Below are positions 1 to 64,000 of a stretch of 64,000 nt of DNA, piece by piece. The translations under genes were made by a program, and so were the position numbers. The notes beneath the pieces were generated by a model. It was not told where the DNA came from. It did not search any database and worked only from the letters and a program-made list of their open reading frames with translations. Positions within the stretch are counted from its first letter, which is position 1. The number at the start of each line of letters is the position of its first letter. The DNA is from Shigella phage SSE1. The stretch lies in the sequence record MK639187; one strand, given 5' to 3'.

Positions 1-1
1 G

Positions 2-181
2 AATAAAGGTGATACGATAGCTATAGAAATTCGTGAGATGGATATCAAACAAACTACTAAAGATAACCTTATTTGGTTCTTTGGTACAGTGTTGTTGGTT
101 TCTATCTGTATCACAGGTTTTATTACATGTATTGTATTTGGCATTGCATATTTAATCGATGAAAGGAAAAATAATGTTTAA
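2..181 (+). CDS. 3' end of upstream gene, or small membrane protein starting at ATG 38
   Basis: Frame open from window edge to TAA 179-181; hydrophobic C-terminal segment; stop overlaps nrdC start. Confidence 0.35.
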   Translation, partial: NKGDTIAIEIREMDIKQTTKDNLIWFFGTVLLVSICITGFITCIVFGIAYLIDERKNNV

Positions 182-437
182 AGTGTACGGGTACGACTCT
201 ACTATTCATAAATGCATTTATTGTGATAATGCGAAACGATTGCTGACTGTTAAGAAACAGCCATTTGAATTCATTAATGTTATGCCAGAAAAAGGTGTGT
301 TCGATGATGAGAAAATTGCTGAGCTTCTGGTTAAGCTTGGACGTGAATCACAAGTCGGATTGACTATGCCTCAAGTGTTTGCTCCTGATGGAACTTCGAT
401 CGGTGGCTTTGACCAACTACGAGAATATTTTAAATGA
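174..437 (+). CDS. nrdC: Phage glutaredoxin/thioredoxin NrdC
   Basis: 87 aa from MFKVYGYDS, CIYC redox motif, recognised as T4 NrdC-like; ORF track 159..437 with internal ATG 174. Confidence 0.9.
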   Translation: MFKVYGYDSTIHKCIYCDNAKRLLTVKKQPFEFINVMPEKGVFDDEKIAELLVKLGRESQVGLTMPQVFAPDGTSIGGFDQLREYFK

Positions 438-790
438 CATATTCATTAAATCTTAAAGATTTCCAAGATGTATACGAAGTTTGTGCCAATGAACTTGGTC
501 CTGATGCTCCAACTATTATTGAAGTTTTAAATGTGCTCCCTTCATCATTAGCTTACGAAGCCAAATCATGGGGTTGGAGCGACACTGTTGTTCGTGATGA
601 CCTTTACGTCCTGATGAACGATATGATGGTTAAAAAGGCAGAACCGGTTGCACCAATGGTTACCATTACCGTTGAAGAATATAATCGCCTGCAAGCCATT
701 GAAGAGCTTCTGTGGAACATTGAATGTGACCTGCCGTCAGGGCTAGAATCCTGGATTGATTATGAAGAGCTCAATAAACTCCGGGGTTAA
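434..790 (+). CDS. Hypothetical protein (nrdC.1-like by position)
   Basis: 118-aa ORF, start overlaps nrdC stop. Confidence 0.55.
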   Translation: MTYSLNLKDFQDVYEVCANELGPDAPTIIEVLNVLPSSLAYEAKSWGWSDTVVRDDLYVLMNDMMVKKAEPVAPMVTITVEEYNRLQAIEELLWNIECDLPSGLESWIDYEELNKLRG

Positions 791-918
791 ACCGTGGTAT
801 TCGGCTCGATGGGAGACAGTCGAGCCAGACGTCGAAACAGTTGACAATGACGAAGAAACGTGTTATGATGAACCTTCAATAAATGAATTAATTGATATGG
901 AAATGGGAAGAGATTATT

Positions 919-1089
919 ATGCAAGTTAAATTATTATACCGTTTATTAAAAAATGGCAAGCATGATTGGTATTTGCTTATTAAAACCGATCCGAATTTTT
1001 TCTCTGGACAACCATTTACAGTTCGTCCTACTAAACGCCAGCTTCGCAAAGCTAAACGTTCTCATCGTAACTTTTATAGAGAATATTGA
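919..1089 (+). CDS. Small basic protein, paralogue A (C-terminal RPTKRxxRxxKRxHRxFYxxY)
   Basis: ORF track 892..1089, first ATG at 919; C-terminus shared with ORF 1514..1693. Confidence 0.45.
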   Translation: MQVKLLYRLLKNGKHDWYLLIKTDPNFFSGQPFTVRPTKRQLRKAKRSHRNFYREY

Positions 1090-1090
1090 T

Positions 1091-1504
1091 ATGAATATTT
1101 CTGAAACTCGCGGTAAATGGTTCAAGATTGTTAAAGAAGACGAAGAACTCCAAGATAAGTTTCCTGAATTAAAGAAAGATACGATCATCAAGGTAATTGG
1201 TACTACTACCGAAGATGGTTATGGCGACCATGGCATTATCGAAGTGATGTTGAACACAGGTGAGAAACTTTGCATCTATGACCGTGATACTTCTCTTTGG
1301 TGCTTCTGGGAATCCCATTCAATAGATGAACTCGAAGAAATTGACCAAGTAGTTTGTGATGGTGGACTTGGCGAATTCGAAGGTGAACGTATTTCTTATG
1401 CTTTAGCTAAATTAGCCGCCCAAGAAAATAATGACGGTTATGAAGGTAATCTGATGCAAGCCGCAGCGGAATACATTGAATATTTAGAAAGACGTTTAAG
1501 TTAA
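1091..1504 (+). CDS. Hypothetical acidic protein
   Basis: ORF track 953..1504; internal ATG 1091 immediately after paralogue A stop. Confidence 0.5.
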   Translation: MNISETRGKWFKIVKEDEELQDKFPELKKDTIIKVIGTTTEDGYGDHGIIEVMLNTGEKLCIYDRDTSLWCFWESHSIDELEEIDQVVCDGGLGEFEGERISYALAKLAAQENNDGYEGNLMQAAAEYIEYLERRLS

Positions 1505-1513
1505 GGGCTTATT

Positions 1514-1693
1514 ATGAAAACTGCATTATTTTTTGGCGAAAGAACAAACGGTCAAAAATCTTGGAAATTTGTTATAATTGGTGCTCCAAACAATCCGAAC
1601 ATGAGGACTTCAATCATTTCTGTAACACGTCCTACTAAAAGAATGATTCGCCAATACAAACGTTTCCATCGTGACTTTTATAACATTTATTAA
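1514..1693 (+). CDS. Small basic protein, paralogue B
   Basis: 59-aa ORF read by hand (below ORF-track cutoff); C-terminal TRPTKRMIRQYKRFHRDFYNIY matches paralogue A. Confidence 0.45.
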   Translation: MKTALFFGERTNGQKSWKFVIIGAPNNPNMRTSIISVTRPTKRMIRQYKRFHRDFYNIY

Positions 1694-1732
1694 ATTATAA
1701 ATACCCTTATCTATTTAAGGTAAGGGTTTATC

Positions 1733-2206
1733 ATGTTATTATCAGGCGCAAAATATAAAGAAGAAAAACAAAAATTTTATGATGCACAGAATGGTAAGTG
1801 TCCTATTTGCCACCGTGAATTAGACCCTGATGTTCAAGGTAACCATCTTGACCACGACCATGAATTAAACGGGCCAAAAGCCGGTAGAGTTCGTGGATTA
1901 CTCTGTAATCTGTGCAACGCAGCAGAAGGCCAAATGAAGCATAAGTTCAACCGTTCCGGTCTTAAAGGACGTGATGTCGACTACCTCGAATGGCTTGAAG
2001 CTCTTCTTGCTTATTTGAAACAAGATTATTCTGATAATAATATCCATCCTAATTTTGTTCCAGACAAAACTAAAGAGTTCTCAAGACTAGGTAAAGAGGA
2101 AATGATGGCTGAGATGCTTCAAAGAGGATTTGAATATAATGAATCTGACACCAAAACACAATTAATAGCTTCATTTAAGAAGCAGCTTAGAAAGAGTTTA
2201 AAATGA
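1733..2206 (+). CDS. 49: Endonuclease VII, Holliday junction resolvase (gp49)
   Basis: 157 aa, CPIC...HLDHDHELNGPKAGRVRGLLCNLCN zinc/HNH-like core, recognised as T4 endo VII-like. Confidence 0.9.
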   Translation: MLLSGAKYKEEKQKFYDAQNGKCPICHRELDPDVQGNHLDHDHELNGPKAGRVRGLLCNLCNAAEGQMKHKFNRSGLKGRDVDYLEWLEALLAYLKQDYSDNNIHPNFVPDKTKEFSRLGKEEMMAEMLQRGFEYNESDTKTQLIASFKKQLRKSLK

Positions 2207-4020
2207 CAATTGAAAACGAAATTGAAGGATTGATTCATAAAACTAATAAAGACCTTTTAAACGAGAATGCTAATAAAGATTCTCGTGTTTTTCCAACTCA
2301 ACGTGACCTTATGGCTGGTATTGTATCTAAACACATTGCCAAAAATATGGTCGCGTCTTTTATTATGAAAGCACATGAAAGCGGAATTATTCATTTCCAT
2401 GATATTGATTATTCCCCTGCTCTTCCATTTACTAATTGTTGTTTAGTAGATTTAAAAGGAATGCTTGAGAACGGGTTTAAGCTCGGTAATGCGCAGATTG
2501 AAACTCCCAAATCAATCAGTGTTGCTACTGCAATTATGGCACAAATTACTGCGCAGGTTGCTTCCCATCAATATGGCGGAACGACTTTTGCTAATGTAGA
2601 TAAAGTACTTTCTCCTTATGTTAAACGTACCTATGCGAAACATATTGAGGACGCGGAAAAATGGCAAATCACTGATGCGTTGAATTACGCTCAATCTAAA
2701 ACAGAAAAAGACGTATATGATGCATTCCAAGCTTATGAATATGAAGTAAATACTCTCTTTAGTTCAAATGGTCAGACTCCTTTTGTGACAATTACATTTG
2801 GTACTGGAACTGACTGGACTGAACGAATGATTCAGAAAGCAATTCTGAAAAATCGTATTAAAGGTCTTGGTCGTGATGGGATAACTCCTATTTTCCCTAA
2901 ACTTGTTATGTTCATTGAAGAGGGTGTCAATCTTTATAAAGACGACCCGAACTATGATATTAAGCAGCTTGCTCTAGAGTGTGCAAGCAAAAGAATGTAT
3001 CCTGATATTATTTCAGTTAAGAACAATAAAGCTATCACTGGTTCATCTATTCCTGTTTCTCCAATGGGTTGCCGTAGTTTCTTGAGTGTATGGAAAGATT
3101 CGACTGGTAATGAAATTCTTGATGGACGCAATAATCTTGGTGTTGTAACACTGAATCTTCCTCGTATTGCATTAGATTCTTATATTGGAACACAGTTCAA
3201 TGAACAGAAATTTGCCGAATTGTTCAATGAGCGAATGGATTTATGTTTTGAAGCTTTGATGTGTAGAATTAGTTCCTTAAAAGGAGTTAAAGCGACTGTT
3301 GCTCCTATTCTTTACCAAGAAGGTGCATTCGGGGTTCGTCTTAAACCTGATGACGATATAATTGAGTTATTTAAAAACGGTAGAAGTTCAGTGTCCCTAG
3401 GATACATTGGTATTCACGAATTGAATATTCTTGTCGGTCGTGATATTGGACAAGAAATTTTAACTAAAATGAATGCTCATCTTAAACAGTGGACTGAAAG
3501 AACCGGTTTTGCTTTTAGTTTGTATTCTACACCTGCTGAAAACCTTTGTTATCGCTTCTGTAAACTTGATACTGAAAAATATGGAAGTGTAAAGGATGTT
3601 ACTGATAAAGGCTGGTACACTAATAGTTTCCATGTTTCAGTAGAAGAAAATATTACTCCGTTTGAAAAGATTTCTCGTGAAGCGCCATATCATTTCATTG
3701 CGACCGGTGGTCACATTTCTTATGTTGAACTTCCTGATATGAAAAATAACTTAAAAGGTCTTGAGGCTGTATGGGATTATGCCGCACAACATTTAGATTA
3801 TTTTGGTGTTAATATGCCAGTAGATAAATGTTTTACATGTGGAAGTACCCATGAAATGACTCCTACTGAAAACGGATTTGTTTGTTCAGTTTGCGGAGAA
3901 ACTGACCCTAAAAAGATGAACACAATAAGAAGAACTTGTGGTTATTTGGGAAATCCGAACGAACGCGGATTTAATCTCGGCAAAAATAAAGAAATCATGC
4001 ATAGGGTTAAACACCAATGA
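2203..4020 (+). CDS. nrdD: Anaerobic ribonucleoside-triphosphate reductase NrdD
   Basis: 605 aa, C-terminal CxxC zinc ribbon and glycyl radical region (RTCGYLG); single uninterrupted ORF. Confidence 0.95.
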   Translation: MTIENEIEGLIHKTNKDLLNENANKDSRVFPTQRDLMAGIVSKHIAKNMVASFIMKAHESGIIHFHDIDYSPALPFTNCCLVDLKGMLENGFKLGNAQIETPKSISVATAIMAQITAQVASHQYGGTTFANVDKVLSPYVKRTYAKHIEDAEKWQITDALNYAQSKTEKDVYDAFQAYEYEVNTLFSSNGQTPFVTITFGTGTDWTERMIQKAILKNRIKGLGRDGITPIFPKLVMFIEEGVNLYKDDPNYDIKQLALECASKRMYPDIISVKNNKAITGSSIPVSPMGCRSFLSVWKDSTGNEILDGRNNLGVVTLNLPRIALDSYIGTQFNEQKFAELFNERMDLCFEALMCRISSLKGVKATVAPILYQEGAFGVRLKPDDDIIELFKNGRSSVSLGYIGIHELNILVGRDIGQEILTKMNAHLKQWTERTGFAFSLYSTPAENLCYRFCKLDTEKYGSVKDVTDKGWYTNSFHVSVEENITPFEKISREAPYHFIATGGHISYVELPDMKNNLKGLEAVWDYAAQHLDYFGVNMPVDKCFTCGSTHEMTPTENGFVCSVCGETDPKKMNTIRRTCGYLGNPNERGFNLGKNKEIMHRVKHQ

Positions 4021-4487
4021 ATTATGATAGATTTTATCCTTGCGATTTTGTGAATGGCCCTGGTTGCAGGGTCGTTCTTTTCGTTACGGGTTGTTTGCAT
4101 AAATGCGAAGGGTGTTATAATAAATCAACATGGAATGCTAGAAATGGTATTCCATTCACTGGTGAAACACTAGAACAATTGATTGAATGTTTGAATAATG
4201 ATTATATAGAAGGATTAACTATAACCGGAGGAGACCCTCTCTATCCTGATAACCGAGATGTTATTCATCGCATTGCTCAAACAGTAAAAAATCTTTATCC
4301 CAATAAAAGCATTTGGTTGTGGACAGGATATAAGTTTGAAGATATTAAACAACTAGAAATGCTTAAATATGTTGATGTTATTATTGATGGGAAGTATGAG
4401 AAAAATCTTCCGACTAAAAAGCTGTGGCGAGGATCAGATAATCAGCGACTTTGGTCAAATACCGATGGGGTGTGGAAACATGATTAA
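4017..4487 (+). CDS. nrdG: Anaerobic RNR activating radical-SAM protein NrdG
   Basis: 156 aa, CLHKCEGC radical SAM cluster motif; start overlaps nrdD stop. Confidence 0.9.
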   Translation: MNYDRFYPCDFVNGPGCRVVLFVTGCLHKCEGCYNKSTWNARNGIPFTGETLEQLIECLNNDYIEGLTITGGDPLYPDNRDVIHRIAQTVKNLYPNKSIWLWTGYKFEDIKQLEMLKYVDVIIDGKYEKNLPTKKLWRGSDNQRLWSNTDGVWKHD

Positions 4488-4597
4488 ATTGAATTACATT
4501 ATGGATACTATAAATGATATGATTTTTCGTTTTGGTCCAGAATTTTATTCGCAATATAGTTTAATGATTATCAATGCTTAGTTAATTAAGGGTAAAT

Positions 4598-4813
4598 ATG
4601 TACAAATTTCGTAAAGGTTTAGCTGATTTTCTTACAACTGTAACGTTCTTTTTGTTTATGGCAGTTGGAGCTATTATTCTTATTCCTTTTACTGTTGTAT
4701 TTTTCGTGATTAGTTTAATTTCTCCGGAAAAGGGATTATCCTCCAGCGAATTCAATGAACGTTTGGGCAAAATTACTAATAAACTGAATTCTGTTCTTGA
4801 TAAAAAGGCTTAA
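4598..4813 (+). CDS. Small membrane protein
   Basis: 71 aa with a long hydrophobic segment. Confidence 0.5.
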   Translation: MYKFRKGLADFLTTVTFFLFMAVGAIILIPFTVVFFVISLISPEKGLSSSEFNERLGKITNKLNSVLDKKA

Positions 4814-4815
4814 TT

Positions 4816-5133
4816 ATGATTAGTTTTGAGCGGTATGTGGTAGAGAGTTGGAAAGGTTTTGATATGTTCGGTAATGACTATTATTTTTACGAATGTAATC
4901 TAAATCCTAGTTTTTGGGCTGGACGTGAACGAGATCTCGAAGAAATTAATGCTCGTGCCGAATTGTTAGGTGAACTGCCTACAGTTTATTTTACCTTTGA
5001 TGAATCTGGATTTGTTATCCAGGTTTATTTTCCTGAAGAAAACTCTGGCGAGGATTCTGTTAATCCTCCTTATTGGGCTTACCAAGGAATTATTTCTCGT
5101 GGAACAAAACTCGAACTTAAAGAACAAGATTGA
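4816..5133 (+). CDS. Hypothetical protein
   Basis: 105-aa ORF. Confidence 0.5.
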   Translation: MISFERYVVESWKGFDMFGNDYYFYECNLNPSFWAGRERDLEEINARAELLGELPTVYFTFDESGFVIQVYFPEENSGEDSVNPPYWAYQGIISRGTKLELKEQD

Positions 5134-5422
5134 AATTTATGGCATCCCTGAAGAAGTAGGACGTTGTCCAGGATGTTATACTGTTACAAAACTTTTAAAG
5201 GAGCTCAATGCTCCTTATACATTTTATAAAGTCCTCACTAATAATGGTAAGATTGAATATGACCGTCCTTTAATCGTATCTCTTGCTAAACGTGCAGGAT
5301 TCACTTCACTTAATATTCGTTATCCTGTCATATTTTTAAATGATAAGAAACAAAAGAATATTGCAGAGTTTAAAAAGTCCTTGATTTCATTAGGATATGA
5401 CTCCGATATCATAGAAGATTGA
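5120..5422 (+). CDS. nrdH: Glutaredoxin-like protein (NrdH-like), start codon unresolved
   Basis: CPGCY redox motif in KIEIYGIPEEVGRCPGCYTV; no in-frame ATG near the conserved N-terminus; ORF-track ATG 4970 lies inside the preceding gene. Confidence 0.6.
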   Translation, partial: KNKIEIYGIPEEVGRCPGCYTVTKLLKELNAPYTFYKVLTNNGKIEYDRPLIVSLAKRAGFTSLNIRYPVIFLNDKKQKNIAEFKKSLISLGYDSDIIED

Positions 5423-5531
5423 CCAGGTGCCGCCTGGTCTTCTTTATCTCATTTCTAATATAATCCATTGGAATCTTCACTTCACTATCTCCTTGTGCCC
5501 CTCTCAAATCAAAAAATATTTTCATAAAACA

Positions 5532-5560
5532 GTTTACATCCTCAATAGATGTGTTAAGAT
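5532..5560 (+). promoter_or_regulatory. T4-type early promoter (GTTTAC-17-TAAGAT)
   Basis: Seen in sequence, upstream of ORF 5589. Confidence 0.6.
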
Positions 5561-5588
5561 TAAACCATCTACTATAGAGGAAAATAAA

Positions 5589-5771
5589 ATGACAATTGAA
5601 GATAAAGAAATTAAGGTCGACCAGTACTATTCTGTCAACGGTAGTGCAGTACAGATAACCAGAGTTTCAAGCCTGGATGTTTGGTACCGTTCGATCAAAT
5701 ATCCAGAAATTGGTGAAATGCTTTGTGTCCGTGGTATCTTCTGTTCAATTGCGAAGGAAATTAAGCCATGA
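5589..5771 (+). CDS. Hypothetical small protein
   Basis: ATG 5589 after GAGGA and an early promoter; ORF-track extension to 5427 would span the promoter. Confidence 0.5.
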   Translation: MTIEDKEIKVDQYYSVNGSAVQITRVSSLDVWYRSIKYPEIGEMLCVRGIFCSIAKEIKP

Positions 5772-6016
5772 TTAGTTTAGATTCAAAGAAAGTTGTTCTA
5801 ACTCTTAATGTAAACAACGAACGTCTGATATTCATTACCATTTCCGATTTGAACGTTGAAATTGCTAATGGCGTCCGTACTTATCAAACGTCTAAAACAC
5901 ACTGGGACTATATCCCAATGTTGACGCTTACTCAGCGTTTAGAATCAATCGGTCTTAAAGACCTTTCAGTAAGTGAAGTGAATTTTATCAAACGCATTGT
6001 ATCAATCAACCTCTGA
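5768..6016 (+). CDS. Hypothetical protein
   Basis: 82-aa ORF, start overlaps previous stop. Confidence 0.5.
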   Translation: MISLDSKKVVLTLNVNNERLIFITISDLNVEIANGVRTYQTSKTHWDYIPMLTLTQRLESIGLKDLSVSEVNFIKRIVSINL

Positions 6017-6023
6017 GGTACTT

Positions 6024-6317
6024 ATGGGTAAAACGTATCGTCGTAAAGATTTGAAAGTTCGTGATTACGACTATTTTGGTAAACGTAAAGCTCCTGACGG
6101 TGTTAGCCACAAAGACATGGTTGAAAACATTTTCCGCTCAGATAAATGGAAACGTATGAAAGGCGTTGATTCCGAAGTCAAGAACGAAATGAATCGACAA
6201 CTTCGCAAAGAAGTTCGTAAGTTGAAAAAAGATGTTTACAGTAAAGAAGATTATGATTATAATACTTCTCATACTGAAGCCAAACGTAAAGCTAACGAAT
6301 GTTATCGTTACAGTTGA
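6024..6317 (+). CDS. Hypothetical basic protein
   Basis: Internal ATG 6024 after GAGGT; Lys/Arg-rich. Confidence 0.5.
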   Translation: MGKTYRRKDLKVRDYDYFGKRKAPDGVSHKDMVENIFRSDKWKRMKGVDSEVKNEMNRQLRKEVRKLKKDVYSKEDYDYNTSHTEAKRKANECYRYS

Positions 6318-6324
6318 GGAAATT

Positions 6325-6459
6325 ATGAATATCAAACGAATGCTTTTTAAACAGGGATTATATACTTTAAATGCTAATCCAAAGGGTGATACAACTAAAT
6401 GGTCTGTAAATGACTGGATTAAGTTCATCGATGAAAATGGGGCGTGGAACACAAAATGA
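6325..6459 (+). CDS. Hypothetical small protein
   Basis: ATG 6325 after GAGGA. Confidence 0.4.
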   Translation: MNIKRMLFKQGLYTLNANPKGDTTKWSVNDWIKFIDENGAWNTK

Positions 6460-6656
6460 ATCCTGAAAATATTGTGTCATGGCAACTTCGTGAAGAACGC
6501 GCCGAATTCTTTGCCAATATGAAACTCAACGGTGTTGATGATGAAGACTTTTTACGTTGGTTCTGGATTTACAAATACAAAGAATGTCAACATGCTGTGC
6601 TATTGACTTGCGCAGCTATGTACGAAGGCTGGAAAGGCGCTAAAAAGTTCGGTTAA
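6456..6656 (+). CDS. Hypothetical protein
   Basis: ATGA start/stop overlap with previous ORF. Confidence 0.45.
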   Translation: MNPENIVSWQLREERAEFFANMKLNGVDDEDFLRWFWIYKYKECQHAVLLTCAAMYEGWKGAKKFG

Positions 6657-6658
6657 TA

Positions 6659-6697
6659 ATGTACAACGATAGGAAGACATGTTATTATCTTCCTATC
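6659..6697 (+). promoter_or_regulatory. Early promoter with -10 inside inverted repeat ATAGGAAGA/TCTTCCTAT (PeSL-like)
   Basis: ATGTAC...TATTAT flanked by 9-bp inverted repeat. Confidence 0.5.
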
Positions 6698-6719
6698 GTC
6701 TTAAAACGAGGAAAATATC

Positions 6720-6959
6720 ATGGCCCAAGAATTAGATTTTATCAAATTCAAAAAACACCTAGACGTTAAAATTGGGGATTCAATTGTTAGGATTGAGTAT
6801 GACATTTTAACAGATGCTATTACTGTTAGTTGTGACGGAAATAGTTTCAGCTTCGATACAACCGAAAACAAATACCCAATCTATAAAGGCATCTTTGATA
6901 TGGGTGTTGATATTACTCCACGTGATACAAATTACTTACTTTTCATGCTTAAAAAATAG
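6720..6959 (+). CDS. Hypothetical protein
   Basis: 79-aa ORF downstream of promoter cassette 6659-6697. Confidence 0.5.
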   Translation: MAQELDFIKFKKHLDVKIGDSIVRIEYDILTDAITVSCDGNSFSFDTTENKYPIYKGIFDMGVDITPRDTNYLLFMLKK

Positions 6960-6995
6960 TATATAAACTCTTGAGAGCAGAGTATAATTCTCTCA
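6958..6995 (+). promoter_or_regulatory. Promoter cassette copy AAACTCTTGAGAGCAGAGTATAAT (second copy at 51574)
   Basis: TATAAT 6983-6988 inside GAGAG/CTCTC stem; -35 region degenerate. Confidence 0.45.
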
Positions 6996-7025
6996 TTGGA
7001 TAATAAAATAACCGAGGAAAATAAT

Positions 7026-7358
7026 ATGTCTACTAAAATCAAAAACGTAGTTAATTCTTTCGCTTTCGATAAAGTTGTTGCTCTTCTGGAATCCGGCAAT
7101 ATTGTTACTCCTCAAGTTCTTGACGCATGGGAATTCCGTCTTTATGAAATCATGCAAAAACACGACCAAAAAATTGGACGTAATTCTATTCGTGAAATTC
7201 TAGTACAATATATTCTTTCTGAATTTGACGTTGCTGCATTTGGTGTTGAATCTAAAGCTTATCAGAAACATGAAATCTCTGAAAAGACTATCCGTCGTAT
7301 GAAAAATCAACGTAAGAAAAAATTCGTTGACCTGAAAATTGTTAAGGCGGTAAAATGA
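7026..7358 (+). CDS. Hypothetical protein
   Basis: ATG 7026 after GAGGA, downstream of promoter cassette 6958-6995. Confidence 0.5.
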   Translation: MSTKIKNVVNSFAFDKVVALLESGNIVTPQVLDAWEFRLYEIMQKHDQKIGRNSIREILVQYILSEFDVAAFGVESKAYQKHEISEKTIRRMKNQRKKKFVDLKIVKAVK

Positions 7359-7582
7359 GCGTATTAACAGAAACTTTGATTAATGACCTGCGTCTAGCTG
7401 GTTACGAAGTTGGTACAAATAGCCTAGGTCTTCCTCAGATTGAAGGGCCTGGATTTATCCTAGAATATGAATTCAAACAATGGTGGTTATATGCTACGGT
7501 TGACGATGCGTTGAATATTGATTTCGTTGACCAATTTGATTCGTTGGATGCTGCTCTTGAAGCAGCAAAGGAACTAGAATGA
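7355..7582 (+). CDS. Hypothetical acidic protein
   Basis: 75-aa ORF, overlapping start. Confidence 0.5.
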   Translation: MSVLTETLINDLRLAGYEVGTNSLGLPQIEGPGFILEYEFKQWWLYATVDDALNIDFVDQFDSLDAALEAAKELE

Positions 7583-7672
7583 AATTAACTCGAATCAGTA
7601 TAACTGAAGAAAAGTTTGGTGAATTTTAAGTCAACAACTTTATGAAAGTTATGTATCTTTGATAGTATCTCG

Positions 7673-7716
7673 TGCTTTAAGATAGGTCTCTAAATATTAT
7701 GATATAATAGACCTAT
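7673..7716 (+). promoter_or_regulatory. Promoter region upstream of gp55 with MotA-box-like TGCTTTA and stem-loop ATAGGTCT/AGACCTAT
   Basis: Spacing to the -10 candidates is not canonical. Confidence 0.35.
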
Positions 7717-7737
7717 GAATTGAGCTAAGAGGTACTT

Positions 7738-8295
7738 ATGACTGAACAAAAACCTAAAAATAACTATGTGAATAATAAAGAGCTTCTCGCCGCTATAATC
7801 GAGTGGAAAAAGGAGCTCTTAAATAATAAAGACCCAAACAAAATTATTCGTCAGAATGATACCATCGGTTTAGCAATTATGCTTATCGCTGAAGGCCTGT
7901 CCAAACGTTTCAACTTTTCAGGATATACCCAGTCTTGGAAGCAGGAGATGATTGCAGATGGGATTGAAGCCTCTATTAAGGGACTTCATAATTTCGACGA
8001 AACTAAGTACAATAACCCACATGCATACATAACTCGAGCTTGTTTTAATGCTTTTGTCCAACGTATCAAAAAAGAACGTAAGGAAGTTGCAAAGAAATAT
8101 AGTTACTTCGTTCATAATGTCTACGACAGTCATGACGATGATATGGTAGCGTTGGTAGATGAAACGTTTATTCAAGACATCTACGATAAAATGACGCATT
8201 ATGAAGAATCCGCTTATAAAGCTCCTGGGGCTGAAAAGAAGGAAGTTGTTAGCGATTCGCCTAGTTTGGATTTTTTATATGAGGATGACAATTGA
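7738..8295 (+). CDS. 55: Late-transcription sigma factor gp55
   Basis: 185 aa, recognised as T4 gp55-like across its length. Confidence 0.9.
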
Positions 8296-8494
8296 CATCT
8301 CTAACTACTTAGAAGAACCTTTTGACGAAGCAATCCCTTATTTGGTAAAACTGTTGGGTCGTGAATTTAAAATTAATTTTGACATCGACCCTTTGAACCC
8401 ACATGACGTGTCATTTTCGATAAATGGGACTCCGGTTGAGTATGAGTTCTGTATTGAAGAGGATGGACGTTTTTATTTTAATTTAATGAGATAA
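8285..8494 (+). CDS. Hypothetical protein
   Basis: ATG 8285 overlapping gp55 stop. Confidence 0.4.
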
Positions 8495-8495
8495 T

Positions 8496-8819
8496 ATGAC
8501 TACCGAGATTATTGAAAATAAAGAAGCAGAAGATGCAGTAGCTAAAATGCTACAAGAAATCCAAAAGAAAAATGAAGCTGAAGCACGTAAAAAATCCGAA
8601 AAGATTCTTAAAAAGAATCGTTTTGAACTAAACCGTCTTTATGCTCATGCTCAAGAAGCAGCAATTCAAAACAACTTCGAAGCTTACGAATATGCTATTA
8701 AGAAATCTCGGGATATTCTACGACAACCATATAATGACAAGTTAATTAAAATCCAGTGGGTTACTACTCGTCAGGCTATTGAGGACATCATTAATGGCGC
8801 TAGTTCAAACAAAGTTTAA
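8496..8819 (+). CDS. Hypothetical protein
   Basis: 107-aa ORF. Confidence 0.5.
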   Translation: MTTEIIENKEAEDAVAKMLQEIQKKNEAEARKKSEKILKKNRFELNRLYAHAQEAAIQNNFEAYEYAIKKSRDILRQPYNDKLIKIQWVTTRQAIEDIINGASSNKV

Positions 8820-9000
8820 ACGATTGAAGCTGAACGCAGGGTTCACCCTTAAATTGGGAGGTCCTCTTTGTGTTAAAATCTCTGAAAAGGAATATCACGA
8901 CGGTTCTATTACAGAAATTTGTCCACCTATTGTAAAGGCAGACCCAAAACAACTCGTATGGGTTGATTCATTTCAAGTTAAGAAATGGTGGAAACGATGA
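8794..9000 (+). CDS. Hypothetical protein
   Basis: ATG 8794 after GAGGA. Confidence 0.4.
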   Translation: MALVQTKFKRLKLNAGFTLKLGGPLCVKISEKEYHDGSITEICPPIVKADPKQLVWVDSFQVKKWWKR

Positions 9001-9039
9001 GAGAAATCGATTTAGGTATTTTCTGAGAGGTGATTATGC

Positions 9040-9213
9040 ATGACGAACGACCTGACCTCTGAAAATTTCGATAAAATCCGTAAAGGCAAAGCAGAAAGAA
9101 TGAGACGTTTTAAAGAGTCTTATGATAAAGCTAAAGCCGAAGGAACTATTACATACAAGCCCATTCGATTTAAAAGTTCAAATGAGCCTCTGTATGGTGT
9201 ACTATGTGGATAG
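9040..9213 (+). CDS. Hypothetical small protein
   Basis: 57-aa ORF read by hand, followed by hairpin terminator. Confidence 0.35.
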   Translation: MTNDLTSENFDKIRKGKAERMRRFKESYDKAKAEGTITYKPIRFKSSNEPLYGVLCG

Positions 9214-9238
9214 GAACTCTTCGGAGTTCCTTTTTTGC
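9213..9238 (+). terminator. Intrinsic terminator (GGAACTC-TTCG-GAGTTCC, T6)
   Basis: Seen in sequence, upstream of gp47. Confidence 0.7.
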
Positions 9239-9282
9239 TTTATAAACGGATGATAGAATGAATTAACTAATGAGGAAATAAT

Positions 9283-10302
9283 ATGAAAATTTTGCACTTA
9301 GGCGACTTCCATATTGGAGTCAAACAAGACGACCCATGGGTTCAAGATATTCAACGTGATGGTATTCGTCAAGCAATTGAATACTCTAAGAAACACGGGA
9401 TTAAAACTTGGATTCAGTACGGTGATTGGTTTGACGTCCGTAAAGCAATAACACATCGTACAATGGAATTCAATCGTGAAATCGTTGATATGATTTCTAA
9501 AGCAGGCATTCACGTTCATGTCACGATAGGAAACCATGACATGGCGTTTAAGAATACAATAACACCTAACACTGTTTCTGAATTATTAACTCAATTTGAA
9601 AACTTTACTATTTACGAACATCCAACTACTGTAGATTTTGACGGATGTCTGATTGATATCGTTCCATGGATGTGCGAAGAAAATACAGGTGAAATCTTAG
9701 AGCACATCAAGACTTCTTCTGCCGCGTATTGTGTTGGGCACTGGGAACTGAATGGTTTTTATTTCTATAAAGGAATGAAGTCTCATGGGCTTGAACCTGA
9801 TTTCTTAAAGACCTATAAACAAGTCTGGTCCGGCCACTTCCACACAATCTCTGAAGCTGCTAACGTCAAATATATCGGGACACCATGGACCCTTACTGCA
9901 GGCGATGAGAACGACCCGCGCGGATTCTGGGTATTCGACACTGATGTTGAACGTATGGAATTTATTCCTAATGAAACAACATGGCATCGACGAATCACTT
10001 ATCCGTTTAAAGGCAAAATCAATTATTCTGATTATACTAATCTAGCCGTACGTGTTATAGTATCAGAAATTGATTCAGAGTTGACTAAGTTTGAATCTGA
10101 ACTTGAAAAAGTAGTTCACTCTCTTCGTATGGTTTCTAAAGTTGATAACAGTGTTGAATCTGATGACGACCAGGAAATCGAGATTAAATCACTTCAAGAT
10201 ATCATTAAAGAATATATTGACGCGATTCCAGATATCTCAGACGAAGACCGAGAAGCGCTGGTCAAATATTCCAACGAACTTTATATCGAGGCAACACAAT
10301 GA
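9283..10302 (+). CDS. 47: Recombination nuclease subunit gp47 (Mre11-like)
   Basis: 339 aa, calcineurin-like phosphoesterase motifs (GDFHIG, GNHD). Confidence 0.9.
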   Translation: MKILHLGDFHIGVKQDDPWVQDIQRDGIRQAIEYSKKHGIKTWIQYGDWFDVRKAITHRTMEFNREIVDMISKAGIHVHVTIGNHDMAFKNTITPNTVSELLTQFENFTIYEHPTTVDFDGCLIDIVPWMCEENTGEILEHIKTSSAAYCVGHWELNGFYFYKGMKSHGLEPDFLKTYKQVWSGHFHTISEAANVKYIGTPWTLTAGDENDPRGFWVFDTDVERMEFIPNETTWHRRITYPFKGKINYSDYTNLAVRVIVSEIDSELTKFESELEKVVHSLRMVSKVDNSVESDDDQEIEIKSLQDIIKEYIDAIPDISDEDREALVKYSNELYIEATQ

Positions 10303-10556
10303 CTTTAGATGAATTTAACAATGCCGGACTCAGCCTTGAAGTTGAAATGGACGTTAAAGATGATGATGGATTCGAGAACACTATCAAGTATTGGATTGAA
10401 CCATTACGCGTTGAAGGCAATGAAGTTAAAGCAGTTCATGTCTGCACCGACTGGGCTGTTGAATTTAGCTTTAATATAATGGACAACGATACTCCTGGCT
10501 CTATTCTTAAAATGGCTGAAGCGTGTATTGAGGATGCGTATAATGACGAAGACTGA
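10299..10556 (+). CDS. Hypothetical acidic protein
   Basis: 85-aa ORF. Confidence 0.45.
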   Translation: MTLDEFNNAGLSLEVEMDVKDDDGFENTIKYWIEPLRVEGNEVKAVHVCTDWAVEFSFNIMDNDTPGSILKMAEACIEDAYNDED

Positions 10557-10782
10557 TTATGAAATCCATCGTCATGAATTTAGTATTGGTGACGGTTATA
10601 TTGGTATCGTTGAATGGACTGAGAATTACGAGGAATCAACTCCTCGTTTCTTTGGAACCATGTATGTTACCTGTGAGTACGCACCAGGTGTTGTCATGTA
10701 TGCAGAACTAGATGAATATTTTGCTGATAGAGATGACATGTTAAAATATGTAGAGGACTTCATTCGAAGAGAATACATATGA
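10543..10782 (+). CDS. Hypothetical protein
   Basis: ORF-track start 10528 is TTG; ATG at 10543. Confidence 0.45.
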   Translation: MTKTDYEIHRHEFSIGDGYIGIVEWTENYEESTPRFFGTMYVTCEYAPGVVMYAELDEYFADRDDMLKYVEDFIRREYI

Positions 10783-12467
10783 AATCATTTAAATTAAATC
10801 GTGTTCGTTATCAAAACATCATGTCGGTAGGTGGGAATCCTATTGATATCCAATTAGATAAAGTCCAAAAGACATTAATCACTGGTAAAAATGGCGGTGG
10901 TAAATCTACGATGTTAGAAGCCATTACTTTCGGACTTTTCGGTAAACCATTTCGTGATGTTAAGAAAGGACAAATCATTAACAGCACGAACAAGAAAGAG
11001 CTCTTAGTTGAGCTTTGGATGGAATTCGATGATAAAAAATACTTCATTAAACGTGGCCAAAAGCCCAATATTTTCGAAATCTCCGTTGACGGTGTTCGTC
11101 TTGATGAATCTGCCAGCAGTCGGGACTTCCAAGAAGAATTTGAACGTAGCATCGGAATGTCATACGCGTCTTTTAAACAAATCGTTGTGCTTGGGACGGC
11201 AGGGTATACCCCTTTCATGGCTCTTAGCACCCCTGCTCGCAGAAAACTTGTCGAAGACCTTTTAGAAGTCGGCACACTCGCTGAAATGGATAAAATCAAT
11301 AAGTCTCAAGTTCGAGAACTTAATTCCCAGGGACAAGTTCTAGATGCCAAGAAAGATGGTATTATCCAACAAATTAAGATTTATAACGAGAATATCGAAC
11401 GTCAAAAGAAATTATCTGGTGATAATGTAGCGCGTCTACAGAATATGTATGACGACCTAGCCAAAGAAGCTCGTTCATTAAAAGCAGAAATCGAAGAAGC
11501 TAATGAGCGACTACTTAATATCGTTCTTGATGAAGACCCTACTGAGGCATTCAACAAGATAGGACAAGAAGCATTCTTGATTAAATCTAAAATTGACTCA
11601 TATAACAAAGTTATTAAGATGTATCATGATGGTGGTACATGTCCTACTTGTGCATCACAGTTGCACCAGGGTGATCCTATTGTCTCTAAGATTACCGATA
11701 AGCTTCACGAATGTAATCACTCATTCGAGCAACTTACATGTCACAGAGATAATCTGAGTGTCCTAGTGGACGAATATAGAGCTAATGTTAAGACTAAACA
11801 GGACCTTGCATCTGATATTCGTACCAAGAAACAAGCAATGATTGCCACTATTGATAAAGCTAAGAAAGTTAAAGCTGCAATAGAACAAGCCTCGGCAGAA
11901 TTTATCGACCATGCCGATGAGATAGCTTTGCTTCAAAAAGAACTTGATAAAATCATTAAAACAAAATCAGATATCGTTCTTGAAAAATACCATCGTGGTA
12001 TTATCACAGATATGTTAAAAGATTCTGGTATTAAAGGTGCTATCATTAAAAAATACGTGCCTCTGTTCAACAAGCAGATTAACTATTATCTTAAAATCAT
12101 GGAAGCTGATTACGTGTTTTCTATTGACGAAGAATTCAATGAATCTATAAAATCACGTGGTCGTGAAGATTTTAGTTATGCTTCATTTAGTCAAGGTGAA
12201 AAGGCACGTATCGATATCGCATTGTTGTTTACATGGCGAGATATTGCTGAAAAGGTCTCTGGTGTTAAAATCAACACTCTGATTCTTGATGAGGTTTTTG
12301 ATGGTGCTGTCGATTCTGAGGCTGTTAAGGCTATAGATACCATTCTTGGAAGTTTACAAAATACTAATGTGTTCATTATCTCTCATCGAGACCATGACCC
12401 TCAACGTTATGGACAACATCTTCAGATGAGCAAAGTTGGACGATTTACTGTAATGACTGTTTCATAA
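10779..12467 (+). CDS. 46: Recombination ATPase subunit gp46 (Rad50/SbcC-like)
   Basis: 562 aa, Walker A GKNGGGKST, coiled-coil middle with CPTC zinc hook, C-terminal signature/Walker B (ILDEVFD). Confidence 0.9.
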   Translation: MKSFKLNRVRYQNIMSVGGNPIDIQLDKVQKTLITGKNGGGKSTMLEAITFGLFGKPFRDVKKGQIINSTNKKELLVELWMEFDDKKYFIKRGQKPNIFEISVDGVRLDESASSRDFQEEFERSIGMSYASFKQIVVLGTAGYTPFMALSTPARRKLVEDLLEVGTLAEMDKINKSQVRELNSQGQVLDAKKDGIIQQIKIYNENIERQKKLSGDNVARLQNMYDDLAKEARSLKAEIEEANERLLNIVLDEDPTEAFNKIGQEAFLIKSKIDSYNKVIKMYHDGGTCPTCASQLHQGDPIVSKITDKLHECNHSFEQLTCHRDNLSVLVDEYRANVKTKQDLASDIRTKKQAMIATIDKAKKVKAAIEQASAEFIDHADEIALLQKELDKIIKTKSDIVLEKYHRGIITDMLKDSGIKGAIIKKYVPLFNKQINYYLKIMEADYVFSIDEEFNESIKSRGREDFSYASFSQGEKARIDIALLFTWRDIAEKVSGVKINTLILDEVFDGAVDSEAVKAIDTILGSLQNTNVFIISHRDHDPQRYGQHLQMSKVGRFTVMTVS

Positions 12468-12468
12468 A

Positions 12469-12501
12469 CGCTTTAACATGATGTGGTTATAATGACCACA
12501 T
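12469..12501 (+). promoter_or_regulatory. Middle-promoter-like site (cGCTTTA-12-TATAAT) inside inverted repeat ATGTGGT/ACCACAT
   Basis: Seen in sequence. Confidence 0.45.
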
Positions 12502-12521
12502 CAAATTAAATGGAGAACAAC

Positions 12522-12710
12522 ATGGAGTATTCAACTGGCCAACATCTTCTCGTTGTCCCTGAAATTAAAAAATATGTTTTGACCAATACGTTTTCAGGTG
12601 AAGAACATATTGTTACTGAACAAATGCTCAAATCTGCTTTTAAAGATGAGTATAATAAAATAATGTCTAATCGCAATTCCGCATGGACAGTTACCGACTT
12701 CTACGAATAA
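12522..12710 (+). CDS. Hypothetical protein (45.2-like by position)
   Basis: ATG 12522 after GGAGA. Confidence 0.45.
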   Translation: MEYSTGQHLLVVPEIKKYVLTNTFSGEEHIVTEQMLKSAFKDEYNKIMSNRNSAWTVTDFYE

Positions 12711-12722
12711 GAGAGAAATAAT

Positions 12723-13139
12723 ATGTTTACTACTGCTAAAGGTTTCACTGCTGCTGATCTGAAAGTTACTTCTATCCGTACTGACGCTAACCCACATAAC
12801 CATAATCGTGTTCGTAAAGCATGGGTCCTGCATTGTGATGACGCAAGTGCTAAAAAACTCCAATCTTTGCCACAAGAAACTCGTTTTATGATTTATGGTT
12901 TTATTGATAACGATGTATCTGATATGTGGATTCATCTGATGCGTAAGCACTATAAAGATTCTATTGAAGCCGGCGGAAAAATCGTTCTTGATAAAGATGG
13001 TTCTGAGCGTCTGGAAGATCTCTACTGCGTTGATGCCGACGAACAACTAATTGCAGCTGGCGAAATTGTTGCTTCTAAAATTCCAGAATATATTGAATCA
13101 CTGCCTGAAGCTATTAAAAAGCAGATGGTTGCTGCATAA
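12723..13139 (+). CDS. rpbA: Hypothetical protein in the rpbA position upstream of gp45
   Basis: 138 aa; assignment by synteny only. Confidence 0.45.
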   Translation: MFTTAKGFTAADLKVTSIRTDANPHNHNRVRKAWVLHCDDASAKKLQSLPQETRFMIYGFIDNDVSDMWIHLMRKHYKDSIEAGGKIVLDKDGSERLEDLYCVDADEQLIAAGEIVASKIPEYIESLPEAIKKQMVAA

Positions 13140-13179
13140 TAAATTTGTTAAACTTTGAATTGTCTTGAAAGGAAATAAA

Positions 13180-13866
13180 ATGAAACTGTCTAAAGATACT
13201 ATCGCTATTCTGAAAAACTTTGCCTCTATTAACTCTGGCATTCTGCTGAGTCAAGGTAAATTTATTATGACTCGTGCAGTTAATGGCACCACTTATGCGG
13301 AAGCAAATATCTCTGATGAAATTGATTTTGACGTAGCACTTTATGATTTGAATAGCTTCTTAAGTATTTTGAGTCTAGTGTCTGATGATGCTGAAATTTC
13401 AATGCACACCGATGGCAATATTAAAATTGCAGATACACGTTCCACAGTTTATTGGCCTGCCGCTGACAAGAGCACCATTGTTTTTCCTAATAAGCCAATT
13501 CAATTCCCAGTGGCTTCTGTGATTACTGAAATTAAAGCTGAAGACCTTCAACAATTGCTTCGAGTTTCACGTGGTCTTCAGATTGATACAATTGCTATTA
13601 CAAATAAAGATGGTAAAATTGTTATCAATGGCTATAATAAAGTTGAAGATTCTGGACTAACCCGTCCTAAGTATTCTTTGACTCTTACCGATTATGACGG
13701 TTCTAACAATTTTAACTTCGTAATCAATATGGCTAATATGAAAATCCAGCCAGGTAACTATAAAGTAATGTTGTGGGGAGCTGGTGATAAAGTTGCAGCC
13801 AAGTTTGAAAGCCCTCAAGTAAGTTATGTTATTGCGATGGAAGCCGATTCTACTCACGACTTCTAA
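13180..13866 (+). CDS. 45: Sliding clamp gp45
   Basis: 228 aa from MKLSKDT, recognised as T4 gp45-like. Confidence 0.9.
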   Translation: MKLSKDTIAILKNFASINSGILLSQGKFIMTRAVNGTTYAEANISDEIDFDVALYDLNSFLSILSLVSDDAEISMHTDGNIKIADTRSTVYWPAADKSTIVFPNKPIQFPVASVITEIKAEDLQQLLRVSRGLQIDTIAITNKDGKIVINGYNKVEDSGLTRPKYSLTLTDYDGSNNFNFVINMANMKIQPGNYKVMLWGAGDKVAAKFESPQVSYVIAMEADSTHDF

Positions 13867-13872
13867 GTCAAA

Positions 13873-13896
13873 GCTTTACGTTTAATGTAGTACTAT
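13873..13896 (+). promoter_or_regulatory. Middle-promoter-like site (aGCTTTA-12-TACTAT) upstream of gp44
   Basis: Seen in sequence. Confidence 0.4.
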
Positions 13897-13941
13897 TATG
13901 GAGGAGAAATCCTCCAGTTTAATGATAATGAGGAAAATTAC

Positions 13942-14904
13942 ATGATTACTATCAATTCCAAAGAACACATTCTAGAACAGAAATATCGTCCTTCTTCCAT
14001 TGACGAATGTATTCTGCCTGCGTATGACCATGAAACATTCAAGTCTTTAGTATCTAAAGGAAAACTTCCTCATATTATTTTGCACTCTCCTTCTCCTGGT
14101 ACAGGTAAAACAACCGTAGCAAAAGCATTATGTAATGATATCAACGCTGAAATGATGTTCGTCAACGGTTCCGATTGTAAAATTGATTTTGTACGCGGTC
14201 CATTAACTGCATTTGCTCGTTCAGTCTCAATGGAAGGCAAGCCAAAAGTTATTGTTATCGATGAATTTGACCGTAGTGGCCTCGCCGAATCACAACGTCA
14301 CCTTCGTACGTTTATGGAAGAATTCTCTAGTAACTGTTCTATTATTATTACTGCTAACAACATCGATGGAATTATTGAACCATTACGTAGTCGTTGTCGA
14401 GTTATCGAATTCGGACGTCCAACCGAAGAAGATAAAATCTCGATGATGAAGAAAATGATTCATCGTATGGTTGAAATCTGTAAGAACGAAAATATCGAAA
14501 TCGCTGATATGAAAGTTGTTGCAGCTCTGGTTAAAAAGAACTTCCCGGACTTTCGTCGCACAATTGGTCAATTAGACCAGTACTCGTCTAAAGGTGTTCT
14601 TGATGCGGGTATTTTGTCTATCGTAACTAATGACCGTGGCACAGTCTCTGATGTTATCGAAGCAATGAAGAACAAAGATATCAAACAGCTTCGTGCATTA
14701 GCTCCAAAATATGCCGCAGATTATTCATGGTTCATCGATAAATTAGTTTCAGAATGTTATGACCAAGTTGCACCTGGTAAAAGTATTATTTCGCTTTATG
14801 AAATTGCAGGCGAAAACAATAAGTTTCATGGATTAGCAAGTAATATTGAATTACATGTTATGTATATGCTTCTTCAACTGACCTGCGAACTGACTTGGAA
14901 ATAA
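13942..14904 (+). CDS. 44: Clamp loader large subunit gp44 (AAA+)
   Basis: 320 aa, Walker [11 protein letters not shown], Walker B VIDEFD. Confidence 0.9.
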
Positions 14905-14905
14905 T

Positions 14906-15469
14906 ATGAACTTATTCGATGATGACGTCCGGCTTAACGAGCACCAAATTGCATGGAAGTCTAATGACGCTGATGCGATTCAAAAATGTGCTGATATGTT
15001 TAAAGAAAAACCTGAGAATGAATTCTTTAAAATCATTAATGCTATTAATGAAAAGAAATCTATGTCAATTGCTCAGGTCGACTACTCAAAATTTATGGTT
15101 GAGAACTCATTATCCCAGTTCCCAGAATGTATGCCAGCTGTTTACATGATGAACTTAGTCGGTTCTGAATTAAGCGATGAAGCGCACTTCAACTATATGA
15201 TGGCTGCAATTCCGCATGGTCGTCGATTCTCTAAATGGGCTAAACTGGTTGAAGACACTTCAGAGTTACTAGTTATCAAATTGTTGATGAAACATTACAC
15301 GATCAACATGAATGATGCTACAGAGTATAAGCGGCTCCTTGAAAAAAATAACAAGCTGCCAATAGTCCTTAAAGAACTGAAGGCCATGGTCACTGATGAG
15401 TTTCTCAAAGAAGTTACAAAAAATGTGAAAGAACAAAAACAATTTAAAAAATTAGCATTGGAATGGTAA
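14906..15469 (+). CDS. 62: Clamp loader small subunit gp62
   Basis: 187 aa, between gp44 and regA. Confidence 0.8.
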
Positions 15470-15471
15470 AA

Positions 15472-15840
15472 ATGATCGAAATTAAATTGAAGAACCCTGA
15501 AGATTTTCTGAAAGTCAAAGAGACTTTGACCCGTATGGGCATCGCTAATAACAAGGATAAAGTTCTTTATCAGTCCTGTCATATCCTCCAAAAGCAAGGT
15601 AAGTACTATATCGTCCACTTTAAAGAAATGCTGCGTATGGACGGACGTCAGGTTGATATTGATGGTGAAGACTATCAGCGACGTGATTCGATTGCTCAGT
15701 TGCTTGAAGACTGGGGATTGATTGTTATTGAAGACTCTGCTCGTGAAGATCTGTTTGGCCTGACTAATAACTTCCGTGTTATCTCTTTTAAACAGAAAGA
15801 TGACTGGACTTTGAAAGCAAAATATACAATTGGTAATTAA
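15472..15840 (+). CDS. regA: Translational repressor RegA
   Basis: 122 aa from MIEIKLKNPEDF, recognised as T4 RegA-like. Confidence 0.9.
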   Translation: MIEIKLKNPEDFLKVKETLTRMGIANNKDKVLYQSCHILQKQGKYYIVHFKEMLRMDGRQVDIDGEDYQRRDSIAQLLEDWGLIVIEDSAREDLFGLTNNFRVISFKQKDDWTLKAKYTIGN

Positions 15841-15846
15841 AGCAAT

Positions 15847-15860
15847 GGGACTTCGGTCCC
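15847..15860 (+). promoter_or_regulatory. UUCG-tetraloop hairpin in gp43 leader
   Basis: GGGAC-TTCG-GTCCC, no T-run. Confidence 0.4.
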
Positions 15861-15921
15861 ATTTGGAGTATAATAAGTTCATCAACAAACAAAAGACAAT
15901 AACTCGTCTAAAGGAAATTAA

Positions 15922-18633
15922 ATGAAAGAATTTTACTTAACGGTTGAACAGATTGGTGATTCAATTTTTGAACGTTACATCGATTCTAATGGCCGTGAAC
16001 GTACTCGTGAAGTAGAATATAAACCATCACTGTTTGCTCATTGTCCGGAAAGTCAGGCTACGAAATATTTCGATATCTACGGTAAGCCGTGTACTCGTAA
16101 GTTGTTCGCCAATATGCGTGATGCGTCTCAATGGATTAAACGCATGGAAGATATCGGACTTGAAGCACTTGGCATGGACGATTTCAAATTGGCGTATTTG
16201 TCTGACACTTATAACTATGAAATCAAATACGACCATACAAAAATTCGTGTGGCTAACTTCGACATCGAAGTAACATCTCCGGATGGGTTCCCTGAGCCGT
16301 CACAAGCAAAACATCCGATTGATGCTATCACCCATTATGACTCAATTGATGACAGGTTCTACGTATTTGATCTATTGAATTCTCCATATGGTAATGTAGA
16401 AGAATGGTCTATCGAAATTGCGGCTAAGCTTCAAGAACAAGGTGGTGATGAAGTTCCATCCGAAATTATCGATAAAATCATTTATATGCCGTTCGATAAC
16501 GAAAAAGAATTGTTGATGGAATATCTCAACTTCTGGCAACAGAAAACTCCTGTCATTTTGACTGGATGGAACGTTGAGTCATTTGATATTCCATATGTGT
16601 ATAACCGAATCAAGAATATTTTTGGCGAATCTACTGCGAAACGTTTATCACCACATCGCAAGACTCGTGTTAAAGTTATTGAAAACATGTATGGTTCTCG
16701 TGAAATCATTACATTGTTCGGTATCTCTGTTCTTGATTACATTGACCTTTACAAAAAATTCTCTTTTACCAATCAACCATCATATTCTCTGGATTACATT
16801 TCAGAATTTGAATTGAACGTTGGTAAACTGAAATATGACGGCCCTATTTCTAAGCTTCGTGAAAGCAATCACCAACGATATATTTCTTATAACATTATCG
16901 ACGTGTATCGTGTATTGCAAATTGATGCTAAGCGTCAGTTCATCAACTTGAGTTTGGACATGGGTTATTATGCTAAAATTCAGATTCAATCTGTGTTTAG
17001 CCCAATTAAAACATGGGATGCTATTATTTTTAATAGCCTTAAAGAGCAGAACAAGGTGATTCCACAAGGCCGTTCTCACCCGGTTCAACCTTATCCTGGC
17101 GCTTTTGTTAAGGAACCTATTCCAAATCGATACAAATATGTAATGAGTTTCGACCTTACATCTCTGTATCCAAGTATTATTCGCCAAGTGAATATTAGCC
17201 CAGAAACAATAGCAGGAACGTTTAAAGTAGCTCCACTGCATGATTATATTAACGCAATCGCTGAACGTCCTTCTGATGTGTACAGTTGTTCTCCTAACGG
17301 CATGATGTATTATAAAGACCGTGATGGTGTAGTTCCAACTGAAATCACTAAGGTCTTTAATCAACGTAAAGAACATAAAGGTTACATGCTTGCGGCTCAA
17401 CGTAATGGTGAAATAATTAAAGAGGCATTGCATAATCCTAATCTTTCTGTTGACGAACCATTAGATGTTGATTATCGTTTCGACTTCAGTGATGAGATTA
17501 AAGAAAAGATTAAAAAGTTGTCCGCTAAATCTCTTAATGAAATGTTGTTTAGAGCTCAACGTACTGAAGTTGCAGGTATGACTGCCCAAATTAACCGTAA
17601 ATTGCTTATCAACTCACTTTATGGTGCACTTGGCAACGTTTGGTTCCGTTATTATGATTTGCGTAATGCTACTGCAATCACAACATTTGGTCAAATGGCT
17701 TTACAGTGGATTGAACGTAAAGTTAATGAATATCTGAATGAAGTTTGTGGTACAGAAGGTGAAGCTTTCGTTCTTTATGGTGATACAGACTCTATTTACG
17801 TATCTGCTGATAAAATTATCGATAAGGTTGGTGAATCTAAATTCCGTGATACCAACCATTGGGTAGACTTCTTAGATAAGTTTGCACGTGAACGTATGGA
17901 ACCAGCTATTGATAGAGGTTTCCGTGAAATGTGTGAATACATGAACAATAAACAACACTTAATGTTCATGGACCGAGAAGCTATCGCTGGGCCTCCACTC
18001 GGTTCTAAAGGTATTGGTGGATTCTGGACTGGTAAGAAACGTTATGCATTAAACGTGTGGGATATGGAAGGTACTCGTTACGCTGAGCCTAAACTCAAAA
18101 TCATGGGTCTAGAGACTCAGAAATCTTCGACTCCTAAAGCAGTACAGAAAGCTCTTAAAGAATGTATTCGTCGTATGCTTCAAGAAGGTGAAGAATCATT
18201 ACAAGAATATTTTAAAGAGTTTGAAAAAGAATTCCGTCAATTGAATTATATTAGCATCGCGTCGGTATCTTCTGCGAATAACATTGCTAAATATGATGTA
18301 GGTGGATTCCCTGGTCCCAAATGCCCGTTCCATATTCGTGGAATTCTGACGTATAACCGGGCTATCAAAGGTAATATCGATGCACCGCAAGTTGTAGAAG
18401 GTGAAAAAGTATATGTTCTGCCTTTACGTGAAGGAAACCCATTCGGTGATAAATGTATCGCATGGCCTTCTGGTACTGAAATCACAGATTTAATTAAAGA
18501 CGACGTACTTCATTGGATGGACTACACTGTTCTCCTTGAGAAGACATTTATTAAACCACTTGAAGGATTCACATCAGCAGCGAAACTCGATTACGAGAAG
18601 AAAGCATCTCTATTCGATATGTTCGATTTTTGA
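15922..18633 (+). CDS. 43: DNA polymerase gp43 (family B)
   Basis: 903 aa; exo motifs (FDIEV), polymerase motifs (DxxSLYPS, YGDTDS); same length as RB69 polymerase. Confidence 0.97.
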   Translation: MKEFYLTVEQIGDSIFERYIDSNGRERTREVEYKPSLFAHCPESQATKYFDIYGKPCTRKLFANMRDASQWIKRMEDIGLEALGMDDFKLAYLSDTYNYEIKYDHTKIRVANFDIEVTSPDGFPEPSQAKHPIDAITHYDSIDDRFYVFDLLNSPYGNVEEWSIEIAAKLQEQGGDEVPSEIIDKIIYMPFDNEKELLMEYLNFWQQKTPVILTGWNVESFDIPYVYNRIKNIFGESTAKRLSPHRKTRVKVIENMYGSREIITLFGISVLDYIDLYKKFSFTNQPSYSLDYISEFELNVGKLKYDGPISKLRESNHQRYISYNIIDVYRVLQIDAKRQFINLSLDMGYYAKIQIQSVFSPIKTWDAIIFNSLKEQNKVIPQGRSHPVQPYPGAFVKEPIPNRYKYVMSFDLTSLYPSIIRQVNISPETIAGTFKVAPLHDYINAIAERPSDVYSCSPNGMMYYKDRDGVVPTEITKVFNQRKEHKGYMLAAQRNGEIIKEALHNPNLSVDEPLDVDYRFDFSDEIKEKIKKLSAKSLNEMLFRAQRTEVAGMTAQINRKLLINSLYGALGNVWFRYYDLRNATAITTFGQMALQWIERKVNEYLNEVCGTEGEAFVLYGDTDSIYVSADKIIDKVGESKFRDTNHWVDFLDKFARERMEPAIDRGFREMCEYMNNKQHLMFMDREAIAGPPLGSKGIGGFWTGKKRYALNVWDMEGTRYAEPKLKIMGLETQKSSTPKAVQKALKECIRRMLQEGEESLQEYFKEFEKEFRQLNYISIASVSSANNIAKYDVGGFPGPKCPFHIRGILTYNRAIKGNIDAPQVVEGEKVYVLPLREGNPFGDKCIAWPSGTEITDLIKDDVLHWMDYTVLLEKTFIKPLEGFTSAAKLDYEKKASLFDMFDF

Positions 18634-18673
18634 TATAATGACATGGACGGTAAACTAATTAAATGAGAGAAAT

Positions 18674-19309
18674 ATGAAAACTACTCCTATTACTATCGCT
18701 ATTGACGCAATCATAAAACAAGCTTCTTCTTTGGCCGCTATGGCCAAAGTAATTAGTCAAAACCCTGCTCGTTATAATGCTATTCTAGAAACTCTTCGAC
18801 GCCCAGGGCTTAGTAATTATGAAAGCCGAGTAATTATTACAGGTGTTGGTAAGAATGCTAATATTGCAACTAAAGCTTCTGAGACATTTGCTTCACTCGG
18901 TATCCCGAGTATGTACTTGAACACCGGGCATTATTCTCACGGTGATGCAGGATTCATTGCGCCTAATGATGTGTTGATTCATATTAGTCGTTCTGGTAAA
19001 ACTGAAGAAATGATAGGCGTGGCTAAGCATCTTAAAATGATTCGTCCGAACGTCAAACAGATTCTGTTGCATTGTAACCCAGACATTCCACAAGAAAATG
19101 AAGCCCTTTTTGATTACTCTTTCTGTACAGGCATCGCAGTAGAGGTTGATGAGAATTCTCTGGCTCCGACTATGTCCACTACATTATTGTTAGCGCTTAT
19201 CGATACGTTTGCTATCAACCTTTCGTCTGAACGTGGATTTACCTCTAATGACTTCCTTAAGTTCCACCCTGGCGGTGCACTAGGTGCCATGTTACGAGGC
19301 GAACAATGA
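18674..19309 (+). CDS. SIS-domain sugar-phosphate isomerase, KdsD/KpsF (arabinose-5-phosphate isomerase) type, no CBS domains
   Basis: 211 aa; GVGKN, SRSGKTEE, APTMSTT, FHPGGALG motifs. Confidence 0.75.
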   Translation: MKTTPITIAIDAIIKQASSLAAMAKVISQNPARYNAILETLRRPGLSNYESRVIITGVGKNANIATKASETFASLGIPSMYLNTGHYSHGDAGFIAPNDVLIHISRSGKTEEMIGVAKHLKMIRPNVKQILLHCNPDIPQENEALFDYSFCTGIAVEVDENSLAPTMSTTLLLALIDTFAINLSSERGFTSNDFLKFHPGGALGAMLRGEQ

Positions 19310-19449
19310 AAGCAATAACAATAGGACTTTTACTATTGATGCTTGTCATGACTATCTACTGGAGCTTAACGGCTCCGGTAATGATTCCGACACTTGTAAT
19401 TGGATGGATTATGATTGGACTACAAGCAAAGTATGAATGCTTTAACTAG
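19306..19449 (+). CDS. Small membrane protein
   Basis: 47-aa hydrophobic ORF read by hand; ATG overlaps SIS gene stop. Confidence 0.35.
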   Translation: MKAITIGLLLLMLVMTIYWSLTAPVMIPTLVIGWIMIGLQAKYECFN

Positions 19450-19490
19450 AATAGTGTACAATACTCCTACTTACCAATGAGGACCACAAC

Positions 19491-21176
19491 ATGAAAAAAG
19501 CTGTTATTCTTGGTGCTGGACTGGCAACTCGTTTGTATCCAATAACGCATCATATTCCTAAGGTGCTTGTTAACTATAAACAAGACACTATTCTGAGCAA
19601 TTTGTATACAATTTATTCTGACCTTGGCGCAGATGAAATTATTGTAGTAGTTCATTCAAAATTTGCTGAAACTGTTCGAGCTTATTGTGAGCAAGAAGGG
19701 TTCAATGTGACTATTCGTACAGTTGATGAAGCGTATGGATCTGCTTATGCTCTTGCTAAATTACACAAAGATTTAGACGGCCATAATGTAATTGTTAACT
19801 GGTGTGATATTATTCCCGATTTTGGTTCATGGTCTTGGAATGTTAACGCAATCTATGTTAAGGGTAACGAATGTCGATATAATTTCGACGGTGAAAATAT
19901 CACTAACGTAGGTTCAACAGGTGGTAATGTTGTAGGAATTTATCAGTTCAAAGACTGGGAATTCTATATGGGTTCTACTGATGAGGAAATTCATGAATAC
20001 TGCAAAGGACGTGATTTCGTAGAATTCCTTTACAGCGGTGCATTCAATAAATCAGAGCTTATGAATCTAATTGATTTAGGTGATATGCCTAAACTTGAAA
20101 AAGCTCATGAAGTTCGTGAACTTAATCGTAGTTTTAATGCAGTTGAAATTGGTGAAGAAACTGTAACTAAATTCGCATTAACTGAACAAGGTCGAGCTCT
20201 TCAGAAAGATGAGATTTCATGGTATCTTAAAGTGAAATCAGATTCAGTTCCTCAGTTAGTTTCTGTTAATGAAAATAACTTTGAAATGGAACGCATTAAA
20301 GGTAAGCCGGCATTTGAATATATTAAATCCAAATCAAGCCTTGCTCGTCCACAAATTGTTGATGCAATTTTAGACGCACTGAAATTCAGCACAGACACTT
20401 ATTTTGTAAGTCCTGAAACTGTTCGTCGTGATTTCACTAAAGAATTCTATACTAAAGTTATTGATCGTTGTGAAAGTATTCAACCGTTGATTGATTCATT
20501 TGGTAAAATCACACATGTGAACTACACTAAGATTGGGCGTCTGAAGCCAATGCTGAAACAAGCTTTAGAACACCTTATTCGTTATCATAACCGTTCTCAG
20601 GGACAGTACTCTGTTATTCATGGTGACCCGAACTTCAGTAATACTATGATTACTGATAACGGCGAAGTCAAGTTTATCGACCCTCGTGGATATTTTGGCG
20701 AAACCAAAATTTACGGGCCAAAATTGTATGATGAAGCTAAAGTGCTTTATGCTGTTTCAGGTTATGATGAATTCAACGCTAATCCGACCTGGGGCCAGTT
20801 TACTATTGATGAAACAACTTGTAATGTGACTATTAACATCAATCCATTAGTTTACAAATATGGAAAGATGAGTTCGTTTAACGAGTATCATCATTTGGCA
20901 GTGGCAATTATCTGGATTGCATTAGGTGGTTATTTCAAGAATAATCCACTTAAAGCGGTAGCCGCATATTATAAAGGTATGGAACTTCTGACTAAGCAAT
21001 TACGTAACATGGGCCGTGTACTTCAGGACGGCTCTATTAGTTATGACGTAGCAGAACCTGTAACGGCTACTCTGATTACAAAAAATCCTGGTAAATGGGT
21101 ACTAACTGATAAAGAAACTGGTGTTTCCTATCGTCCAATCGGTGGCGATATCACTCATCAATGGGAACGAATCTAA
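19491..21176 (+). CDS. Bifunctional sugar-1-phosphate nucleotidyltransferase / anomeric sugar kinase
   Basis: 561 aa; N-terminal ILGAGLATRLYPITHHIPKVLV (NTP-transferase G-loop); C-terminal VIHGDPNFSN and IDPRG (APH/AmgK-type kinase). Confidence 0.7.
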   Translation: MKKAVILGAGLATRLYPITHHIPKVLVNYKQDTILSNLYTIYSDLGADEIIVVVHSKFAETVRAYCEQEGFNVTIRTVDEAYGSAYALAKLHKDLDGHNVIVNWCDIIPDFGSWSWNVNAIYVKGNECRYNFDGENITNVGSTGGNVVGIYQFKDWEFYMGSTDEEIHEYCKGRDFVEFLYSGAFNKSELMNLIDLGDMPKLEKAHEVRELNRSFNAVEIGEETVTKFALTEQGRALQKDEISWYLKVKSDSVPQLVSVNENNFEMERIKGKPAFEYIKSKSSLARPQIVDAILDALKFSTDTYFVSPETVRRDFTKEFYTKVIDRCESIQPLIDSFGKITHVNYTKIGRLKPMLKQALEHLIRYHNRSQGQYSVIHGDPNFSNTMITDNGEVKFIDPRGYFGETKIYGPKLYDEAKVLYAVSGYDEFNANPTWGQFTIDETTCNVTININPLVYKYGKMSSFNEYHHLAVAIIWIALGGYFKNNPLKAVAAYYKGMELLTKQLRNMGRVLQDGSISYDVAEPVTATLITKNPGKWVLTDKETGVSYRPIGGDITHQWERI

Positions 21177-21562
21177 TGCACCGTGTAGAAAACATGCTTA
21201 ATCTTTGTTTTGATGTCGACGATTGTATAACAGAGTGGAATAACAATCGTGATTACGTGAACTTCAAGCCAGACGTCGAAATGGTGACTGCCATTAATGC
21301 CCTGTATGATGCAGGGCATACCATAACGCTTTACACTGCTCGCGGTATGAAGTCAGTAGGTCCTGGTCGTATAGCAATTGACATTCTCCCAAGTCTGATT
21401 CAGAACTTGGCAAACATTGGCTTGAAGTACCATAATTTGCTAACACATAAACCAGTATATGATTGGATTATCGACGACAAAGCTATGCGTCCTGACGAAT
21501 TCAAAGCTCTTATGAATAAAGGCGAATTCGAAACATTTAAATCATATAAACCGAACCTATAA
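21176..21562 (+). CDS. HAD-like phosphatase (putative)
   Basis: 128 aa from ATG 21176 (TAATG overlap); FDVDD motif I-like, TLYTAR, IIDDK. Confidence 0.45.
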   Translation: MHRVENMLNLCFDVDDCITEWNNNRDYVNFKPDVEMVTAINALYDAGHTITLYTARGMKSVGPGRIAIDILPSLIQNLANIGLKYHNLLTHKPVYDWIIDDKAMRPDEFKALMNKGEFETFKSYKPNL

Positions 21563-21608
21563 TAATTTAAGTAAGACCTGCAAAAACCATCGCATCAACT
21601 AACGCGAG

Positions 21609-22778
21609 ATGCAAAAAATGAATACTTTTAAAATCGGAACGAATTTTGATTTAGCTCTTCTTGATAAAATCGTAGAGCTCAATAAAACTTATCCTAATAG
21701 CTTGATAAACGAAGTATACGGCTCTACAAGAGAAATGGCTTTTGTAGCAGCCAGACCTGATTTTAGGCTTCCTGACGTTGACAAAAAGATGTTAGAAGAT
21801 TACGTTAAACGTTGTAACGAATTAGGTATTTGCTTTAACTATACACTCAACACGATAAATCCTGGTTCAAAAAGAGAACTAGTCGAGTGGAAGAAGAAAG
21901 CTATTCAGGATTATGTTCAGTATCTTTGGTCAATAGGCGTATGGCGTATTACTATCGCTAACCCTGTTGTTATGGAAATTGTTCGTGAAGTCAATAAAGA
22001 CATTGAGATTGAAGTTTCAACAATTCTACATGTCGATGCTGTAACTCAAATCAAATACTTACATGACCAATACAATATCAAAAAGGTCTGCTGTGGAATT
22101 CATAAGAACCGTTCAGTTTCTTTCCTGAAGCGTGCAGCAGAGTTTTGCAATAAGAACAATATAATATTTGAAGTTCTTGTAAATGAGTTCTGTTCTAATG
22201 CTGGTAAAGGGTATACAACACATTGTAGCTATCGTGACTCTTGCTATATTTTCCATAGTACTGATGTTACAGTAGATGATGCTAAATCCTTAAACGGATA
22301 TCCTATGCAGCACTGTATTAAAGCTCGTGATACAGACCCATTTAACTGGTTGAGAACTCGTTTTGTTCGTCCTCAAGATTTGAAACTTTATAATGATATT
22401 GGTATCACTCAATTCAAAGTTTCAGGACGTACAGGTAGCACAGACTACATTTTGAAAGTTCTTGAAGCTTATGCTTCTGAAAAATTTGAAGGTAATTTGT
22501 TGGAATTGTGGAAGCCTTTAGAGACCATTTTCACTCTTGAAAATGAGACCGAGTTTTCACATACGGTAAATATTGAAACCTCTTTGTTAGATGGCTTTTT
22601 AGAAAAAAGGTGGTTCAAACATCCAGATTTCGATTGTGCTAATGAAATCTGCGGGACGACGTGTACATATTGTGAAAGATATTATAAACGTCAGTTATCT
22701 AAAAATGGGTTATCAGAAAATTCTATATCTATTATTGATATAACTAACTCTGACGACGCTTTGAGGTACCCAGAATGA
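21609..22778 (+). CDS. Cys-rich protein of unknown function
   Basis: 389 aa; Cys clusters EFCSNAGKGYTTHCSYRDSC and CANEICGTTCTYCERY. Confidence 0.55.
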   Translation: MQKMNTFKIGTNFDLALLDKIVELNKTYPNSLINEVYGSTREMAFVAARPDFRLPDVDKKMLEDYVKRCNELGICFNYTLNTINPGSKRELVEWKKKAIQDYVQYLWSIGVWRITIANPVVMEIVREVNKDIEIEVSTILHVDAVTQIKYLHDQYNIKKVCCGIHKNRSVSFLKRAAEFCNKNNIIFEVLVNEFCSNAGKGYTTHCSYRDSCYIFHSTDVTVDDAKSLNGYPMQHCIKARDTDPFNWLRTRFVRPQDLKLYNDIGITQFKVSGRTGSTDYILKVLEAYASEKFEGNLLELWKPLETIFTLENETEFSHTVNIETSLLDGFLEKRWFKHPDFDCANEICGTTCTYCERYYKRQLSKNGLSENSISIIDITNSDDALRYPE

Positions 22779-22936
22779 TTTCTAGAAAAACTTTTAACCA
22801 CCAACTTAACGAAGAGATTTTGACTACGAAAATTAACAGCAACGAACAAATTCTTAAAAAGGCCCTTATGGGCCTGTTTGAAACTAAAGCGGCTAAAGTG
22901 ATTAAAGAAACCTGTTCAACTAGAATACTACGCTGA
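22775..22936 (+). CDS. Small ORF, possibly a frameshifted gene (continuation to 23015 in +1 frame)
   Basis: 53-aa ORF; downstream frame codes a protein-like tail but has no start codon. Confidence 0.3.
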   Translation: MISRKTFNHQLNEEILTTKINSNEQILKKALMGLFETKAAKVIKETCSTRILR

Positions 22937-23056
22937 TGCATTTCTTCATAGTGTTCTTGGAAGTATCGATGCTGAAGCTTTACGTTATATCAACATCGCT
23001 AAGAAATTCAAATAAGCTTTATGAATTGAGTATATAATAACTGTATTGAGGTAAAC

Positions 23057-23773
23057 ATGGGAAAACATAACACAATGAAATATATTAAAGCCGCAGATTT
23101 TCAATCCGCATTTAAAGTTGTCAATCGTGAAATTTTAGAAAACCCGGAATTCGTTACTGATTCTCGTATTGGACGTTGTAATGAAATTGGGTCTATGACA
23201 GTAGTTGTTGATACCCCTTCATCATTCAAAATGTCAGACCCACGTATTAATCGCATCTCTTATGAATATGCTGAAGATTTCTGGAAATTTATGATTTCTG
23301 GTGGTACTGATGCAGAAGAAGCATTTAAGGCATATCCTAACGTTGCTAAATTTATTTCTAAACCTAAATCAGATGCTTTGCCTGCGAACTTCAACACTTT
23401 CTATGGTCCACGAATTGCGGCCCAGTTACCAGCTCTTCTCAAAGAACTTAAAGAGAAACCTAATTCACGAAGAGTTGTGTTTCAAATTCTTGAAAGTTCA
23501 GATCAGGCTTTGCTTGATTCGGACGAAACACTTGAATATCCATGTACTGACTCAGTGACTTATTATATTCGTGATGGTAAGCTTTATACCCACTGTCATA
23601 TGCGTTCTCAGAACTGTGCTGTTGTTATGCAGTTGGATTTTTATCTCCAAGGAAAATTACTTCATTATATCGCTAACGAATGTGGTGTAGAAGTTGGTGA
23701 TTATACTCATACCATGGTAAGTGCCCATGTGTTTGAACGTGATTTTGATTATGTTAAAGGATTCCTTGACTAA
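23057..23773 (+). CDS. 42: dCMP hydroxymethylase gp42 (thymidylate synthase family)
   Basis: 238 aa; PNSRRVVFQ and YPCTDSV...HCHMRSQN align with the T4 gp42 pattern. Confidence 0.85.
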   Translation: MGKHNTMKYIKAADFQSAFKVVNREILENPEFVTDSRIGRCNEIGSMTVVVDTPSSFKMSDPRINRISYEYAEDFWKFMISGGTDAEEAFKAYPNVAKFISKPKSDALPANFNTFYGPRIAAQLPALLKELKEKPNSRRVVFQILESSDQALLDSDETLEYPCTDSVTYYIRDGKLYTHCHMRSQNCAVVMQLDFYLQGKLLHYIANECGVEVGDYTHTMVSAHVFERDFDYVKGFLD

Positions 23774-24672
23774 TGGCTATTTTCCGCGTACCTATCTTGA
23801 GTATGCGGTCTTATGAAACTGGACAGTATGCTATCCTTAAGGATGGCAACTTCCAACTTCATTTGCACCGTGCTAATCCAGGTGATGTGATTACATATCC
23901 ACGTAATGCATCTGATATTAAAGAATGCGAACGTCTTTTTCCAGAATTTAAGTTTGTTCCATTATGGTATAAAGATAACGCGTATAACACTCGTAAATAT
24001 TTCTGGTCTGAAAATGAATTTGTGGTTGATTCATTAATTGCTTATTATGATTGTGATTTTCTAATCACAGATATCACCGGATATGACGGCTCTTTTGATG
24101 TGGAATTCAATTTCAATATCACTGCAGATCCTAATAAACCACGTTTTTATATTGACGAATTCTTAAAAACTGATATGTTGTCGGTTAATCGTTCACTTCA
24201 AACTACTGTGTTGAATGAACGTCAAAAAGAAGTGCTGGTTAACGCAGGTGCAGATGGTAATAAGATTATCGTAACGCAGAAAGTTATACGTCCTTCCATC
24301 ATGCAGCGTCTTGTAGGTGATTTGGCTCCTATTCATCTAGATGGTATTTTTCATCCATTTCGAATTAGTGACCCGTGCTATCGTTTTGAACAAGTGGTTG
24401 AATGCGCAATTCAATTAGGTCAACCGCTTTATATAACTGATCCAAATAATAGTTTCGACAGAAATAAGTATCCTGAAGAAGCGCTGATTCGAATTTTTAA
24501 TCCAACTAAAACTGAGTACTATCAAATTCTTAAAGGACGTCCGAAGATTCAATATTTCGAAAATCCTGAAGAAGTATTCCATCCAGGTCTTGGCGAGTTC
24601 ATCTACTTTAACGCTTTAATTTCTTCGCCGTATAATATACCTAAATATGAAGATGTCGTAATCGAGGAATAA
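23773..24672 (+). CDS. Unknown protein in the beta-glucosyltransferase position
   Basis: 299 aa, start overlaps gp42 stop; no similarity to T4 beta-gt recognised. Confidence 0.55.
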   Translation: MAIFRVPILSMRSYETGQYAILKDGNFQLHLHRANPGDVITYPRNASDIKECERLFPEFKFVPLWYKDNAYNTRKYFWSENEFVVDSLIAYYDCDFLITDITGYDGSFDVEFNFNITADPNKPRFYIDEFLKTDMLSVNRSLQTTVLNERQKEVLVNAGADGNKIIVTQKVIRPSIMQRLVGDLAPIHLDGIFHPFRISDPCYRFEQVVECAIQLGQPLYITDPNNSFDRNKYPEEALIRIFNPTKTEYYQILKGRPKIQYFENPEEVFHPGLGEFIYFNALISSPYNIPKYEDVVIEE

Positions 24673-24673
24673 A

Positions 24674-25222
24674 ATGGCTAAAATTATTTTAGTAGATGGC
24701 CCGGATAATGCTGGTAAAACAACTTTCATTAATGACATAATGGAAATTAGTGAAAGATATGTAAAGATTGATTTCCCTAAACGAACAGTTGATGGACGTT
24801 TCGATGTTAAGTCTCGAAATGAAGTTGGCTGTTTCGAAACGATGTTGAATTATTTAGACCCTACTAAGATTTATCTGTTAGACCGTGGATATATTAGTAA
24901 CTGGGTTTATGGACGTATTCGACAAGATGCGGACTCGGTTCTTGACGTTTATGAACAGGATTATGTTCGTCTTTGCCAAAACCATGATGTGTTCACAATT
25001 ATTTTAACACGTAACGAAATGACTGAAAGTTTTGAAGACGACCTTATTACTTTGTCTTCGTTCGGTTTTAATACAGTCATTTCATATTTTGAAGAGTTTG
25101 CAATTCATAACGAAATCCAAACGTATCAATTACTTAATCATGATGGTGCTAACAAAGTTATAGGATTTAATGCAAGCGAACGTAATAATTTGATTACAGA
25201 AATTATCAAATGGGCTCGTTAA
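24674..25222 (+). CDS. P-loop kinase, thymidylate/deoxynucleoside kinase-like
   Basis: 182 aa; Walker A DGPDNAGKTT, DRGY motif. Confidence 0.55.
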   Translation: MAKIILVDGPDNAGKTTFINDIMEISERYVKIDFPKRTVDGRFDVKSRNEVGCFETMLNYLDPTKIYLLDRGYISNWVYGRIRQDADSVLDVYEQDYVRLCQNHDVFTIILTRNEMTESFEDDLITLSSFGFNTVISYFEEFAIHNEIQTYQLLNHDGANKVIGFNASERNNLITEIIKWAR

Positions 25223-25321
25223 GAGCCTGTTTAAAGTTTTAAATGCTGTATAACCCTTAGTATATAATCGTCTTATCTTTTAAACATGAGTAAAATATAA
25301 TGATGCCTATGGAAAAATACA

Positions 25322-26494
25322 ATGTCTGATTTAAAATCTCGTCTGATTAAAGCTTCTACTTCTAAAATGACTGCAGACTTGACTAAGTCTAAGCTGTTTA
25401 ATAATCGTGATGAAGTCCCTACTCGTATTCCGATGTTGAATATTGCATTAGGTGGTGCACTGAATGCCGGGTTGCAATCAGGCTTAACTATTTTTGCTGC
25501 TCCTTCTAAACACTTTAAAACGTTGTTTGGACTGACCATGGTTGCAGCATATATGAAGAAATATAAAGATGCAATTTGTTTGTTCTATGATTCAGAATTT
25601 GGTGCTTCAGAATCTTATTTTCGTTCAATGGGTGTTGATTTAGACCGTGTAGTTCATACTCCGATTCAATCTGTCGAACAACTTAAAGTTGATATGACTA
25701 ATCAGCTTGACGCTATTGAACGCGGTGATAAAGTTATTATCTTTATCGATTCAATCGGTAATACTGCATCTAAGAAAGAAACCGAAGATGCATTGAACGA
25801 GAAAGTCGTAGGTGATATGTCTCGTGCTAAGGCACTTAAATCTCTGTTCCGCATTGTGACTCCTTATCTGACTATTAAAGATATTCCATGTGTTGCAATC
25901 AACCATACAGCAATGGAAATTGGTGGATTGTATCCTAAAGAGATTATGGGTGGTGGTACAGGTATTCTTTATTCTGCTAACACTGTATTCTTTATCTCTA
26001 AACGTCAGGTTAAAGAAGGTACAGAATTGACCGGTTATGACTTCACGTTGAAAGCAGAAAAATCTCGTACAGTTAAAGAGAAATCTACTTTCCCGATCAC
26101 GGTTAATTTCGATGGTGGTATCGACCCATTCAGTGGCTTGTTAGAAATGGCGACTGAAATTGGTTTTGTGGTTAAGCCTAAAGCTGGTTGGTATGCTCGT
26201 GAATTCCTTGACGAAGAAACGGGCGAAATGATTCGTGAAGAAAAATCATGGCGTGCTAAAGCTACTGATTGTGTAGAATTCTGGGGACCATTGTTTAAAC
26301 ACAAACCTTTCCGAGATGCAATTGAAACTAAATATAAACTAGGTGCTATCTCTTCTATTAAAGAAGTTGATGACGCTGTTAACGACCTTATTAATTGCAA
26401 AGCAACAACTAAAGTTCCGGTTAAAACTTCTGATGCTCCGTCTGCAGCAGATATAGAAAACGACCTTGACGAAATGGAAGATTTCGATGAATAA
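25322..26494 (+). CDS. uvsX: Recombinase UvsX (RecA-like)
   Basis: 390 aa, recognised as T4 UvsX-like across its length. Confidence 0.95.
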   Translation: MSDLKSRLIKASTSKMTADLTKSKLFNNRDEVPTRIPMLNIALGGALNAGLQSGLTIFAAPSKHFKTLFGLTMVAAYMKKYKDAICLFYDSEFGASESYFRSMGVDLDRVVHTPIQSVEQLKVDMTNQLDAIERGDKVIIFIDSIGNTASKKETEDALNEKVVGDMSRAKALKSLFRIVTPYLTIKDIPCVAINHTAMEIGGLYPKEIMGGGTGILYSANTVFFISKRQVKEGTELTGYDFTLKAEKSRTVKEKSTFPITVNFDGGIDPFSGLLEMATEIGFVVKPKAGWYAREFLDEETGEMIREEKSWRAKATDCVEFWGPLFKHKPFRDAIETKYKLGAISSIKEVDDAVNDLINCKATTKVPVKTSDAPSAADIENDLDEMEDFDE

Positions 26495-26828
26495 TCTCGA
26501 TGATTTAAATCTAGAAATCGTTGATGAATCCCCTTCTTCGGAAGGGGAAGACATTCGCAAAGAACGAGTGTTTAATGAATCTCTTAAAATTATCCGTTCA
26601 GCAATGGAAAATGTCATTCAAGAGATTCTGATTACACTTGAAGATGGTTCTCATCATATAGTCTATATTACAAAACTAGACTGGGTTGATGGTAAAATCG
26701 TAATGGACTTTGCAGTTCTTGACCAGGACAGAAAAGCAGAACTTGCACCGCATGTTGAAAAATGTGTTACAATGCAAGTACAACAAGCTTTTAATGAACG
26801 GACCAAGAAAAAATTTAAATTCTTTTAA
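26487..26828 (+). CDS. 40: gp40-like protein (by position)
   Basis: ATG 26487 overlapping uvsX stop; between uvsX and gp41. Confidence 0.55.
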   Translation: MNNLDDLNLEIVDESPSSEGEDIRKERVFNESLKIIRSAMENVIQEILITLEDGSHHIVYITKLDWVDGKIVMDFAVLDQDRKAELAPHVEKCVTMQVQQAFNERTKKKFKFF

Positions 26829-26837
26829 GGAGTTATC

Positions 26838-28280
26838 GTGGTAGAAATTATTTTGTCTCATCTAGTATATGACCAGGCTTATTTTTCTAAGGTCTGGCCT
26901 TATATGGATTCTGAGTATTTTGAGCGTGGACCGGCAAAAAACGTCTTTAAAATTATAAAGAGCCACGTTAACGAATATAATGCAATGCCATCTATCAATG
27001 CATTAAAGGTGGCTTTAGATAACAGTTCTTTAACTGAAGCAGAATATAAAGGAACTTCAGACCTAATTGAAAAATTGGCTGATACTCCTGAAGACCACGA
27101 ATGGTTGGTTAAAGAAACTGAGAAATATGTCCAGCAAAAAGCGATGTATAATGCTACATCCAAAATCATTGAGATTCAGTCTAATGCTGAACTACCTCCA
27201 GAACAACGTAACAAGAAAATGCCTGATGTAGGAGCTATTCCTGATATTATGCGTCAAGCACTTTCAATTTCGTTTGATAGTTATGTTGGACATGACTGGA
27301 TGGAAGACTATGAAGCCCGCTGGCTTTCTTATCTGAACAAAGCACGTAAGGTCCCGTTCAAATTAAACATTCTGAATAAAATCACTAAAGGTGGCGCTGA
27401 AACTGGTACACTGAATGTTTTAATGGCTGGTGTTAACGTTGGTAAATCTTTAGGCCTTTGTTCACTTGCTGCAGATTATCTTCAAACAGGTCATAATGTT
27501 CTTTATATTTCCATGGAAATGGCTGAAGAAGTTTGTGCTAAGCGTATAGATGCAAACATGCTTGACGTATCACTTGATGATATTGATGATGGTAACGTAT
27601 CTTATGCCGAATATAAAGCCAAGATGGAAAAATGGCGTTCAAAAACAACATTAGGACGTTTAGTAGTTAAACAGTATCCTACTGGCGGAGCTAATGCTAA
27701 TACATTCCGTGCATTGCTTAATGAATTGAAACTCAAGAAGAACTTTGTGCCATCTGTAATCATGGTTGATTACTTAGGTATTTGTGGGTCTTGTCGTATC
27801 AGAGTTTACACTGAAAATAGCTACACATTAGTTAAAGCTATTGCAGAAGAACTTCGTGCATTAGCAGTAGAATCTGAAACAGTTCTATGGACTGCCGCTC
27901 AAGTAGGACGTGCAGCATGGGATGCTTCGGATATGAACATGAGCGATATTGCAGAATCAGCAGGTTTACCAGCAACGGCAGATTTCATGTTGGCCGTAAT
28001 TGAAACCGAAGAACTTGCACAAGCTGAACAACAACTTATCAAACAAATCAAATCACGATATGGTGATAAGAATAAATGGAATAAATTCCTGATGGGTGTA
28101 CGTAAAGGCAACCAGAAATGGATTGAGATTGAGCAAGAAGGAATGAACACACCTAACACGGTAAATGAAAACGCAGGTGCTCAGATGCGTCAGGCAGAGG
28201 TGAATCGTACGGAACGCGTAGGTAAAGCCAAAACAACACGGGCTGACCTAGATAGCTTAGCCAATGAGTTAAAATTTTAA
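26838..28280 (+). CDS. 41: Replicative DNA helicase gp41 (DnaB-like)
   Basis: 480 aa, GTG start, Walker A GVNVGKS, recognised as T4 gp41-like. Confidence 0.95.
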   Translation: MVEIILSHLVYDQAYFSKVWPYMDSEYFERGPAKNVFKIIKSHVNEYNAMPSINALKVALDNSSLTEAEYKGTSDLIEKLADTPEDHEWLVKETEKYVQQKAMYNATSKIIEIQSNAELPPEQRNKKMPDVGAIPDIMRQALSISFDSYVGHDWMEDYEARWLSYLNKARKVPFKLNILNKITKGGAETGTLNVLMAGVNVGKSLGLCSLAADYLQTGHNVLYISMEMAEEVCAKRIDANMLDVSLDDIDDGNVSYAEYKAKMEKWRSKTTLGRLVVKQYPTGGANANTFRALLNELKLKKNFVPSVIMVDYLGICGSCRIRVYTENSYTLVKAIAEELRALAVESETVLWTAAQVGRAAWDASDMNMSDIAESAGLPATADFMLAVIETEELAQAEQQLIKQIKSRYGDKNKWNKFLMGVRKGNQKWIEIEQEGMNTPNTVNENAGAQMRQAEVNRTERVGKAKTTRADLDSLANELKF

Positions 28281-28287
28281 TAAAAAG

Positions 28288-28306
28288 GAGACTTCGGTCT
28301 CCTTTC
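28288..28306 (+). terminator. UUCG-tetraloop hairpin after gp41 (GGAGAC-TTCG-GTCTCC, short T-run)
   Basis: Seen in sequence. Confidence 0.5.
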
Positions 28307-28309
28307 GGG

Positions 28310-28339
28310 GTTTACATCTTCCTCTAGGCATGATATGAT
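28310..28339 (+). promoter_or_regulatory. T4-type early promoter (GTTTAC...TATGAT)
   Basis: Seen in sequence. Confidence 0.6.
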
Positions 28340-28368
28340 GAACTTACACCAACCAAGAGGAAAACATT

Positions 28369-28743
28369 ATGAATATGTCTCAAGCAATTTTTACTGCAAT
28401 CACCGAAAACACAACTGTTGAAGTAGTTTCTCCGCTGGCAACCTACGTTATTCTTGCTCCTAAAACTATTGTATCTCGTATGGAAAACACAGGCAAACGT
28501 ATCGTACAAATAGTTGGAGCTGGAAATCAAAAACTTGATTATCTACGAACCATCAAAGCTTATGAACATTTCCAACTCGAAAAAGGTTCTCCTATCCAGG
28601 TAGAACTCGTAAATGGTGATATCGTTCGAGCAATGTTCCATCATTTCTATGCATTGAATGACCCGTCTAAAGCGGTTCGTTTAATTGCATACGACGCAAA
28701 CCAAAACGAAATCAACGCAGATATATCTAAATTACGTTTTTAA
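28369..28743 (+). CDS. Hypothetical protein
   Basis: 124-aa ORF after early promoter 28310-28339. Confidence 0.5.
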   Translation: MNMSQAIFTAITENTTVEVVSPLATYVILAPKTIVSRMENTGKRIVQIVGAGNQKLDYLRTIKAYEHFQLEKGSPIQVELVNGDIVRAMFHHFYALNDPSKAVRLIAYDANQNEINADISKLRF

Positions 28744-28744
28744 G

Positions 28745-28793
28745 TTTACTTCTCCAGTAGTTGTGTTATTATAGACCTATCAACTACTGGAGA
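28745..28793 (+). promoter_or_regulatory. Early promoter with -10 inside 12-bp inverted repeat (PeSL-like)
   Basis: GTTTAC-17-TATTAT; CTCCAGTAGTTG/CAACTACTGGAG. Confidence 0.6.
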
Positions 28794-28798
28794 ACAAA

Positions 28799-29116
28799 AT
28801 GAAAACCATCGATTGTAAAGCAGAATTTAAGATTTTTTATCACGGTTCAAGTAGTTCAGCTAACATCGAAAACATGCTTTGTCCTCCTGAAGAAACAGGA
28901 GTTCTGTCTGAAACAGGACGTAAGAAAAACTTGGATCGTGTATTCTTTACCGAAGATATCGGTTTAGCAAAGATTTATGCAGGACGAGCAGCACGCTCTT
29001 ATGGAGGTGAACCACGTCTCTATCGAGTAATTTCTCCGGTAGATGTAGTTCAAATGAATAATACTAAAGGTGCTACAGTTTATCACGCTGAATGGGCATT
29101 TTGCGAGGAAATATGA
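28799..29116 (+). CDS. Hypothetical protein with YHGS motif
   Basis: 105-aa ORF after promoter cassette 28745-28793. Confidence 0.5.
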   Translation: MKTIDCKAEFKIFYHGSSSSANIENMLCPPEETGVLSETGRKKNLDRVFFTEDIGLAKIYAGRAARSYGGEPRLYRVISPVDVVQMNNTKGATVYHAEWAFCEEI

Positions 29117-29301
29117 GCAAATTAACTAAAGTTACTTTTATTGGCTGGTTTAAAAGCGGTGAGATGTTCACTAAAGATATCATGTTATCAGGTGACCGTG
29201 AAGAAATTGAGTGGGTTGCTGTACAACTTGCTGAAGTGAACAACGCATTAGTTAAAGCATTTGTTAATGACGAGAAAGTTTTTGAAGCCGATTTTCGATA
29301 A
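29113..29301 (+). CDS. Hypothetical small protein
   Basis: ATG 29113 after GAGGA. Confidence 0.4.
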   Translation: MSKLTKVTFIGWFKSGEMFTKDIMLSGDREEIEWVAVQLAEVNNALVKAFVNDEKVFEADFR

Positions 29302-29314
29302 TTTTAAAATAACT

Positions 29315-29344
29315 GTTTACAAGCATCGCATACTGTGTTACTAT
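29315..29344 (+). promoter_or_regulatory. T4-type early promoter (GTTTAC...TACTAT)
   Basis: Seen in sequence. Confidence 0.55.
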
Positions 29345-29372
29345 CTTTCTATCAACTACAGAGGAAATTGAA

Positions 29373-29741
29373 ATGAAAAAATTAATCGCTTTAGCAATGG
29401 TATTTGGATTAACCGGATGTGGTGCCCATGGCTTTATCCCTAATAACGTTGGCCAACTGATTTACAATCCGAATGTTAAACAGTATGACCAACCTAAAGT
29501 TGAAGTGGAAGACCCGGTTACTGTAGGTAATCGAATGATTCAAGCTGATGCTCATGCTCAACGTTATCGTGATTCTGATACTGTAGCTGTGTCAAAAGAA
29601 CAGCGCGTTAAAGAACATTGTCTACAGGCTACTGAAATCGCATTCATTCGCTATATTGAAACAACTGGTAAAGAGCCTACCCAGAAACAAATCGCGAATA
29701 ACTACGTCCAGTGTATTGAACGTTTAAACAAATTTAATTAA
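29373..29741 (+). CDS. Putative lipoprotein
   Basis: Signal peptide with lipobox LTGC. Confidence 0.55.
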   Translation: MKKLIALAMVFGLTGCGAHGFIPNNVGQLIYNPNVKQYDQPKVEVEDPVTVGNRMIQADAHAQRYRDSDTVAVSKEQRVKEHCLQATEIAFIRYIETTGKEPTQKQIANNYVQCIERLNKFN

Positions 29742-29744
29742 TTG

Positions 29745-29774
29745 GTTTACACCAAAGTTAAAACAAGATATTAT
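29745..29774 (+). promoter_or_regulatory. T4-type early promoter (GTTTAC...TATTAT)
   Basis: Seen in sequence. Confidence 0.55.
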
Positions 29775-29802
29775 AAACATAACAAATTAAGAGGAAATTA
29801 AC

Positions 29803-30051
29803 ATGGAATTATTCGTAGCTAGTTCAGTAGCAGTTTTAATCGCAGGTATTGGTTCAATCATCATTTACATGTTGCCTTGGGTAATCGCACTTATTCGTGG
29901 CACAAAAAGCACAACAGCAATCTTCTTTATATCTTTACTCTTTAACTGGACGATGATTGGTTGGATCGGAACTTTAATTTGGTCTATCGTTGCCGAAAAG
30001 AAATCTGCTCAGCAGCCTCAACAAGTAATTATTATTCGCGAAAAAGAATAA
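29803..30051 (+). CDS. imm: Superinfection immunity protein (Imm-like)
   Basis: 82 aa, two TM segments, FNWTMIGWIGTLIWS motif. Confidence 0.65.
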   Translation: MELFVASSVAVLIAGIGSIIIYMLPWVIALIRGTKSTTAIFFISLLFNWTMIGWIGTLIWSIVAEKKSAQQPQQVIIIREKE

Positions 30052-30055
30052 ACCT

Positions 30056-30092
30056 GTTTACATTATAGATGGACTCTATAGTATAGTAGTCC
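30056..30092 (+). promoter_or_regulatory. Early promoter with GGACT/AGTCC stem (PeSL-like)
   Basis: GTTTAC-17-TAGTAT. Confidence 0.5.
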
Positions 30093-30116
30093 TATCAAAT
30101 CAACTAAGGAGTTAAA

Positions 30117-30410
30117 ATGAAAAAGTTATCATTGGCAGCAATCTTACTTGCAGTATCATGCGCACCAGCTCCAGTTACGGCAGGTTATGATAAAGACCTC
30201 TGTGAGTGGTCAATGACTGCAAATCAAGAAGATGTTGAACAACAAATCTTCTCTGATATCATGAACATCACTAAACGAGACCGTCCTAATATGGTTAATA
30301 AAGTTGTTGAACAACTTAAGTCTGGTGGTATCATGCAGTACAATTATGTTTTGTATTGTGACCCTAATTTCGATAACAAAGATATCGTAACCGAAATCAC
30401 AGGTGAATAA
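30117..30410 (+). CDS. Secreted/lipoprotein, possibly spackle-like
   Basis: 97 aa, signal peptide with AVSC lipobox. Confidence 0.5.
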   Translation: MKKLSLAAILLAVSCAPAPVTAGYDKDLCEWSMTANQEDVEQQIFSDIMNITKRDRPNMVNKVVEQLKSGGIMQYNYVLYCDPNFDNKDIVTEITGE

Positions 30411-30411
30411 T

Positions 30412-31062
30412 ATGATTTATTATATGCACAAAAATGCGCCATTTAAATATGGTAAATTTCCTAATGCACAATGTTATAATATAACGCCGAATGAAAATAA
30501 TAAAGGATATCATATTGGTGTAATTTTTGTAATTGTTAAAGATAACGAAATCGTTGCCTGGGCAGATTTTAAAGGTACAACGTATGATGTTAATCCGGTG
30601 CCTTTCACATATTACAATATAATGGATTTGGCATATGATTATAATTGGTTTAATCATGACGCGTTGGTTCATATTGAAGGTGTAGGATTTGACATCTCCT
30701 ATTCTAGCTATTCATTATGTCCTATGAGCCGAGCTCACGGTAAAGATGTATCATATCTTTCAATTCGGAAACGTGTAAACTTCAAACGTAGTACAGAGTA
30801 TGTTGGTGGACTCTTTGTTAAAGATAATAAAATAACCCGTATTAGTTATCCTTTAAGTGTAGGTCAAAAAGATGTTGATGTTGATTTAGACTTAACCGAA
30901 AATAACATTAATCATATTGCTTCTGTATATTTTGATATTGATGAAAAAATTGTAGTATGTGGATACGAATTACCACCTGAAGAAAAGGCTGAAGCAATTG
31001 AAGTCGAATTAGAAATTTCTGTTGATGACCAAATATTTAATGCATTTATGAATCGAGGTTAA
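30412..31062 (+). CDS. Hypothetical protein
   Basis: ATG 30412 after AGGTGA; ORF-track start 30403 is GTG. Confidence 0.5.
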   Translation: MIYYMHKNAPFKYGKFPNAQCYNITPNENNKGYHIGVIFVIVKDNEIVAWADFKGTTYDVNPVPFTYYNIMDLAYDYNWFNHDALVHIEGVGFDISYSSYSLCPMSRAHGKDVSYLSIRKRVNFKRSTEYVGGLFVKDNKITRISYPLSVGQKDVDVDLDLTENNINHIASVYFDIDEKIVVCGYELPPEEKAEAIEVELEISVDDQIFNAFMNRG

Positions 31063-31063
31063 A

Positions 31064-31261
31064 ATGACTACTGCAATTTGCACTGGTTCTAAAATTAGTG
31101 TTTTTACAAGTTTTGAAGATTATGAAGTTGTTTCAAAACACCAATACCATATTAGCGTAAAAGCTAATGATGGCGTAATTTGGAATATTCCACAGTATGA
31201 AGGCACTACATATGAAGTCACAGATATAAATGGTGACAAAGCAATCTTTGTAATTGATTAA
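31064..31261 (+). CDS. Hypothetical small protein
   Basis: 65-aa ORF. Confidence 0.4.
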   Translation: MTTAICTGSKISVFTSFEDYEVVSKHQYHISVKANDGVIWNIPQYEGTTYEVTDINGDKAIFVID

Positions 31262-31280
31262 ATATACTCAGGAGGTACCT

Positions 31281-31748
31281 ATGGGTATTATTAACACTGC
31301 AATAGATTCTGTTTATGCATATAAGTTTATTCGACTAATGCAAAAACCTTTTACCGAATGGAAAGCATACGAAGCCAAAATCATCGATGAACGTGGAAGT
31401 GTTCTTAAACGTCCTTCTACTCCCGAAGAAAAAGCGGCGTATACACCTTTTCATGCTTCAGTTCGTTCAATGAAGCGAATGATGAGCACTGTTCCGGGTC
31501 TTAATGGAATGGCCTCAATGATGTCTGCCTGGAGTGCTGTAGCTTCACGCTATAACATTACGGAAGAACAGCAGAAAGAAATATTTAAAGAACTCCCTTT
31601 ATTTGAGGATATGGTTGCTGGTGATTCAGGTGGCAGCCCTCAAGCTATTGCATCAGGAACAACTACAGGTGCAGTAGTAAATAAAGGTCCAGAACAAATT
31701 CCTTCCAAGAAAAGAAAGCGAATTAAAGTAAATATTAATAAGTTGTGA
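31281..31748 (+). CDS. Hypothetical protein
   Basis: ATG 31281 after AGGAGG. Confidence 0.5.
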   Translation: MGIINTAIDSVYAYKFIRLMQKPFTEWKAYEAKIIDERGSVLKRPSTPEEKAAYTPFHASVRSMKRMMSTVPGLNGMASMMSAWSAVASRYNITEEQQKEIFKELPLFEDMVAGDSGGSPQAIASGTTTGAVVNKGPEQIPSKKRKRIKVNINKL

Positions 31749-31787
31749 TATGATGGCCTTATTAATTTAAGGCCTCTGGAGAATACT

Positions 31788-32810
31788 ATGGCTGAATGGA
31801 TAGATAATGAATTTGCTTATCGTGCGTTTTCTCACCTACCTCGTTTTAGACAAATCAATAATTCAAGCACATTTAAATTAACATTTCGTTGTCCAGTTTG
31901 TGGCGACTCCCAGACAGATGCAATGAAAGCTCGCGGTTGGTATTATGGCGGTACTCCTGGTAATGTACATTGCTATAACTGCCAATACCACAATACAATT
32001 TCCGGATACTTAAAAGAGTATGATGAAGAGCTTTACCGCGAATATCTAATGGAAGTTCGTAAAGAAAAAGCTAGAATGGAACCAAAGATTGAAAAGGTTC
32101 CTGAAGCTAAGCCGGAGCCAGAGAAAAAGACTATAAATTCTTTGCCGTCTTGTTCTCGTCTGGACAAGCTGCCTGAAGAGCATCCTATTGTGAAATATGT
32201 TAAGTCTCGATGCATTCCTAAAGAATCATGGAACAGATTATGGTTCACATTAGAATGGCCTAAATTGGTCAACAAGATTCAACCTGGTACGTATAAGAAA
32301 GAGATTCCCGAACCACGTTTAGTGATTCCTATTTTTAATAAAGACGGGAAGGCTGAGTCATTCCAAGGACGTGCACTTCGTAAAGATGCTCCTCAGAAAT
32401 ATATCACTATTAAAGCGTTTGAGTCCGCAACAAAAATTTATGGTGTTGAACGTGTTAAGGAAGGGGACGTCTGGGTAATGGAAGGCCCTATTGATAGTTT
32501 ATTCATACCCAATGCAATCGCTATTACAGGCGGCTCAATAGATTTAGATGTGGTACCATTTAAAGAACGTCGGGTATGGGTAATGGATAATGAACCTAGG
32601 CATCCGGATACTATAGCTCGCATGAAGCGATTAGTTGATGCAGGCGAACGTGTCATGTTCTGGGACCGAGCTCCATGGAGATCAAAGGATGTGAATGATA
32701 TGGTAATGAAAGAAAATGCAACACCACAAGAAATTTTAGAATATATGAAACAGAATATTTCAAGTGGGTTGCATGCTAAAATGAGATTATCTCGTTATTC
32801 GAAGATTTAA
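31788..32810 (+). CDS. 61: DNA primase gp61
   Basis: 340 aa, N-terminal zinc ribbon CPVCGD...CYNC, TOPRIM-like core. Confidence 0.85.
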   Translation: MAEWIDNEFAYRAFSHLPRFRQINNSSTFKLTFRCPVCGDSQTDAMKARGWYYGGTPGNVHCYNCQYHNTISGYLKEYDEELYREYLMEVRKEKARMEPKIEKVPEAKPEPEKKTINSLPSCSRLDKLPEEHPIVKYVKSRCIPKESWNRLWFTLEWPKLVNKIQPGTYKKEIPEPRLVIPIFNKDGKAESFQGRALRKDAPQKYITIKAFESATKIYGVERVKEGDVWVMEGPIDSLFIPNAIAITGGSIDLDVVPFKERRVWVMDNEPRHPDTIARMKRLVDAGERVMFWDRAPWRSKDVNDMVMKENATPQEILEYMKQNISSGLHAKMRLSRYSKI

Positions 32811-33004
32811 ACAAGCCCTATAATAGCAAAGGCCAAATCAACTACAGTATCCAATGGAACAGAAGGAACTATAATACCATGGGCAACTAACAATGGCGCA
32901 ATCCCGAAGTTCCATGAAATAATGCCACCTACAACTATTGCAGCGATAGCAGTTTTCTTTTTATTGCCTTTAATAGCGTTGATTAACGATGGAAGTTTAA
33001 ACAT
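32807..33004 (-). CDS. Small membrane protein on the opposite strand
   Basis: 65 aa, two hydrophobic segments; SD AAGGAGA and late-promoter-like AATAAATA upstream on the - strand. Confidence 0.5.
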   Translation of the reverse strand: MFKLPSLINAIKGNKKKTAIAAIVVGGIISWNFGIAPLLVAHGIIVPSVPLDTVVDLAFAIIGLV

Positions 33005-33025
33005 AATATCTCCTTAGTTACCTAT

Positions 33026-33033
33026 TATTTATT
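33026..33033 (-). promoter_or_regulatory. Late-promoter-like AATAAATA upstream of the - strand membrane ORF
   Basis: One mismatch to TATAAATA, about 22 nt upstream of the ATG. Confidence 0.35.
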
Positions 33034-33091
33034 ACGCTTTATAAAATTAATGTTAGAATTAACTCTCTTATACTGAATTGAAAGGATATAT

Positions 33092-33742
33092 GTGAATTAC
33101 CAAAAAATTTACTCGGATTTAATTACAAAAGCTAAATGCCGGCATCTTGGCGGATATAAAGAACGCCATCATATAATTCCTAGATGTATGGGAGGAGCAG
33201 ATGGCAAAAACAATCTTGTTGAGTTAACTGCGCGTGAGCATTTTATAGCTCATAGATTATTAACTAAAATATATCCAGATGTGAGAGGATTGCATTATGC
33301 TGTAAATTTAATGCGATATAATAAAGGTGTTAAATTAACAAGTAGATTAATAGAAACCCTTAAAATCCAAAACTCTGTTCTTTTCTCGGGTGAAAATAAT
33401 CCTAGATATGGCAAGCCGTCATGGATTAAAGGTAAAAAGACTCCAGAAGAAACTAAAGCCAAAATGCGTCTAGCTCATAAAGGTAAAATTATATCCGATG
33501 AAGCCAAGGCTAATATGAGTAAAGCCCGAAAAGGAAGATTTAGCGGTAAAAATTCGCCTCGATATGGTTTACCAAATCCTAGGCGAGGAGAAATATGGAA
33601 TAGTTATGATGCGCTTTATGAATTATGGGTTTATAATAATAGACCTAAGCGCACAAAATTTAATAAAATAGCTGTCAAGGCAGGTTATCCTAATATCTGC
33701 TATAGACATATGATAGAAAACTTCATAAGAAAGGAAAATAAC
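33092..33742 (+). CDS. HNH homing-endonuclease-like domain, reads in frame into gp56 without a stop
   Basis: GTG start; HHIIPRCMGG HNH core; NUMOD3-like repeats (GENNPRYGKP, GKNSPRYGLP). Confidence 0.65.
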
Positions 33743-34264
33743 ATGCCACATTTCAACGAATGTAGTCAACTGATCGAAGGTGTTGATAAAGCAGAAGAAG
33801 CTTATTTTAATGCTCTGATTCATGAAGATAAAGACCCACTGCAGGTAATGCTTGATATGCAGAAATCTTTACAGGTTCGTCTGGCAAATGACAAGCCTGA
33901 ACATAACAAACATCCTGATGAATTAGCCACTGCTGGCGATGTTGTTGATTGGCTGCGTAATCAGAAAGATTATATTGATGATGAATTCCGTGAACTGCTG
34001 ACTTCACTTGGTGGTATGAGCAATGGTGAAAAAGCCGCTAGCTCTGTATGGAAGCCTTGGAAAGCTCAACATGCTGAATATCGAAATCGTCGTATCTATG
34101 AACTGTCTCCTGAAGACCAGCTTGAAATTAAATTCGAGATGATTGATATTCTGCACTTCGTTCTGAACATGTTCCAAGGTCTGGGTCTTTCTGCTGAAGA
34201 AATCTTTAAACTTTACTACTTGAAAAACCAACACAACTTTGAACGCCAGGATAATGGTTACTGA
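33743..34264 (+). CDS. 56: dCTP pyrophosphatase gp56
   Basis: Internal ATG 33743 after AAGGAAA; 173 aa recognised as T4 gp56-like. Confidence 0.85.
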   Translation: MPHFNECSQLIEGVDKAEEAYFNALIHEDKDPLQVMLDMQKSLQVRLANDKPEHNKHPDELATAGDVVDWLRNQKDYIDDEFRELLTSLGGMSNGEKAASSVWKPWKAQHAEYRNRRIYELSPEDQLEIKFEMIDILHFVLNMFQGLGLSAEEIFKLYYLKNQHNFERQDNGY

Positions 34265-34270
34265 TTAAGT

Positions 34271-34278
34271 TATAAATA
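34271..34278 (+). promoter_or_regulatory. T4 late promoter TATAAATA upstream of soc
   Basis: Exact consensus 32 nt upstream of soc ATG. Confidence 0.6.
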
Positions 34279-34309
34279 CACCTGTAATTAAACAACAAAG
34301 GAGTTAATT

Positions 34310-34546
34310 ATGGGTGGTTACGTTAATATCAAAACCTTTACGCATCCTGCAGGTGAAGGCAAAGAAGTTAAAGGTATGGAAGTTTCTGTACCGTTTGAGA
34401 TTTATTCAAACGAACATCGGATTGCAGATTCTCATTACCAAATCTTTCCATCAGAAAAGGCAGCTTATTCTGATGTCGTTTCTGATGCAGCAACTTGGAA
34501 AACTAAGAACGCAGCAATGTTTACCCCTACACCAGTAAGTGGTTAA
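34310..34546 (+). CDS. soc: Small outer capsid protein Soc
   Basis: 78 aa; GYVNIKTF and FPSEKAAYS recognised as Soc-like; TATAAATA late promoter upstream. Confidence 0.8.
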   Translation: MGGYVNIKTFTHPAGEGKEVKGMEVSVPFEIYSNEHRIADSHYQIFPSEKAAYSDVVSDAATWKTKNAAMFTPTPVSG

Positions 34547-34554
34547 ATAATTTA

Positions 34555-34582
34555 AGGAATCCTTCGGGATTCCTTTTTTTTT
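34555..34582 (+). terminator. Intrinsic terminator after soc (AGGAATCC-TTCG-GGATTCCT, T9)
   Basis: Seen in sequence. Confidence 0.75.
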
Positions 34583-34591
34583 GTTTCTACA

Positions 34592-34621
34592 GTTTACAAC
34601 CACTAAAAACTGTGTTAAGAT
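34592..34621 (+). promoter_or_regulatory. T4-type early promoter (GTTTAC...TAAGAT)
   Basis: Seen in sequence. Confidence 0.55.
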
Positions 34622-34649
34622 ATTATTACTTACTCAAGAGGAGAACAAT

Positions 34650-34877
34650 ATGTTAAATCGTTGGATTAAACCTAATAACACATTAGGTGCTTTGATTGCT
34701 CAAGAAGTTTCGTTGAAATACGGTCTTGGATATTATGATGATGTAGTCGTACACTCATTCATGATGGATGGCGAAGACGTCAAATTTAACGCCGAAATCC
34801 GTTGGGACGATGGCGGTGTTCGTTTTGTTCGAGGAACAATTAATGCTTACGATGCTGAAGAAGTTGTTTGCTGTTAA
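34650..34877 (+). CDS. Hypothetical protein
   Basis: ATG 34650 after GAGGAGA and an early promoter. Confidence 0.5.
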   Translation: MLNRWIKPNNTLGALIAQEVSLKYGLGYYDDVVVHSFMMDGEDVKFNAEIRWDDGGVRFVRGTINAYDAEEVVCC

Positions 34878-34890
34878 ACCAGGCGAAGGT

Positions 34891-35079
34891 ATGATGCCTA
34901 TTCCTGATACACGTGAAAAGGCTTGGGAATACATTGGTGACGGCATGATGGAAGAAGTTATTCGTCCAAAGTCTGCTTCAAGCTCTTCAAGTTATAATCA
35001 TTCATACGTATCGTCTTGGTCTGGTGATTCTGGGTCAAGTTATTCTGATTGTGATTCAAGCTCAGGGAGCTGCGAATGA
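34891..35079 (+). CDS. Hypothetical protein with Ser/Cys-rich C-terminus
   Basis: ATG 34891 after previous stop. Confidence 0.4.
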   Translation: MMPIPDTREKAWEYIGDGMMEEVIRPKSASSSSSYNHSYVSSWSGDSGSSYSDCDSSSGSCE

Positions 35080-35255
35080 ACAAGATAGTTAAATGGTTTA
35101 AAAGCTGGGACGATGGTGTCGGTCCAGAAGATTGGCTGGATGTTCTTGAAGAGAATATGGCTAAAGAATTCCAGAAACATGAAGAAAAGCTCGTCGAAGA
35201 TGAAGGCGAACGTATTGTAAAACTTTATATGGGTGAACCATCGAGGAAATTATAA
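35076..35255 (+). CDS. Hypothetical small protein
   Basis: 59-aa ORF read by hand, ATGA overlaps at both ends. Confidence 0.35.
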   Translation: MNKIVKWFKSWDDGVGPEDWLDVLEENMAKEFQKHEEKLVEDEGERIVKLYMGEPSRKL

Positions 35256-35719
35256 TGGATGCTATGCTATTTAAAATGTATTTGCTTGAAGCCAAGTCAT
35301 TTAAACATATACCAGTGGAAGATAAGACTCCACTAGAAATAGCTATTCTAATTAACAAAAGTCTAAATAATCCGCAATATATCGTAGAAGAATTCTGCAA
35401 ATTGCAGATTCCTAAAGGTTACAAAATTCGTGTAGAGCGAGTTGGAGCTATTACTCGTTCTAAAAATTCTCCGTTTAGTCTTGAAGAAGGCATAAAGGAC
35501 TTAGGTTATGAATCTACGGAAAATGCAGTTTATGTGAATCCTGAAAAGCGTTTAGACTTGTTTGAAAAGCGAGACCATAAGTATTTTGCCAAAAAATACT
35601 TTATTACATCATTAGCAGATTTAGTCCATTTGCAACGAGCTATTTGGAAATTTTTTAAGACAAAAGGTGTAGCGCTAGAAACATTCTCTGAACCTGCTAG
35701 TTTTTATCTCGGTGAATAA
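35255..35719 (+). CDS. Hypothetical protein
   Basis: 154-aa ORF. Confidence 0.5.
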   Translation: MDAMLFKMYLLEAKSFKHIPVEDKTPLEIAILINKSLNNPQYIVEEFCKLQIPKGYKIRVERVGAITRSKNSPFSLEEGIKDLGYESTENAVYVNPEKRLDLFEKRDHKYFAKKYFITSLADLVHLQRAIWKFFKTKGVALETFSEPASFYLGE

Positions 35720-35900
35720 TATGGACTTGATGAGTATGTTTGATGAGCCCGAAGTTGAGGCTCCTAAAGTGCATCGTAGTGAACTTGTTGATGAACTAGA
35801 TAGTATTATACAACGTCACGGCTTTAGTTTACCTGTCGAAGCCCTGAAAGACCTTGCCTCTTATTATGACGACCCTCCACCATGGAGTCCTTGGAAATGA
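35712..35900 (+). CDS. Hypothetical acidic protein
   Basis: 62-aa ORF. Confidence 0.45.
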   Translation: MNNMDLMSMFDEPEVEAPKVHRSELVDELDSIIQRHGFSLPVEALKDLASYYDDPPPWSPWK

Positions 35901-36061
35901 AAGAGAAATTTAAAGAGAAATTCTTACTAGAAATCAAGGAAAAAGACTTTGAGACATGGTATCGAATGGTGAAAGGGTTGACATTGCTTTTTAAAGCATC
36001 ATTATTCATGTTAGAACAACCAGGTCCTGATGGACCTTTAGTAGGAAAGCTTAAAAAGTAG
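35897..36061 (+). CDS. Hypothetical small protein
   Basis: 54-aa ORF read by hand. Confidence 0.3.
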   Translation: MKEKFKEKFLLEIKEKDFETWYRMVKGLTLLFKASLFMLEQPGPDGPLVGKLKK

Positions 36062-36089
36062 TTTACATTCCCTCCTCTCGTGTTATGAT
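36061..36089 (+). promoter_or_regulatory. T4-type early promoter (GTTTAC-17-TATGAT)
   Basis: Seen in sequence. Confidence 0.55.
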
Positions 36090-36189
36090 AGGCTTATCTT
36101 TAAATGGAGGTCTATCATGACATGTCAATCTGAACTTCAAGAACGCGAATACCTAACAAAATCATTCATTTGAAAATGTTGAATTTTTA

Positions 36190-36219
36190 GTGTACAAACT
36201 CTACTGACGATGATATTAT
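36190..36219 (+). promoter_or_regulatory. Early promoter (GTGTAC...TATTAT) upstream of Mod-like gene
   Basis: Seen in sequence. Confidence 0.5.
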
Positions 36220-36247
36220 ACTTTTATCAACCACAGGAGAAACCTAA

Positions 36248-36856
36248 ATGTTTATGCCGTATAACGAGTGTGAAATTGAAGAAATGGTTCGTCGTGCTCA
36301 AAACCCCGAATATCAAGATGTATTGCAGTACGAAATTGATAGTCAATTCAGCGACATTGAACAAAGTGTACTGTGGCAATGTATGGAAAACAAGCCAGAC
36401 TGTATTCAACAGGAGTTAAGTTCAATCGTTCGTAGAAATTGGACGTCTTCTGTTCCTGAGACAATGTATCGTGGAATCTCTAAGAAAACTATGGCCACAC
36501 TCGATGATAAAGGCGTTGGTAGTATTATTAAATTTGACAGAGTAATGAGCTTTAGTCCGGTGTTCGGTGTAGCACGTAACTTTGCTTCGTATAATTTTTA
36601 CGGAACATTTAATATGTTCTGCATCAAAGATGCACCATTTGCTTTCAACTTCCGTGAACATATGCTTAACATGATTCTGGCTGCACCATCTTGTGAGTTC
36701 AATGGAGCTTTCCCTGAAGCGACAAGACGGTCTAATGCTAGACTTATATCTGACGAATGTGAATTTATGCTCCCTATAGGGACTACACTGCGTGTAGATT
36801 CTATTATTCAAGATGGACGTTATACAATCTGGAATCTGTCTATTGTTGGTTACTGA
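36248..36856 (+). CDS. ADP-ribosyltransferase, ModA/ModB-like (R-S-E class)
   Basis: 202 aa; Arg in MYRGISKK, SFS, and ECEF (E-x-E) in the expected order. Confidence 0.55.
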   Translation: MFMPYNECEIEEMVRRAQNPEYQDVLQYEIDSQFSDIEQSVLWQCMENKPDCIQQELSSIVRRNWTSSVPETMYRGISKKTMATLDDKGVGSIIKFDRVMSFSPVFGVARNFASYNFYGTFNMFCIKDAPFAFNFREHMLNMILAAPSCEFNGAFPEATRRSNARLISDECEFMLPIGTTLRVDSIIQDGRYTIWNLSIVGY

Positions 36857-36929
36857 CTGGATTGGAATAACCGGATGGAACTCAGAACCATTATAACACA
36901 TAAAAAATTAAAGCATTTTATGAAAAAGA

Positions 36930-36958
36930 GTGTACACTACCTGAGGGCATGATATTAT
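36930..36958 (+). promoter_or_regulatory. Early promoter (GTGTAC-17-TATTAT)
   Basis: Seen in sequence. Confidence 0.5.
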
Positions 36959-37007
36959 AGACCTATCAGCTAAATGGCCTAACGTCCGTAAGACAGAGGA
37001 AAATATT

Positions 37008-37754
37008 ATGTTATCAAATAATAAAATTAACAAAATCAATCGTCGTCTTGACCACACCAGAGCTTCTGCGAAGAGACGCTCTAAGGATTTTAACTTAGAC
37101 TTTAATTACCTTAAAAACATTCTTGATCAAAAGGTCTGCGCTTACTCAGGTGAATCTTTCAATAACTCTGTTGAAGGTGAGAAATTATCCTTAGAACGTT
37201 TTAATAACGATATCGGCTACATTAAAGGTAATGTTATCCCGGTTAAGAAAAAATATAACACGGCTCGTTCTGATTTAACATTAGAAGAACTTATTGAAAA
37301 ACGTGATGCCATTGCAAGACGTATCGCTAATCCTTCTGCCCGTAAAGTAGAGAAACTTAATCTCGACGAGAAGAAATGGGCCCAAATTAAAAAGGTTTAT
37401 GGTACTATTTTAAAAATCCGAGCAAAACGTGAAAATCGTGTTAAGCATATGGCGAACATGATGAAAAATCAACCTTTATCTAACGAATCTAAACTTAGAA
37501 TTGTTGCTTTGAAAGCACGCATTAATGGCTCACATCAAGCAGAAGGTCATGAACTTACTAAACTCAACGTTCTTCTTAAAGGCTCTGACTGGAAAACTAA
37601 AACTAAATTAACTGACGCTGAATCGCTTTTCGATACATATGATAAAGTTATCCAAGGTCTGCAACGTTTTGAAAAGATTGGTTTCATTGGTAAATTAAAA
37701 TTGAAACGTGGCTTACCACTTAGCGCATCATTATTCCAACTGATTAAAGGTTAA
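37008..37754 (+). CDS. srd: Srd-like protein (by position upstream of dda.1/dda)
   Basis: 248-aa basic protein; assignment by synteny. Confidence 0.4.
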   Translation: MLSNNKINKINRRLDHTRASAKRRSKDFNLDFNYLKNILDQKVCAYSGESFNNSVEGEKLSLERFNNDIGYIKGNVIPVKKKYNTARSDLTLEELIEKRDAIARRIANPSARKVEKLNLDEKKWAQIKKVYGTILKIRAKRENRVKHMANMMKNQPLSNESKLRIVALKARINGSHQAEGHELTKLNVLLKGSDWKTKTKLTDAESLFDTYDKVIQGLQRFEKIGFIGKLKLKRGLPLSASLFQLIKG

Positions 37755-37756
37755 TT

Positions 37757-38068
37757 ATGGTTTATGTATATGCAATAGTTTATCGAGATATGGAAGGATT
37801 TACTGTCCCGGTTCCACTTGATGAGCATCGTCCTGCAGTATTTTTTAGAAAAGATATTGCAGATAAAGTTTTCGATACTTTGAAAACACAGTATAAAACA
37901 GATTTAAAAATGGGAGTTCTAAGAATGGTCGAAACTCCGCGTAAGTTCTGGTTTAATAAGCTTGAAATGAAACACGTTAAACTAGATGCGGAGACGCAAA
38001 AATTGTATCAACGAATCCTGGATACAGGCCGTATTGTTAGTATTCCAATTGCAGGGACTTTACGATGA
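37757..38068 (+). CDS. Hypothetical protein (dda.1-like position)
   Basis: 103-aa ORF. Confidence 0.5.
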   Translation: MVYVYAIVYRDMEGFTVPVPLDEHRPAVFFRKDIADKVFDTLKTQYKTDLKMGVLRMVETPRKFWFNKLEMKHVKLDAETQKLYQRILDTGRIVSIPIAGTLR

Positions 38069-39378
38069 CATTTGATGATTTGACTGAAGGCCAGAAAAAC
38101 GCCTTCAACGTTGTTATGAACGCTATTAAAGAAAAGAAACATCACGTAACTATTAATGGGCCTGCTGGTACAGGTAAAACAACCCTTACTAGATTCATCG
38201 TTGAAGCCCTTATTTCTTCTGGAGAATCAGGTATTATTTTAGCAGCCCCTACACATGCCGCTAAAAAGGTTCTAAGCAAACTTGCGGGTCAAGAAGCATC
38301 GACTATTCATAGCATTCTTAAAATCAACCCAACTACATACGAAGAAAACGTATTGTTTGAACAGAAAAAGGTTCCGGACTTAGCCTTGTGCCGTGTACTG
38401 TTATTTGATGAAGCGTCAATGTGCGACCGTTCTCTGTTTAAAATAATGTTAGCTAGTATCCCTAAATGGTGTACAGTAATTGGAATCGGCGACCGATGCC
38501 AGATTCGTCCGGTAGACCCAGGTGAATCAACTGCGTATCTAAGTCCTTTCTTCACTCACAAAGACTTCGTGCAATGCAACCTTACAGAAGTTAAACGTAG
38601 CAATGCACCAATTATTGATGTTGCGACTGATATTCGTAATGGGAAATGGATTTACGATAAAGTAGTTGATGGACATGGTGTTCACGGATATACAGACCTT
38701 AAATCGTATATGATGAACTATTTTAACGTCGTTAAAACTCCTGAAGACCTTTTCGAAAATCGAATGATGGCATTCACAAATAAGTCGGTGGACAAGTTAA
38801 ATTCAATTATTCGCCGAAAACTTCTTGAAACAGAAAAACCATTTATTAAAGACGAAGTCATTGTTCTACAGGAGCCATTTACTAAGACATATAAGCTAGA
38901 TGGTAAAAATATTACCGAAATGCTTTTCAATAACGGCCAATTCGTTCGTATTCGAGATGCTGTAGAAACGTCTACATTCGTTAAAGCACGTGGTGTTTCA
39001 GGCGAATATATGATACGATACTGGAATCTTACAGTAGAAACATATGGGGATGATGAAGAATACATCCGCGAAGATATAAAGGTTATTTCTTCTGAAGAAG
39101 AGCTTTATAAATTCAATTTGTTTTTGGCTAAGACCGCAGAAACATACAAATTCTGGAATAAAGGTGGTAAAGCTCCATGGAGTGAATTCTGGGATGCTAA
39201 ACGTATGTTCACTAAGGTAAAGGCACTACCAGTATCAACCTTCCATAAGGCCCAGGGTATGTCTGTTGACACGGCCTTTGTTTATACACCGTGTATCCAT
39301 TACGCCGATTCAGAATTAGCTAAACAGTTATTGTATGTCGGCACAACTCGTGGTCGGTTTGACGTCCATTTTATTTGA
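38065..39378 (+). CDS. dda: DNA helicase Dda (SF1)
   Basis: 437 aa, Walker A GPAGTGKTT, recognised as T4 Dda-like across its length. Confidence 0.95.
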   Translation: MTFDDLTEGQKNAFNVVMNAIKEKKHHVTINGPAGTGKTTLTRFIVEALISSGESGIILAAPTHAAKKVLSKLAGQEASTIHSILKINPTTYEENVLFEQKKVPDLALCRVLLFDEASMCDRSLFKIMLASIPKWCTVIGIGDRCQIRPVDPGESTAYLSPFFTHKDFVQCNLTEVKRSNAPIIDVATDIRNGKWIYDKVVDGHGVHGYTDLKSYMMNYFNVVKTPEDLFENRMMAFTNKSVDKLNSIIRRKLLETEKPFIKDEVIVLQEPFTKTYKLDGKNITEMLFNNGQFVRIRDAVETSTFVKARGVSGEYMIRYWNLTVETYGDDEEYIREDIKVISSEEELYKFNLFLAKTAETYKFWNKGGKAPWSEFWDAKRMFTKVKALPVSTFHKAQGMSVDTAFVYTPCIHYADSELAKQLLYVGTTRGRFDVHFI

Positions 39379-39387
39379 GAGAAAATT

Positions 39388-40065
39388 ATGAGCACTGATG
39401 TTATTATAGATTTTGAAACATTCGGCAATACATCAAAAGCGGCTGTTATTGACCTTGCGGTTATTGCATATAATTCCGATCCTGAAGTTGTTGAATCATT
39501 TGAAGAACTTGTTCAACGAGGTAAGCGAATTAAATTTAATTTAGCTTCTCAGAAAGGGAAGCGAGTTTTCGCTAAATCCACTATGAAATGGTGGAAAGAA
39601 CAATCGGCTGAAGCACGTAAAAACTTGGCTCCGTCTGAAGACGATGTCACTACGCTTGAAGGCATTAAAATCTTTTTAGATTATTGCCGAGCTAATAAAG
39701 TTGACCAATGGAAATCACAGATGTGGTGCCGTGGTATGAGCTTTGACTTCCCGATATTGGTCGATTTGATTCGTGACCTCTATCGTGATGAAGGTGTTCC
39801 TGAACCAGAGATTGATACTGATAAATTAGAACCGGTTAAATTCTGGGCTCAACGTGATATTCGTACGGCAATCGAAGCTTACTCGTTGACACGAGGATTA
39901 AGTATGTGTCCATTACCGATGGGTACGCTAAAAGGATTCGTTGCCCATGATAGTATTCATGATTGTGCTAAAGATATTTTGATGTTAAAATATGCTCAGC
40001 GTTATGCGCTTGGCCTTGAAGATGTCCCTGAGAATCCTGATCCGTTAAGTGTAAAACAGCGATAA
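39388..40065 (+). CDS. dexA: Exonuclease A DexA (DEDD family)
   Basis: 225 aa, IIDFETFG exo motif I. Confidence 0.8.
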   Translation: MSTDVIIDFETFGNTSKAAVIDLAVIAYNSDPEVVESFEELVQRGKRIKFNLASQKGKRVFAKSTMKWWKEQSAEARKNLAPSEDDVTTLEGIKIFLDYCRANKVDQWKSQMWCRGMSFDFPILVDLIRDLYRDEGVPEPEIDTDKLEPVKFWAQRDIRTAIEAYSLTRGLSMCPLPMGTLKGFVAHDSIHDCAKDILMLKYAQRYALGLEDVPENPDPLSVKQR

Positions 40066-40069
40066 AACA

Positions 40070-40099
40070 GTTTACAACCAAGGATGGTTGGAGTATAAT
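40070..40099 (+). promoter_or_regulatory. Early promoter with spacer hairpin CAACCA/TGGTTG
   Basis: GTTTAC...TATAAT. Confidence 0.55.
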
Positions 40100-40130
40100 C
40101 TTTCTATCTTAACCAAACAGGAAAAACATT

Positions 40131-40625
40131 ATGAATATCAATACTATGGCTACTTACATCCTGAAAGACGAAAAACAAATCAACTGGTACGGTGCTTCAG
40201 TGCGAGCTTATGAAAAGTTTTGTGAAATTTTAGGTGCCACTCAAGGTAATAGTTTCACTATTGTTAACTTCATTAAACAAGTTGAAGGCCCTTGGTTATT
40301 CTTAGAAATTAAAAATTCATACGGTACAATTTCTACTACTGCCATCCCAAGCACCGACTTTGAACTGTTGATTGAAGAAGCACCTGTTAAAGATGGTCTC
40401 CACTTTGATATGGATATCGTTTGTATGTACGGTACTCTGATTAAGCCTATTGAGCCTACTGATTTATTGTGTAAATATGTTTCAATTCGACGCCCATTCG
40501 ATGGTCCAGTAAATGGATGGGTAACTGACCAGTGGATTGAAGATGGGGTTGAACTTCTGAACGTTGTTCATGCCGGTGATTTTAGTGTGGTTCCACGTAG
40601 TGCAGTAGTTAATATTCTAAATTAA
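40131..40625 (+). CDS. Paralogue family protein 1 (C-terminal DQWxEDG...YNIVFxGxFxVV)
   Basis: 164 aa, own early promoter. Confidence 0.55.
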   Translation: MNINTMATYILKDEKQINWYGASVRAYEKFCEILGATQGNSFTIVNFIKQVEGPWLFLEIKNSYGTISTTAIPSTDFELLIEEAPVKDGLHFDMDIVCMYGTLIKPIEPTDLLCKYVSIRRPFDGPVNGWVTDQWIEDGVELLNVVHAGDFSVVPRSAVVNILN

Positions 40626-40627
40626 TG

Positions 40628-40657
40628 TTGTACATCCAAGGATGGATGGAGTATAAT
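40628..40657 (+). promoter_or_regulatory. Early promoter, duplicate of the 40070 cassette
   Basis: TTGTAC...TATAAT with CATCCA/TGGATG. Confidence 0.55.
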
Positions 40658-40686
40658 GAATTCAATTTAACAAAGAGAGAAAAATT

Positions 40687-41142
40687 ATGATTACTATTGG
40701 TGAAATTAAGCGTGTATCAACTGCATCCCGGTCTAAAGCCGCAGGTCGTCTGGTTGAAGTGGTAGGACTTCGCACAAATGGCATGGGACGCATTAAAGAA
40801 GTTAAAGTTCGAATCATTCCTAGTTTTGGACGCCAGGATACTCAGCACGCTTACGTAAGTCCTAAATTCTTGGAAACTCCTGTGAGCGCTCATTTTGCTT
40901 CTACTGAACCTAATGCACAGTTCAAATGGGCCTTGTGTAAAGGTGTTGAATTCCAGACTGATAAAGAATTTGACTTCATCGATGAATACGGTTATCCAAG
41001 CAAAACTGATATTATGTGTGGCTTCATTAGTGACCAATGGGTTGAAGATGGTGAAAAGTTATACAATATCGTATTCTTAGGTGACTTCCGAGTTGTTAAA
41101 GAATCTGAAATCACTCGTTATGTGTCTCCTCGTAAAGCTTAA
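40687..41142 (+). CDS. Paralogue family protein 2
   Basis: 151 aa, own duplicated promoter. Confidence 0.55.
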   Translation: MITIGEIKRVSTASRSKAAGRLVEVVGLRTNGMGRIKEVKVRIIPSFGRQDTQHAYVSPKFLETPVSAHFASTEPNAQFKWALCKGVEFQTDKEFDFIDEYGYPSKTDIMCGFISDQWVEDGEKLYNIVFLGDFRVVKESEITRYVSPRKA

Positions 41143-41151
41143 GGAATTATT

Positions 41152-41571
41152 ATGAATATTGTAAATCTCTCTACAGGTGATTACGTATATGTATCTGTTG
41201 CTTCTCGCTCTAAAGTTGCCGGGAAGTTGGTTGAAGTTCTTTCTGTGAGTGATCCGGTTTTTGGTCGTAACCAAGTTAAAGTTCGTGACGCCGATGGTAA
41301 CATTGGTTACGTTAAAAGCCAATTTATTGAACCAGAAGAAAAAGCGTTCAAATGGAAACTGGGCAGATCAGTTTTAGTTGTAAAAGACTACGAGTTCACC
41401 ATTGCCGCTGCGACAGATGGAACACCGTGGACAACGAATCAAGTTGCTGGTTTTATTTCGGACCAATGGGTAGAAGATGGTGTTAAGCTTTATAACATTG
41501 TTTTCGCTGGGCAGTTCATGGTAGTTCCTGAGTTCCAAATCAAAAAATATTGTCCAGCATCTTTTGCATAA
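41152..41571 (+). CDS. Paralogue family protein 3
   Basis: 139 aa, shares N- and C-terminal motifs with protein 2. Confidence 0.55.
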   Translation: MNIVNLSTGDYVYVSVASRSKVAGKLVEVLSVSDPVFGRNQVKVRDADGNIGYVKSQFIEPEEKAFKWKLGRSVLVVKDYEFTIAAATDGTPWTTNQVAGFISDQWVEDGVKLYNIVFAGQFMVVPEFQIKKYCPASFA

Positions 41572-41575
41572 AGTT

Positions 41576-41626
41576 GTTTACTTCTCCTCCGGTTTTGATA
41601 TTATAACCATATCAACCAGAGGAGAA
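41576..41626 (+). promoter_or_regulatory. Early promoter with TCTCCTC/GAGGAGA inverted repeat spanning -10 and the downstream SD
   Basis: GTTTAC-17-TATTAT. Confidence 0.5.
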
Positions 41627-41630
41627 TAAT

Positions 41631-42155
41631 ATGTTAGTTTACCGCGTAGAACGTAGTTTTTGTACTCAACGTGAATCATTACCAGGAATTGCTATCGAAG
41701 ATGGTAAAGCCGTCAGAATTTGGGAAACCTCTTGGAATAAAGAACCTCGTTCGCCGTATGGTTGGTCGGGCACCGACAACTCTGAAGAAACATGGGAGTT
41801 CCTTGATAAGCATGGAATACTCTCAGGTAACTTCTACCATCACGGCGACAACTATAATGTCCCTAATCGTCCTACAGTAAATGAAGACAAACTCCTTGAA
41901 CAAAATATCTTAAGATACTATAGAATTGAGCACACATTTGAATTGAGTGAAGATTGGGCTCAAGGGTTCTATTTTGGATTTGAAAGTGTTGACGCGGTTT
42001 ATGCATGGTTTGATGACCAGGTGGATGTTGAACTCTTGAAAGCTAAAGGATACTACATCGCGGTCTATGAAGCACCTGATTTCATCCTCGGAAGTTGTCA
42101 ATTAATGTTTAGACGTTCATTGGCAGAACAAGTTGATTTTATTTTGCTAAAATGA
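41631..42155 (+). CDS. Hypothetical protein
   Basis: 174-aa ORF after promoter 41576-41604. Confidence 0.5.
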   Translation: MLVYRVERSFCTQRESLPGIAIEDGKAVRIWETSWNKEPRSPYGWSGTDNSEETWEFLDKHGILSGNFYHHGDNYNVPNRPTVNEDKLLEQNILRYYRIEHTFELSEDWAQGFYFGFESVDAVYAWFDDQVDVELLKAKGYYIAVYEAPDFILGSCQLMFRRSLAEQVDFILLK

Positions 42156-42184
42156 TGTACAACAACTATGGTCTATGATACTAT
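42155..42184 (+). promoter_or_regulatory. Early promoter (ATGTAC...TACTAT)
   Basis: Seen in sequence. Confidence 0.45.
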
Positions 42185-42212
42185 AGACCTATCAAAACAA
42201 GAGGAGAATATT

Positions 42213-42440
42213 ATGAAACGTCAAATCATTAAAAACGTAACTACTGATTCAAACATCGATGAGTTTGAAGATGTTCTGTTTAATCCTGATTTAGTTGTTG
42301 TACAGAAAAACTGGACCGAATTTTTATGCTACACTGAAGTGGTTTACGTTTACGAAAAACTCGGCGATGAAATGCCTATCTATGGTATCTTCCGTGAAAT
42401 CACTGAAAACGGTACAACTTATTGGAAGGAAACTTACTAA
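42213..42440 (+). CDS. Hypothetical protein
   Basis: ATG 42213 after GAGGAGA. Confidence 0.45.
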
Positions 42441-42853
42441 TGGCTAATAAATTCCGCGTTAACTCATGGTACCAATTTATAGATAAACGTGCCCAAGAAG
42501 AGTTTATTAAAGACCACACTGATAATGGGATTTATGCACGACGTCTTGGCATGGAACCGTTTAAAGTATTAGATGTTGACCATCTTGGTCGTCCTACTAA
42601 AATTGTGACATCTACTGGCACGGTTGGATACGCAACAGGCGGTGATATCCTTGATGAAAACTTTATCTGGCTCTCCACGAATGAAGCAGAGTTCTTTGAC
42701 GAAGTTGAAAATCCATATCTAGCGTCCGAAGAGCAAGATTCTGGTGAACTTGACGAATTGTCTGAATTTCCGGTGATGACGATTACTATCGAAAATAACG
42801 ACCAGGCATGGTCTTTGTATCAAATGTTGAAAGCCCACTTTAAGGAACAATAA
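42440..42853 (+). CDS. Hypothetical acidic protein
   Basis: ATG 42440 overlapping previous stop. Confidence 0.45.
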
Positions 42854-43032
42854 TGCCGTTATACGACTATAAATGTCAATCTGAAGATTGTGGTCATGAA
42901 TATGAAAAAATTAAAAGGATTTCTGAACGAGAAAACGATGTTTGCCCTGAATGTCATCGTCTGTCTACTCGTCGGGTTTCTGCTCCTAAACATGTGAACG
43001 GTGGTTTTTACGACTTACTTAAGAAGGGTTAA
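42853..43032 (+). CDS. Zinc-ribbon protein (FmdB-like CxxC...CxxC)
   Basis: 59-aa ORF read by hand; CQSEDCGHEY...CPEC. Confidence 0.45.
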   Translation: MPLYDYKCQSEDCGHEYEKIKRISERENDVCPECHRLSTRRVSAPKHVNGGFYDLLKKG

Positions 43033-43034
43033 TT

Positions 43035-43460
43035 ATGGCTTTTAAAGGTTTTGAAGTTGGTAAGAAATATCGTATTATCAAAGGACAGGAAGATAATTTC
43101 TTGAGAATTCTTAATACGACTGGTAAGCGTCTTAATACTAATCTGCATACTACTTTATTGTCCAAAGATTTTATTGTGGAAGAGATGATTGGTTACGGCG
43201 TTTCGGTTATTGCTGTAGAAGCCGTAGGCGATTATGGCCGAACTATTCATAGTATGCAAGGTGATATTCTGATTTATGGTGCAGAATTTAAATTCTTTGA
43301 AGAAGTTCCGGAACCAGATACAGCTGTCGATTTCAAAAAAGGCTCTATAGAATTTGTTGATGGTTCGGTGATCGTATCAGGCGATGTGGTCATTACAGTT
43401 AAAAGTGAACAAGGGCGTTTAGCTGCAATTGATGCACTTCAGAAAATTAAATTTAAATAA
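43035..43460 (+). CDS. Hypothetical protein
   Basis: 141-aa ORF followed by hairpin terminator. Confidence 0.5.
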   Translation: MAFKGFEVGKKYRIIKGQEDNFLRILNTTGKRLNTNLHTTLLSKDFIVEEMIGYGVSVIAVEAVGDYGRTIHSMQGDILIYGAEFKFFEEVPEPDTAVDFKKGSIEFVDGSVIVSGDVVITVKSEQGRLAAIDALQKIKFK

Positions 43461-43478
43461 GGGCTTCGGCCCTTTTTG
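43461..43478 (+). terminator. Intrinsic terminator upstream of gp39 (GGGC-TTCG-GCCC, T5)
   Basis: Seen in sequence. Confidence 0.6.
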
Positions 43479-43523
43479 CTTTAGATTTCGGATGATAGAA
43501 TACCTTCATAACGAGGAGACAAC

Positions 43524-45341
43524 ATGATTAAAAATGAAATTAAGGTATTGTCAGATGTAGAACATATTAAGAAACGAAGTGGCATGTATATTGGTTCTTC
43601 AGCCAAAGAAGCCCACGAGCGTTTTTTGTTTGGTAAATATCAACAAGTTGAATATGTTCCTGGTCTGGTTAAATTAATCGATGAGATTATTGACAACTCG
43701 GTTGATGAAGCTATTCGTACATCATTTAAGTTTGCAAATAAAATTGATGTGCAAATTAAAAATAATCAAGTTTCAGTGGAAGATAACGGACGTGGTATTC
43801 CTCAAGGTTTAGTTACCGACCAAACAGGTGAACAAATTCCTGGGCCTGTAGCAGCCTGGACTATTCCAAAGGCTGGTGGTAACTTTGGCGATGACTCTGA
43901 ACGCAAGACTGGTGGTATGAACGGCGTCGGGAGTAGTTTAACTAATATCTTCTCTACGTTGTTTACAGGCATCACGTCAGATGGCGAAAATGAAATCACT
44001 GTTAACTGTTCAAACGGAATGGAAAACAAATCATGGTCTTCTAAGAAATCTAAAGGTAAAGGCACTAAAGTAATCTTCACTCCTGATTTCACTTCATTTG
44101 AAGAGCATAATTTATCTCAAATTTATTTAGATATTACTTTAGACCGACTTCAAACATTGGCAGTCGTTTATCCTGACATCAAGTTCACATTTAATGGTAA
44201 AAAGGTTGATGGTAATTTTAAACGATTTGCTAAACAATTTGGTGAAGATAACATCATTCAAGAAAATGATAAAGTCTCTATAGCATTCACAACATCACCA
44301 GATGGCTTCCGTCATTTAACTTATGTGAATAACATCCATACTAAAAATGGTGGTCATCATGTTGAATGCGTAATGGATGATATCTGCGAACATCTTTTGC
44401 CAGGTATTAAAAAGAAATATAAGGGTATTGAAGTCACTAAAGCTCGTGTTAAAGAATGTCTCACAATGTTGATGTTTATTAGAGACATGAGCAATATGCG
44501 TTTTGATTCTCAGACTAAAGAACGTTTAACGTCAACGTATGGTGATATTCGTAATCATATCCAATTAGATGCTAAGAAAATTGCTCAGGCACTTCTTAAA
44601 AACGAAGCCTTGATTATGCCTATTGTTGAAGCAGCATTAGCTCGTAAATTGGCGGCAGAAAAGGCTGCGGAAACTAAAGCAGCTAAAAAGGCAACTAAAG
44701 CTAAGGTTCATAAGCATATTAAAGCTAACCAATGTGGTAAAGACGCAGATACGACATTGTTCTTAACAGAAGGTGATTCGGCAATTGGTTATCTCATTGA
44801 TGTTCGTGACCGTGAACTACACGGCGGATTCCCATTACGTGGTAAGGTGATGAATAGCTGGGGTATGTCGTATGCTGATATGATGAAGAACAAAGAGCTC
44901 TTTGATATCTGTGCTATCACAGGTCTTATTCTTGGTGAAAAGGCAGAGAATACGAACTATCGTAATATTGCAATTATGACCGATGCCGATCATGATGGTC
45001 TTGGAAGTATTTATCCGGCTTTGCTTGCTTTCTTTAGTAATTGGCCCGAATTGTTCGAACAAGGACGTATTCGCTTTGTTAAAACGCCTGTAATTATTGC
45101 ACAAATTGGCAAAACTCAAAAATGGTTTTATACTGTAGCTGAGTATGAAGAAGTTAAAGATACACTGCCTAAGCATAGTATTCGATACATCAAGGGATTG
45201 GGCTCCCTTGAAAAGTCAGAATATCGTGAAATGATTCAGAATCCTGTGTACGACGTAGTTAAACTTCCTGAAAATTGGAAAGAACTCTTTGAAATGTTGT
45301 TGGGTGATGATTCAGAACTTCGTAAAGAATGGATGTCCTAA
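43524..45341 (+). CDS. 39: DNA topoisomerase II large subunit (GyrB-like), gp39 and gp60 equivalents in one ORF
   Basis: 605 aa; GHKL ATPase N-terminus and TOPRIM C-terminus in a single frame. Confidence 0.9.
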   Translation: MIKNEIKVLSDVEHIKKRSGMYIGSSAKEAHERFLFGKYQQVEYVPGLVKLIDEIIDNSVDEAIRTSFKFANKIDVQIKNNQVSVEDNGRGIPQGLVTDQTGEQIPGPVAAWTIPKAGGNFGDDSERKTGGMNGVGSSLTNIFSTLFTGITSDGENEITVNCSNGMENKSWSSKKSKGKGTKVIFTPDFTSFEEHNLSQIYLDITLDRLQTLAVVYPDIKFTFNGKKVDGNFKRFAKQFGEDNIIQENDKVSIAFTTSPDGFRHLTYVNNIHTKNGGHHVECVMDDICEHLLPGIKKKYKGIEVTKARVKECLTMLMFIRDMSNMRFDSQTKERLTSTYGDIRNHIQLDAKKIAQALLKNEALIMPIVEAALARKLAAEKAAETKAAKKATKAKVHKHIKANQCGKDADTTLFLTEGDSAIGYLIDVRDRELHGGFPLRGKVMNSWGMSYADMMKNKELFDICAITGLILGEKAENTNYRNIAIMTDADHDGLGSIYPALLAFFSNWPELFEQGRIRFVKTPVIIAQIGKTQKWFYTVAEYEEVKDTLPKHSIRYIKGLGSLEKSEYREMIQNPVYDVVKLPENWKELFEMLLGDDSELRKEWMS

Positions 45342-45364
45342 GCTCCTTCGGGAGCTTCATTTTA
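45341..45364 (+). terminator. UUCG hairpin after gp39 (AGCTCC-TTCG-GGAGCT)
   Basis: Weak T-run. Confidence 0.4.
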
Positions 45365-45383
45365 ATTTTAATAAGGCTTAATT

Positions 45384-46484
45384 ATGAAAGTTATGTTTAT
45401 CCCATCTCGTGCAGTCCCATTTAATCCTGACCGTGTACAAGGTGGCCTTGAAGCAGTACATTTAAATGTGTTGAAATATCTTGTGTCCATCGGTGCTGAT
45501 ATTGATTATATCGGCTTTGATAATGACACGTTTGGTGACTGGAAAGTTACACACCATCCTGTTGGTCATCTGGCTAAATTCAGTCTAGGTATGAGTTATA
45601 CTATGGCTCGTAAGATTGTTGAACTAGCCAGCATTAATGAATACGATTTCGTTGTTACAATGGAACCGACCAAACTAACGGTCCAAGCAATTAAAGATGC
45701 TGGACTCTCTAAAGTTCATAAGAATTTTATGGCTACACCGTTTGAACCGGTGTCTCGTGGTATTGTTCAAATTTGGGATCAGACTATCCAGATTCACAAG
45801 AACGGTGGGAAGAGCTATGCTCCTACTAAAGCATTCCGTGAATTTGAACGTAAATATTGTCATATGACTTCAGCTCTTACTGACAAAATTGATTATGACT
45901 ACTGGCGTGAAAATCCATTATTTGAACCTGATGACTACCCGGTTATTTGTTTGAATGAAAAACCTGAAGTTCTTCCGGCAACTGAGTTGATTATTAGTGC
46001 TCAACGTTATGACACTAAGATGCGTCGCACTGATGTTGCTCTTGAAGCAATTAAAGCACTAGGCGAAAATGGTATTGGTTATTGTCCAAGCAAATGGGCA
46101 CCACCAGCTAAATATCCTGTTATTATTGATGCTCCACACAGTGAAATCATGGAACGTCTTAAAACAGCTAAAGCACTTATTAATACATGCCCTGACACAG
46201 GTACGGTAGAGAATAGTTCTATTGAAGCTATCTCTAAAGGTGTCCCCGTAATCCAGTTAGTTTTTAAGGATTATCCTCATGCGACATTCGAATACGACCC
46301 AGATACTGTGCGTGTAGAAATTGATTCCTCTACTCCTAAGAAAGAAGTAGTTGCGCTTTACACAAAAGCTGTATTAGAATTCACTGACACATACGAAGCT
46401 CGAGTTAAACGTGCTGAAGCAGTATGGAAGAAGTATAACCGAGATGCAGTTGTTGCGATGTGGGATAAAATCTTCACAGCGTAA
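45384..46484 (+). CDS. Putative GT-B-fold glycosyltransferase
   Basis: 366 aa; TGTVENSSIEAISKGVPVI resembles the GT-B donor-binding E-x7-E region. Confidence 0.5.
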   Translation: MKVMFIPSRAVPFNPDRVQGGLEAVHLNVLKYLVSIGADIDYIGFDNDTFGDWKVTHHPVGHLAKFSLGMSYTMARKIVELASINEYDFVVTMEPTKLTVQAIKDAGLSKVHKNFMATPFEPVSRGIVQIWDQTIQIHKNGGKSYAPTKAFREFERKYCHMTSALTDKIDYDYWRENPLFEPDDYPVICLNEKPEVLPATELIISAQRYDTKMRRTDVALEAIKALGENGIGYCPSKWAPPAKYPVIIDAPHSEIMERLKTAKALINTCPDTGTVENSSIEAISKGVPVIQLVFKDYPHATFEYDPDTVRVEIDSSTPKKEVVALYTKAVLEFTDTYEARVKRAEAVWKKYNRDAVVAMWDKIFTA

Positions 46485-46576
46485 ATCCTGAATAGCCTGA
46501 GGCACTATTACACATAAGATGATAGATTATATGGTCTTTAGTAATAGTGCCCTAGGAATCTACTGAAGAGAATATT

Positions 46577-46777
46577 ATGAGAACATATAACGTGGACTTG
46601 GACCTTTTTGATAAAGCGGTGCTCCGGGAATTCCGGCTTATCCAAAGATTTTTTGATATCGAGTCGGCAGAGTCCTTTAAAGAACGCTTTAAAGAAATTC
46701 GATATAAAATACAAACCGATACAGCTACTAAAGAAGAACTTCTTGAAGTAGCAGAAATTTTTAAACGTAACTTGTGA
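46577..46777 (+). CDS. Hypothetical protein (rIIA.1-like position)
   Basis: 66-aa ORF. Confidence 0.45.
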   Translation: MRTYNVDLDLFDKAVLREFRLIQRFFDIESAESFKERFKEIRYKIQTDTATKEELLEVAEIFKRNL

Positions 46778-46789
46778 TGAGAGAAAAAT

Positions 46790-49003
46790 ATGATTATTGA
46801 AACGGCTAAAGAAACGATTATTGGTTCAGGCGGTAAGAGCACAGCATTTACTATTCAAGGCAATAGCAAAGTTTATAAGATTTTGTCTAATGACCTTTAT
46901 ACAAACAAAGAATTGGCTTGTGTACGTGAATTAATCACAAACTGTATCGATGGTCAAATTCTTAATGGTTGCACTGATAAGTTTATTGTTCAGGCTCCAG
47001 GTCGTTTAGACCCACGTTTTGTAGTTCGAGACTTTGGTCCTGGTATGAGTGATTTCACCATTCGAGGTAATGACGAAGAGCCAGGAATCTATAACTCATA
47101 TTTTGCTTCAACTAAAACATCGAGTAACGATTTCATTGGTGGATTCGGTCTCGGCTCTAAAGCTCCACTAGCATATACCGATACGTTTAACCTTACGTCT
47201 TATCACAATGGTGAAGTTCGTGGTTATGTAATCTACCAAGATGACACAGGTCCACAGATTAAGCCGACCTTTGTAGATAAGATGGGTCCTGATGACCGTA
47301 CGGGTGTAGAAGTAGTTGTACCGGTTAACCCGGAAGATTTTGAAAAGTTTGCATCCGAAATTGCATATGTTATGCGTCCTCTAGGTGATATTGCAGAAGT
47401 TCGTGGTGTTAAAGATATTAAATACTTCCCAGAATTTGATGATGTATATTTGGCCAAGGAAGCTCCATGGGGTGAACGTGGTAATATCATGGCTGTTTAT
47501 GGCGGTATTGTATATCCAATCGGAAGTGTTATTAAAGAACAAACATGGATGATGACACGATGCACTACAGCTTATATTAAATTCCCAATGGGTGAACTAG
47601 ATGTTGCTCCGTCTCGCGAAGCATTGTCATTTGATAAACGTACAGTAGCAAATATCCATAAACGCGTTGCAGAAATCGATGCTAAATTGTTCGCTGAAGA
47701 TTCTAAGAAATGGATTGATTGTAAATACCCACGACATGTGTTCCGCGAAATTGATTCTCTTGGCTATACCGCTCGTAAATACATGGAAAAGGCTGGGTCT
47801 AATATTGAATCACTGAAATACTCTAAAGAACAACTAACTTATTCTGAGTTGTACAAACGTTTTAAAATGGGACCTGAGTGGTGTAATCTTGGTGTCGTAT
47901 ACGATATCGTTGAATCCCCTCGTCTTCGTCGTATTCGTGAAAGTGGTAGCTCATCATCAACCATTTCAATTAACAGCCTGATTGGCATTAACATTAAAAA
48001 CGTTGAAATTGTTATTGACGATGTTAAGGGACGCGTTCCATTAATGCGAGCTCTTAATTCAATTGAAATGTCTAAAGACGAGGTTAAATTATCCGGTAAA
48101 GTTCCACGCGGTTTTGGTAAAAGCGTACTATTCGTTGACCCTACAGACGAAGACGCAATGAAACTTCTGGAACGCCTTAAAGTTATCTTTGATGGCGACA
48201 ACATTAACATGTACAAGACTTCAGAGCTTTTACAAATCGTTAAGCCATGGATTGAAGTCAGGAAACGGACTAATGAGCCTCGTCCTAAATCCCCGAGTGC
48301 TCATCGATTCTTTAAGAATGAAAACGATGTTTGGGTATCAGAAGACCTCTTTATTCCGGCAAGTGAAGCAGATGAAATCCAAGGTTATGCTATAGTTCGT
48401 AATCGTTCTAATGCTGAATGTCTTGACGCAGATAAAGGTTGGTTGAACTATGACTCCAATTTCTTGACCCGTATTGCTGATTTGTCAGGTATTAAAGAGT
48501 TCACTGTAGTTCGTCCACAGATTGCTAAGAAAGTTCGTAAACTTGGTGAAGTAGAATGCTTGTTCGAAAAATCAATTAACGACTATATTACGCTAATTGA
48601 TAAAGTGGATTATGATGAGTATGTATCACCAAGTCGTAGAGCACAGCCTTATTTGAATCATATTACTCGTAATGAAGAGCTTAACTTCCTTAGTAAGTAT
48701 TTTAGCTCTAAAAACAAAGAAATCAGTAAAGATTTTGCAAAACTCTCAACAGTAAATAATCGTTGGGGATGGAATCGATTCGCAGGTGCTACTAATACAG
48801 ACCTGAATAAGAAGTTAGAATTGTGTGCTAAAATTTTCGATAAGCTTAAAGATAATGCTTACGATAATGATGATAAAATGGTTATTGAATTCGAAACCAA
48901 TTATCATATTGTGTCAGAATACATGGGACGACGTGGTACTCTTTCCAAAGAACAGGTCGCTCAAATCGTTAAATTCATGAAGGCCGTGGAAGCGGCCAAA
49001 TAA
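46790..49003 (+). CDS. rIIA: rIIA protector from prophage-induced early lysis
   Basis: 737 aa; ELITNCIDG GHKL-like N-terminus; adjacent to rIIB. Confidence 0.8.
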   Translation: MIIETAKETIIGSGGKSTAFTIQGNSKVYKILSNDLYTNKELACVRELITNCIDGQILNGCTDKFIVQAPGRLDPRFVVRDFGPGMSDFTIRGNDEEPGIYNSYFASTKTSSNDFIGGFGLGSKAPLAYTDTFNLTSYHNGEVRGYVIYQDDTGPQIKPTFVDKMGPDDRTGVEVVVPVNPEDFEKFASEIAYVMRPLGDIAEVRGVKDIKYFPEFDDVYLAKEAPWGERGNIMAVYGGIVYPIGSVIKEQTWMMTRCTTAYIKFPMGELDVAPSREALSFDKRTVANIHKRVAEIDAKLFAEDSKKWIDCKYPRHVFREIDSLGYTARKYMEKAGSNIESLKYSKEQLTYSELYKRFKMGPEWCNLGVVYDIVESPRLRRIRESGSSSSTISINSLIGINIKNVEIVIDDVKGRVPLMRALNSIEMSKDEVKLSGKVPRGFGKSVLFVDPTDEDAMKLLERLKVIFDGDNINMYKTSELLQIVKPWIEVRKRTNEPRPKSPSAHRFFKNENDVWVSEDLFIPASEADEIQGYAIVRNRSNAECLDADKGWLNYDSNFLTRIADLSGIKEFTVVRPQIAKKVRKLGEVECLFEKSINDYITLIDKVDYDEYVSPSRRAQPYLNHITRNEELNFLSKYFSSKNKEISKDFAKLSTVNNRWGWNRFAGATNTDLNKKLELCAKIFDKLKDNAYDNDDKMVIEFETNYHIVSEYMGRRGTLSKEQVAQIVKFMKAVEAAK

Positions 49004-49012
49004 GGAAACATT

Positions 49013-49960
49013 ATGTACAATATTAAATGCTTGTCCCAAGAAGAACAGTTAGAAGCTTACGGCCTGGTTGAATCAGGCAAATGGACTCGTAAAGAAATTG
49101 CCGATTACTTCGACATTTCAACAGATACTCTTCGTAAGATTGTTAAGAATTTTAAAGCAGAAGGCGTTGTCCCTGAAGCAAACGATGCCTCTTATGTAAT
49201 CGAAGAAGTTCCAGAAAATGATGAACCTATTATCGGCGGACATCGTCCTGAAATCGTATGGAACGCGTCATCTAAATTTATTTCAATTATTGAAGGACGC
49301 GTAGCATACAATGCGACTCCATCAAGTCATGCAAATTTTGAAGAAATTAAAGCTAATCTGGTCGCAGGAAACCTTAGTAAAGCTGTCGAACTTATTAACA
49401 TCAAGAAAGCTATTAGTAAGTTTGTTGACGGTAATGTTGTTATTGAAGGTGGTAGTTTATTTTATCAAGGTATAGAGATTCGTTCTGGCCTGGTTAATCG
49501 TATTATTGATTCTATGGAAAAAGGCGAAGACTTTAAATTCTATCTACCGTTCCTTGAAAACCTGTTAGAAAACCCAAGCGAAAAAGCTGTACAACGTTTA
49601 TTCGACTTCTTGGTTGCAAATGATATTGAAATCACTGAAGATGGGCATTTCTACGCGTGGAAAGTAGTTCGTAAAGATTATTTAGATTGCTATAGCGGTA
49701 CATTTGATAACTCACCAGGTAAAGTTGTTTCAATGCCTCGTACTCGTGTTAACGATGATGATACACAAACCTGCTCCCGTGGTCTACATGTTTGCGCTAA
49801 ATCGTATATTCGTTACTTTGGTTCTAGCTCAGATAAAGTTGTTAAGGTTAAAGTTCATCCACGTGATGTTGTATCTATCCCAGTTGACTATGGCGATGCT
49901 AAGATGCGTACTTGTCGTTATGAAGTAATTTCAGACGTTACTGAATTATTTGCAGAATAA
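49013..49960 (+). CDS. rIIB: rIIB protein
   Basis: 315 aa from MYNIKCL, recognised as T4 rIIB-like. Confidence 0.9.
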   Translation: MYNIKCLSQEEQLEAYGLVESGKWTRKEIADYFDISTDTLRKIVKNFKAEGVVPEANDASYVIEEVPENDEPIIGGHRPEIVWNASSKFISIIEGRVAYNATPSSHANFEEIKANLVAGNLSKAVELINIKKAISKFVDGNVVIEGGSLFYQGIEIRSGLVNRIIDSMEKGEDFKFYLPFLENLLENPSEKAVQRLFDFLVANDIEITEDGHFYAWKVVRKDYLDCYSGTFDNSPGKVVSMPRTRVNDDDTQTCSRGLHVCAKSYIRYFGSSSDKVVKVKVHPRDVVSIPVDYGDAKMRTCRYEVISDVTELFAE

Positions 49961-49965
49961 TAATT

Positions 49966-49988
49966 GGGGACTTCGGTCCCCTTTTTTC
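49966..49988 (+). terminator. Intrinsic terminator after rIIB (GGGGAC-TTCG-GTCCCC, T6)
   Basis: Seen in sequence. Confidence 0.75.
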
Positions 49989-50001
49989 TTTAGGGGTAAT
50001 T

Positions 50002-50289
50002 ATGATTCATCCATTTGACGTATCAGAATCCAAAATTGCTAATCTTCGTGGTCATCATAAGTGTAAATCAGTTTATTGTGCTAAATTGGTAAAACATCCT
50101 GGCGATGCACACTATGGTTGGTTAGAATGCGACGAAGTTGTTATTGAAATCCCACCGGTAGATGCAGAATATCTTGAAGAAGGTGACCGCATTTATTTTG
50201 GCGAACTACACATCAGAGGTATCTATGGTAAAGACGAACTTGGGACTGTTGAGACTGAAGAATCTTCCGACATTTATCCTGTCGAATGA
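50002..50289 (+). CDS. Hypothetical protein
   Basis: 95-aa ORF after terminator 49966-49988. Confidence 0.5.
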   Translation: MIHPFDVSESKIANLRGHHKCKSVYCAKLVKHPGDAHYGWLECDEVVIEIPPVDAEYLEEGDRIYFGELHIRGIYGKDELGTVETEESSDIYPVE

Positions 50290-50305
50290 GTTTTTGACTA
50301 GTGAA

Positions 50306-50782
50306 ATGAAGGTGAAGATTGCTGACACTGCTCGGTATTCCCTGAGCCAAAATCCTGACCAAAACAAAGAAGACGTTGTTCGACGTTGTAAGGTTGCAGT
50401 CTTTGCAGAGTATGTAGTAGCAAATTGGCTAGACGGATATGTTAATAAAGGTAATGAAGACGTAGAAGACCCGTACACGTATGCATGGGACGTTTTAGCT
50501 CATCCTAAATACTGCGGGTTACGTGTCGAAGTCAAGACGCACCAGATCGATTCTAAATGGATTTCGGTTACCACAGGATACAGTGGTGATTATCCAGGTG
50601 GCAACGGAATCAACATAGGGCCCTTCTTGAATCATCGAGTCGCAGATTGCATTATTATATTAGATGTCAAAGAAACCTCACCTGACGTCTTCTCTTATTC
50701 TATAAAGTTCGTGGGAGACCATGAGGACCTAAAGAAAATCGTCCGCAAGAGCAACTACAACGGGTGGTATCTTCATCTTTAA
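50306..50782 (+). CDS. Putative PD-(D/E)xK-like nuclease; DenB candidate by synteny
   Basis: Internal ATG 50306; D...EVK motif; next to rIIB as denB is in T4. Confidence 0.4.
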   Translation: MKVKIADTARYSLSQNPDQNKEDVVRRCKVAVFAEYVVANWLDGYVNKGNEDVEDPYTYAWDVLAHPKYCGLRVEVKTHQIDSKWISVTTGYSGDYPGGNGINIGPFLNHRVADCIIILDVKETSPDVFSYSIKFVGDHEDLKKIVRKSNYNGWYLHL

Positions 50783-50794
50783 TTTCATAAAAGT

Positions 50795-50830
50795 GTTTAC
50801 AACTAAGTAGGACTATGATATAGTAGTCCT
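50795..50830 (+). promoter_or_regulatory. Early promoter with AGGACT/AGTCCT stem (PeSL-like)
   Basis: GTTTAC-17-ATATAG. Confidence 0.5.
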
Positions 50831-50850
50831 ATCTAAAAGAGGATAACATT

Positions 50851-51114
50851 ATGAAATTTAAATTTTTCTACGCAAAACATAAAGTAACAGGCGAATTTGT
50901 TTCAATGTACAACACCGCCGATGACGAAGGGATGATTTATACTCATTTAGGTCTATCTCATTGGGACTCAGACGTGCCTTATATGTCATCTGAAGCCGAA
51001 ATAACTCGTTTAGTTAACGGACATATGAACGACCATTTTAGTGTTATTCTTTCTAAAGACCTTAAAGAGGTTATCAACAAAGGATATATGGAACTCGCGG
51101 AAGTTGAGATATGA
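50851..51114 (+). CDS. Hypothetical protein
   Basis: 87-aa ORF after promoter cassette 50795-50830. Confidence 0.5.
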   Translation: MKFKFFYAKHKVTGEFVSMYNTADDEGMIYTHLGLSHWDSDVPYMSSEAEITRLVNGHMNDHFSVILSKDLKEVINKGYMELAEVEI

Positions 51115-51197
51115 GTTCTAAAATGTGGATCGGAATATGGTTGCTTAGTATCCCTATGATTTGTATAATATCTTCAATTGCATTGAGGTACTTATGA
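51111..51197 (+). CDS. Hydrophobic micro-protein (28 aa)
   Basis: ATGA overlap with previous gene. Confidence 0.3.
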   Translation: MSSKMWIGIWLLSIPMICIISSIALRYL

Positions 51198-51304
51198 AAA
51201 ATGCACTTCTTATTGTACTAAGAACAATTTGTGATACGGGTTTTTACATTGCATGTTCGTTCACTGGAACATGGTTGGCTTTAACATATTTTAATGTAAT
51301 TTAA
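51194..51304 (+). CDS. Hydrophobic micro-protein (36 aa)
   Basis: ATGA overlap with previous micro-ORF. Confidence 0.3.
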   Translation: MKNALLIVLRTICDTGFYIACSFTGTWLALTYFNVI

Positions 51305-51306
51305 TT

Positions 51307-51344
51307 GTTTACATCAAGGTAGGATTATGGTATAGTAGTCCTAC
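51307..51344 (+). promoter_or_regulatory. Early promoter with GTAGGA/TCCTAC stem (PeSL-like)
   Basis: GTTTAC...TATAGT. Confidence 0.5.
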
Positions 51345-51364
51345 TGAAACATGAGGAACACAAA

Positions 51365-51565
51365 ATGGCTAAGCTTTTTAAAGATGTTGAAATTGGTGAA
51401 AAATTTGTCCTGAATAATGGTCAGCAGCTTATTCGTGTAGCTTCTATCGCCGGACAAACTCATAACTGTATCGCCCCAACGTGTTGGACTCGATTCTTTA
51501 TTGAAGATGACACTGAATGTTTAACTGTTGAAGAGCTTTTTGAACGTTCTGATATAGCCGAATAA
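51365..51565 (+). CDS. Hypothetical protein
   Basis: 66-aa ORF after promoter cassette 51307-51344. Confidence 0.5.
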   Translation: MAKLFKDVEIGEKFVLNNGQQLIRVASIAGQTHNCIAPTCWTRFFIEDDTECLTVEELFERSDIAE

Positions 51566-51567
51566 AA

Positions 51568-51604
51568 TTGTACAAACTCTTGAGAGCAGAGTATAATGCT
51601 CTCA
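51568..51604 (+). promoter_or_regulatory. Early promoter cassette upstream of ndd (TTGTAC...TATAAT in TGAGAGC/GCTCTCA stem)
   Basis: 24 nt identical to the 6965-6988 copy. Confidence 0.55.
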
Positions 51605-51641
51605 TGGATTACAAAAACATTAATCAATTGAGGAAATTAGC

Positions 51642-52088
51642 ATGTCCAAATATTTAACTCGTAAAGACCTTCTGGCAGTTGGCGGTGAAGTTGTTGCAGT
51701 AGTTCGTAACGGCGAATACGGTTCTGAAGTTTCTAAAGAGTTTCGTTCTCGTGAAGGTTTTTACTTCTTTGTTAAAGGTTCATCTGATTGGCGACAAGTA
51801 GCAGCACGATTCTTTGTAGGACGTCAACGTTCTAAACAAGGGTTGGATGCAATTCTTTCTCACATTCGTCAAGGCCGTTCGCAACTAGCCCGTACTATGG
51901 GCACTAACAATATTGAATATGATGTAATCTTTGTTGCAGCTAAGAACATGAAACCACTGACCACTGGTTACGGTAAAGGACAATTGGCTCTGGCATTCAC
52001 TCGCAACCATACATCAGAATATCAAACACTCACTGAAATGAACCGTCTTCTGGCAGATAATTTCAAATTCATTCTGCAGAGTTACTAA
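51642..52088 (+). CDS. ndd: Nucleoid disruption protein Ndd
   Basis: 148 aa; [11 protein letters not shown] and [20 protein letters not shown] recognised as Ndd-like. Confidence 0.85.
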
Positions 52089-52095
52089 TTTATAT

Positions 52096-52128
52096 AGGCC
52101 TAGCTTAATAGGCCTTTAATTTATTTTT
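52096..52128 (+). terminator. Hairpin plus T-rich tract after ndd
   Basis: AGGCCT...AGGCCT then TTAATTTATTTTT. Confidence 0.4.
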
Positions 52129-52140
52129 GAGGTAATTAAA

Positions 52141-52287
52141 ATGGTAGCATGGATTATTGCATTGCTGTGTTGGTCGTTTTTATTCGTTAACACTTTAGTT
52201 ACAGGCGAAACAACAGTATTTCAACAGGCCGTATCACAAGGTACCTTAGCGGTCTTAGCTCTTCTTAACGTATTAAAAGGCGAGTAA
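52141..52287 (+). CDS. Small membrane protein (48 aa)
   Basis: Hydrophobic ORF read by hand. Confidence 0.35.
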   Translation: MVAWIIALLCWSFLFVNTLVTGETTVFQQAVSQGTLAVLALLNVLKGE

Positions 52288-52427
52288 TGATTAAGAAAAT
52301 CTTAGCAGGAGCCTTCGGGCTCTTGTTGTTGCTTACGGTTCTGTACTATGGTGTGATGTTTGGGCTAATCCAAGTAGTGCTTTTCATTTCAGATGTTATA
52401 ATGGTTATTCGTTCATTAATATGGTGA
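52287..52427 (+). CDS. Small membrane protein (46 aa)
   Basis: Hydrophobic ORF read by hand, TAATG overlap. Confidence 0.35.
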   Translation: MIKKILAGAFGLLLLLTVLYYGVMFGLIQVVLFISDVIMVIRSLIW

Positions 52428-52431
52428 AAAT

Positions 52432-53757
52432 ATGCAATTGAATTCTCGTAATCTAAAAAGTATTATTGATAACGAAGCCTTAGCATATGCGATGTACACC
52501 GTTGAAAACCGTGCAATCCCAAACATGATTGATGGATTTAAGCCGGTTCAACGTTTTGTGGTTCATCGTGCGTTAGATTTGGCTCGTGGTAATAAAGAAA
52601 AATTTCATAAACTTGCGTCAATTGCAGGCGGTGTTGCAGATTTAGGTTATCACCATGGTGAATCTTCTGCACAAGATGCAGGTGCATTGATGGCTAACAC
52701 ATGGAACAACAACTATCCACTGTTAGATGGCCAAGGCAACTTTGGTTCTCGAACAGTCCAAAAAGCTGCAGCATCTCGTTATATTTTTGCTCGTGTAAGT
52801 AAAAATTTCTATAACGTATATAAAGATACTGAATATGCTCCAGCTCATGAAGATAAAGAACACATTCCACCAAAATTCTATCTTCCTATTATTCCGACAG
52901 TTCTTTTGAATGGTGTCTCTGGTATTGCAACCGGTTACGCAACAAATATTCTGCCTCATAGTTTTAAATCAGTCAAAAAGGCTGTATTACAAGCTCTTCA
53001 AGGTAAAAATGTCACTAAGCCAAAAGTTGAATTCCCGGAATTCCGTGGTGAAGTGCATGAAGTTGATGGGCGTTATGAGATTCACGGAACATATAAGTTC
53101 ACATCTCGCACTCAAATGCAGATAACTGAAATCCCATATAAATTCGACCGTGAAACGTATGTGAGTAAGGTTCTTGACCCGTTGGAAGACAAAGGTCTAA
53201 TCTCATGGGAAGATGATTGTGGTGAACACGGCTTTGGGTTTAAGGTGAAGTTCCGTAAAGAGTACTCGCTTCCTGATGATGAAGAGCTACGTCATGAAAA
53301 AATCATGAAAGATTTTAGTCTCATCGAACGTCGTTCACAAAACATCACAGTGATTAATGAAAAGGGTAAATTAGCGGTCTACGATAACGTAGTGGACTTA
53401 ATCAAAGATTTTGTTGAAGTCCGTAAGACTTACGTTCAGAAACGTATTGACAACAAAATCCTTGAATCTGAAAAAGCATTTAAACTTGCTTTTGCTAAGG
53501 CACACTTCATCAAAAAAGTTATTGCCGGTGAAATTGTGATTCAGGGCAAGACTCGTAAAGCTTTGACTGAAGAGCTAGCACAAATCGAAATGTATAAAGA
53601 ACATGTCGATAAACTGGTAGGTCTTAACATCTTCCATATCACTTCCGACGAAGCACGTAAACTAGCAGAAGAAGCTAAAGCTAAGAAAGAAGAAAATGAG
53701 TATTGGAAGTCTACTGATGTTGTGACAGAGTACACTAAAGACTTGGAGGCACTTTGA
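52432..53757 (+). CDS. 52: DNA topoisomerase II medium subunit gp52 (GyrA-like)
   Basis: 441 aa; AMYTVENRAIPNMIDGFKPVQR motif. Confidence 0.9.
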   Translation: MQLNSRNLKSIIDNEALAYAMYTVENRAIPNMIDGFKPVQRFVVHRALDLARGNKEKFHKLASIAGGVADLGYHHGESSAQDAGALMANTWNNNYPLLDGQGNFGSRTVQKAAASRYIFARVSKNFYNVYKDTEYAPAHEDKEHIPPKFYLPIIPTVLLNGVSGIATGYATNILPHSFKSVKKAVLQALQGKNVTKPKVEFPEFRGEVHEVDGRYEIHGTYKFTSRTQMQITEIPYKFDRETYVSKVLDPLEDKGLISWEDDCGEHGFGFKVKFRKEYSLPDDEELRHEKIMKDFSLIERRSQNITVINEKGKLAVYDNVVDLIKDFVEVRKTYVQKRIDNKILESEKAFKLAFAKAHFIKKVIAGEIVIQGKTRKALTEELAQIEMYKEHVDKLVGLNIFHITSDEARKLAEEAKAKKEENEYWKSTDVVTEYTKDLEAL

Positions 53758-53833
53758 GTGCCATAGCCTTAGGATTTCTCGGTGCAATAGCTGCACTAGT
53801 GATTTGGCTGTATTGGTTGGACAAACACGATTA

Positions 53834-53856
53834 GGGAGCTTCGGCTCCCTTTTGTG
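53834..53856 (+). terminator. Intrinsic terminator after gp52 (GGGAGC-TTCG-GCTCCC, T-run)
   Basis: Seen in sequence. Confidence 0.7.
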
Positions 53857-53876
53857 CATTTTTTTCTCACAAAACA

Positions 53877-53905
53877 GTTTACATGTGCTTCAAACATGGT
53901 ATTAT
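53877..53905 (+). promoter_or_regulatory. Early promoter upstream of motA (GTTTAC-17-TATTAT)
   Basis: Seen in sequence. Confidence 0.55.
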
Positions 53906-53944
53906 AGACCTATCAAAACAAAACAACCAAATTGGAGAAATAAA

Positions 53945-54577
53945 ATGTCTAAAGTTACTTACATCATCAAAGCTTCTGAAAACGCTCTGAATGAAAAAAC
54001 TGCCGCGATAATGGTTTATATCATTAAGAACAACTTCACCACTGCTGCCAATGTCCGTGAAGCTCTGGAAGCAGAATACAATGCATCAGTTGTTAACTCT
54101 AACATTGGTGTATTGATTAAGAAAGGTTTAGTCGAAAAATCCGGTGATGGACTTATAGCAACAGGCGAAGCAATGGATATTATCCAAAAAGCTGCAGACC
54201 TCTTTGCCCAAGAAAATGCTCCAGAACTTCTTCAGAAACGTAACACTAGAAAAGCACGTGGAGTTACTCCTGAAATGCATGAATTAGCAAACTTTGTTTT
54301 TGAAAATATTAAAGATAAAGTTGAAGTTAAAGAAATTGGTGAAAACCGTAGTAACTTAGAAGTTCGATTCGCTAAACGAGTTCTAGGCATTCGCCAAATT
54401 GAAATTCGACGAGATGGCGCTCTTAGAATCTTTGCATATAACATGTCAGAAACTGAATCAAAGCTGTTTACTTCTCTTGAAAATGATGTTAAGATTAAGA
54501 TAGGTGGTAAATATACTTACATTGACTTCCCTAACGTGTCCAAAGAAATCATTACTCTTGTAACTAACGTACTGTGA
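53945..54577 (+). CDS. motA: Middle-transcription activator MotA
   Basis: Internal ATG 53945; 210 aa recognised as T4 MotA-like. Confidence 0.9.
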   Translation: MSKVTYIIKASENALNEKTAAIMVYIIKNNFTTAANVREALEAEYNASVVNSNIGVLIKKGLVEKSGDGLIATGEAMDIIQKAADLFAQENAPELLQKRNTRKARGVTPEMHELANFVFENIKDKVEVKEIGENRSNLEVRFAKRVLGIRQIEIRRDGALRIFAYNMSETESKLFTSLENDVKIKIGGKYTYIDFPNVSKEIITLVTNVL

Positions 54578-54587
54578 GGAATACATA

Positions 54588-54932
54588 ATGAATAAGCTGA
54601 ATATTATTAACGAACTTCGTAAATGCGCAGAACCTACTCAGGAAGGATGGGATATTTGGTACCACGGGGCTTATTTAGGGACAATTGTAAAGGTTAAAGC
54701 TGGGTTATATTTAATTATTCGCGAAAATTCCGAATTCCCTAATGGAGTAGCTCCTGGTGGTCTTCGTAAAAACTACATGGCAGCGATCAGTTCATTTGTT
54801 GATGCGGCTTACGAAATCTATAAAGAAGATTATAAAGAATATCAGCAGTCACAACCGGTTATTCGTTCGATTGGTGTAAATAAACAAGCACAAAAATCTA
54901 TTTGGCAACGTATTAAGGAATGGTTTAAATGA
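54588..54932 (+). CDS. Hypothetical protein
   Basis: 114-aa ORF. Confidence 0.5.
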
Positions 54933-55390
54933 AATCATTTAAAGAACGTTTAGAGCTATTAGATTTGGCCTTGTCTCGTGAGACTCCTGAAAGTCTAGCA
55001 GAAAAATTCCAGTCCTACGGTTATAATTATTCTGCTGATGATATAATGAATGAAGTTCCTGAAATCTGTTGGCAAACGTGTTATTGGAATAATGACCAAA
55101 AAGTTCAACGTGTTATAGTATGTGCAGCTAATAGGTTTAAATTGAAGAGCGGTGGAACTCTGGTTATTCCTGGAGTTCGTCATTACTCTAAAGATATGGC
55201 TGAAGTACTTGATATAGTTGGTCATCAATTAGTCTCGCAACAAGTTTGTGGTGACGACCAAGGCTTTATCGACCAATACTCTAATTACTGGACTCGTGAA
55301 GAAGCAATGATTATTGCAACATACGCTGGACAGGTACGTATTGAACGTGGCGGAAGCGAGAAAGAACTTTATTCAGAGGACCTTTATTAA
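54929..55390 (+). CDS. Hypothetical protein
   Basis: 153-aa ORF. Confidence 0.5.
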
Positions 55391-55671
55391 TGAATATTAA
55401 ACAACTCCAGAAAGATGCTATTGAAACACGTATCCAAGATATCAAACGTCTTAATCATATGATGGAAGAAAACTATGGTATGTACGCTAATCAGCCTGGT
55501 TGGGATGCTTTAGATCATCCTTATTTGGTTAATTTATGTAAAGGTGATACGTTAGCAATTATTCGTGATGGGTTAAAACCTTTCTTGCGTGACATGTATA
55601 TTAAAATTAACGAAGAAATTATTAGCTCGTTGCAATATCAATTAAGGAAATTAGATGATGAGAATAATTGA
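55390..55671 (+). CDS. Hypothetical protein
   Basis: 93-aa ORF. Confidence 0.5.
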   Translation: MNIKQLQKDAIETRIQDIKRLNHMMEENYGMYANQPGWDALDHPYLVNLCKGDTLAIIRDGLKPFLRDMYIKINEEIISSLQYQLRKLDDENN

Positions 55672-55882
55672 TTCTAAAGCAGATTATTTTAATTCTGTTA
55701 ATGATAAGAATAAAGCTTTAATTCGCCACTTTATTACTGAGATGGGTTATACTAACTCTAAAGATTTGAAAGAGCACATTATCGAATGTTCTGTGGCTAA
55801 AAAGTTTTCTTTTACCGATAAATGCTTAAATGAGGTTATAAATCATTATGAACAATCTTGTAGCAAAACACGATTTCAATAA
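55655..55882 (+). CDS. Hypothetical protein
   Basis: 75-aa ORF. Confidence 0.45.
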   Translation: MMRIIDSKADYFNSVNDKNKALIRHFITEMGYTNSKDLKEHIIECSVAKKFSFTDKCLNEVINHYEQSCSKTRFQ

Positions 55883-55956
55883 GGCTTCTGTCCATAAGGA
55901 CAAGAAGAAATCAGAACTTCAATCTAAACGCAAACAAAAACATAAGGGTAAAGACT

Positions 55957-56256
55957 ATGTTTACTAAAATCAAAGAAAATCCTGCCACTGAACTTGTTAT
56001 TCGTTGTGAAGAACTTGCAGAGCTTTATCAGGTTAACAGAGAAGTGTGTCGTAGTGTTATCGTAGATATGGAAGATGAAGTCTGTTCTCGTATTCCTTTT
56101 AGTGTCGATTTCAATCACATGAAGCCTGGTGAAATCACTATCGTCTTTGGTTCTGACTATACTGAAGAACGGGCTCTTAATGTCCTAGAGTATGAAATGT
56201 CGTTCTTTGACATACAGGACTACATTGATAGTTATAAGGAACAATATGAGTCATAA
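55957..56256 (+). CDS. Hypothetical acidic protein (arn-region position)
   Basis: 99-aa ORF between motA and asiA. Confidence 0.45.
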   Translation: MFTKIKENPATELVIRCEELAELYQVNREVCRSVIVDMEDEVCSRIPFSVDFNHMKPGEITIVFGSDYTEERALNVLEYEMSFFDIQDYIDSYKEQYES

Positions 56257-56407
56257 TCTTCAGAACGTAGTAGAGGCCGAACGTGAGCGTGAGGCTTTAG
56301 TCTATAATGAACTATTAGTTCAATTCTTGGTCTTACACTCGTATGAACAGGAAGACTACACCAATTACGTTAAAAGCGTAGAAAAAGCCGTTTACAATCA
56401 ACACTGA
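56246..56407 (+). CDS. Hypothetical small protein
   Basis: ATG 56246, 53 aa. Confidence 0.35.
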   Translation: MSHNLQNVVEAEREREALVYNELLVQFLVLHSYEQEDYTNYVKSVEKAVYNQH

Positions 56408-56419
56408 TAATGGTACTAT
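56390..56419 (+). promoter_or_regulatory. Early promoter upstream of asiA (GTTTAC...TACTAT)
   Basis: Seen in sequence. Confidence 0.55.
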
Positions 56420-56453
56420 ACTCCTATCAATTGAGTGGAATGAATAAAACGTT

Positions 56454-56726
56454 ATGAATAAAGACATTGAAATCGTACGTGAAATTATTACTATTGCTTC
56501 TATTTTGATTAAATTCTCTAGGGAAGATATTGTTGAAGACCGAGCAAGTTTCATCGGATTCTTGAATGAGATTGGAATTAAAAAAGATGGTCGGCAGCTA
56601 AATCAGAATTCTTTTAGAAAACTAATTACAAATTTAACTGCCGAAGAAAAGAAAACACTGATTGGTGAATTCAATGAAGGTTTTGAAAATATTTATCGTC
56701 ATTTAGCGATGTATTCTAACAACTAA
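56454..56726 (+). CDS. asiA: Anti-sigma70 factor AsiA
   Basis: 90 aa, recognised as T4 AsiA-like across its length. Confidence 0.9.
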   Translation: MNKDIEIVREIITIASILIKFSREDIVEDRASFIGFLNEIGIKKDGRQLNQNSFRKLITNLTAEEKKTLIGEFNEGFENIYRHLAMYSNN

Positions 56727-57389
56727 TTATTTAGCCCTTCCTAGTATTCGGATCGCTTGGTTGCATATAGCCGCTAAGCGATCTTCCTCAAGTATATTAT
56801 TATTCCCCTTATACCAATACATCGCCACAGTTCCAGCATAGATGTTATCCAAATTAAAGTATGGACAACTATACATATAAGAAAGTTCGGCAGTCTTAGA
56901 TTTTGTAGGCAAAAATGCAAATTCTGATTTAGACGAGAAATGACGGCCACTTAAATGAATTATATATTCATTAGCCGTTTTATCCACCGGGAATCCACCA
57001 AGGGACTTTTCAGAAATTGTGCTAGGTAGTTTGCCTTCATAAGCTATAAGGTCGACAAAATAATTTAAGTTTTTAGGTCTGAAAGAATACACAGCACTAA
57101 AATCTGCACCAGATGAGATATGAACTATTTGCAGTTGTTCTAGAGCCGCAGATTCAAAACGTAAAGCTCGTTCTTTTTGGATTATTTCAGTATAAGTATC
57201 ATACTTAGCTCTTACATAATAATCCAGCAAAATACTTCCTTTGTACCATATTAGTGCCATTAGGAACAAAAGAATAATTACCGCTACTCGGGACATTAAA
57301 ACCTTTCCAGTAGCGTTATCTTTGAAAATACGATCTAGCAACCCAAATAGAATATCACTAGGCGAAAATGACACTTTTGGTGTTGCCAT
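56727..57389 (-). CDS. t: Holin T
   Basis: 220 aa, N-terminal TM segment, recognised as T4 holin-like. Confidence 0.9.
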   Translation of the reverse strand: MATPKVSFSPSDILFGLLDRIFKDNATGKVLMSRVAVIILLFLMALIWYKGSILLDYYVRAKYDTYTEIIQKERALRFESAALEQLQIVHISSGADFSAVYSFRPKNLNYFVDLIAYEGKLPSTISEKSLGGFPVDKTANEYIIHLSGRHFSSKSEFAFLPTKSKTAELSYMYSCPYFNLDNIYAGTVAMYWYKGNNNILEEDRLAAICNQAIRILGRAK

Positions 57390-57398
57390 AATACCTCC

Positions 57399-57950
57399 TT
57401 ACTTAAAGATATTTATAATCGCTTTGACAATAGATTTTTTTTCAAGGTCAGGGAATTTAGGGAATTCACCGCCGAGATGTTCATGTTTTTCTAAAAGGGC
57501 AAAGAATTTTTTGAGCTCTTTAAATTTTCGTTTTTCTTCTCTATTAGCAACCTCTGCGTCAACAAGAGAACTTAAAACACTGAATAATTTATAGAGTTCA
57601 TGAATTTTTTTATCACGTTGAACTACACGTTTATATGCTTCATCTTCCTTCCAACCGTCGCCGGTCCAAATGTCAAATTCACCAGGTTCTTCTGTAGTAA
57701 CATTTTGAAGAGCACCTGGAGTGTCAATAACAATTTTTTGCTTATCATAAGTCCATACTGTTTTTCCACGATGGTCTTCAACATATACCCATTCTTGCTC
57801 GCGTTCGTCAAATATAACAGCATAGCCTTCTTTAGGGTCTAAAGGTTTTTTTGGTGTTGAATGAGCCGGAAATCCTACGCCTTTTAATGGTTTATAATTT
57901 TCTTCTTTGTAAAATTCTTTAGTGTCAAAATAATAATGATAGAGTTTCAT
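57399..57950 (-). CDS. 38: gp38, T4-type long tail fibre assembly chaperone
   Basis: 183 aa; MKLYHYYFDTKEFYKEENYKP recognised as T4-type gp38. Confidence 0.85.
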   Translation of the reverse strand: MKLYHYYFDTKEFYKEENYKPLKGVGFPAHSTPKKPLDPKEGYAVIFDEREQEWVYVEDHRGKTVWTYDKQKIVIDTPGALQNVTTEEPGEFDIWTGDGWKEDEAYKRVVQRDKKIHELYKLFSVLSSLVDAEVANREEKRKFKELKKFFALLEKHEHLGGEFPKFPDLEKKSIVKAIINIFK

Positions 57951-57974
57951 ATTATAAAAAGGGACCGAAGTCCC
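57951..57974 (-). terminator. Hairpin plus T-run after gp37 on the - strand (GGGAC-UUCG-GUCCC)
   Basis: Seen in sequence. Confidence 0.55.
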
Positions 57975-57980
57975 TTCTCC

Positions 57981-60900
57981 TTATGCTAAACGAACGATAT
58001 AGTTAAAAGCAACGTTTTTAACAGTGTTTTCTGTATTTCCTGTGGCATTTACAGTTATTGTATGTCCATGGGAACCAATTGCAACAGTATGAGAATGAGC
58101 ACCAATACCTACCGAATGGGTATGAGCACCAATACCTACCGTATGGGCATGGTTACCAGTAGCGCTAGTAGTTCCTGACCAACTATGGGTATGGTTACCT
58201 TCTGTTGACGACTTTGCAATATATTGGCTTGTACCAGGCACGACACCGTTGCTTAGGCCAAAACCAACAACCTGAGACCCACTAATTAGAGTAGCCCCAT
58301 TAGGAAATATCCCGGTCGGTTGGTTACTAGGTCCTCTTGGGCCTGTCTGTGAGTGCTGGTGGTTACCAGCGGCACTAGTATTACCACTCACTGTATGGTT
58401 ATGGTTACCAGTAGTATTACTGGTTTTAGTACCATAATCAAAGCTTGAAGTCGTTTTGCTACCGTAATCAAAACTAGAAGTGGTCTTAGTACCTAAATCC
58501 GTGCTTGACGCACTTGCACTATGGCTATGTGACTTAACACCATCTTCTTCTGTACTTAATACAGCACGTCCAGATGGTTTACCCTTGATAGTTTGACCAC
58601 GCATATCAGGCAGAGTGCCGGAAGGATACACCGCAGCTAACTTAGGATACAAGTCAGCATCAAACGTCTGGCCTTCCATTATGGCATAACCTTCAGGAGG
58701 TGTATCAGTAGGCCAAGGAATCGGAGCACCAATTGGATAACTTGAGACAATATCTGTCTTAAGGTTATTTATTGTCGAGTTCAAGTTAGCAAAGTTACCA
58801 GTGCCTCCAGTGATGTTACCATCAGTACCGAATTGAGCATTACCAACTTTTAATGGTTTAGTAATATCGACAGTATCAGAATTCAGTGCAATACCATGTG
58901 AATAGGTGTAACTATGCATACGAACGACGTTACCGCCATCGCCAATACCTAAATACCATTTTGTAACATCTGCTTTACGTCCTTGAATAAAGTTAGAAGA
59001 CTCTTGCGTTGGGGCATTTATTCTAATAGCATCTGACGCCGCATTAACTGTAATACGTTTCCCTGCTGTTGTTCCACTAGTTTCTACTTTAAATATTCCA
59101 CCACCGATATCTACATCATGGTCCATAGAAACTTTACCGGTACTTAATGTAATATAGAACGGACGTAAATTAGAAATACCACCTGATTCGCCAGCATTCT
59201 GTGGGGTCGGAATAATATAAAGCTTATCTTCTGAACGGCGGAAAATAGCACCATATTCAGCGTTCCAAATTCTTAATACATCTGCTGTTCCACCAATTTT
59301 AACTTGGCCTGTAATAGAAGAACCACCTTGGACAAACAAACCGTTAGACATGGTAACATTGCCACCAAAAGAACCTGTACCGGAGGCACTTATATTACCA
59401 AGGCCTATGATATGGCCTGTTTCGACAGTTCCGTTAAATTTAAAGTTAACAGGACCTACTGTTTCACCAGAAGCCGGGTTGGTACGTTGAGCATAAAAAT
59501 AATAACCTTGTGAATCTGATACTTCAAATACAGTTTCTCTATTACCCTTTTCAGCGTTAAATGAGTTACCCCATGCTTTAATGGTTACAGTATTTTTATT
59601 CTGACCATTACGAGTACCTGCATCCCAGTTAATGGTTTTTGTCCCGTCAACGCCTGTAGGCGCTTTAAATGTCAAAGCATTGGTATTGTCATCACCTGAT
59701 AAAAATAACCCAGTACGCATTGAAATACGTTGGGTTGAGTCAAATGTACCATCTGCTCTAATAGCAACCCTATTTGAACTGGTTTTAATATCTAAAATGC
59801 CAGGCTCAACAAGAAGCCCATCACCCATACTAACGGACATACGACCAGTGCCACGGAAATAGTGATACATCTTGGCATTGCTACTATAACCGATATGAGT
59901 CTGACCGTCACCGTTATTATTACCATCAACATCGGTACGCGCAGTAAACATTGCTTGGTTGTTATTTGGGTAATCCCAAGTAGAACCAGAATCTCGACTA
60001 TAACCAACCATCAATTTTTTAGTACTGTTAATACCGTTATTAAGAATAGTGCCGGCAGAAATACCATTCGCAACTAAATCGATAACCCCGTCACGAACCC
60101 ATTTAATACCAGTATCATTGTCACCAATTGCAATACCTTTACCAAACGAAACCAATGGATAACGTCCTTGGTCACCAACATCAGCAAGACCTATACCTAT
60201 CGAATTAGCAACAGACATACGCCCATCTGTGGTATAAGACCATTGATAAACTTCAGCATTACGTCCTGTCCAATACGAAATATTCTGTGGTTTACCTGAA
60301 CGAGCATCAGCAACTTCATGGAAAATAGCAGAAGAAACATGTCCGCGGAATTTACGAAGGTAGTTTATACCATTAGTATCCAAATCCGTTTCGGTTGGAG
60401 TATACTGCCAAGTCGGTAATGAAACTAAATCATATGCAGTATCAATATTAGTGTCCCAAGATTTAGTGCTCACATTGATATTTTTGGTAATAACTTTAGG
60501 ACCAATTAAAGAACCAGCTTTAGTTTCAATATTACTTTGAGTAACTAAATATCCATTAGATACTAATAAACTTCCGGAATCAACTTGAAAATTACCGTTT
60601 CGATTAAAAGTCCAGTATTTTGAAGTCCCGGTTTCATCAATATAATGGAATTTAAAACTACCTTCGTTTACTAATGTACCAGCAGAAAAAGTTCCATCTT
60701 TATAGCGTTGTTTAATCAGTGGATGGTATTCTGAAACAGAAGTAGTTGAACTTAAATCTGTAAAGATAGGGGCTTTATTCGAATGTTGGTTAGCCCAAGC
60801 GCCATTTCCAGTGGTTTTAGGTAAAAATTCAATGTATTTTCCTGCATAAACAAACTGATTTCCATTGAGATTATACGTGCCGTTTTGTAAATAATCGCCA

Positions 60901-61094
60901 GTTTGAGTTACATTACCGTTAATATCCCCACCCTTAGCAAAGCCTAGGCTAATAATATTACCGAGGTCATCTTTAGTAAAAAGAGTTCGATCTTTTAAGT
61001 TTATCGCTAATTCGCCTTCGGCTAATTGTGCTGCAGTAGGATTAACTCCTGCCACTTTGCTTCTTTTAAATTGTATCTGTTTTAATGTAGCCAT
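57981..61094 (-). CDS. 37: Long tail fibre distal subunit gp37
   Basis: 1037 aa; C-terminal His-x-His repeat tip and [10 protein letters not shown] end. Confidence 0.9.
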
Positions 61095-61102
61095 AAGTCC
61101 TC

Positions 61103-61765
61103 TTAATAATAGCCGAAATCTTGAACAGAATCTTTAATTACAATCTGGTCGAAACGAGGAACGTGATTAGCCTCAGACGCCGGATTCTGTGAGAAAAAGT
61201 TTGGTGCTGTTAAAGTACCAGTCATGGTATCGCCTTTACGCAATACACGGGAATTTGCGTTATCCGTAACAATATTTATTCGTCCATCAACATAGTCCTT
61301 TCTAGTAAGGTCATTCGCTGCTACAGGAGCAGTAGCGTTAGAACGGACAGGACCAGTTGCATAAACACCACCCTTAGTGCTGATATCACCGGTACGAGAG
61401 TTAATAACAACAGTTCTACCTGCTGTTCCTTGTGATGATTTAAATCCAACCCCATACCACGAAACGATGTCAATATTTGCTATATCAAAAGTAGCTGCGT
61501 CACCGTTACCCGGATAAATACCACATTGTTGACTACTACCTACAGTAGGAACATGTACGCCTCCATTAAATCTAACGGTCGCGGCGTAAGTACCACCATT
61601 AGCTTTAGAAACGAAATCGTTATCAGCCGCTTGTGGTTTATTATATTCTGAATAGAGTTTAAACGTTTTATACAGGACGTCATCACCTGCCGGCATTAAA
61701 GGGAAATTACCTTGATGCCATATAACAGCACCGCCAGTTGTACTACCAGCTTTTAAATCGGCCAT
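61103..61765 (-). CDS. 36: Long tail fibre connector gp36
   Basis: 220 aa, between gp35 and gp37; late promoter upstream. Confidence 0.8.
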
Positions 61766-61789
61766 AGTTGTCTCCTTATATGTATACCA

Positions 61790-61797
61790 TATTTATA
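61790..61797 (-). promoter_or_regulatory. T4 late promoter TATAAATA upstream of gp36
   Basis: Reverse complement of TATTTATA. Confidence 0.55.
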
Positions 61798-61822
61798 CAA
61801 AAATGGGAGACCGAAGTCTCCC
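61798..61822 (-). terminator. Hairpin after gp35 on the - strand (GGGAGAC-UUCG-GUCUCCC)
   Basis: Followed by CAUUUUUG, then late promoter of gp36. Confidence 0.5.
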
Positions 61823-61827
61823 TAAAT

Positions 61828-62955
61828 TTATTCTGATGCTTCTTTAAATTCTTGTCCAAATACCTTACCAGTATCAGTTGAAGATTGAGTAGGTAATGTC
61901 ATTATGTCTGGGGCACTTAAAGATTCTGAAACATAATTTACACGAATACCATTTATACCAAACTCAGCAGGTTTTGAAACGCTTCCATTACATGATACTT
62001 CAGTGAATATAACGTTTCTTAATCCACCTTGCCCGACTGGAGCTGTACGATAACAATAAATCGTGAACCCGTCAGCACCAGCAGGAATTTCTATGTAGTC
62101 TTCATATATCTTCCATTCACCTGCAGCCCCATCAAAGTTTATATCCTTAAATGAAATAGGTGAAGTAGAAGGAGATTTAAAGAAACGAATAGAAAGTCGT
62201 GTCGTCCCTTGTGCTAACAAATCGACATCGGCCATTAGTTGGAATTTCATATAAAGGAAATCTCCAGGCTTCAATTTATACCCGGCGAGAGGTGTAATAA
62301 GAGATGTTGTAGGCATCCTTTTAATTTCATTATTAGTACCTCCAACGGCAGATAAAAATGTGTCTGACGATTCATACGTACGACTAGGGAAGCCGGTAGC
62401 ACCAATATCATCGATCGTGTCGTACACAACATCAAGTGGTGTACTATAGTCGGTTGAAGTTTTCTTATTACTATACTTAATATGTTCTAGTGCTATAGCA
62501 TTCTTACCAGAAATATAAAACGCAGAATAAGAAATGTCCACTATATTTAAAACTTGTTGAGCTAATGGAATAGCAGAACTTCCGGCTTTATTAAACCATG
62601 TAAGAACTTCGGGTGGAAAGTTTGTTTTAGCGTTAGTAACAAGAGCAAATATAAAATTTGAAGCATATGTGTCCATGAAAGTAACAAATGCACTTGACGT
62701 GGCGTCGTTTTCAGTAGAGAAATTATATGACTTAGATTCAACTACTGCACCTGTTGTAGGATTTATTACACGAACGTTTAATCCAACAGAAAAAACCTGG
62801 GACCCAAGTGGATTATCTTGGAACTTAATATAAGCAGGAGATGTTGATAGCGGACAAGAGCCCGCTATGCTTAATTTAAATCGTACCGAATTGCTTTCCG
62901 ATAAAAATGGCGTTTGGACGTATCCTTGTCCAAACTTAGCCATAAATTTTTCCAT
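61828..62955 (-). CDS. 35: Long tail fibre hinge gp35
   Basis: 375 aa, between gp34 and gp36. Confidence 0.8.
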   Translation of the reverse strand: MEKFMAKFGQGYVQTPFLSESNSVRFKLSIAGSCPLSTSPAYIKFQDNPLGSQVFSVGLNVRVINPTTGAVVESKSYNFSTENDATSSAFVTFMDTYASNFIFALVTNAKTNFPPEVLTWFNKAGSSAIPLAQQVLNIVDISYSAFYISGKNAIALEHIKYSNKKTSTDYSTPLDVVYDTIDDIGATGFPSRTYESSDTFLSAVGGTNNEIKRMPTTSLITPLAGYKLKPGDFLYMKFQLMADVDLLAQGTTRLSIRFFKSPSTSPISFKDINFDGAAGEWKIYEDYIEIPAGADGFTIYCYRTAPVGQGGLRNVIFTEVSCNGSVSKPAEFGINGIRVNYVSESLSAPDIMTLPTQSSTDTGKVFGQEFKEASE

Positions 62956-62963
62956 AATACCTC

Positions 62964-64000
62964 TTATTCAATCCACTCGAATTTAACAGATTTATTCACA
63001 GGGTCTGGAATAACGCGGACATTACCAATCCTTAAGAAATCCCTTATTGTCAAGTTTCCGATTGTTGCATTATCAGAAGGTAAAGCACCAATATCAGATG
63101 GCTGAGGAGGGTTACCCCCATCAAATACTTGAACAAAACTTGACCAAGAATTTTTAGTTTTCTGCCATGTACGAGTCCAGCGAGTGGTACGTGCTTCCGG
63201 AGTTGTTGGATAAGTAATCCAATCTTGGTAAAGCGAATCAAGTGTGTTACCAAACTGAGTCAATGTACCAGGAGATTTAACTTCTTCGCCACGTTCTAAG
63301 TATGGAAGTCCAGACACTTCATTAGTTTTTTCAACCATTTTAAAATAACCAGGGAACTGGTTATAAGTGGCTGAATCATTAATATCAATTGACCAGAATC
63401 CTACAGTATCGGATGTTGGCGCACGAGTATATAAGTCAGATGTTTTAGTACCCTGAGAACGAATTCTAGAGTTAACAGTCAAACCATCTGAATTTATAGT
63501 AGCACCTTTGGCAATGATTAAGCCTTCACCAATCGTTACTTGGCCGGATGCATTATTAATAGCTAAAGGACGTAATCCATTAAATCCGCCAGTCTGATCG
63601 CCTGATGCAGTGAGCATAAAATAGGTATTAGCAGCGTCATTACGAATAAAGAATCCGTAATCACCACTAATTGCTCTGAAAGCATTTGCAGACTTACTAA
63701 TGAATTCGCCATTAGCAGTAACTGAACGACCGAATGTTGCAACGCCATTAACATTCATCAAACCGGAAGCATTAATGTTTATTGGCATCACAGTACCATT
63801 AATGCTAAACGCTATATTCCCATCTTTATTACGTTGAGAATAAAAATGATTAGACGTTTCATCACCAACTTCAAATACAGTAGAACGTGTTGTATCTGAT
63901 CCGCCACCAAACTGATTTCCCCAAACTCTGATAGTCATCGTCTGTGCTGGATTAGTTCCAGTTTGAGGTCCTTTCTCAAAAATCAGACGAGTTGCCGTTC
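62964..64000 (-). CDS. 34: Long tail fibre proximal subunit gp34, C-terminal part (5' end beyond window)
   Basis: Frame open to window edge on the - strand; directly upstream of gp35. Confidence 0.8.
   Translation of the reverse strand, partial: TATRLIFEKGPQTGTNPAQTMTIRVWGNQFGGGSDTTRSTVFEVGDETSNHFYSQRNKDGNIAFSINGTVMPININASGLMNVNGVATFGRSVTANGEFISKSANAFRAISGDYGFFIRNDAANTYFMLTASGDQTGGFNGLRPLAINNASGQVTIGEGLIIAKGATINSDGLTVNSRIRSQGTKTSDLYTRAPTSDTVGFWSIDINDSATYNQFPGYFKMVEKTNEVSGLPYLERGEEVKSPGTLTQFGNTLDSLYQDWITYPTTPEARTTRWTRTWQKTKNSWSSFVQVFDGGNPPQPSDIGALPSDNATIGNLTIRDFLRIGNVRVIPDPVNKSVKFEWIE

Follow-up and report, generated by a model that had tools for sequence, protein, structure and literature searches.

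A 65-residue open reading frame that runs against the early strand of a T-even phage, next to the primase gene 61, is practically beyond doubt a real protein-coding gene; because purifying selection acts on its frame, the selected product is a protein. Our best account, to which we assign a probability of roughly 0.6, is that of a small accessory late gene whose product would be a low-dose, single-pass inner-membrane microprotein; a part in late envelope events is a guess. The gene itself is already catalogued, as RB69ORF029w in phage RB69 and, under the label 'hypothetical', in the majority of the listed phage records. What sequence comparison adds is an ortholog in T4 that has gone unannotated, a reversed position that appears fixed in the Tevenvirinae genera sampled, and a conserved, sub-consensus candidate late promoter.

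We regard this as a useful correction of annotation and regulation, and as no surprise, because on present evidence the gene encodes a non-essential hypothetical protein. T4 is the reference for this group of phages, and screens such as HIDEN-SEQ, which uses a T4D annotation, inherit its gene list, from which a conserved, selected and position-fixed gene is missing. Adding the gene to that list would allow transposon, RNA-seq and proteomic data to be re-read for a phenotype.

A reversed reading frame in the early gene block

The window, to which all coordinates refer unless stated otherwise, is the whole stretch of 64,000 nucleotides from Shigella phage SSE1 (record MK639187) that was analysed. 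Megablast of positions 31700-34400 places it among the RB69-like T-even phages (Mosigvirus), with phage AV111 as the best match (97.9%, full length). Along the locus, the 61.x genes are followed by primase gene 61 (+), the 65-aa ORF (-), a fusion of an HNH endonuclease with gp56 (+), and soc (Table 1). An initial annotation of the sequence had described the ORF, preceded by a strong Shine-Dalgarno sequence, as the only - strand gene among the early genes, and both statements hold. The + strand block of the window spans position 1 to asiA at 56726, and within these ~56.7 kb of early genes the ORF is the sole supported - strand gene. The annotation of AV111 agrees: between holin t and a point beyond pin, it has no opposite-strand CDS other than the counterpart of the ORF. 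A scan of the gaps in the window turned up three more small ORFs on the - strand, and none of the three matched a PHROG family.

Table 1. Features of the locus and their coordinates in the window.
Feature	Position	Strand	Evidence or remark
65-aa ORF, RB69ORF029w ortholog, PHROG 2024	32807..33004	-	PHROG match, dN/dS, invariant residues, hydropathy, AlphaFold2 (AF2); 65 aa counted from the ATG
Shine-Dalgarno (SD) AAGGAG	33010..33015	-	5 nt before the ATG
AATAAATA, candidate T4-type late promoter variant, A at -13	33026..33033	-	depleted motif, core kept, published consensus
Stop codons of the ORF and primase gene 61, tail-to-tail overlap	32807..32810	.	
Gene 61, DNA primase, convergent neighbour	31788..32810	+	
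Divergent intergenic region, ORF to HNH/gp56 start, 87 nt	33005..33091	.	alignment with HX01
HNH homing endonuclease fused in frame to gp56 dCTPase	33092..34264	+	context only
HNH part of the gp56 fusion	33092..33742	+	gp56's own ATG at 33743
Late-promoter box of soc	34271..34278	+	SD close behind, ATG at 34310
Holin t	56727..57389	-	opens the - strand late block

The 4-nt overlap between the stop codons of the ORF and of gene 61 is also found in T4, G50, Bas38, Bas42 and Bas45. In other lineages it is replaced by a short spacer, which in some of them carries a GC hairpin.

Could the ORF be cargo of the homing endonuclease next to it? The initial annotation was correct in placing the ORF beside an HNH insert, which starts 88 nt upstream of its ATG, and this proximity is what speaks for such a passenger status. 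However, HX01, RB69 and a20, which are free of the insert, have the same ORF and the same upstream region. Homology with HX01 spans the whole intergenic region and breaks exactly at the gp56 ribosome-binding site. Moreover, the endonuclease is Tequatrovirus-like, with 99% identity to a gene that occupies this locus in free-standing form in Tequatrovirus G50, fPS-2 and others, whereas the ORF is of the Mosigvirus type. The boundaries of the insert exclude the ORF and thereby refute its being HNH cargo, for which we see next to no chance. The comparison instead identifies the HNH neighbour as a coincidental, recent insertion, unrelated to the ORF. An A-run that is one base shorter in the window and in AV111 than in the free-standing version has cost the endonuclease its stop codon and fused it in frame to gp56.

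Conservation of the reading frame and an ortholog in T4

The protein matches PHROG 2024, a family with no function assigned, over its entire length (E 1.9e-27, residues 1-65 on profile positions 1-65 of 65). A tblastn search with the window protein retrieved 692 phage records, 685 of which cover at least 80% of the query. Identity to the window protein is at least 83% in Mosigvirus, ~54% in Tequatrovirus including T4, and 45-49% in Gaprivervirus. Two distant members, used as tblastn queries in their turn, gave 183 and 594 matching records that partly overlap the 692 and extend the set to phages of Klebsiella, Citrobacter, Salmonella and Enterobacter. Only nine clusters were matched when a profile was searched against 1.84 billion representative proteins. 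Even the weak members (E ~1e-4, ~25% identity in the alignment) are located between gp61 and gp56 on the opposite strand, and the same synteny was confirmed in Jiaodavirus, Gelderlandvirus and Kanagawavirus. Orthologs thus lie between primase gene 61 and dam/56, in reversed orientation, in every Tevenvirinae genus sampled. In RB49, a Krischvirus outside the Tevenvirinae, genes 61 and 56 are just 14 nt apart, which leaves no room for the gene. Given this shared synteny across lineages, the gene appears to be a fixed component of the sampled Tevenvirinae genera.

RB69ORF029w (NP_861719), which is annotated in the RB69 RefSeq record, is the same gene: it is 98% identical, equal in length, position, orientation and upstream sequence, and shows no structural difference from the window gene. 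It was listed among the RB69 ORFs without a T4 ortholog by Nolan et al. 2006 (PMC1524935). A search of the literature under the names 61.-1, dam.-1 and RB69ORF029w found no paper on the gene.

The T4 ortholog, of 66 aa, occupies positions 17738-17938 (+) of T4, in the 309-bp gap between dam and 61. It is absent from the annotation of NC_000866.4 and from the curated record AF158101.6, and also from the T4D annotation of a 2025 transposon study (10.1101/2025.11.20.689424). In a recent T4 assembly the ortholog was called by Pyrodigal; for the exact T4 protein sequence, no NCBI accession was found in the protein collection.

By leaving the dam-61 gap empty, AF158101.6 and NC_000866.4 implicitly treat the locus as non-coding spacer, in which the ORF would have arisen by chance. 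The comparative data refute this reading. Nei-Gojobori dN/dS ratios, although synonymous sites are saturated between genera, range from 0.04 to 0.36 in the 12 computable pairs, well below 1, and point to purifying selection on the reading frame. The ORF is kept intact in 685 of the 692 matching records, and length, SD and synteny are retained out to the members with ~25% identity. A GGAG or GGAGG was present in all orthologous loci inspected. We therefore consider a chance ORF extremely unlikely.

A candidate late promoter of sub-consensus sequence

How might a gene that faces against the early strand be transcribed? On the - strand upstream of the ORF (33005..33091) no sigma-70-like site was found, and no MotA-box TGCTT was seen in the sequence; an early or middle promoter on this strand was rejected. 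A T4-type late promoter requires no -35 element and can be placed on either strand, with a short leader to the SD and ATG. The initial annotation had pointed out a motif of this kind, and its observation is borne out. AATAAATA is found 21 nt before the ATG, the layout of soc, t and gene 49, and it matches the consensus box TATAAATA at seven of eight positions.

In the window, such words are rarer than chance would have it. AATAAATA occurs three times (9.8 expected), TATAAATA four times (7.7 expected), and the ATAAATA core ten times (30.6 expected), a three-fold depletion. Gene 49, soc, t and a tail-fibre gene each have one of the four TATAAATA sites a short way upstream, and the order of box, SD and ATG at the ORF is that of these four sites. 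Across ~12 sequence contexts upstream of orthologs, the ATAAATA core is located 12-33 nt before the ATG, with the exception of Gelderlandvirus (ATTAAATA), and the flanks cannot be aligned apart from the SD and the core itself. We read the motif as more than a chance AT-rich word.

Mosigvirus and some Tequatrovirus carry the box as AATAAATA. KP179 has two sites, a distal one with the GATAAATA that is also present in T4, L023 and L028, and a proximal one with the CATAAATA that is also present in Gaprivervirus, L022, L027 and Kanagawavirus. Gelderlandvirus has ATTAAATA. Across the lineages examined, A, G or C precedes the core, apart from Gelderlandvirus with its ATTAAATA, and the consensus TATAAATA never occurs.

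The T4 late promoter has been defined as TATAAATA at -13 to -6, and is perfect at 32 of 50 listed sites. An A at -13, present at nine of these 50, is the commonest known variant, and the strand of the ORF is read only by late transcription in T4-type phages (PMC2988020). In RB69, A or T is common at -13, and the late-promoter HMM of Nolan et al. 2006 called no promoter at RB69ORF029w (PMC1524935). Because the promoter features and the published record fit a late promoter, we infer that the gene is expressed late and in a gp55-dependent manner, which we hold to be likely. In the published -13 to -6 register, transcription is predicted to start near 33020, with a leader of ~16 nt. No transcript, 5' end, ribosome footprint or peptide of the ORF was found in the searchable literature. 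Since position -13 never carries the consensus T, the promoter may be weak, and its recurrence in this form suggests to us that it may be kept weak.

The closest comparison is soc, in T4 and RB69 likewise a small gene within the early block, 1.3 kb from the ORF and with a late-promoter box of its own. Unlike the ORF, soc lies on the early strand, has a perfect TATAAATA and encodes a soluble capsid decoration protein; the ORF runs on the other strand, its box is sub-consensus in every case, and its predicted product is a membrane protein.

Late transcription of the ORF would extend into primase gene 61 in the antisense direction. Might the selected function then be late antisense transcription or interference that shuts off the 61-56 early/middle unit, with the ORF merely incidental? 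The ORF converges on gene 61 and their stop codons overlap, and a search of the - strand found no intrinsic terminator over 6.8 kb downstream of the ORF in the window. However, purifying selection acts on the frame and every lineage retains a strong SD, and in KP179, L023 and L028 a GC hairpin separates the stops of the ORF and the primase gene, so that read-through is not a conserved feature. We rate antisense transcription as the selected function highly improbable. With no terminator found behind the ORF, expression of the protein in the window phage may, as a side effect, interfere with gene 61 through antisense transcription.

A predicted membrane microprotein and its possible role

The protein has a GRAVY of 1.24, and its five K/R residues are all found before residue 18, in a cluster that precedes the hydrophobic stretch. 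AlphaFold2, run on a 30-sequence alignment, predicts helices at residues 4-13, 15-41 and 51-61 (pLDDT 83). The first of these is amphipathic. The second, which is 27 residues long in the model and is a TM helix by hydropathy as well, carries W31-N32-F33 and P37, and is followed by a Pro-rich turn (42-50, with G43 and P47) and by the short hydrophobic helix 51-61. Residues M1, W31, P37 and G43 never vary across the wide family, and N32 and P47 hardly do; natural three-codon deletions occur in the N-terminal half of the TM helix. For RB69ORF029w, TMHMM reported one TM at 21-41 and no signal peptide was predicted (Nolan et al. 2006, PMC1524935).

Hydropathy, the AF2 helix and the published TMHMM segment all uphold the small membrane protein of the initial annotation. 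Its description as a two-segment hydrophobic protein stands only for one full TM helix (~15-41), as the C-terminal helix (51-61) is too short to cross a bilayer. Because of the positive-inside rule, the N-terminus is expected inside and the C-terminus outside, and we consider it very probable from these models that the product is a single-pass inner-membrane protein. On the whole, the observation of the initial annotation is confirmed and its interpretation supported. Searches of Pfam, NCBIfam, PDB sequences and BFVD folds gave no match outside the family itself. A match of one distant member to AaeX (E 0.013, 15.8 bits versus a cut-off of 82) was dismissed as noise, as were weak matches to Mlo, GTA-holin and NqrE, far below threshold.

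A positively charged n-region followed by a hydrophobic stretch is also what a cleavable Sec signal peptide would offer. In this case the N-terminal 43 residues would be removed and a secreted hydrophobic peptide of ~22 residues would be the active product; in most lineages the -3/-1 rule is satisfied by a conserved A/S/T-x-G ('AHG'). The h-region of a Sec signal peptide, however, measures about 7-15 residues before an A-x-A-type site. Here the hydrophobic stretch is far longer, at ~24-27 residues (~27 in the predicted helix), and the AHG site, although present, is ambiguous. The stretch also contains the residues that are most conserved (W31, N32, P37), as would be unusual if it served for targeting alone. 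The distant member P0079 has Phe at -3, and SignalP was negative for RB69ORF029w (Nolan 2006, PMC1524935). The long helix and the negative published SignalP result led us to reject cleavage as the main reading, and we judge it improbable.

Is the product a holin, pinholin or antiholin? It is small, membrane-bound and apparently late, and the label 'Holin' is attached to one UniProt entry (phage OE5505) and appears in BFVD. The OE5505 label, however, appears to be unreviewed, and the window protein matches no holin-family profile, nor any other Pfam or NCBIfam entry. The sole holin match in the family is that of P0079 to GTA_holin_3TM, which is sub-threshold (E 0.1, 13.6 bits versus a cut-off of 24.8). 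Holins typically have a hydrophilic, charged C-terminal tail after their last TM, whereas this protein ends in ...DLAFAIIGLV, with no K/R after residue 17 and no charged cytoplasmic tail. Nor does it have a periplasmic domain such as T and RI possess. Holin t is already present in these phages, and transposon insertions in the Bas37 counterpart are tolerated (see below), whereas loss of a sole holin would block lysis. A holin-type function is in our view unlikely.

Natural functional analogues for exclusion or lysis control may be sought among Imm, Sp, RI, Ac and RI.-1. These are small T-even phage proteins of the membrane or periplasm, and the 41-61 neighbourhood encodes several of them. Family and fold searches revealed no similarity in sequence or fold between the ORF product and these proteins. 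The genes of Imm and Sp are early and lie on the early strand, and RI combines a SAR domain with a periplasmic domain of ~70 residues, whereas the ORF product has almost no soluble part. Outside phages, AcrZ, MgrB and SgrT are membrane microproteins that regulate larger membrane proteins through residues in or near their TM. They resemble the ORF product in size (45-70 aa) and in having a single TM; there is no homology, and the likeness is one of analogy only. A TM-centred function of this type would fit the conservation of W-N-F/Y, P and G in the ORF product.

We propose the following course of events for the small accessory late gene. Early in infection the ORF would be silent, because all early and middle transcription of T4-type phages is on the other strand. 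Once replication has started, RNA polymerase loaded with gp55, gp33 and gp45 would initiate at the sub-consensus AATAAATA and produce an mRNA with a short leader. For its translation the sequence speaks most directly, with a strong SD before the ATG and a frame that bears the mark of purifying selection. The product is predicted to insert into the inner membrane with N in and C out, which would leave the K/R cluster in the cytoplasm and the Pro-rich turn and short hydrophobic helix at the periplasmic face. The conservation pattern suggests that the face formed by W-N-F/Y, P and G makes helix-helix contacts inside the membrane, either between copies of the protein or with a larger envelope protein of phage or host. 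Where a TM helix conserves a polar Asn, that residue typically drives the association of TM segments. AcrZ and MgrB work through contacts of this kind. We see about an even chance that the product acts through intramembrane binding to a partner. For the late envelope event itself we can offer a guess, with modulation of lysis timing, lysis inhibition or envelope integrity as first choice; the initial annotation's suggestion of lysis timing or exclusion is likewise a guess. These last two steps draw on the conservation pattern and on analogy, and a lysis- or envelope-related role, our leading guess, is possible but less likely than not.

More speculative again, and rather doubtful, is that the gene belongs to the T-even late envelope programme, for instance by tuning the T holin and RI antiholin or by targeting a host inner-membrane protein. 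If this were true, a sub-consensus late promoter that never has T at -13 would set a low dose, and the gene's absence from the T4 reference annotation, together with its dispensability on K-12, would explain why six decades of T4 genetics passed it by. A late, low-dose membrane microprotein could plausibly be an accessory that is still missing from lysis control or from host-specific interactions at the envelope.

Dispensability can be judged from bas37_0144, the positional ortholog in Bas37, a + strand gene of 201 nt that overlaps the primase gene by 4 nt; its assignment as ortholog rests on a length, strand and overlap equal to those of the Bas38, Bas42 and Bas45 copies. In the HIDEN-SEQ preprint, insertions were recorded at 20 of its 24 TA sites and the gene was classed as Non-essential (bioRxiv 10.1101/2025.11.20.689424). 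Of the six Bas37 host comparisons in that source, two were examined here, and in both, insertions in bas37_0144 had no significant effect (10.1101/2025.11.20.689424). Since the Bas37 positional ortholog tolerates transposon insertions, it is non-essential, and the gene is dispensable for laboratory growth on E. coli K-12. Frameshifted copies are found in the laboratory-evolved T4_ev240 and in ERS-1, the latter an unverified record.

A T4 ortholog and probable late promoters of the early block

An intact 66-aa ortholog of the reversed ORF, the 65-aa membrane-protein gene of the window, is encoded by T4 at 17738-17938 (+) of NC_000866.4 (4739-4939 in our locus extract L003), where it is preceded by GATAAATA and an AGGAGG SD. 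The 309-bp dam-61 gap of T4 is annotated as empty in NC_000866.4, in the curated record AF158101.6 and in the HIDEN-SEQ T4D annotation.

How common are late-promoter motifs in the window? Across its whole length the core ATAAATA is depleted three-fold on both strands (10 observed, 30.6 expected), which suggests that stray late promoters are selected against. Two more GATAAATA sites lie within early genes on the - strand (45008 and 56690), with no SD or ORF behind either. A perfect TATAAATA ahead of gene 49 marks this as another early-block gene with its own late promoter. T4 gene 49 has its own late promoter.

We compared the box of the reversed ORF across lineages (L003, L008, L009, L014-L023, L027, L028, L032-L034). 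In every lineage it carries A, G or C at -13, or a TA->AT swap, and never the consensus T, unlike the window's other late genes, where TATAAATA is perfect. To judge from this substitution, the promoter of the reversed ORF may be deliberately weak.

Late-promoter and fusion features of the window
Feature	Position	Strand	Remark
Late-promoter core sites	1696, 33026, 34271, 57410, 61790		whole-window scan
Perfect TATAAATA box	1696-1703	+	29 nt upstream of gene 49, within early block
Gene 49 (endonuclease VII)	1733-2206	+	
HNH homing endonuclease-gp56 dCTPase fusion ORF	33092-34264	+	junction at about 33730-33745

Boundaries, gain and loss of the reversed ORF

In some genera a GC-rich hairpin separates the stops of the ORF and the primase gene (KP179, L032 1693-1710; L023 4205-4225; L028 4208-4230) and is a candidate bidirectional terminator; in Mosigvirus and Tequatrovirus the two stop codons overlap instead. 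Only 14 nt separate genes 61 and 56 in Krischvirus RB49 (L036 1009-1024), indicating that either the Tevenvirinae lineage acquired the reversed ORF or the RB49 lineage lost it.

Natural variants of 62 and 63 aa lack three codons in frame within the TM helix, in its N-terminal half (a20, L007 1501-1689; proteins P0004 and P0067). This half thus tolerates shortening, in contrast to the sequence from W-N-F onward, which is fixed. The ORF is frameshifted in T4_ev240, a laboratory-evolved T4 derivative (L031, about 1450-1460), and in the unverified record ERS-1 (L010), in each case through the change of one base, either within the AAAAA(A) stretch that codes for the Lys cluster or further downstream. 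Either a dispensable gene has really been lost here, or the frameshifts are homopolymer sequencing errors.

Fusion of an HNH endonuclease to gp56

In the Tequatrovirus phages G50, fPS-2 and WL-3 the same locus carries a free-standing gene to which the HNH homing endonuclease of the window shows 99% aa identity. In the window and its closest relative AV111, an A-run is one base shorter (GGAAAAATAAC to GGAAAATAAC); the endonuclease TAA stop is thereby lost and the protein is joined in frame to gp56 dCTPase, giving an ORF of 390 aa. Within it, gp56 retains its own SD and ATG (33743). Its opening codons are Tequatrovirus-like, and look like a co-conversion tract left by cross-genus homing.

Follow-up and report, generated by a model that had tools for sequence, protein, structure and literature searches.

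What does it mean that a mobile endonuclease gene and an essential gene of nucleotide metabolism share one uninterrupted reading frame in a viable phage? The question is raised by Shigella phage SSE1 (sequence record MK639187), of which a stretch of 64,000 nucleotides was analysed and is called the window in what follows. The ORF list of the window contains, on the plus strand at 33092..34264, a single ORF with a GTG start, a length of 390 aa and no internal stop. A preliminary description of this DNA had reported that an HNH endonuclease frame here runs without a stop into a complete gp56, and that gene 56 has its own SD and an ATG at 33743, and it had left the choice between a true fusion, translational coupling and a recent mobile-element insertion. 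The ORF list and the sequence confirmed both of these observations. Codons 1-217 (33092..33742, plus strand) make up a MobE-like HNH/NUMOD3 free-standing homing endonuclease gene with a GTG start and a lost stop codon, and ORF residues 218-390 (33743..34264, plus strand) are the 173 aa of a complete gene 56 dCTPase/dUTPase with its own ATG, preceded by the SD GAAAGGA at 33729-33735. When the DNA was read directly, the endonuclease part ran up to ATG 33743 with no in-frame stop. The junction codons in the window are TTC ATA AGA AAG GAA AAT AAC ATG CCA CAT, and the junction peptide of the ORF reads ...ENNMPHFNECSQLIEGVDK.

The identity of the endonuclease part follows from several profile and alignment matches. 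The Pfam family NUMOD3 (PF07460) matched residues 1-217 in two stretches with 29.4 bits against a cut-off of 20.4, and HNH (PF01844) scored 14.7 bits in the endonuclease part, below the gathering cut-off of 21.4, the general Pfam HNH model being a poor fit to the MobE-like subgroup. The part also matched PHROG 655 'homing endonuclease' with E = 2e-59. Residues 1-81 align to T4 MobE with 65% identity (E = 1e-34), and no counterpart in T4 MobE was found in this alignment for the C-terminal two thirds of the endonuclease. The alignment begins at residue 1, which supports GTG 33092 as the true start. The HNH motif (His-His...Asn...His) has the expected spacing and aligns to the motif of T4 MobE, and H26, H27, N41, H50 and H54 are invariant in an alignment of 94 homologous sequences. 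By its HNH domain the endonuclease is a member of the T4 Mob (MobE-like) group, and with the HNH residues kept and the homology to MobE it looks intact. In the predicted structure (mean pLDDT 88) the last helix, residues 205-216, reaches the junction. Foldseek against the PDB ranked HNH domains at the top for this model, all of them non-significant, and a PDB sequence search returned no match for the endonuclease half or for the gp56 half.

The gp56 part matched dUTPase_2 (PF08761) with 29.4 bits against a gathering cut-off of 22.9 and is 71% identical to T4 gp56 over its full length of 173 aa. Homologues of gp56 are 166-173 aa long in the best 120 cluster representatives, a range into which the 173 aa of the window fit, and none of these 120 carries an extra N-terminal domain. 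The gp56 model (mean pLDDT 86.5) has about 7-13 non-helical residues at its N-terminus, and the best Foldseek matches in the PDB were DCTPP1/MazG-like pyrophosphohydrolases, with a probability up to 0.97 and weak, non-significant E-values. The SD copy in front of gene 56 (33729..33735, plus strand) lies within the last codons of the endonuclease, 7 nt from the gene 56 ATG. RNA around this SD, the ATG and the junction is predicted to be unstructured (z = 0.55), and RBS-sequestering hairpins of the kind described for mobE were found at neither start (z-scores 0.40 and 0.55). Judged by these features gp56 looks intact and able to start independently, and since gene 56 keeps its own SD and ATG, free gp56 should still be produced.

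The surroundings of the ORF are those of a Mosigvirus (RB69-type) phage, to which the backbone of the window belongs on sequence identity. A 1701-nt query was compared by megablast with 50,697 phage records, and the backbone proved 94-100% identical to JQD51, HX01, PHB12 and AV112, all of which are without the endonuclease. The preliminary description had proposed a comparison with relatives that lack the insert, and the uninterrupted Mosigvirus junction TTGAAAGGAAAAATAATGGCG was recovered in about 150 phage records; the insert-free junction reads TTGAAAGGAAAAATAATGGCGCACTTTAACGAATGTTCACAAC.... The full 1701-nt query was matched by a single record among the 50,697, that of AV111 (Mosigvirus), with 97.9% identity, so the insert in a Mosigvirus context is represented by one record against about 150 uninterrupted ones.

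The insert itself carries alleles of another genus. In a five-way alignment the allele type switches from Mosigvirus to Tequatrovirus between 33073 and 33087 and reverts to the Mosigvirus type between 33778 and 33781, and the informative sites delimit a tract of Tequatrovirus origin at 33087..33778 (plus strand) that holds the whole endonuclease gene and reaches 36 nt into gene 56. Over 33087-33780 the window shows 2 differences in 694 nt from Yersinia phage fPS-2, a Tequatrovirus (99.7% identity), namely a substitution at 33117 and a one-base deletion, and the flanks of the insert are only 50-80% identical to Tequatrovirus. The endonuclease protein differs from those of the donors by one amino-acid change only (A9D). 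Many Tequatrovirus genomes, among them fPS-2, RPN226, G50 and IME340, have the same endonuclease between genes 61 and 56, and homologues occupy this site in Dhakavirus (VR5 and IME08, annotated 'mobE') and in Klebsiella T4-like phages as well. The insert is bracketed by a duplicated SD GAAAGGA, at 33080-33086 and 33729-33735. The left copy (33080..33086, plus strand), where the insert-free JQD51 reads TTGAAAGGAAAAATAATG, serves the endonuclease here and gene 56 in insert-free genomes.

The 36-nt donor stretch in gene 56 has the appearance of a co-conversion tract, which is typical of homing via double-strand-break repair. It is the sequence mosaicism that points to homing of the insert. A recent mobile-element insertion, the last of the three earlier readings, is strongly supported by the insert-free relatives, the 99.7% identity across genera and the 36-nt tract. 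AV111 differs from the window at the right end of the tract at one informative site (33781), and it has donor-type bases at 32990 and 33067. Separate acquisition of the insert by the window and AV111 was considered and set aside, since these differences are too few to tell independent conversion from point mutation.

The genes on either side place the insert in a conserved order. The left neighbour is gene 61 for DNA primase (31788..32810, plus strand), annotated as DNA primase in AV111, RPN226 and fPS-2, with 94-100% identity to JQD51 and 59-76% to Tequatrovirus. Between gene 61 and the insertion site lies a conserved 65-aa ORF on the minus strand (32807..33004; phrog_2024, E = 1.9e-27), which is annotated at the equivalent position in all relatives compared. 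To the right, at the soc position, there is a 78-aa ORF (34310..34546, plus strand), called 'capsid and scaffold' in AV111 and 'virion structural protein' in fPS-2, and a terminator-like hairpin follows it at 34554-34575.

Candidate signals for transcription are present both upstream of the endonuclease and within it. A middle-promoter-like site at 33036..33059 (plus strand) consists of the MotA-box core GCTTTA, 12 nt and TAGAAT; the pattern has 27 matches in the window against 5.5 expected, and the annotation of fPS-2 has a middle promoter at the corresponding position. From its match to the consensus, this site would be the promoter region native to gene 56 in the Mosigvirus backbone. A second such motif (GCTTTA, 13 nt, TATAAT) lies inside the endonuclease gene at 33613..33637 (plus strand), some 105 nt ahead of the ATG of gene 56. 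It is the same in the Tequatrovirus donors (100% identity over 33600-33699) and, if it acts as the consensus suggests, could yield a transcript for free gp56 alone. Matches in a scan for sigma-70-type promoters were no commoner than chance.

The loss of the stop can be traced to a single base. The donors RPN226 and fPS-2 read AGA AAG GAA AAA TAA C ATG at the junction, where the two genes are in different frames and are annotated separately. The junction allele is AGAAAGGAAAAATAACATG in RPN226 and fPS-2 and AGAAAGGAAAATAACATG in the window and AV111, the latter with a run of A4 at 33735-33738 followed by an out-of-frame TAA at 33739-33741 (33735..33741, plus strand), where the donors have A5. 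Loss of one A from A5 takes the TAA out of frame and makes the endonuclease frame that of gene 56, and the fusion accordingly reads, in the alignment with the donors, as a stop loss through a single-base deletion. With the stop removed and the frames coinciding, the ORF necessarily extends to the gene 56 stop, and chance is not at issue. A tblastn search with a 60-aa junction peptide gave 70 records in which the endonuclease adjoins gene 56; the peptide is in one in-frame piece in AV111 only (1/70) and in two pieces in the other 69.

A single-base deletion in a homopolymer is a classic type of sequencing error, and the window has further single-base homopolymer differences from both relatives (at 33061, 36928, 40069 and 40671). 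The true genome might then have A5 and a stop, with the fusion arising from a miscall in sequencing or assembly. We regard this as extremely unlikely. In place of a junction stop, which re-examination might have revealed, A4 recurs in AV111, a viable broad-host-range isolate sequenced by Illumina MiSeq 2x250 (PMC10844046), and it is implied by two deposited proteins. One is QBZ71023.1 of Shigella phage SSE1, which has 390 aa and is 100% identical to the window ORF, and the other is EPO1808421.1, a third 390-aa fusion protein, encoded on a 170,875-bp contig and carrying different private substitutions. None of the 69 other-genus records with identical surrounding sequence has A4. Comparison of the window with two relatives over 45-50 kb placed every other 1-2-nt indel in intergenic DNA; no further gene is frameshifted, so nothing in the assembly suggests haphazard frameshift errors.

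Over 46 kb AV111 diverges from the window by about 3-4%, and the deletion is, by these comparisons, a real and inherited mutation common to a small Mosigvirus sub-lineage. Instead of being conserved in all relatives, which would have spoken against the earlier description, the fusion is limited to a small number of Mosigvirus genomes. What the compared sequences show directly is the mosaic origin, the precise mutation and its occurrence in several independent viable phage genomes. Wider collections added no further examples: the exact A4 and A5 junction patterns both went unmatched in IMG/VR, the combined A4/A5 pattern had no match in JGI metagenomes, nor had the junction pattern in complete E. 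coli genomes, and an exact-protein look-up of the 390-aa product among contigs recorded none.

What kind of fusion is this? The term true fusion is literally correct, as there is one ORF, but the part of that reading which implies an evolved two-domain protein does not hold up against a single-base deletion, a distribution limited to few Mosigvirus genomes and a gp56 start that has been kept. Translational coupling fails for the window allele, in which the TAA is out of frame; without an in-frame stop there is no termination-reinitiation, and the term describes the ancestral or donor arrangement TAA-C-ATG. No architecture covering both halves was present among the best 120 matches listed for the fusion query. 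The features expected of a multidomain protein are likewise wanting, in that the architecture is not conserved and the downstream SD and ATG, with a spacer of 7 nt, are still present. Programmed frameshifting and transcriptional slippage were also considered, and rejected because the run is merely A4, the frames already coincide and there is no significant RNA structure (z = 0.55). In the donors, a -1 slip on A5 leads to a frame that ends after about 11 codons, and not to the gene 56 frame.

Taken together, we consider it likely that the locus arose by recent homing from Tequatrovirus and a one-base stop loss, and that the fusion is real but probably a near-neutral accident, not a designed protein. 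A MobE-family gene located between genes 61 and 56 of a Tequatrovirus would have been copied very recently to the same site in a Mosigvirus, by homing or gene conversion during mixed infection, bringing with it 36 nt from the start of the donor's gene 56. The donor endonuclease ends in GAA AAA TAA, a single base short of the ATG of gene 56, and holds the gene 56 SD in its last codons. One A of A5 would then have been lost in the Mosigvirus lineage, bringing endonuclease and gene 56 into one frame. In the present allele, transcription probably enters from the middle-promoter-like site at 33036-33059. Ribosomes that start at GTG 33092 and are unable to terminate should make a 390-aa endonuclease-gp56 chimera, and those that start at ATG 33743 should make normal 173-aa gp56, off the full transcript or one from the internal promoter.

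Expression of homing endonucleases is usually weak. Weak expression of this one would leave most gp56 free, and the stop loss would then be tolerated and close to neutral. What proteins are made, in what ratio, and whether the fusion is neutral are matters of inference. A tolerated, near-neutral stop loss in a young mobile element is the most likely reading because gene 56 retains its start signals, the insert is of very recent origin and no other gp56 homologue has an N-terminal domain. The chimera is sterically plausible with a short linker, as far as can be judged from models in which endonuclease and gp56 were treated as separate halves; a combined alignment had misaligned the endonuclease homologues.

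At least three Mosigvirus genomes carry the fusion allele, and each has substitutions of its own; the allele has thus persisted or spread, an observation that also fits a selective advantage.

It has to be weighed whether selection has favoured a two-domain protein, either for a tie to the dCTPase and the nucleotide-synthesis complex or because a shortening of the SD-ATG spacer from 8 to 7 nt aids the translation of gp56. Such an adaptive origin would agree with the finding of the allele in three or more Mosigvirus genomes, which diverge by about 3% and have different private substitutions, and with the presence of the deletion in every Mosigvirus copy of the endonuclease seen so far, in phages that are viable. 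Yet the insert is extremely young, only 2 differences in 694 nt separating it from a donor, gp56 has kept its internal SD and ATG unchanged, the best 120 gp56 cluster representatives all have 166-173 aa and no N-terminal domain, and the stop is kept in 69 of the 70 endonuclease-gene 56 arrangements. One shared ancestor accounts for the distribution without selection, and on balance we find the adaptive explanation unlikely. Unlikely as well is a stop loss that is non-neutral in the sense of a working chimera, an oligomeric essential dCTPase joined to a site-specific nuclease, with the allele having spread by homing after the fusion. Were it true, the chimera could bring the nuclease to the nucleotide-synthesis or replication machinery of the phage, or link production of the nuclease to an essential gene, and the locus would represent a natural capture of a selfish endonuclease into the frame of a host gene without intein or intron.

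The stop loss could also mark the beginning of degeneration of the endonuclease, the fused nuclease being inactive, its gene on the way to being lost by drift and gp56 made from its own start only. Degeneration is a known fate of homing endonuclease genes that have reached fixation, as in the defunct I-TevIII of T4 (PMC2790892), and AV111 has 4 clustered substitutions at 33115-33149 that alter residues near the HNH motif (H18R, G20C). The copy in the window, however, has A9D as its sole amino-acid change from the donors and retains all invariant HNH residues, and only about 1 in 150 Mosigvirus records contains the element, which is hence far from the fixation at which selection for activity would relax. 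Decay of this kind seems to us very unlikely, and a near-neutral stop loss in an element whose nuclease looks intact is preferred.

Elements of this type are well known, and what is unusual here is the stop loss alone, which gives an in-frame ORF of a selfish and an essential gene in viable phages. The endonuclease stop sits within the ribosome-binding spacer of gene 56, so that slippage by one base is enough to join the two genes. The locus is a clean and datable snapshot of intronless homing between phage genera, in which the type of donor, both recombination junctions, the 36-nt co-conversion tract and one later mutation are readable from the sequence. The general interest of the finding is modest, and its practical value is for annotation. 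In the GenBank entries of SSE1 and AV111 the fused ORF is named 'homing endonuclease'; this name hides gene 56, and both phages seem to be without a dCTPase. The fusion protein, if it is made and active, would be a natural test of how far an HNH/NUMOD3 endonuclease tolerates C-terminal cargo, and SSE1 or AV111 paired with an RB69-type phage would offer a ready system in which to map the target of a MobE relative.

The closest well-studied counterpart is T4 MobE, a free-standing HNH homing endonuclease encoded between nrdA and nrdB (Wilson & Edgell 2009, PMC2790892), which nicks nrdB of T2 and promotes gene conversion (PMC2790892). The two endonucleases share the N-terminal HNH domain MNYQKIY...HHIIPRCMGG...NLVELTAREHFIAH, with 65% identity over 81 residues. 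Both are free-standing and intergenic, rely on upstream transcription and sit tight against a gene of nucleotide metabolism, and the presence of each varies between close relatives, with co-conversion of the flanks. They differ in site, nrdA/nrdB for T4 MobE and 61/56 in the window, and in size, as the window endonuclease has 216 aa against 141 aa for MobE and contains NUMOD3 repeats and a helical C-terminal domain that MobE lacks. Given this extra part, its target presumably differs from that of MobE. Unlike T4 MobE, the window endonuclease has lost its stop codon, and its activity is predicted from sequence. The Tequatrovirus copies (fPS-2, RPN226, G50, IME340 and others) are the same gene, with the same insertion site and the same duplicated SD. 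In the Tequatrovirus, Dhakavirus and Klebsiella phage copies, however, a TAA is separated from the ATG of gene 56 that follows by one or a few bases, and two CDSs are annotated, whereas the window, AV111 and SSE1 have A4 and one CDS of 390 aa.

The region of gene 56 is a known hot spot for such elements. In T4 the gene is preceded by dam and followed by the GIY-YIG gene segF, which separates it from soc (Belle, Landthaler & Shub 2002, cited in PMC2993671), and fPS-2 carries a second HNH gene downstream of gene 56. T4 SegF is said to target gene 56 of T2, causing localised marker exclusion, in work attributed to Belle, Landthaler and Shub from 2002, which would make gene 56 an already established target region for intronless homing. 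SegF differs from the window endonuclease in that it belongs to an unrelated nuclease family (GIY-YIG), lies downstream of gene 56 and is unfused. In Aeromonas phage Aeh1, an insertion of mobE reportedly splits nrdA. There, as in the window, a mobile endonuclease gene alters the coding layout of an essential gene of nucleotide metabolism and the phage survives, but the direction of the change is reversed: in Aeh1 one gene has come to specify two polypeptides, whereas in the window two genes have become one ORF by the loss of a stop.

The 390-aa product of the fusion ORF (33092-34264) has 100% identity to QBZ71023.1, the deposited protein of Shigella phage SSE1, and a third fusion of the same 390-aa length, EPO1808421.1, lies on a contig of 170,875 bp which is filed under E. 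coli. In the phage collection that was searched, which does not contain SSE1, the top DNA match to the region is the Mosigvirus AV111 (97.9%), which carries the same insert and fusion. The AV111 copy of the endonuclease gene has four substitutions clustered within 35 nt near the 5' end (equivalent to window 33115-33149), leading to the changes H18R and G20C. Such a cluster suggests patchy conversion from a paralogue, or else relaxed constraint.

Inside the endonuclease gene, about 105 nt before the start codon (ATG) of gene 56, there is a motif resembling a MotA box with a -10 element (GCTTTA, 13 nt, TATAAT; 33613-33637, + strand), and the Tequatrovirus donors have the identical sequence at this motif. 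The mobile endonuclease gene may thereby bring along a promoter of its own from which the essential dCTPase gene downstream is transcribed. In T4, the replication origin oriA is annotated 22 nt into gene 56 (position 3264 of the T4 locus, L005), and the counterpart of this position in the window falls within the 36-nt co-converted tract (33743-33778). With the insertion, the distance between this position and the upstream promoter has grown by about 650 nt.

The 3' region of soc (window 34400-34599) has 98-99% identity to the insert-free Mosigvirus JQD51, but only 73-86% to AV111, and on this sequence pattern it is a local mosaic directly adjoining the insert that is common to the window and AV111. 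The T-run 3' of the terminator hairpin at 34554-34575 differs in length among genomes.

The window and AV111 share a 124-aa ORF directly after the gene 41 helicase (28369-28743, + strand) that JQD51 lacks, the indel measuring about 420 nt. At ~36156-36160, directly upstream of a 202-aa ORF (36248-36856), the window lacks about 500 nt that JQD51 and AV111 both have. Two further segments, one of about 800 nt and one of about 850 nt, occur in AV111 and are absent from the window at ~45330-45335 and ~13142-13206, respectively. The first (3217-4014 of AV111 locus L009) is annotated as a homing endonuclease and adjoins the gene for the topoisomerase large subunit; the homing-endonuclease content therefore differs between these otherwise similar phages.

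The Tequatrovirus fPS-2 has a second HNH endonuclease gene directly downstream of gene 56 (2717-3553 of its locus, L004), as does PYPS2T; both phages have mobile endonuclease genes on both sides of gene 56, the second HNH gene occupying the same place as segF in T4.

Follow-up and report, generated by a model that had tools for sequence, protein, structure and literature searches.

Three paralogous genes of the MotB family and a repeated, putative early-promoter cassette between dexA and cef in a T4-type phage

Introduction

Why do three neighbouring genes of a T4-type phage encode the same C-terminal block, and why are the first two preceded by what looks like the same promoter? The genes, here called ORF1, ORF2 and ORF3, occupy positions 40131–41571 of the 64,000-nucleotide stretch of Shigella phage SSE1 (MK639187) that we analysed and refer to as the window. 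A first-pass annotation read the tandem arrangement and the repeated promoter as signs of a recent tandem duplication followed by divergence, as in arms-race genes.

Two bodies of published work bear on this question. The first concerns T4 MotB, an abundant early protein with a tight, sequence-independent affinity for DNA, both that of the host and the glucosyl-hydroxymethyl-C DNA of the phage; H-NS and StpA co-purify with it, the footprint of H-NS is altered by it, its overproduction relieves H-NS repression, its overexpression is toxic, and its presence doubles the T4 burst size (Patterson-West et al. 2018, Viruses 10:343; 2021, Viruses 13:84; PMC6070864, PMC7827196). The host xenogeneic silencer H-NS is thought to be its target (PMC7827196). 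Patterson-West et al. (2021) reported that MotB and MotB.1 share a C-terminal domain while their N-terminal domains differ, suggested that one was derived from the other by duplication, found motB and motB.1 together in 41 genomes, and described two motB genes plus one motB.1 in RB69 (PMC7827196). The second body of work concerns PeSLs, repeated early-promoter/stem-loop cassettes that flank modules and through which these are excised, inserted and exchanged; in one of the five PeSL subclasses the stem-loop lies between the −35 and −10 elements (Arbiol et al. 2010, GBE 2:140, PMC2839356; Comeau et al. 2014, GBE 6:1611, PMC4122927).

Results

Identity of the locus and its genes

The window is 99.7% identical in DNA sequence to Escherichia phage vB_EcoM_SQ17 and 97% identical to JS09, a Mosigvirus; judged by these identities it is a Mosigvirus, that is, an RB69/JS09-type T-even coliphage (Straboviridae, Tevenvirinae). 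The genes for the Dda helicase, the DexA exonuclease, ORF1 to ORF4, Cef and GoF lie at 38065–42853, all on the plus strand. Specifically, ORF1 (40131–40625; 164 aa, pI 4.6) encodes a MotB.1 homologue, ORF2 (40687–41142; 151 aa, pI 8.5) a MotB orthologue, ORF3 (41152–41571; 139 aa, pI 6.3) a second, shorter MotB paralogue, and ORF4 (41631–42155; 174 aa) a homologue of T4 motB.2. The synteny dda-dexA-...-cef-goF is present, with the block in the dexA–cef location characteristic of MotB proper, and the block very probably represents the MotB genes of Mosigvirus, placed in the early, non-essential stretch that separates dexA from cef. The motB regions of RB69 and JS09 contain the same gene set in the same order (motB.1, motB, a MotB-like gene, motB.2) and show no difference of substance from the window, one more isolate from this group; RB69 MotB and ORF2 are 91% identical. 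ORF4 is 34% identical to T4 MotB.2 (BLASTP, E 2e-15) and matches phrog_1106. We considered ORF4 as a fourth paralogue and dropped it, since BLASTP finds no similarity between it and ORF1–3.

Pairwise BLASTP with composition-based statistics relates the other three proteins to one another: ORF2 and ORF3 are 43% identical over 145 aa (E 4e-29), ORF1 and ORF3 are 62% identical over 29 aa (E 3e-11), and ORF1 and ORF2 are 32% identical over 72 aa (E 2e-10). In addition, the MotB and MotB.1 subfamily profiles align with each other over 52 C-terminal columns (hhalign, 98.9% probability, E 2e-17). Together, these pairwise and profile–profile scores rule out a compositional artefact as the source of the shared motifs and establish the similarity as homology. 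The invariant columns of the three-way alignment read DQWxEDGxxLxNxVxxGxFxVV, and the block that contains them is encoded, on the plus strand, at 40509–40595 in ORF1 (aa 127–155), at 41014–41100 in ORF2 (aa 110–138) and at 41443–41529 in ORF3 (aa 98–126). A further block near the N-terminus, SRSKxAGxLVEV, is common to ORF2 (as VSTASRSKAAGRLVEV) and ORF3 (as VSVASRSKVAGKLVEV), and in the three-way alignment ORF1 lacks it. The first-pass annotation had described both the C-terminal block of all three genes and the N-terminal block of the last two; pairwise alignment upholds both descriptions, and the three genes are indeed paralogues, through their shared C-terminal domain. Other copies of the genes or of the promoter cassette are absent from the rest of the 64-kb window. 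The paralogy, the two subfamilies, the shared C-terminal domain and the arrangement of two motB genes plus motB.1 are already published, the relation of MotB to MotB.1 having been described by Patterson-West et al. (2021; PMC7827196).

To assign each protein within the family, we took a score above the curated gathering cut-off (25 bits) of the Pfam motB profile PF17613 as membership; all three proteins pass. The match of ORF2 is full-length (6.9e-36, 124 bits), and ORF2 is 47% identical to T4 MotB by BLASTP. Every column that is invariant among 29 family members is kept in both ORF2 and ORF3, and both combine a KOW-like N-terminal domain, the motif SRSKAAG(K/R)LVEV and the C-terminal domain, as does MotB proper (‘Category 1’). 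In ORF2, a variable linker joins an N-terminal barrel that is basic and KOW-like to a predicted C-terminal barrel resembling SH3/Tudor folds. The protein shares this two-domain layout and its SRSKAAGKLVEV and DQWVEDGVKLYN motifs with T4 MotB, and the genes agree in their position between dexA and cef and in the early type of their promoters; ORF2 is the orthologue of T4 MotB. The N-terminal domain of ORF2 carries a net charge of +8 (pI 11.3), and this distribution of charge suggests that the KOW-like head of MotB is the site of non-specific DNA binding. On its 47% identity to T4 MotB, ORF2 very probably acts as T4 MotB does, altering H-NS–DNA complexes and coating DNA non-specifically, the coating presumably by way of this strongly basic domain.

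ORF3 also matches the motB profile (6.6e-23, 81.8 bits) and is 39% identical to T4 MotB. It is shorter, missing part of the N-terminal hairpin as well as the linker, and its N-terminal domain, with a net charge of +1, has lost the positive net charge seen in the MotB head. No promoter of its own precedes ORF3, and its Shine–Dalgarno sequence (SD), AAGGA, overlaps the stop codon of ORF2; we infer from this that ORF3 is co-transcribed with ORF2 from the ORF2 promoter, P2. The truncated, discharged head might be taken to mean that ORF3 is redundant, functionless and decaying, as ORF1 perhaps is too, the more so as a single motB suffices in T4 and most other genera and as, in one contig, the ORF2/ORF3 pair has collapsed into one chimeric gene. 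However, ORF3 is intact, all invariant family residues are kept, dN/dS is 0.08–0.18, and orthologues at 80% identity or above occur in 207 phage records, nearly all of them covering at least 80% of the query; the orthologues of ORF1 are likewise intact, with a C-terminal domain that is almost invariant. Decay of either gene is thus very improbable, and we conclude with moderate confidence that ORF3 is co-expressed with ORF2 and functional.

ORF1 belongs to the other subfamily. Its match to PF17613 is confined to aa 88–159 (profile positions 82–153; 2e-8, 34.7 bits), its match to phrog_2333 is strong (6e-81), and it aligns with T4 MotB.1 from residue 1 (BLASTP, 38% identity, E 5e-26); its matches in BFVD are MotB.1 proteins, including T4 P39415. 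Because the N-terminal motif is missing, ORF1 is not MotB proper; it has the same type of N-terminal domain as T4 MotB.1 (‘Category 2’) and the DPTDLLCK...GWVTDQWIEDGVELLNVVHAG C-terminal domain that mark the MotB.1 subfamily. The protein comprises an alpha/beta N-terminal domain, a disordered linker (aa 86–104) and a MotB-type C-terminal barrel (aa ~108–164). Despite these similarities, ORF1 differs from T4 MotB.1 in being 164 aa long with an extra FDMDIVCMYGTLIKP segment in the linker, and the gene differs from T4 motB.1 in having its own promoter and in lying directly after dexA. T4 MotB.1 is annotated in the reference as a protein of 119 aa (13.8 kDa); this appears to be a truncation caused by a one-base error, one extra G in the T4 reference sequence, and the error is relevant for work on the protein as annotated, which without it would be 143 aa long. 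The N-terminal domain of MotB.1 has been described as LSm-like, the relationship among MotB.1, GoF and Frd.2 being visible in structure only, and deletion of motB.1 from T4 leaves burst size and latent period normal (Kim et al. 2025, CSBJ 27:2051; PMC12152347). The ORF1 family profile aligns with GoF of the window at 0.3% probability (hhalign), and we dropped the idea that the N-terminal domain of ORF1 is linked to GoF by sequence.

The promoter cassettes

The cassette in front of ORF1, P1, spans 40066–40130 on the plus strand and contains a −35 element TTTACA (40071–40076), a −10 element TATAAT (40094–40099) and the SD AGGAAA; that in front of ORF2, P2, spans 40626–40686 on the same strand, with a −35 element TGTACA (40629–40634) and a −10 element TATAAT (40652–40657). 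Scored as sigma-70-type promoters with a 17-nt spacer, P1 agrees at 11 of 12 positions and P2 at 10 of 12. Positions 40073–40126 are 74% identical to 40631–40684 over 54 nt, and a longer match gives 80% identity over 66 nt (E 2e-6). The promoter core CCAAGGATGGWTGGAGTATAAT lies at 40078 and at 40636, the two copies agreeing at 21 of 22 nt, and occurs nowhere else in the 64-kb window with up to three mismatches (expectation in shuffled sequence, 0). The same cassette does stand before the first two genes, as had been claimed.

Strong early promoters of T4 have a consensus, and the likeness of P1 and P2 could in principle reflect convergence on that consensus (GTTTAC-N17-TATAAT) and nothing else. 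With P1 and P2 included, 19 plus-strand sites in the window fit the T4 early-promoter pattern, and features beyond the hexamers, such as CTATCAA downstream, are shared among them. However, the spacers of P1 and P2, which are not part of the consensus, are identical at 17 of 18 positions, and none of the 17 other sites in the 64 kb has this spacer; the similarity also reaches into the 5′-UTR, as the 54- and 66-nt matches show. Furthermore, the spacer is found in Mosigvirus loci only and at both sites in each of them. Convergence is therefore a very unlikely account of the likeness, and we regard P1 and P2 as copies of one cassette. A mini-ORF inside the cassette (ATG GWT GGA GTA TAA) was dismissed by eye, its putative SD abutting the ATG.

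Does a copied promoter imply a copied gene? At the DNA level, ORF1 and ORF2 show no similarity beyond patches of 21–42 nt. In other genera motB has its own promoter, and motB.1 follows motB.2 without one. The P1 cassette is kept in the Mosigvirus loci L002, L004 and L005 and is missing at this position in other genera, and the 5′-UTR of P2 is orthologous to the motB 5′-UTR of RB6 and JS98-like phages. As motB.1 is promoterless in other genera, promoter and gene were not duplicated together, and P1 is most simply read as a copy of the motB promoter that arose later and only in Mosigvirus. The repeated promoter is thus not a leftover of the gene duplication.

The two cassettes have several features of PeSLs. 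Both are intergenic and ~55–65 nt long, with a promoter of the form TTTACW-N17-TAYWAT (P1 fits, P2 has one mismatch in the −35 element), a putative stem-loop of small size, and an SD followed by an ATG, and as direct repeats they bracket single gene modules in a hyperplastic region, beside a rearrangement relative to the sister lineage. The spacers contain inverted repeats of 5–6 bp (CAACC/GGTTG in P1, CATCC/GGATG in P2). A hairpin of −6.9 kcal/mol is predicted for P1, P2 folds differently, and no U-tract follows; these stem-loops are much weaker than the G/C-rich stems of PeSLs, which makes terminator activity doubtful. Two spacer differences between P1 and P2 are mutually complementary. This amounts to one compensatory pair, a single event in a weak stem whose minimum-free-energy folds differ between the cassettes, and we rejected it as proof of a functional structure; it is suggestive only. 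On these features P1 and P2 are, in all likelihood, PeSL-type cassettes, in which a predicted strong early promoter and a small, putative stem-loop precede the SD and the ATG. Their repetition would then fit the known PeSL cassettes of T4-type phages, a phenomenon already described, and an ordinary repeated early-promoter cassette is no pointer to a recent duplication.

Further cassettes lie downstream. P3, in front of ORF4 (41572–41630, plus strand), has a −35 element TTTACT at 41577–41582 and a −10 element TATTAT at 41599–41604; a 13-nt inverted repeat (41582–41594/41614–41626) brackets the −10 element, and its right arm holds the SD. P3 is homologous to the promoter before T4 motB.2 and forms the downstream boundary of the MotB block. 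P4, the promoter before cef, has a 7-nt inverted repeat over its −10 element, and the 5′-UTRs of P3 and P4 match at 18 of 20 positions. Thus, P1 and P2 flank motB.1 while P3 and P4 flank motB.2, which is the bracketing typical of PeSLs, and motB.1 and motB.2 are the modules whose order differs from that in T4, RB6 and JS98-like phages.

Gene order, distribution and selection

We compared the loci of T4, JS09, RB6 and 16 IMG/VR contigs. In Mosigvirus the order is dexA / P1-motB.1 / P2-motB-motB′ / P3-motB.2 / cef, motB′ being the ORF3 gene; in T4 and all other genera it is dexA / P-motB.2-motB.1 / P-motB / cef, with one motB, except that two loci (L006 and L008) gave no match to motB.2. RB6, a Tequatrovirus (RB3), is a hybrid: T4-type motB.2 and motB.1 are combined with a Mosigvirus-type motB (82% identical to ORF2) and motB′ (91% identical to ORF3). 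The junction between its T4-type promoter and its Mosigvirus-type motB falls between the −10 element and the SD. This hybrid locus indicates that the ORF2/ORF3 pair travels as a unit between genera. In one metagenomic contig a single motB has an ORF2-type N-terminal half and an ORF3-type C-terminal half; unequal crossing-over between the paired genes would be expected to yield just such a fusion.

When 50,697 phage records were searched by tblastn, 773 contained MotB. These separate by their similarity to ORF3: the 207 records mentioned above hold an orthologue at 80% identity or more, the other 566 have hits below 60% only, and no identity between 60% and 80% occurs among the 773. Both subfamilies, MotB and MotB.1, are present in T4 and in all other compared loci with a complete dexA–cef interval.

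To examine selection, we calculated gene-wide dN/dS by the pairwise Nei-Gojobori method between the window and four close relatives. The ratio is 0.14–0.16 for ORF1, 0.14–0.29 for ORF2 and 0.08–0.18 for ORF3, and hence below 0.3 in every gene and comparison. Purifying selection acts on all three genes, and positive selection was dropped as an explanation on these gene-wide pairwise values. What is raised is synonymous divergence: against the two or three most divergent relatives, dS is 0.2–0.5 in ORF1–3 versus 0.04–0.15 in dda, dexA, ORF4 and cef, with goF intermediate (up to 0.27), so that ORF1–3 stand ~3–8-fold above most flanking genes in the comparisons with more divergent relatives. In a 100-nt sliding comparison, the divergence lies in patches within ORF1–3 and ends at P3. 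Relative to L005, the ORF2 protein is 77% identical while Dda, DexA, ORF4 and Cef are 99–100% identical. Across genera, the MotB.1 C-terminal domain is 72–88% identical where Dda is only 57–59% identical.

These results allow us to weigh the reading from which we started, in which gene and promoter were recently triplicated in tandem and then diversified rapidly in an arms race with the host. There are reasons to entertain it: the genes are in tandem and share domains, two of them share a promoter cassette, all three are clearly more divergent among close relatives than their neighbours are, and the presumed target of MotB, H-NS, is a host silencer (PMC7827196). Against a recent origin, T4 and every other complete dexA–cef interval compared contain MotB as well as MotB.1, in all genera sampled; ORF2 and ORF3 share only 43% identity, and the pair recurs unchanged in the 207 records, the Tequatrovirus RB6 among them; and motB.1 has no promoter of its own in other genera. 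Against an arms race, dN/dS stays at 0.08–0.29, the excess divergence is mainly synonymous and patchy, and the MotB.1 C-terminal domain is better conserved across genera than Dda. The view of a recent triplication and an arms race is thus largely refuted, and we give it very little probability: neither a recent tandem duplication nor divergence of the arms-race kind finds support in these comparisons. Divergence that is mainly synonymous and patchy argues instead for recombination between old alleles. The raised dS, the RB6 hybrid locus and the fused ORF2/ORF3 gene together point to recombination, by which old alleles under purifying selection were exchanged, as the source of the extra divergence.

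Predicted structure of the shared domain

AlphaFold2 models were built from alignments of 29 homologues for ORF2 and 32 for ORF1 (pLDDT 83 and 80, respectively). Both models show a pair of beta-rich domains with a low-confidence linker between them, and each contains an SH3/Tudor/KOW-like barrel, which in these models would belong to the shared C-terminal domain. A sequence-profile search found no solved structure of any relative. The profile of the shared domain retrieves only 27 representative clusters among 1.84 billion proteins, which makes the family very narrow, and the members of the homologue sets, 105 and 220 in number, all carry PF17613. The net charge of the shared domain is −4 in ORF1 and −4 in ORF2. 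A published HHpred analysis described the C-terminal domain as an OB-fold that might bind DNA; the acidic, SH3/Tudor-like look of the domain may point to protein contacts rather than DNA binding.

We therefore put forward, with low confidence, that the shared acidic barrel may be a common protein-contact module, used for self- or hetero-association or for docking on one host partner such as H-NS/StpA, so that three N-terminal heads of different kinds would end up at one site. In this arrangement the head of MotB would be basic and KOW-like, that of the second MotB neutral, and that of MotB.1 acidic and LSm-like. The fuller form of the proposal is that the barrel is a Tudor/SH3-like docking or oligomerisation module and not a DNA-binding OB-fold, that MotB-family proteins assemble on one partner (each other or H-NS/StpA) as a nucleoid-remodelling set, and that module swaps between PeSLs tune the composition of the set; we think this speculative and rather unlikely to hold in full. 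PADLOC models for defence and counter-defence have no matches in ORF1–4, and a defence or anti-defence annotation of these genes was dropped.

Discussion

Our analysis suggests the following course of events and mode of expression, both read from sequence comparison. P2 would be the ancestral motB promoter. In the lineage of the window, the promoter-bearing motB.2 module may have left its T4 position between dexA and motB.1 for its present place before cef, and P1, a lineage-specific copy of P2, would have given motB.1 a promoter of its own once that module was gone. ORF1–3 are very probably early genes of the MotB family, which the sigma-70 RNA polymerase of the host would express immediately after infection, ORF1 from P1 and ORF2 together with ORF3 from P2.

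The discovery value of these observations is small: the gene family, its subfamilies, the RB69-type arrangement and repeated early-promoter cassettes have all been published. The locus is nevertheless a clean example of PeSL-bracketed modules that change place, with exchange of alleles between genera. As a minor point of annotation, all four genes, ORF1–4, carry the label ‘transcriptional regulator’ in some database records.

A one-base difference in the T4 reference motB.1

The part of T4 motB.1 at issue lies on the minus strand of the T4 locus L001 (NC_000866) at about 2330-2220, which is 7291-7344 of the record, and its counterpart in the window is 40509-40625, within ORF1, the MotB.1 homologue. 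The T4 reference annotation gives motB.1 a product of 119 aa (13.8 kDa) with the C-terminus ...WVTDQWIGRWR*, and the gene carries one extra G relative to the window and to T4T (attgGaagatgg). When this G is removed, the frame runs on as ...DQWIEDGVELLNVVHAGEYSVVPRSAVVAILN* to give 143 aa and a full MotB-type C-terminal domain, and 143 aa is the size at which MotB.1 is annotated in T4T. The extra G is found only in AF158101 and NC_000866; it is absent from 11 other T4/T4T genome records and from RB55 and RB59. The reference sequence is probably wrong at this position. Kim et al. 2025 (PMC12152347) give 13.8 kDa as the size of MotB.1, which matches the truncated annotation, and the ‘29-aa peptide’ given for RB69 by Patterson-West 2021 (PMC7827196) may have the same origin as the truncated T4 protein.

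Domain shuffling and apparent recombination in the motB family

The C-terminal domain of the MotB.1 subfamily is 56 aa long and almost invariant in an alignment of MotB.1 relatives (A4), and it is fused to at least three different N-terminal arrangements, among which are a duplicated N-terminal domain and heads of KOW-like type (proteins P0181 and P0183). In ORF1, the linker contains the short motif (F/I)D(M/F)D(I/V)xxMYGTLIKP (aa 92-105, window 40404-40445), whereas in MotB.1 forms of 180-250 aa this motif is found at the extreme N-terminus. The subfamily is a domain-shuffling set.

Two loci elsewhere combine motB types. A Logan contig (ERR12931180; L021) has a single motB gene at 1373-1894, the product of which (P0035) is ORF2-type (the MotB orthologue) in its N-terminal half and ORF3-type (the second MotB) in its C-terminal half, with the crossover near QFKW. 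The gene order is T4-like: motB.2, a motB.1-type gene, the chimera and cef. From its sequence, the chimera looks like a tandem motB pair that collapsed through unequal crossing-over. The second is the hybrid locus of RB6 (Tequatrovirus RB3; L019 1094-3020), in which motB.2 and motB.1 are T4-type (90% and 79% to T4) and motB and the second motB are Mosigvirus-type (82% to ORF2 and 91% to ORF3). The switch in type sits between the −10 of a T4-type promoter and the SD.

Early promoters with inverted repeats

The early promoter of ORF4 (P3; window 41577-41633, + strand), the motB.2-like gene, lies within an inverted repeat with 13-nt arms (TTCTCCTCCGGTT / AACCAGAGGAGAA); the loop holds the −10 and the right arm holds the SD (GAGGAG). 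The hairpin has a predicted stability of −19 kcal/mol. The SD of ORF4 would be paired in read-through transcripts coming from P2, the promoter before ORF2; transcripts initiated at P3 lack the left arm. The promoter before motB.2 in T4 is arranged in the same way.

A further early promoter precedes cef (window 42156-42215, + strand; TGTACA 42156-42161, TACTAT 42179-42184), with a 7-bp inverted repeat, GGTCTAT/ATAGACC, over its −10 and a 5′UTR identical to that of P3 at 18/20 positions. The cef start is probably the ATG at 42213 (75 aa) and not 42168, as in the mechanical ORF list; the JS09 annotation also has cef at 75 aa, the same as a start at 42213.

The ndd promoter (TTGTACAAACTCTTGAGAGCAGAGTATAATGCTCTCA; window 51566-51606, upstream of ndd at 51642-52088) belongs to the cassette type that also forms the motB promoter in T4 and in RB6 (GTTTACAAACTCTTGGGACCAGAGTATAATGGTCCC); thus, one promoter cassette family serves two nucleoid-targeting early genes, in different phages. 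The arms of the inverted repeat around the −10 covary: they read GAGAGC/GCTCTC at the window ndd and GGGACC/GGTCCC in T4, and JS98-like phages have GAGAGCC/GGCTCTC.

Early promoters of the window other than P2 and P1 (before ORF1) also group into repeat families; for example, 28744-28801 has 76% identity to the P3 region (41576-41633), and further such promoters are at 6688, 30084 and 36089. In many of these promoters, an inverted repeat surrounds the −10 or pairs with the SD further downstream, and a design like that of PeSL, the promoter-early stem-loop cassette of T4-type phages, appears to be general in the SSE1 genome.

What the first reader, a model, noticed from the sequence alone, without database searches (positions are those of the whole stretch)
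41576..41626. Inverted repeats pairing promoter-proximal sequence with the downstream Shine-Dalgarno
At 41583-41626 (TCTCCTC/GAGGAGA) and 28751-28793 (CTCCAGTAGTTG/CAACTACTGGAG) the 3' arm overlaps the SD of the next gene and the 5' arm lies upstream of the likely start site. Read-through transcripts would therefore sequester the SD, while transcripts from the local promoter would not. This mechanism is known for some T4 genes.
Basis: inference. Interest (0 to 1): 0.45.

Follow-up and report, generated by a model that had tools for sequence, protein, structure and literature searches.

The report
Early-promoter hairpins that hide ribosome sites
In this T4-like phage, two strong early promoters sit inside hairpins, so RNA arriving from upstream is predicted to bury the next gene's ribosome-binding site while RNA started at the local promoter leaves it open; this is an early-promoter version of a trick known for a few T4 late genes, and it also occurs in T4 itself.

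Summary
The window is a Mosigvirus (RB69/JS09-like T4-type phage). Both sites are early-promoter cassettes: GTTTAC, 16-nt spacer, TGnTATTAT, SD, ATG. The 5' arm fills the promoter spacer and the 3' arm ends in the SD. Arms are longer than reported: 13 nt with one mismatch at 41582-94/41614-26, and 14 nt perfect at 28750-63/28781-94.

Read-through RNA folds with the SD buried (-20.6 and -25.0 kcal/mol). RNA from the predicted start sites is unstructured (about -1). Opening the SD costs 12-16 kcal/mol more in read-through RNA.

The pairing looks selected. Orthologous motB.2 cassettes keep the helix through compensatory changes (CTGG/CCAG, CTAG/CTAG, CATG/CATG; T4 has a 17-bp version). An anchored scan (TTCTCC...GGAGAA) shows the inner stem co-varying in 12 independent cassettes (permutation p about 1e-5).

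The sites belong to a family of about 21 promoter-plus-stem-loop cassettes in the window. These match published PeSLs, whose stems were described as terminators/attenuators. Only 4-5 of them mask the SD or AUG.

Both SDs also match the RegB nuclease target. It is a new variant of a known kind, of moderate interest.

The parts
41152..41571 (+). Upstream MotB-like ORF (139 aa). Its stop codon TAA is at 41569-41571, 11 nt before the 5' arm.
   Evidence: PF17613 motB; phrog_1671
41576..41581 (+). Site 1 -35 element GTTTAC (sigma70 hexamer TTTACT, 41577-82), T4-type early promoter
41582..41594 (+). Site 1 5' arm TTCTCCTCCGGTT (anti-SD), inside the 16-nt promoter spacer. C41590 is the mismatch; relatives have T.
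41596..41604 (+). Site 1 extended -10, TGaTATTAT, in the hairpin loop. Predicted start site is about 41611.
   Evidence: TSS predicted, not mapped
41614..41626 (+). Site 1 3' arm AACCAGAGGAGAA containing the SD GAGGAG. GGAGAATAATA matches the RegB/S1 consensus GGAGRAYARAA at 10 of 11 positions.
41631..42155 (+). Downstream ORF, 174 aa, MotB.2-like, unknown function
28744..28749 (+). Site 2 -35 element GTTTAC. The upstream 124-aa ORF ends with TAA at 28741-43.
28750..28763 (+). Site 2 5' arm TTCTCCAGTAGTTG, inside the promoter spacer
28764..28772 (+). Site 2 extended -10, TGtTATTAT, in the loop. Predicted start site is about 28779.
28781..28794 (+). Site 2 3' arm CAACTACTGGAGAA containing the SD GGAG. 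GGAGAACAAAA matches the RegB/S1 consensus at 11 of 11 positions.
28799..29116 (+). Downstream ORF, 105 aa, phrog_2110, unknown function, conserved in many T4-like phages
5533..5591 (+). Third SD-masking cassette. TCCTC (5539-43) pairs with GAGGA (5577-81) and TAGATG (5546-51) pairs with CATCTA (5566-71). ATG at 5589, 60-aa ORF.
   Evidence: -18.4 kcal/mol, z -3.6; 7.8 vs 0.9 kcal/mol
36062..36124 (+). Fourth masking cassette. The -10 region CGTGTTATGATAGGCT (36079-94) pairs with GGTCTATCATGACATG (36109-24), covering the end of the SD and the AUG (36117). Same design as the T4 modB promoter.
   Evidence: (-24.5, z -4.2)
28311..28371 (+). Weak fifth case. TTCCTCT (28319-25) pairs with AGAGGAA (28356-62). 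It is preceded by a terminator-like hairpin, and the overall fold is not better than shuffles.
   Evidence: (z +0.9)

Best explanation
Each site is a T-even-type early-promoter cassette (a PeSL-class element): stop codon, GTTTAC, spacer, TGnTATTAT, start site, SD, ATG. The promoter spacer has evolved to be the complement of the downstream SD region.

RNA polymerase arriving from an upstream early promoter transcribes both arms. The resulting 13-14 bp hairpin buries the SD of the next ORF. On read-through RNA that ORF is therefore translationally silent, its GGAG is shielded from RegB, and the untranslated stretch may be prone to Rho-type attenuation.

Polymerase starting at the local promoter begins between the arms, about 3 nt before the 3' arm. 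That RNA has a free, strong SD.

The net effect is that translation of these small early genes depends on their own promoter only. Output becomes independent of genomic context and is confined to the short period when early promoters fire.

Shown here: sequence geometry, predicted energetics, and covariation of the helix.
Inferred: start sites, formation of the helix in vivo, and any effect on translation, RegB cleavage or termination.
For: 1. Identity. The window is 99.9% identical to Mosigvirus JS09-type phage pEK20 over 2 kb. The + strand is the early transcription direction.
2. Geometry of both sites.
3. Folding. Read-through RNAs give -20.6 kcal/mol (z -2.9) and -25.0 (z -4.9) with the SD in the stem. 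RNAs from the predicted start sites give -0.9 and -1.0.
4. SD opening energy, read-through vs local: 19.1 vs 3.5 and 14.5 vs 2.2 kcal/mol. Two more cassettes behave likewise (36117: 13.0 vs 3.9; 5589: 7.8 vs 0.9). The other 17 differ by 3.1 or less.
5. In 20 cassettes, spacers pair with their own SD region better than with those of other cassettes (permutation p 0.003). For the whole downstream region the p is 5e-5.
6. Anti-SD tetramers (CTCC/CCTC) occur in 5 of 21 spacers, against a 3.9% background (p 0.001).
7. Orthologue covariation at motB.2:
   - Mosigvirus: TTCTCCTCTGGTT / AACCAGAGGAGAA.
   - ESCO47: ...CTAG / CTAG...
   - Dhakavirus Bp7/JS98: ...CATG / CATG...
   - T4: a 17-bp stem with three G.U pairs (read-through -34.9 kcal/mol, z -7.3; local -2.3).
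   - RNAalifold finds 2 pairs with changes on both sides.
8. Anchored scan of IMG/VR with only TTCTCC...GGAGAA fixed. Twelve distinct promoter-type cassettes extend the helix by 0, 0, 1, 1, 2, 5, 7, 8, 8, 8, 8 and 10 further bp, using different sequences. Cross-pairings average 0.73. Ten non-promoter hits extend 0-2. Permutation p is about 1e-5.
9. No intrinsic terminator lies between the upstream promoters and either site.
10. Precedent. T4 e, soc, 49 and I-TevI are silenced in long transcripts by a helix whose 5' strand lies upstream of an internal promoter (PMC3014915).
11. RegB. It needs an 11-nt single-stranded GGAGRAYARAA and is inhibited by secondary structure (PMC1702504). Site 2 matches 11 of 11 and site 1 matches 10 of 11.
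Against: - There is no experimental start-site, structure-probing or translation data for this phage or for the T4 homologues.
- Most cassette stems in the window (6660, 6960, 30057, 42156, 50796, 51308, 51569) bracket the -10 without reaching the SD. The ancestral role of promoter-embedded stems may be something else, and SD masking could be a by-product in a subset.
- Orthologues of the site 2 cassette in JS98-like phages keep only 6 bp (TTCTCC/GGAGAA). One relative (L013) has the 3' arm but no 5' arm, so the long helix is dispensable.
- The window's own site 1 carries a destabilising C.A mismatch (duplex -16.5 vs -21.2 kcal/mol).
- Co-transcriptional ribosome loading, or RegB acting on nascent RNA, could pre-empt folding. 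Durand et al. raise this for T4 modB RNA.
- T4 is known for templated quasi-palindrome mutations (my recollection, not checked). These could create compensatory changes without selection.
Confidence: 0.6

Rival explanations
1. The stem-loop is the terminator/attenuator part of a PeSL, as proposed by Arbiol et al. It reduces transcription entering from upstream, and overlap with the SD is incidental.
For: PeSL stem-loops placed between or overlapping the -35 and -10 boxes are described in RB49/phi1. One of them lowered downstream lacZ as much as rrnB T1 (PMC2839356). About 21 such cassettes occur in this window, and most stems do not touch the SD.
Against: - Neither stem is followed by a U-tract (AAUAAUAUG and CAAAAUG).
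- Loops are 17-19 nt rather than 3-8.
- The terminator scan does not call either site.
- The register is exact. TTCTCC abuts the -35 and pairs with GGAGAA of the SD in 12 independent cassettes, which termination does not require.
- This rival is not exclusive. An untranslated ORF could be attenuated by Rho as a consequence of SD masking.
Confidence: 0.15
2. The main role of the helix is to shield a RegB cleavage site. Locally initiated mRNAs expose GGAGRAYARAA and are quickly inactivated by RegB. Long read-through mRNAs keep the site double-stranded and stay intact for downstream cistrons.
For: Site 2 GGAGAACAAAA matches the RegB/S1 consensus at 11 of 11 positions, and site 1 GGAGAATAATA at 10 of 11. 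RegB requires single-stranded RNA and is inhibited by structure. T4 motB.2 (GGAU) and modB SDs are RegB targets, and modB RNA resists RegB in vitro, presumably because of structure (PMC1702504). T4 motB.2 and modB have the same promoter-spanning helices. RB69 has a divergent regB whose own SD is cleaved in vivo (PMC3014915).
Against: regB lies outside this window and was not checked in this phage. Masking cassettes with GAGGAA-type SDs (5589, 28369) are poor RegB sites (GGAA is very poorly cut). This rival is compatible with the main explanation rather than opposed to it.
Confidence: 0.15
3. The inverted repeat is a DNA-level feature. It might be a recombination or cruciform site that drives modular shuffling of promoter-ORF cassettes, or a quasi-palindrome kept by templated repair, with no role in RNA.
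For: Recombinant cassettes exist. In phage ST2 the 174-aa gene is deleted by a crossover between the site 1 cassette and the cef cassette (42156-42213). Locus L013 keeps the 3' half only. PeSL-mediated mini-circles are documented (PMC2839356).
Against: - Stems differ between cassettes, which lowers the homology that recombination would need.
- Loops of 15-24 nt disfavour cruciform extrusion.
- The T4 motB.2 stem has three G.U pairs, and 51308 and L040 have one each. These are A.C mismatches on the other strand, pointing to sense RNA.
- The G.U versus A.C count at helix ends is confounded by composition and is inconclusive.
Confidence: 0.07
4. The hairpin mediates translational coupling. Ribosomes terminating on the upstream ORF melt the base of the stem and free the SD, so on read-through RNA the downstream ORF is translated only when the upstream one is.
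For: The upstream stop codons lie 6 nt (site 2) and 10 nt (site 1) before the first base of the stem. The stem base is exactly the TTCCTC-type/GGAGAA pairing (TTCTCC/GGAGAA) that hides the SD.
Against: With the stop codon in the A site, the ribosomal helicase point (about +11 from the P-site codon; from my own knowledge) reaches 28749 and 41577. That is just short of the stems at 28750 and 41582, so at most 1-3 bp would fray.
Confidence: 0.03

Closest known systems
T4 genes e (lysozyme), soc, 49 and I-TevI: translation initiation region masked in long transcripts, with a promoter inside the hairpin
   Same: The SD and/or AUG is paired to a 5' strand lying upstream of an internal promoter. Long transcripts are silent and short ones are translated (PMC3014915). 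The geometry and predicted energetics here are the same.
   Different: Those internal promoters are late (gp55, TATAAATA), and the purpose is to delay translation until late infection. Here the internal promoter is a sigma70-type early promoter, the 5' strand is the promoter spacer itself, and the predicted effect is to restrict translation to the gene's own early promoter. No experiments exist for these sites.
PeSLs (promoter-early stem-loop cassettes) of T4-type phages, Arbiol et al. 2010 and Comeau et al. 2014
   Same: These are repeated intergenic cassettes: an AT-rich region, a strong early promoter, SD and ATG, plus a stem-loop between or overlapping the -35 and -10 boxes. They cluster next to small ORFs of unknown function and are associated with insertions and deletions. 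About 21 such cassettes are in this window, and a PeSL-type deletion is seen in phage ST2.
   Different: The papers interpret the stems as terminators/attenuators and recombination sites. 'Translation' does not occur in the 2010 text. A 3' arm that is the SD is not among its five stem positions. For T4/PST the 2014 paper places the stems just upstream of the promoter.
Aeromonas phage Aeh1 mobE and T4 segB hairpins that sequester the ribosome-binding site
   Same: A cis RNA hairpin lowers translation initiation of a phage gene (cited in PMC3014915).
   Different: Those cases concern homing-endonuclease genes. From the review text I could not establish that an early promoter lies inside the hairpin.
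RegB/S1 cleavage sites in T4 early mRNAs (GGAGRAYARAA)
   Same: Both SDs match the consensus, and T4 motB.2 and modB are documented RegB targets.
   Different: RegB sites are defined as single-stranded. Here the site is single-stranded only in one of the two transcript forms.

Membership tests
T4-type promoter-in-hairpin translational masking (e, soc, 49, I-TevI) | SD and/or start codon base-paired in a stable helix in the longer transcript | tested here: met
   Predicted only. MFE and centroid structures pair the SD, with z -2.9 and -4.9. SD opening costs are 14.5 and 19.1 kcal/mol.
T4-type promoter-in-hairpin translational masking (e, soc, 49, I-TevI) | A promoter whose start site lies 3' of the 5' strand, so the short transcript lacks it | tested here: met
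   GTTTAC-N16-TGnTATTAT promoters with the 5' arm in the spacer. The start site is predicted, not mapped.
T4-type promoter-in-hairpin translational masking (e, soc, 49, I-TevI) | The internal promoter is a late promoter (TATAAATA), giving delayed, late-only translation | tested here: not met
   The sequence shows a -35/extended -10 early promoter and no TATAAATA within 41576-41630 or 28744-28798.
T4-type promoter-in-hairpin translational masking (e, soc, 49, I-TevI) | Long transcripts shown experimentally not to be translated | not testable with these tools
   Needs reporter fusions, toeprinting or ribosome profiling.
PeSL cassette | Intergenic unit: upstream stop codon, AT-rich region, sigma70-like early promoter, SD, ATG | tested here: met
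PeSL cassette | Stem-loop within or overlapping the promoter | tested here: met
   The stem encloses the -10. A 3' arm reaching the SD is not one of the five published positions.
PeSL cassette | Many copies per genome, next to small ORFs of unknown function | tested here: met
   21 cassettes in 64 kb. The downstream genes fall in PHROGs of unknown function.
PeSL cassette | Cassettes mark insertion, deletion or replacement endpoints between related phages | tested here: met
   In ST2 the 174-aa gene is deleted by a site 1 x cef cassette crossover. L013 has a replaced 5' half.
PeSL cassette | The stem-loop acts as a transcription terminator/attenuator | not testable with these tools
   Sequence features of an intrinsic terminator are absent (see the next family). 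Activity needs experiments.
Intrinsic (Rho-independent) terminator | G+C-rich stem, 3-8 nt loop, U-tract immediately 3' | tested here: not met
   Loops are 19 and 17 nt. The tails are UAAUAUG and CAAAAUG. Neither site is called by the scan.
RegB/S1 target site | 11-nt GGAGRAYARAA | tested here: met
   GGAGAACAAAA (11 of 11) and GGAGAATAATA (10 of 11), against the consensus in PMC1702504.
RegB/S1 target site | The phage encodes RegB and the site is cut in vivo | not tested
   regB is not in the window. RB69 is reported to have a divergent regB whose own SD is cleaved in vivo.

The most novel reading that the evidence does not exclude
Promoter-spanning anti-SD helices are a general, overlooked design rule of T-even early gene cassettes, including T4 motB.2 and modB. 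One helix would make each promoter-ORF module autonomous. The gene would be translated only from its own promoter's RNA, which RegB then destroys at the exposed SD. Read-through RNA would keep the same SD double-stranded, being both untranslated and RegB-resistant, so that downstream cistrons survive. This would link transcript isoform, translation and programmed mRNA decay. It would also explain why such cassettes can be shuffled between genomic contexts without changing their output.
Probability: 0.3. Interest if true: 0.6.

Novelty: new variant of a known kind. Interest (0 to 1): 0.45.

Why it matters
T4-type phages pack dozens of very strong early promoters a few hundred bases apart, with few terminators between them. 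Without insulation, a gene's dose would depend on how many promoters lie upstream of it.

A hairpin that silences the gene on all RNAs except those from its own promoter would give context-independent expression limited to the immediate-early period. That would suit potentially toxic host-takeover genes and cassettes that move between genomes.

It would also reinterpret part of what the PeSL literature calls attenuator stems. It predicts isoform-specific RegB sensitivity. The idea is directly testable in T4 itself at motB.2 and modB. For synthetic biology, this is a compact promoter/SD insulator about 55 nt long.

Tried and rejected
- **Chance or composition:** rejected by shuffles, cross-cassette permutations and the anchored-scan extension test.
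- **Known RNA family:** Rfam at gathering thresholds finds nothing in the whole window.
- **Intrinsic terminator:** features absent.
- **G.U versus A.C test** for sense-RNA selection. Internal mismatches were too few (1 GU, 1 CA, 1 GA). Helix-end counts were 12 vs 2 on the inner side and 7 vs 10 on the outer side, but they are confounded by the conserved TG of the extended -10 and the AC of the -35. Inconclusive.
- **Does strong SD masking avoid cassettes preceded by a terminator?** 0 of 14 against 12 of 64, Fisher p 0.076. The sample is biased by my own pattern scan, so this is suggestive only.
- **Single-protein locus search** with the 174-aa protein gave only 3 near-identical loci, and the protein search gave 7 homologues. 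I used DNA hits and a pattern scan instead.
- **Miller et al. 2003 T4 genome review** (PMC150520) is not held. I could not check whether early-promoter masking is mentioned there. Three further literature searches found no description.
- **Two folds** (L077, L068) used wrong coordinates and are uninformative.
- **Translational coupling** by the terminating ribosome was considered and judged unlikely on geometry.

Full report
**What the window is.** A 2-kb stretch around site 1 is 99.9% identical to Escherichia phage vB_EcoM-pEK20 (Straboviridae, Tevenvirinae, Mosigvirus JS09) and 93-97% identical to many other Mosigvirus genomes. Gene order around site 1 is srd, dda, dexA, four MotB-like genes, cef, goF-like, gene 39. 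This is the T4 early region read in the early direction on the + strand. Site 2 lies just downstream of gene 41, in a run of small ORFs that ends with dmd, sp and 61.x homologues.

**The observation.**
- Site 1: TTCTCCTCCGGTT (41582-41594) and AACCAGAGGAGAA (41614-41626). 13 nt with one C.A mismatch and a 19-nt loop.
- Site 2: TTCTCCAGTAGTTG (28750-28763) and CAACTACTGGAGAA (28781-28794). 14/14 with a 17-nt loop.

The two sites are collinear base for base over the 58 nt from GTTTAC to ATG. They differ mainly in the inner part of the stem, where both arms differ in a complementary way.

Each site reads as follows: stop codon of the upstream ORF, GTTTAC (-35), a 16-nt spacer that is the 5' arm, TGnTATTAT (extended -10, in the loop), ATCAAC, the 3' arm ending in GGAGAA, then 4 nt and ATG. 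With a start site about 7 nt after the -10 (about 41611 and 28779; predicted, not mapped), locally initiated RNA lacks the 5' arm completely.

**Is it more than chance?**
- In 60 dinucleotide shuffles of the window, a perfect arm of 14 nt or more with an 8-30 nt loop occurs 0.017 times per window (observed 1, site 2).
- Arms of 13 nt or more with at most one mismatch occur 1.08 times (observed 4). Site 1 is therefore not significant by itself window-wide.
- Site 1 does lie within promoter cassettes, which occupy about 2% of the window. Most relatives have T instead of C at 41590, giving a perfect 13-bp stem (duplex -21.2 vs -16.5 kcal/mol).
- Read-through RNAs fold to -20.6 (z -2.9) and -25.0 kcal/mol (z -4.9) with the SD in the stem. 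RNAs from the predicted start sites fold to -0.9 and -1.0, no better than shuffles.

**The wider family.** Scanning the + strand finds about 21 early-promoter cassettes of the same build. Their ATGs are at 5589, 6720, 7026, 28369, 28799, 29373, 29803, 30117, 34650, 36117, 36248, 37008, 40131, 40687, 41631, 42214, 50851, 51365, 51642, 53945 and 56454.

Spacers pair with their own downstream region much better than with the downstream regions of other cassettes: mean -9.9 vs -6.7 kcal/mol, permutation p about 5e-5. For the SD region alone the p is 0.003.

Three layouts occur:
- **3' arm immediately after the -10, near the start site:** 6660, 6960, 30057, 42156, 50796, 51308, 51569.
- **3' arm on the SD or AUG:** 28745, 41577, 5533 and 36062, with 28311 weak.
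- **Small hairpin inside the spacer:** 40071, 40629, 53878.

About four or five cassettes show no clear stem.

The cost of opening the SD is much higher in read-through than in local RNA for only four cassettes:

| Cassette (ATG) | Read-through (kcal/mol) | Local (kcal/mol) |
|---|---|---|
| 28799 | 19.1 | 3.5 |
| 41631 | 14.5 | 2.2 |
| 36117 | 13.0 | 3.9 |
| 5589 | 7.8 | 0.9 |

The other 17 cassettes differ by 3.1 kcal/mol or less. Anti-SD tetramers (CTCC/CCTC) occur in 5 of 21 spacers against a 3.9% background (p 0.001).

**Comparative evidence.**

*Orthologues of the site 1 cassette, upstream of motB.2-like genes*:
- Mosigvirus relatives: TTCTCCTCTGGTT / AACCAGAGGAGAA.
- ESCO47 (protein 68% identical): TTCTCCTCTAG / CTAGAGGAGAA.
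- Dhakavirus Bp7/JS98: TTCTCCTCATG / CATGAGGAGAA.
- T4 motB.2: UCCUCGGU(U)AGUUGUGGU / ACCAUAGCUACUGAGGA, a 17-bp stem with three G.U pairs. Read-through fold is -34.9 kcal/mol (z -7.3); the local transcript is -2.3.
- RNAalifold on eight of these finds two pairs changed on both sides with pairing kept.

*An unbiased test.* I scanned IMG/VR for GTTTACTTCTCC-N26-36-GGAGAA, which fixes only the outer 6 bp.
- Twelve distinct promoter-type cassettes, in front of different genes and in different phages, extend the helix by 0, 0, 1, 1, 2, 5, 7, 8, 8, 8, 8 and 10 further base pairs.
- The inner sequences all differ: GGTTTGACAT, AGTAGTTG, TCTTTTCT, TGTAGATG, TCTAGTTG, TCTGGTT, TCATG.
- Cross-pairings of arms average 0.73. 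Ten non-promoter chance hits extend 0-2. Permutation p is about 1e-5.
- One of the long-stem cassettes is in Salmonella phage CGG4-1, in the internal-protein/e/denV region.

*T4 modB.* Its promoter has the same layout as the window's 36062 cassette. The -10 region pairs with GGAGG...AUG. Read-through is -22.9 kcal/mol (z -4.2); local is -2.3.

*The helix is not indispensable.* JS98-like orthologues of site 2 keep only 6 bp and have a terminator upstream. One relative (L013) has the 3' arm without the 5' arm.

**What it most likely does.** On RNA that has read through from an upstream promoter, the helix hides the SD. On RNA from the local promoter, the SD is free. No intrinsic terminator separates the sites from the nearest upstream early promoters, so read-through RNA should be abundant.

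T4 precedents are e, soc, 49 and I-TevI (PMC3014915). Those use late promoters to delay translation. Here the promoter is early, so the predicted consequence is different. The gene is translated only from its own promoter, that is, during the brief immediate-early period, at a dose independent of how many promoters lie upstream.

A second consequence follows from Durand et al. (PMC1702504). RegB with S1 cuts single-stranded GGAGRAYARAA and is inhibited by structure. Site 2 (GGAGAACAAAA) matches 11 of 11 and site 1 (GGAGAATAATA) 10 of 11. The local transcript should therefore be a prime RegB substrate, while read-through RNA is shielded.

That paper reports T4 motB.2 and modB as RegB targets. 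It notes that modB RNA resists RegB in vitro, presumably through structure, yet is cut in vivo. This would fit in vivo RNA starting inside the hairpin, but that is my inference.

**Relation to what is known.** The cassettes match published PeSLs (Arbiol 2010; Comeau 2014). These are early promoter plus stem-loop units that are repeated, lie next to small ORFs, and mark indels.

I see the same recombination signature. In phage ST2 the 174-aa gene is deleted by a crossover between the site 1 cassette and the cef cassette at 42156-42213.

The PeSL papers call the stems terminators/attenuators and do not discuss translation. The two stems studied here lack a U-tract and have 17-19 nt loops, so they are not canonical intrinsic terminators. 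Attenuation by Rho on the untranslated ORF would reconcile the two views.

I found no paper describing SD masking by early-promoter-spanning hairpins. The main T4 genome review was not available, so prior mention cannot be excluded.

**Verdict.** It is a new variant of two known things, T4 promoter-in-hairpin masking and PeSL cassettes. It is of moderate interest, helped by the fact that T4 itself carries clear examples at motB.2 and modB that can be tested directly.

Noticed in passing
window 6660-6699, 6960-7000, 30057-30100, 42156-42190, 50796-50835, 51308-51345, 51569-51606: Other early-promoter cassettes carry inverted repeats that bracket the -10. The 5' arm is in the spacer and the 3' arm is right after the -10, often on the conserved CCTATC motif. 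An example is ACGATAGGAAGA/TCTTCCTATCGT, 12/12, at 6666-6699. These stems would exist only in read-through RNA but do not touch the SD, and their function is unexplained. The T4 dmd and motB promoters have the same layout.
   Followed up: partly
window 40071-40099 and 40629-40657: Two neighbouring MotB-like gene promoters have a small hairpin wholly inside the spacer, with a compensatory difference: AACCA-AGGA-TGGTT versus ATCCA-AGGA-TGGAT.
   Followed up: no
window 36062-36173: A full early-promoter cassette drives only an 18-codon ORF (ATG 36117, stop at 36171-36173), followed by another promoter (36191) and a 202-aa ModA/ModB-like ORF. Its -10 region pairs with the AUG exactly as at the T4 modB promoter. 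It may be a gene remnant or a leader peptide.
   Followed up: partly
window 12460-12512: A middle-type promoter (GCTTTAA MotA-box-like motif plus TATAAT) also has a stem bracketing its -10 (GATGTGGT/ACCACATC). Promoter-spanning stems are therefore not limited to early promoters.
   Followed up: no
window 42156-42213; locus L059 (phage ST2): The cef gene has its own TGTACA-type cassette. In phage ST2 the 174-aa MotB.2-like gene is missing, and a hybrid of the site 1 and cef cassettes sits in front of cef, still with 9+4 bp of anti-SD pairing. This is an example of cassette-mediated deletion.
   Followed up: yes
window 41590: This phage lineage has C where most Mosigvirus relatives have T, which creates a C.A mismatch in the site 1 stem (duplex -16.5 vs -21.2 kcal/mol). 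A 221-nt stretch including it is 100% identical in phage ZQ3.
   Followed up: partly
window 46501-46551: A perfect 11-nt inverted repeat, GGCACTATTAC/GTAATAGTGCC, with a 29-nt loop lies in the gap before the 66-aa ORF at 46577. It is not an early-promoter cassette and remains unexplained.
   Followed up: no
window 9225-9282 and 43459-43523: A terminator hairpin whose T-run runs straight into a MotA-box-like TGCTTTA plus TAGAAT (GATGATAGAAT) occurs twice with nearly the same sequence. It looks like a composite terminator plus middle-promoter unit.
   Followed up: no
locus L062 (T4) 8161-8222 and 13130-13191, minus strand: T4 itself has strong promoter-spanning helices that bury the motB.2 SD (read-through fold -34.9 kcal/mol, z -7.3) and the modB SD plus AUG (-22.9, z -4.2). 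Both genes are documented RegB targets.
   Followed up: yes
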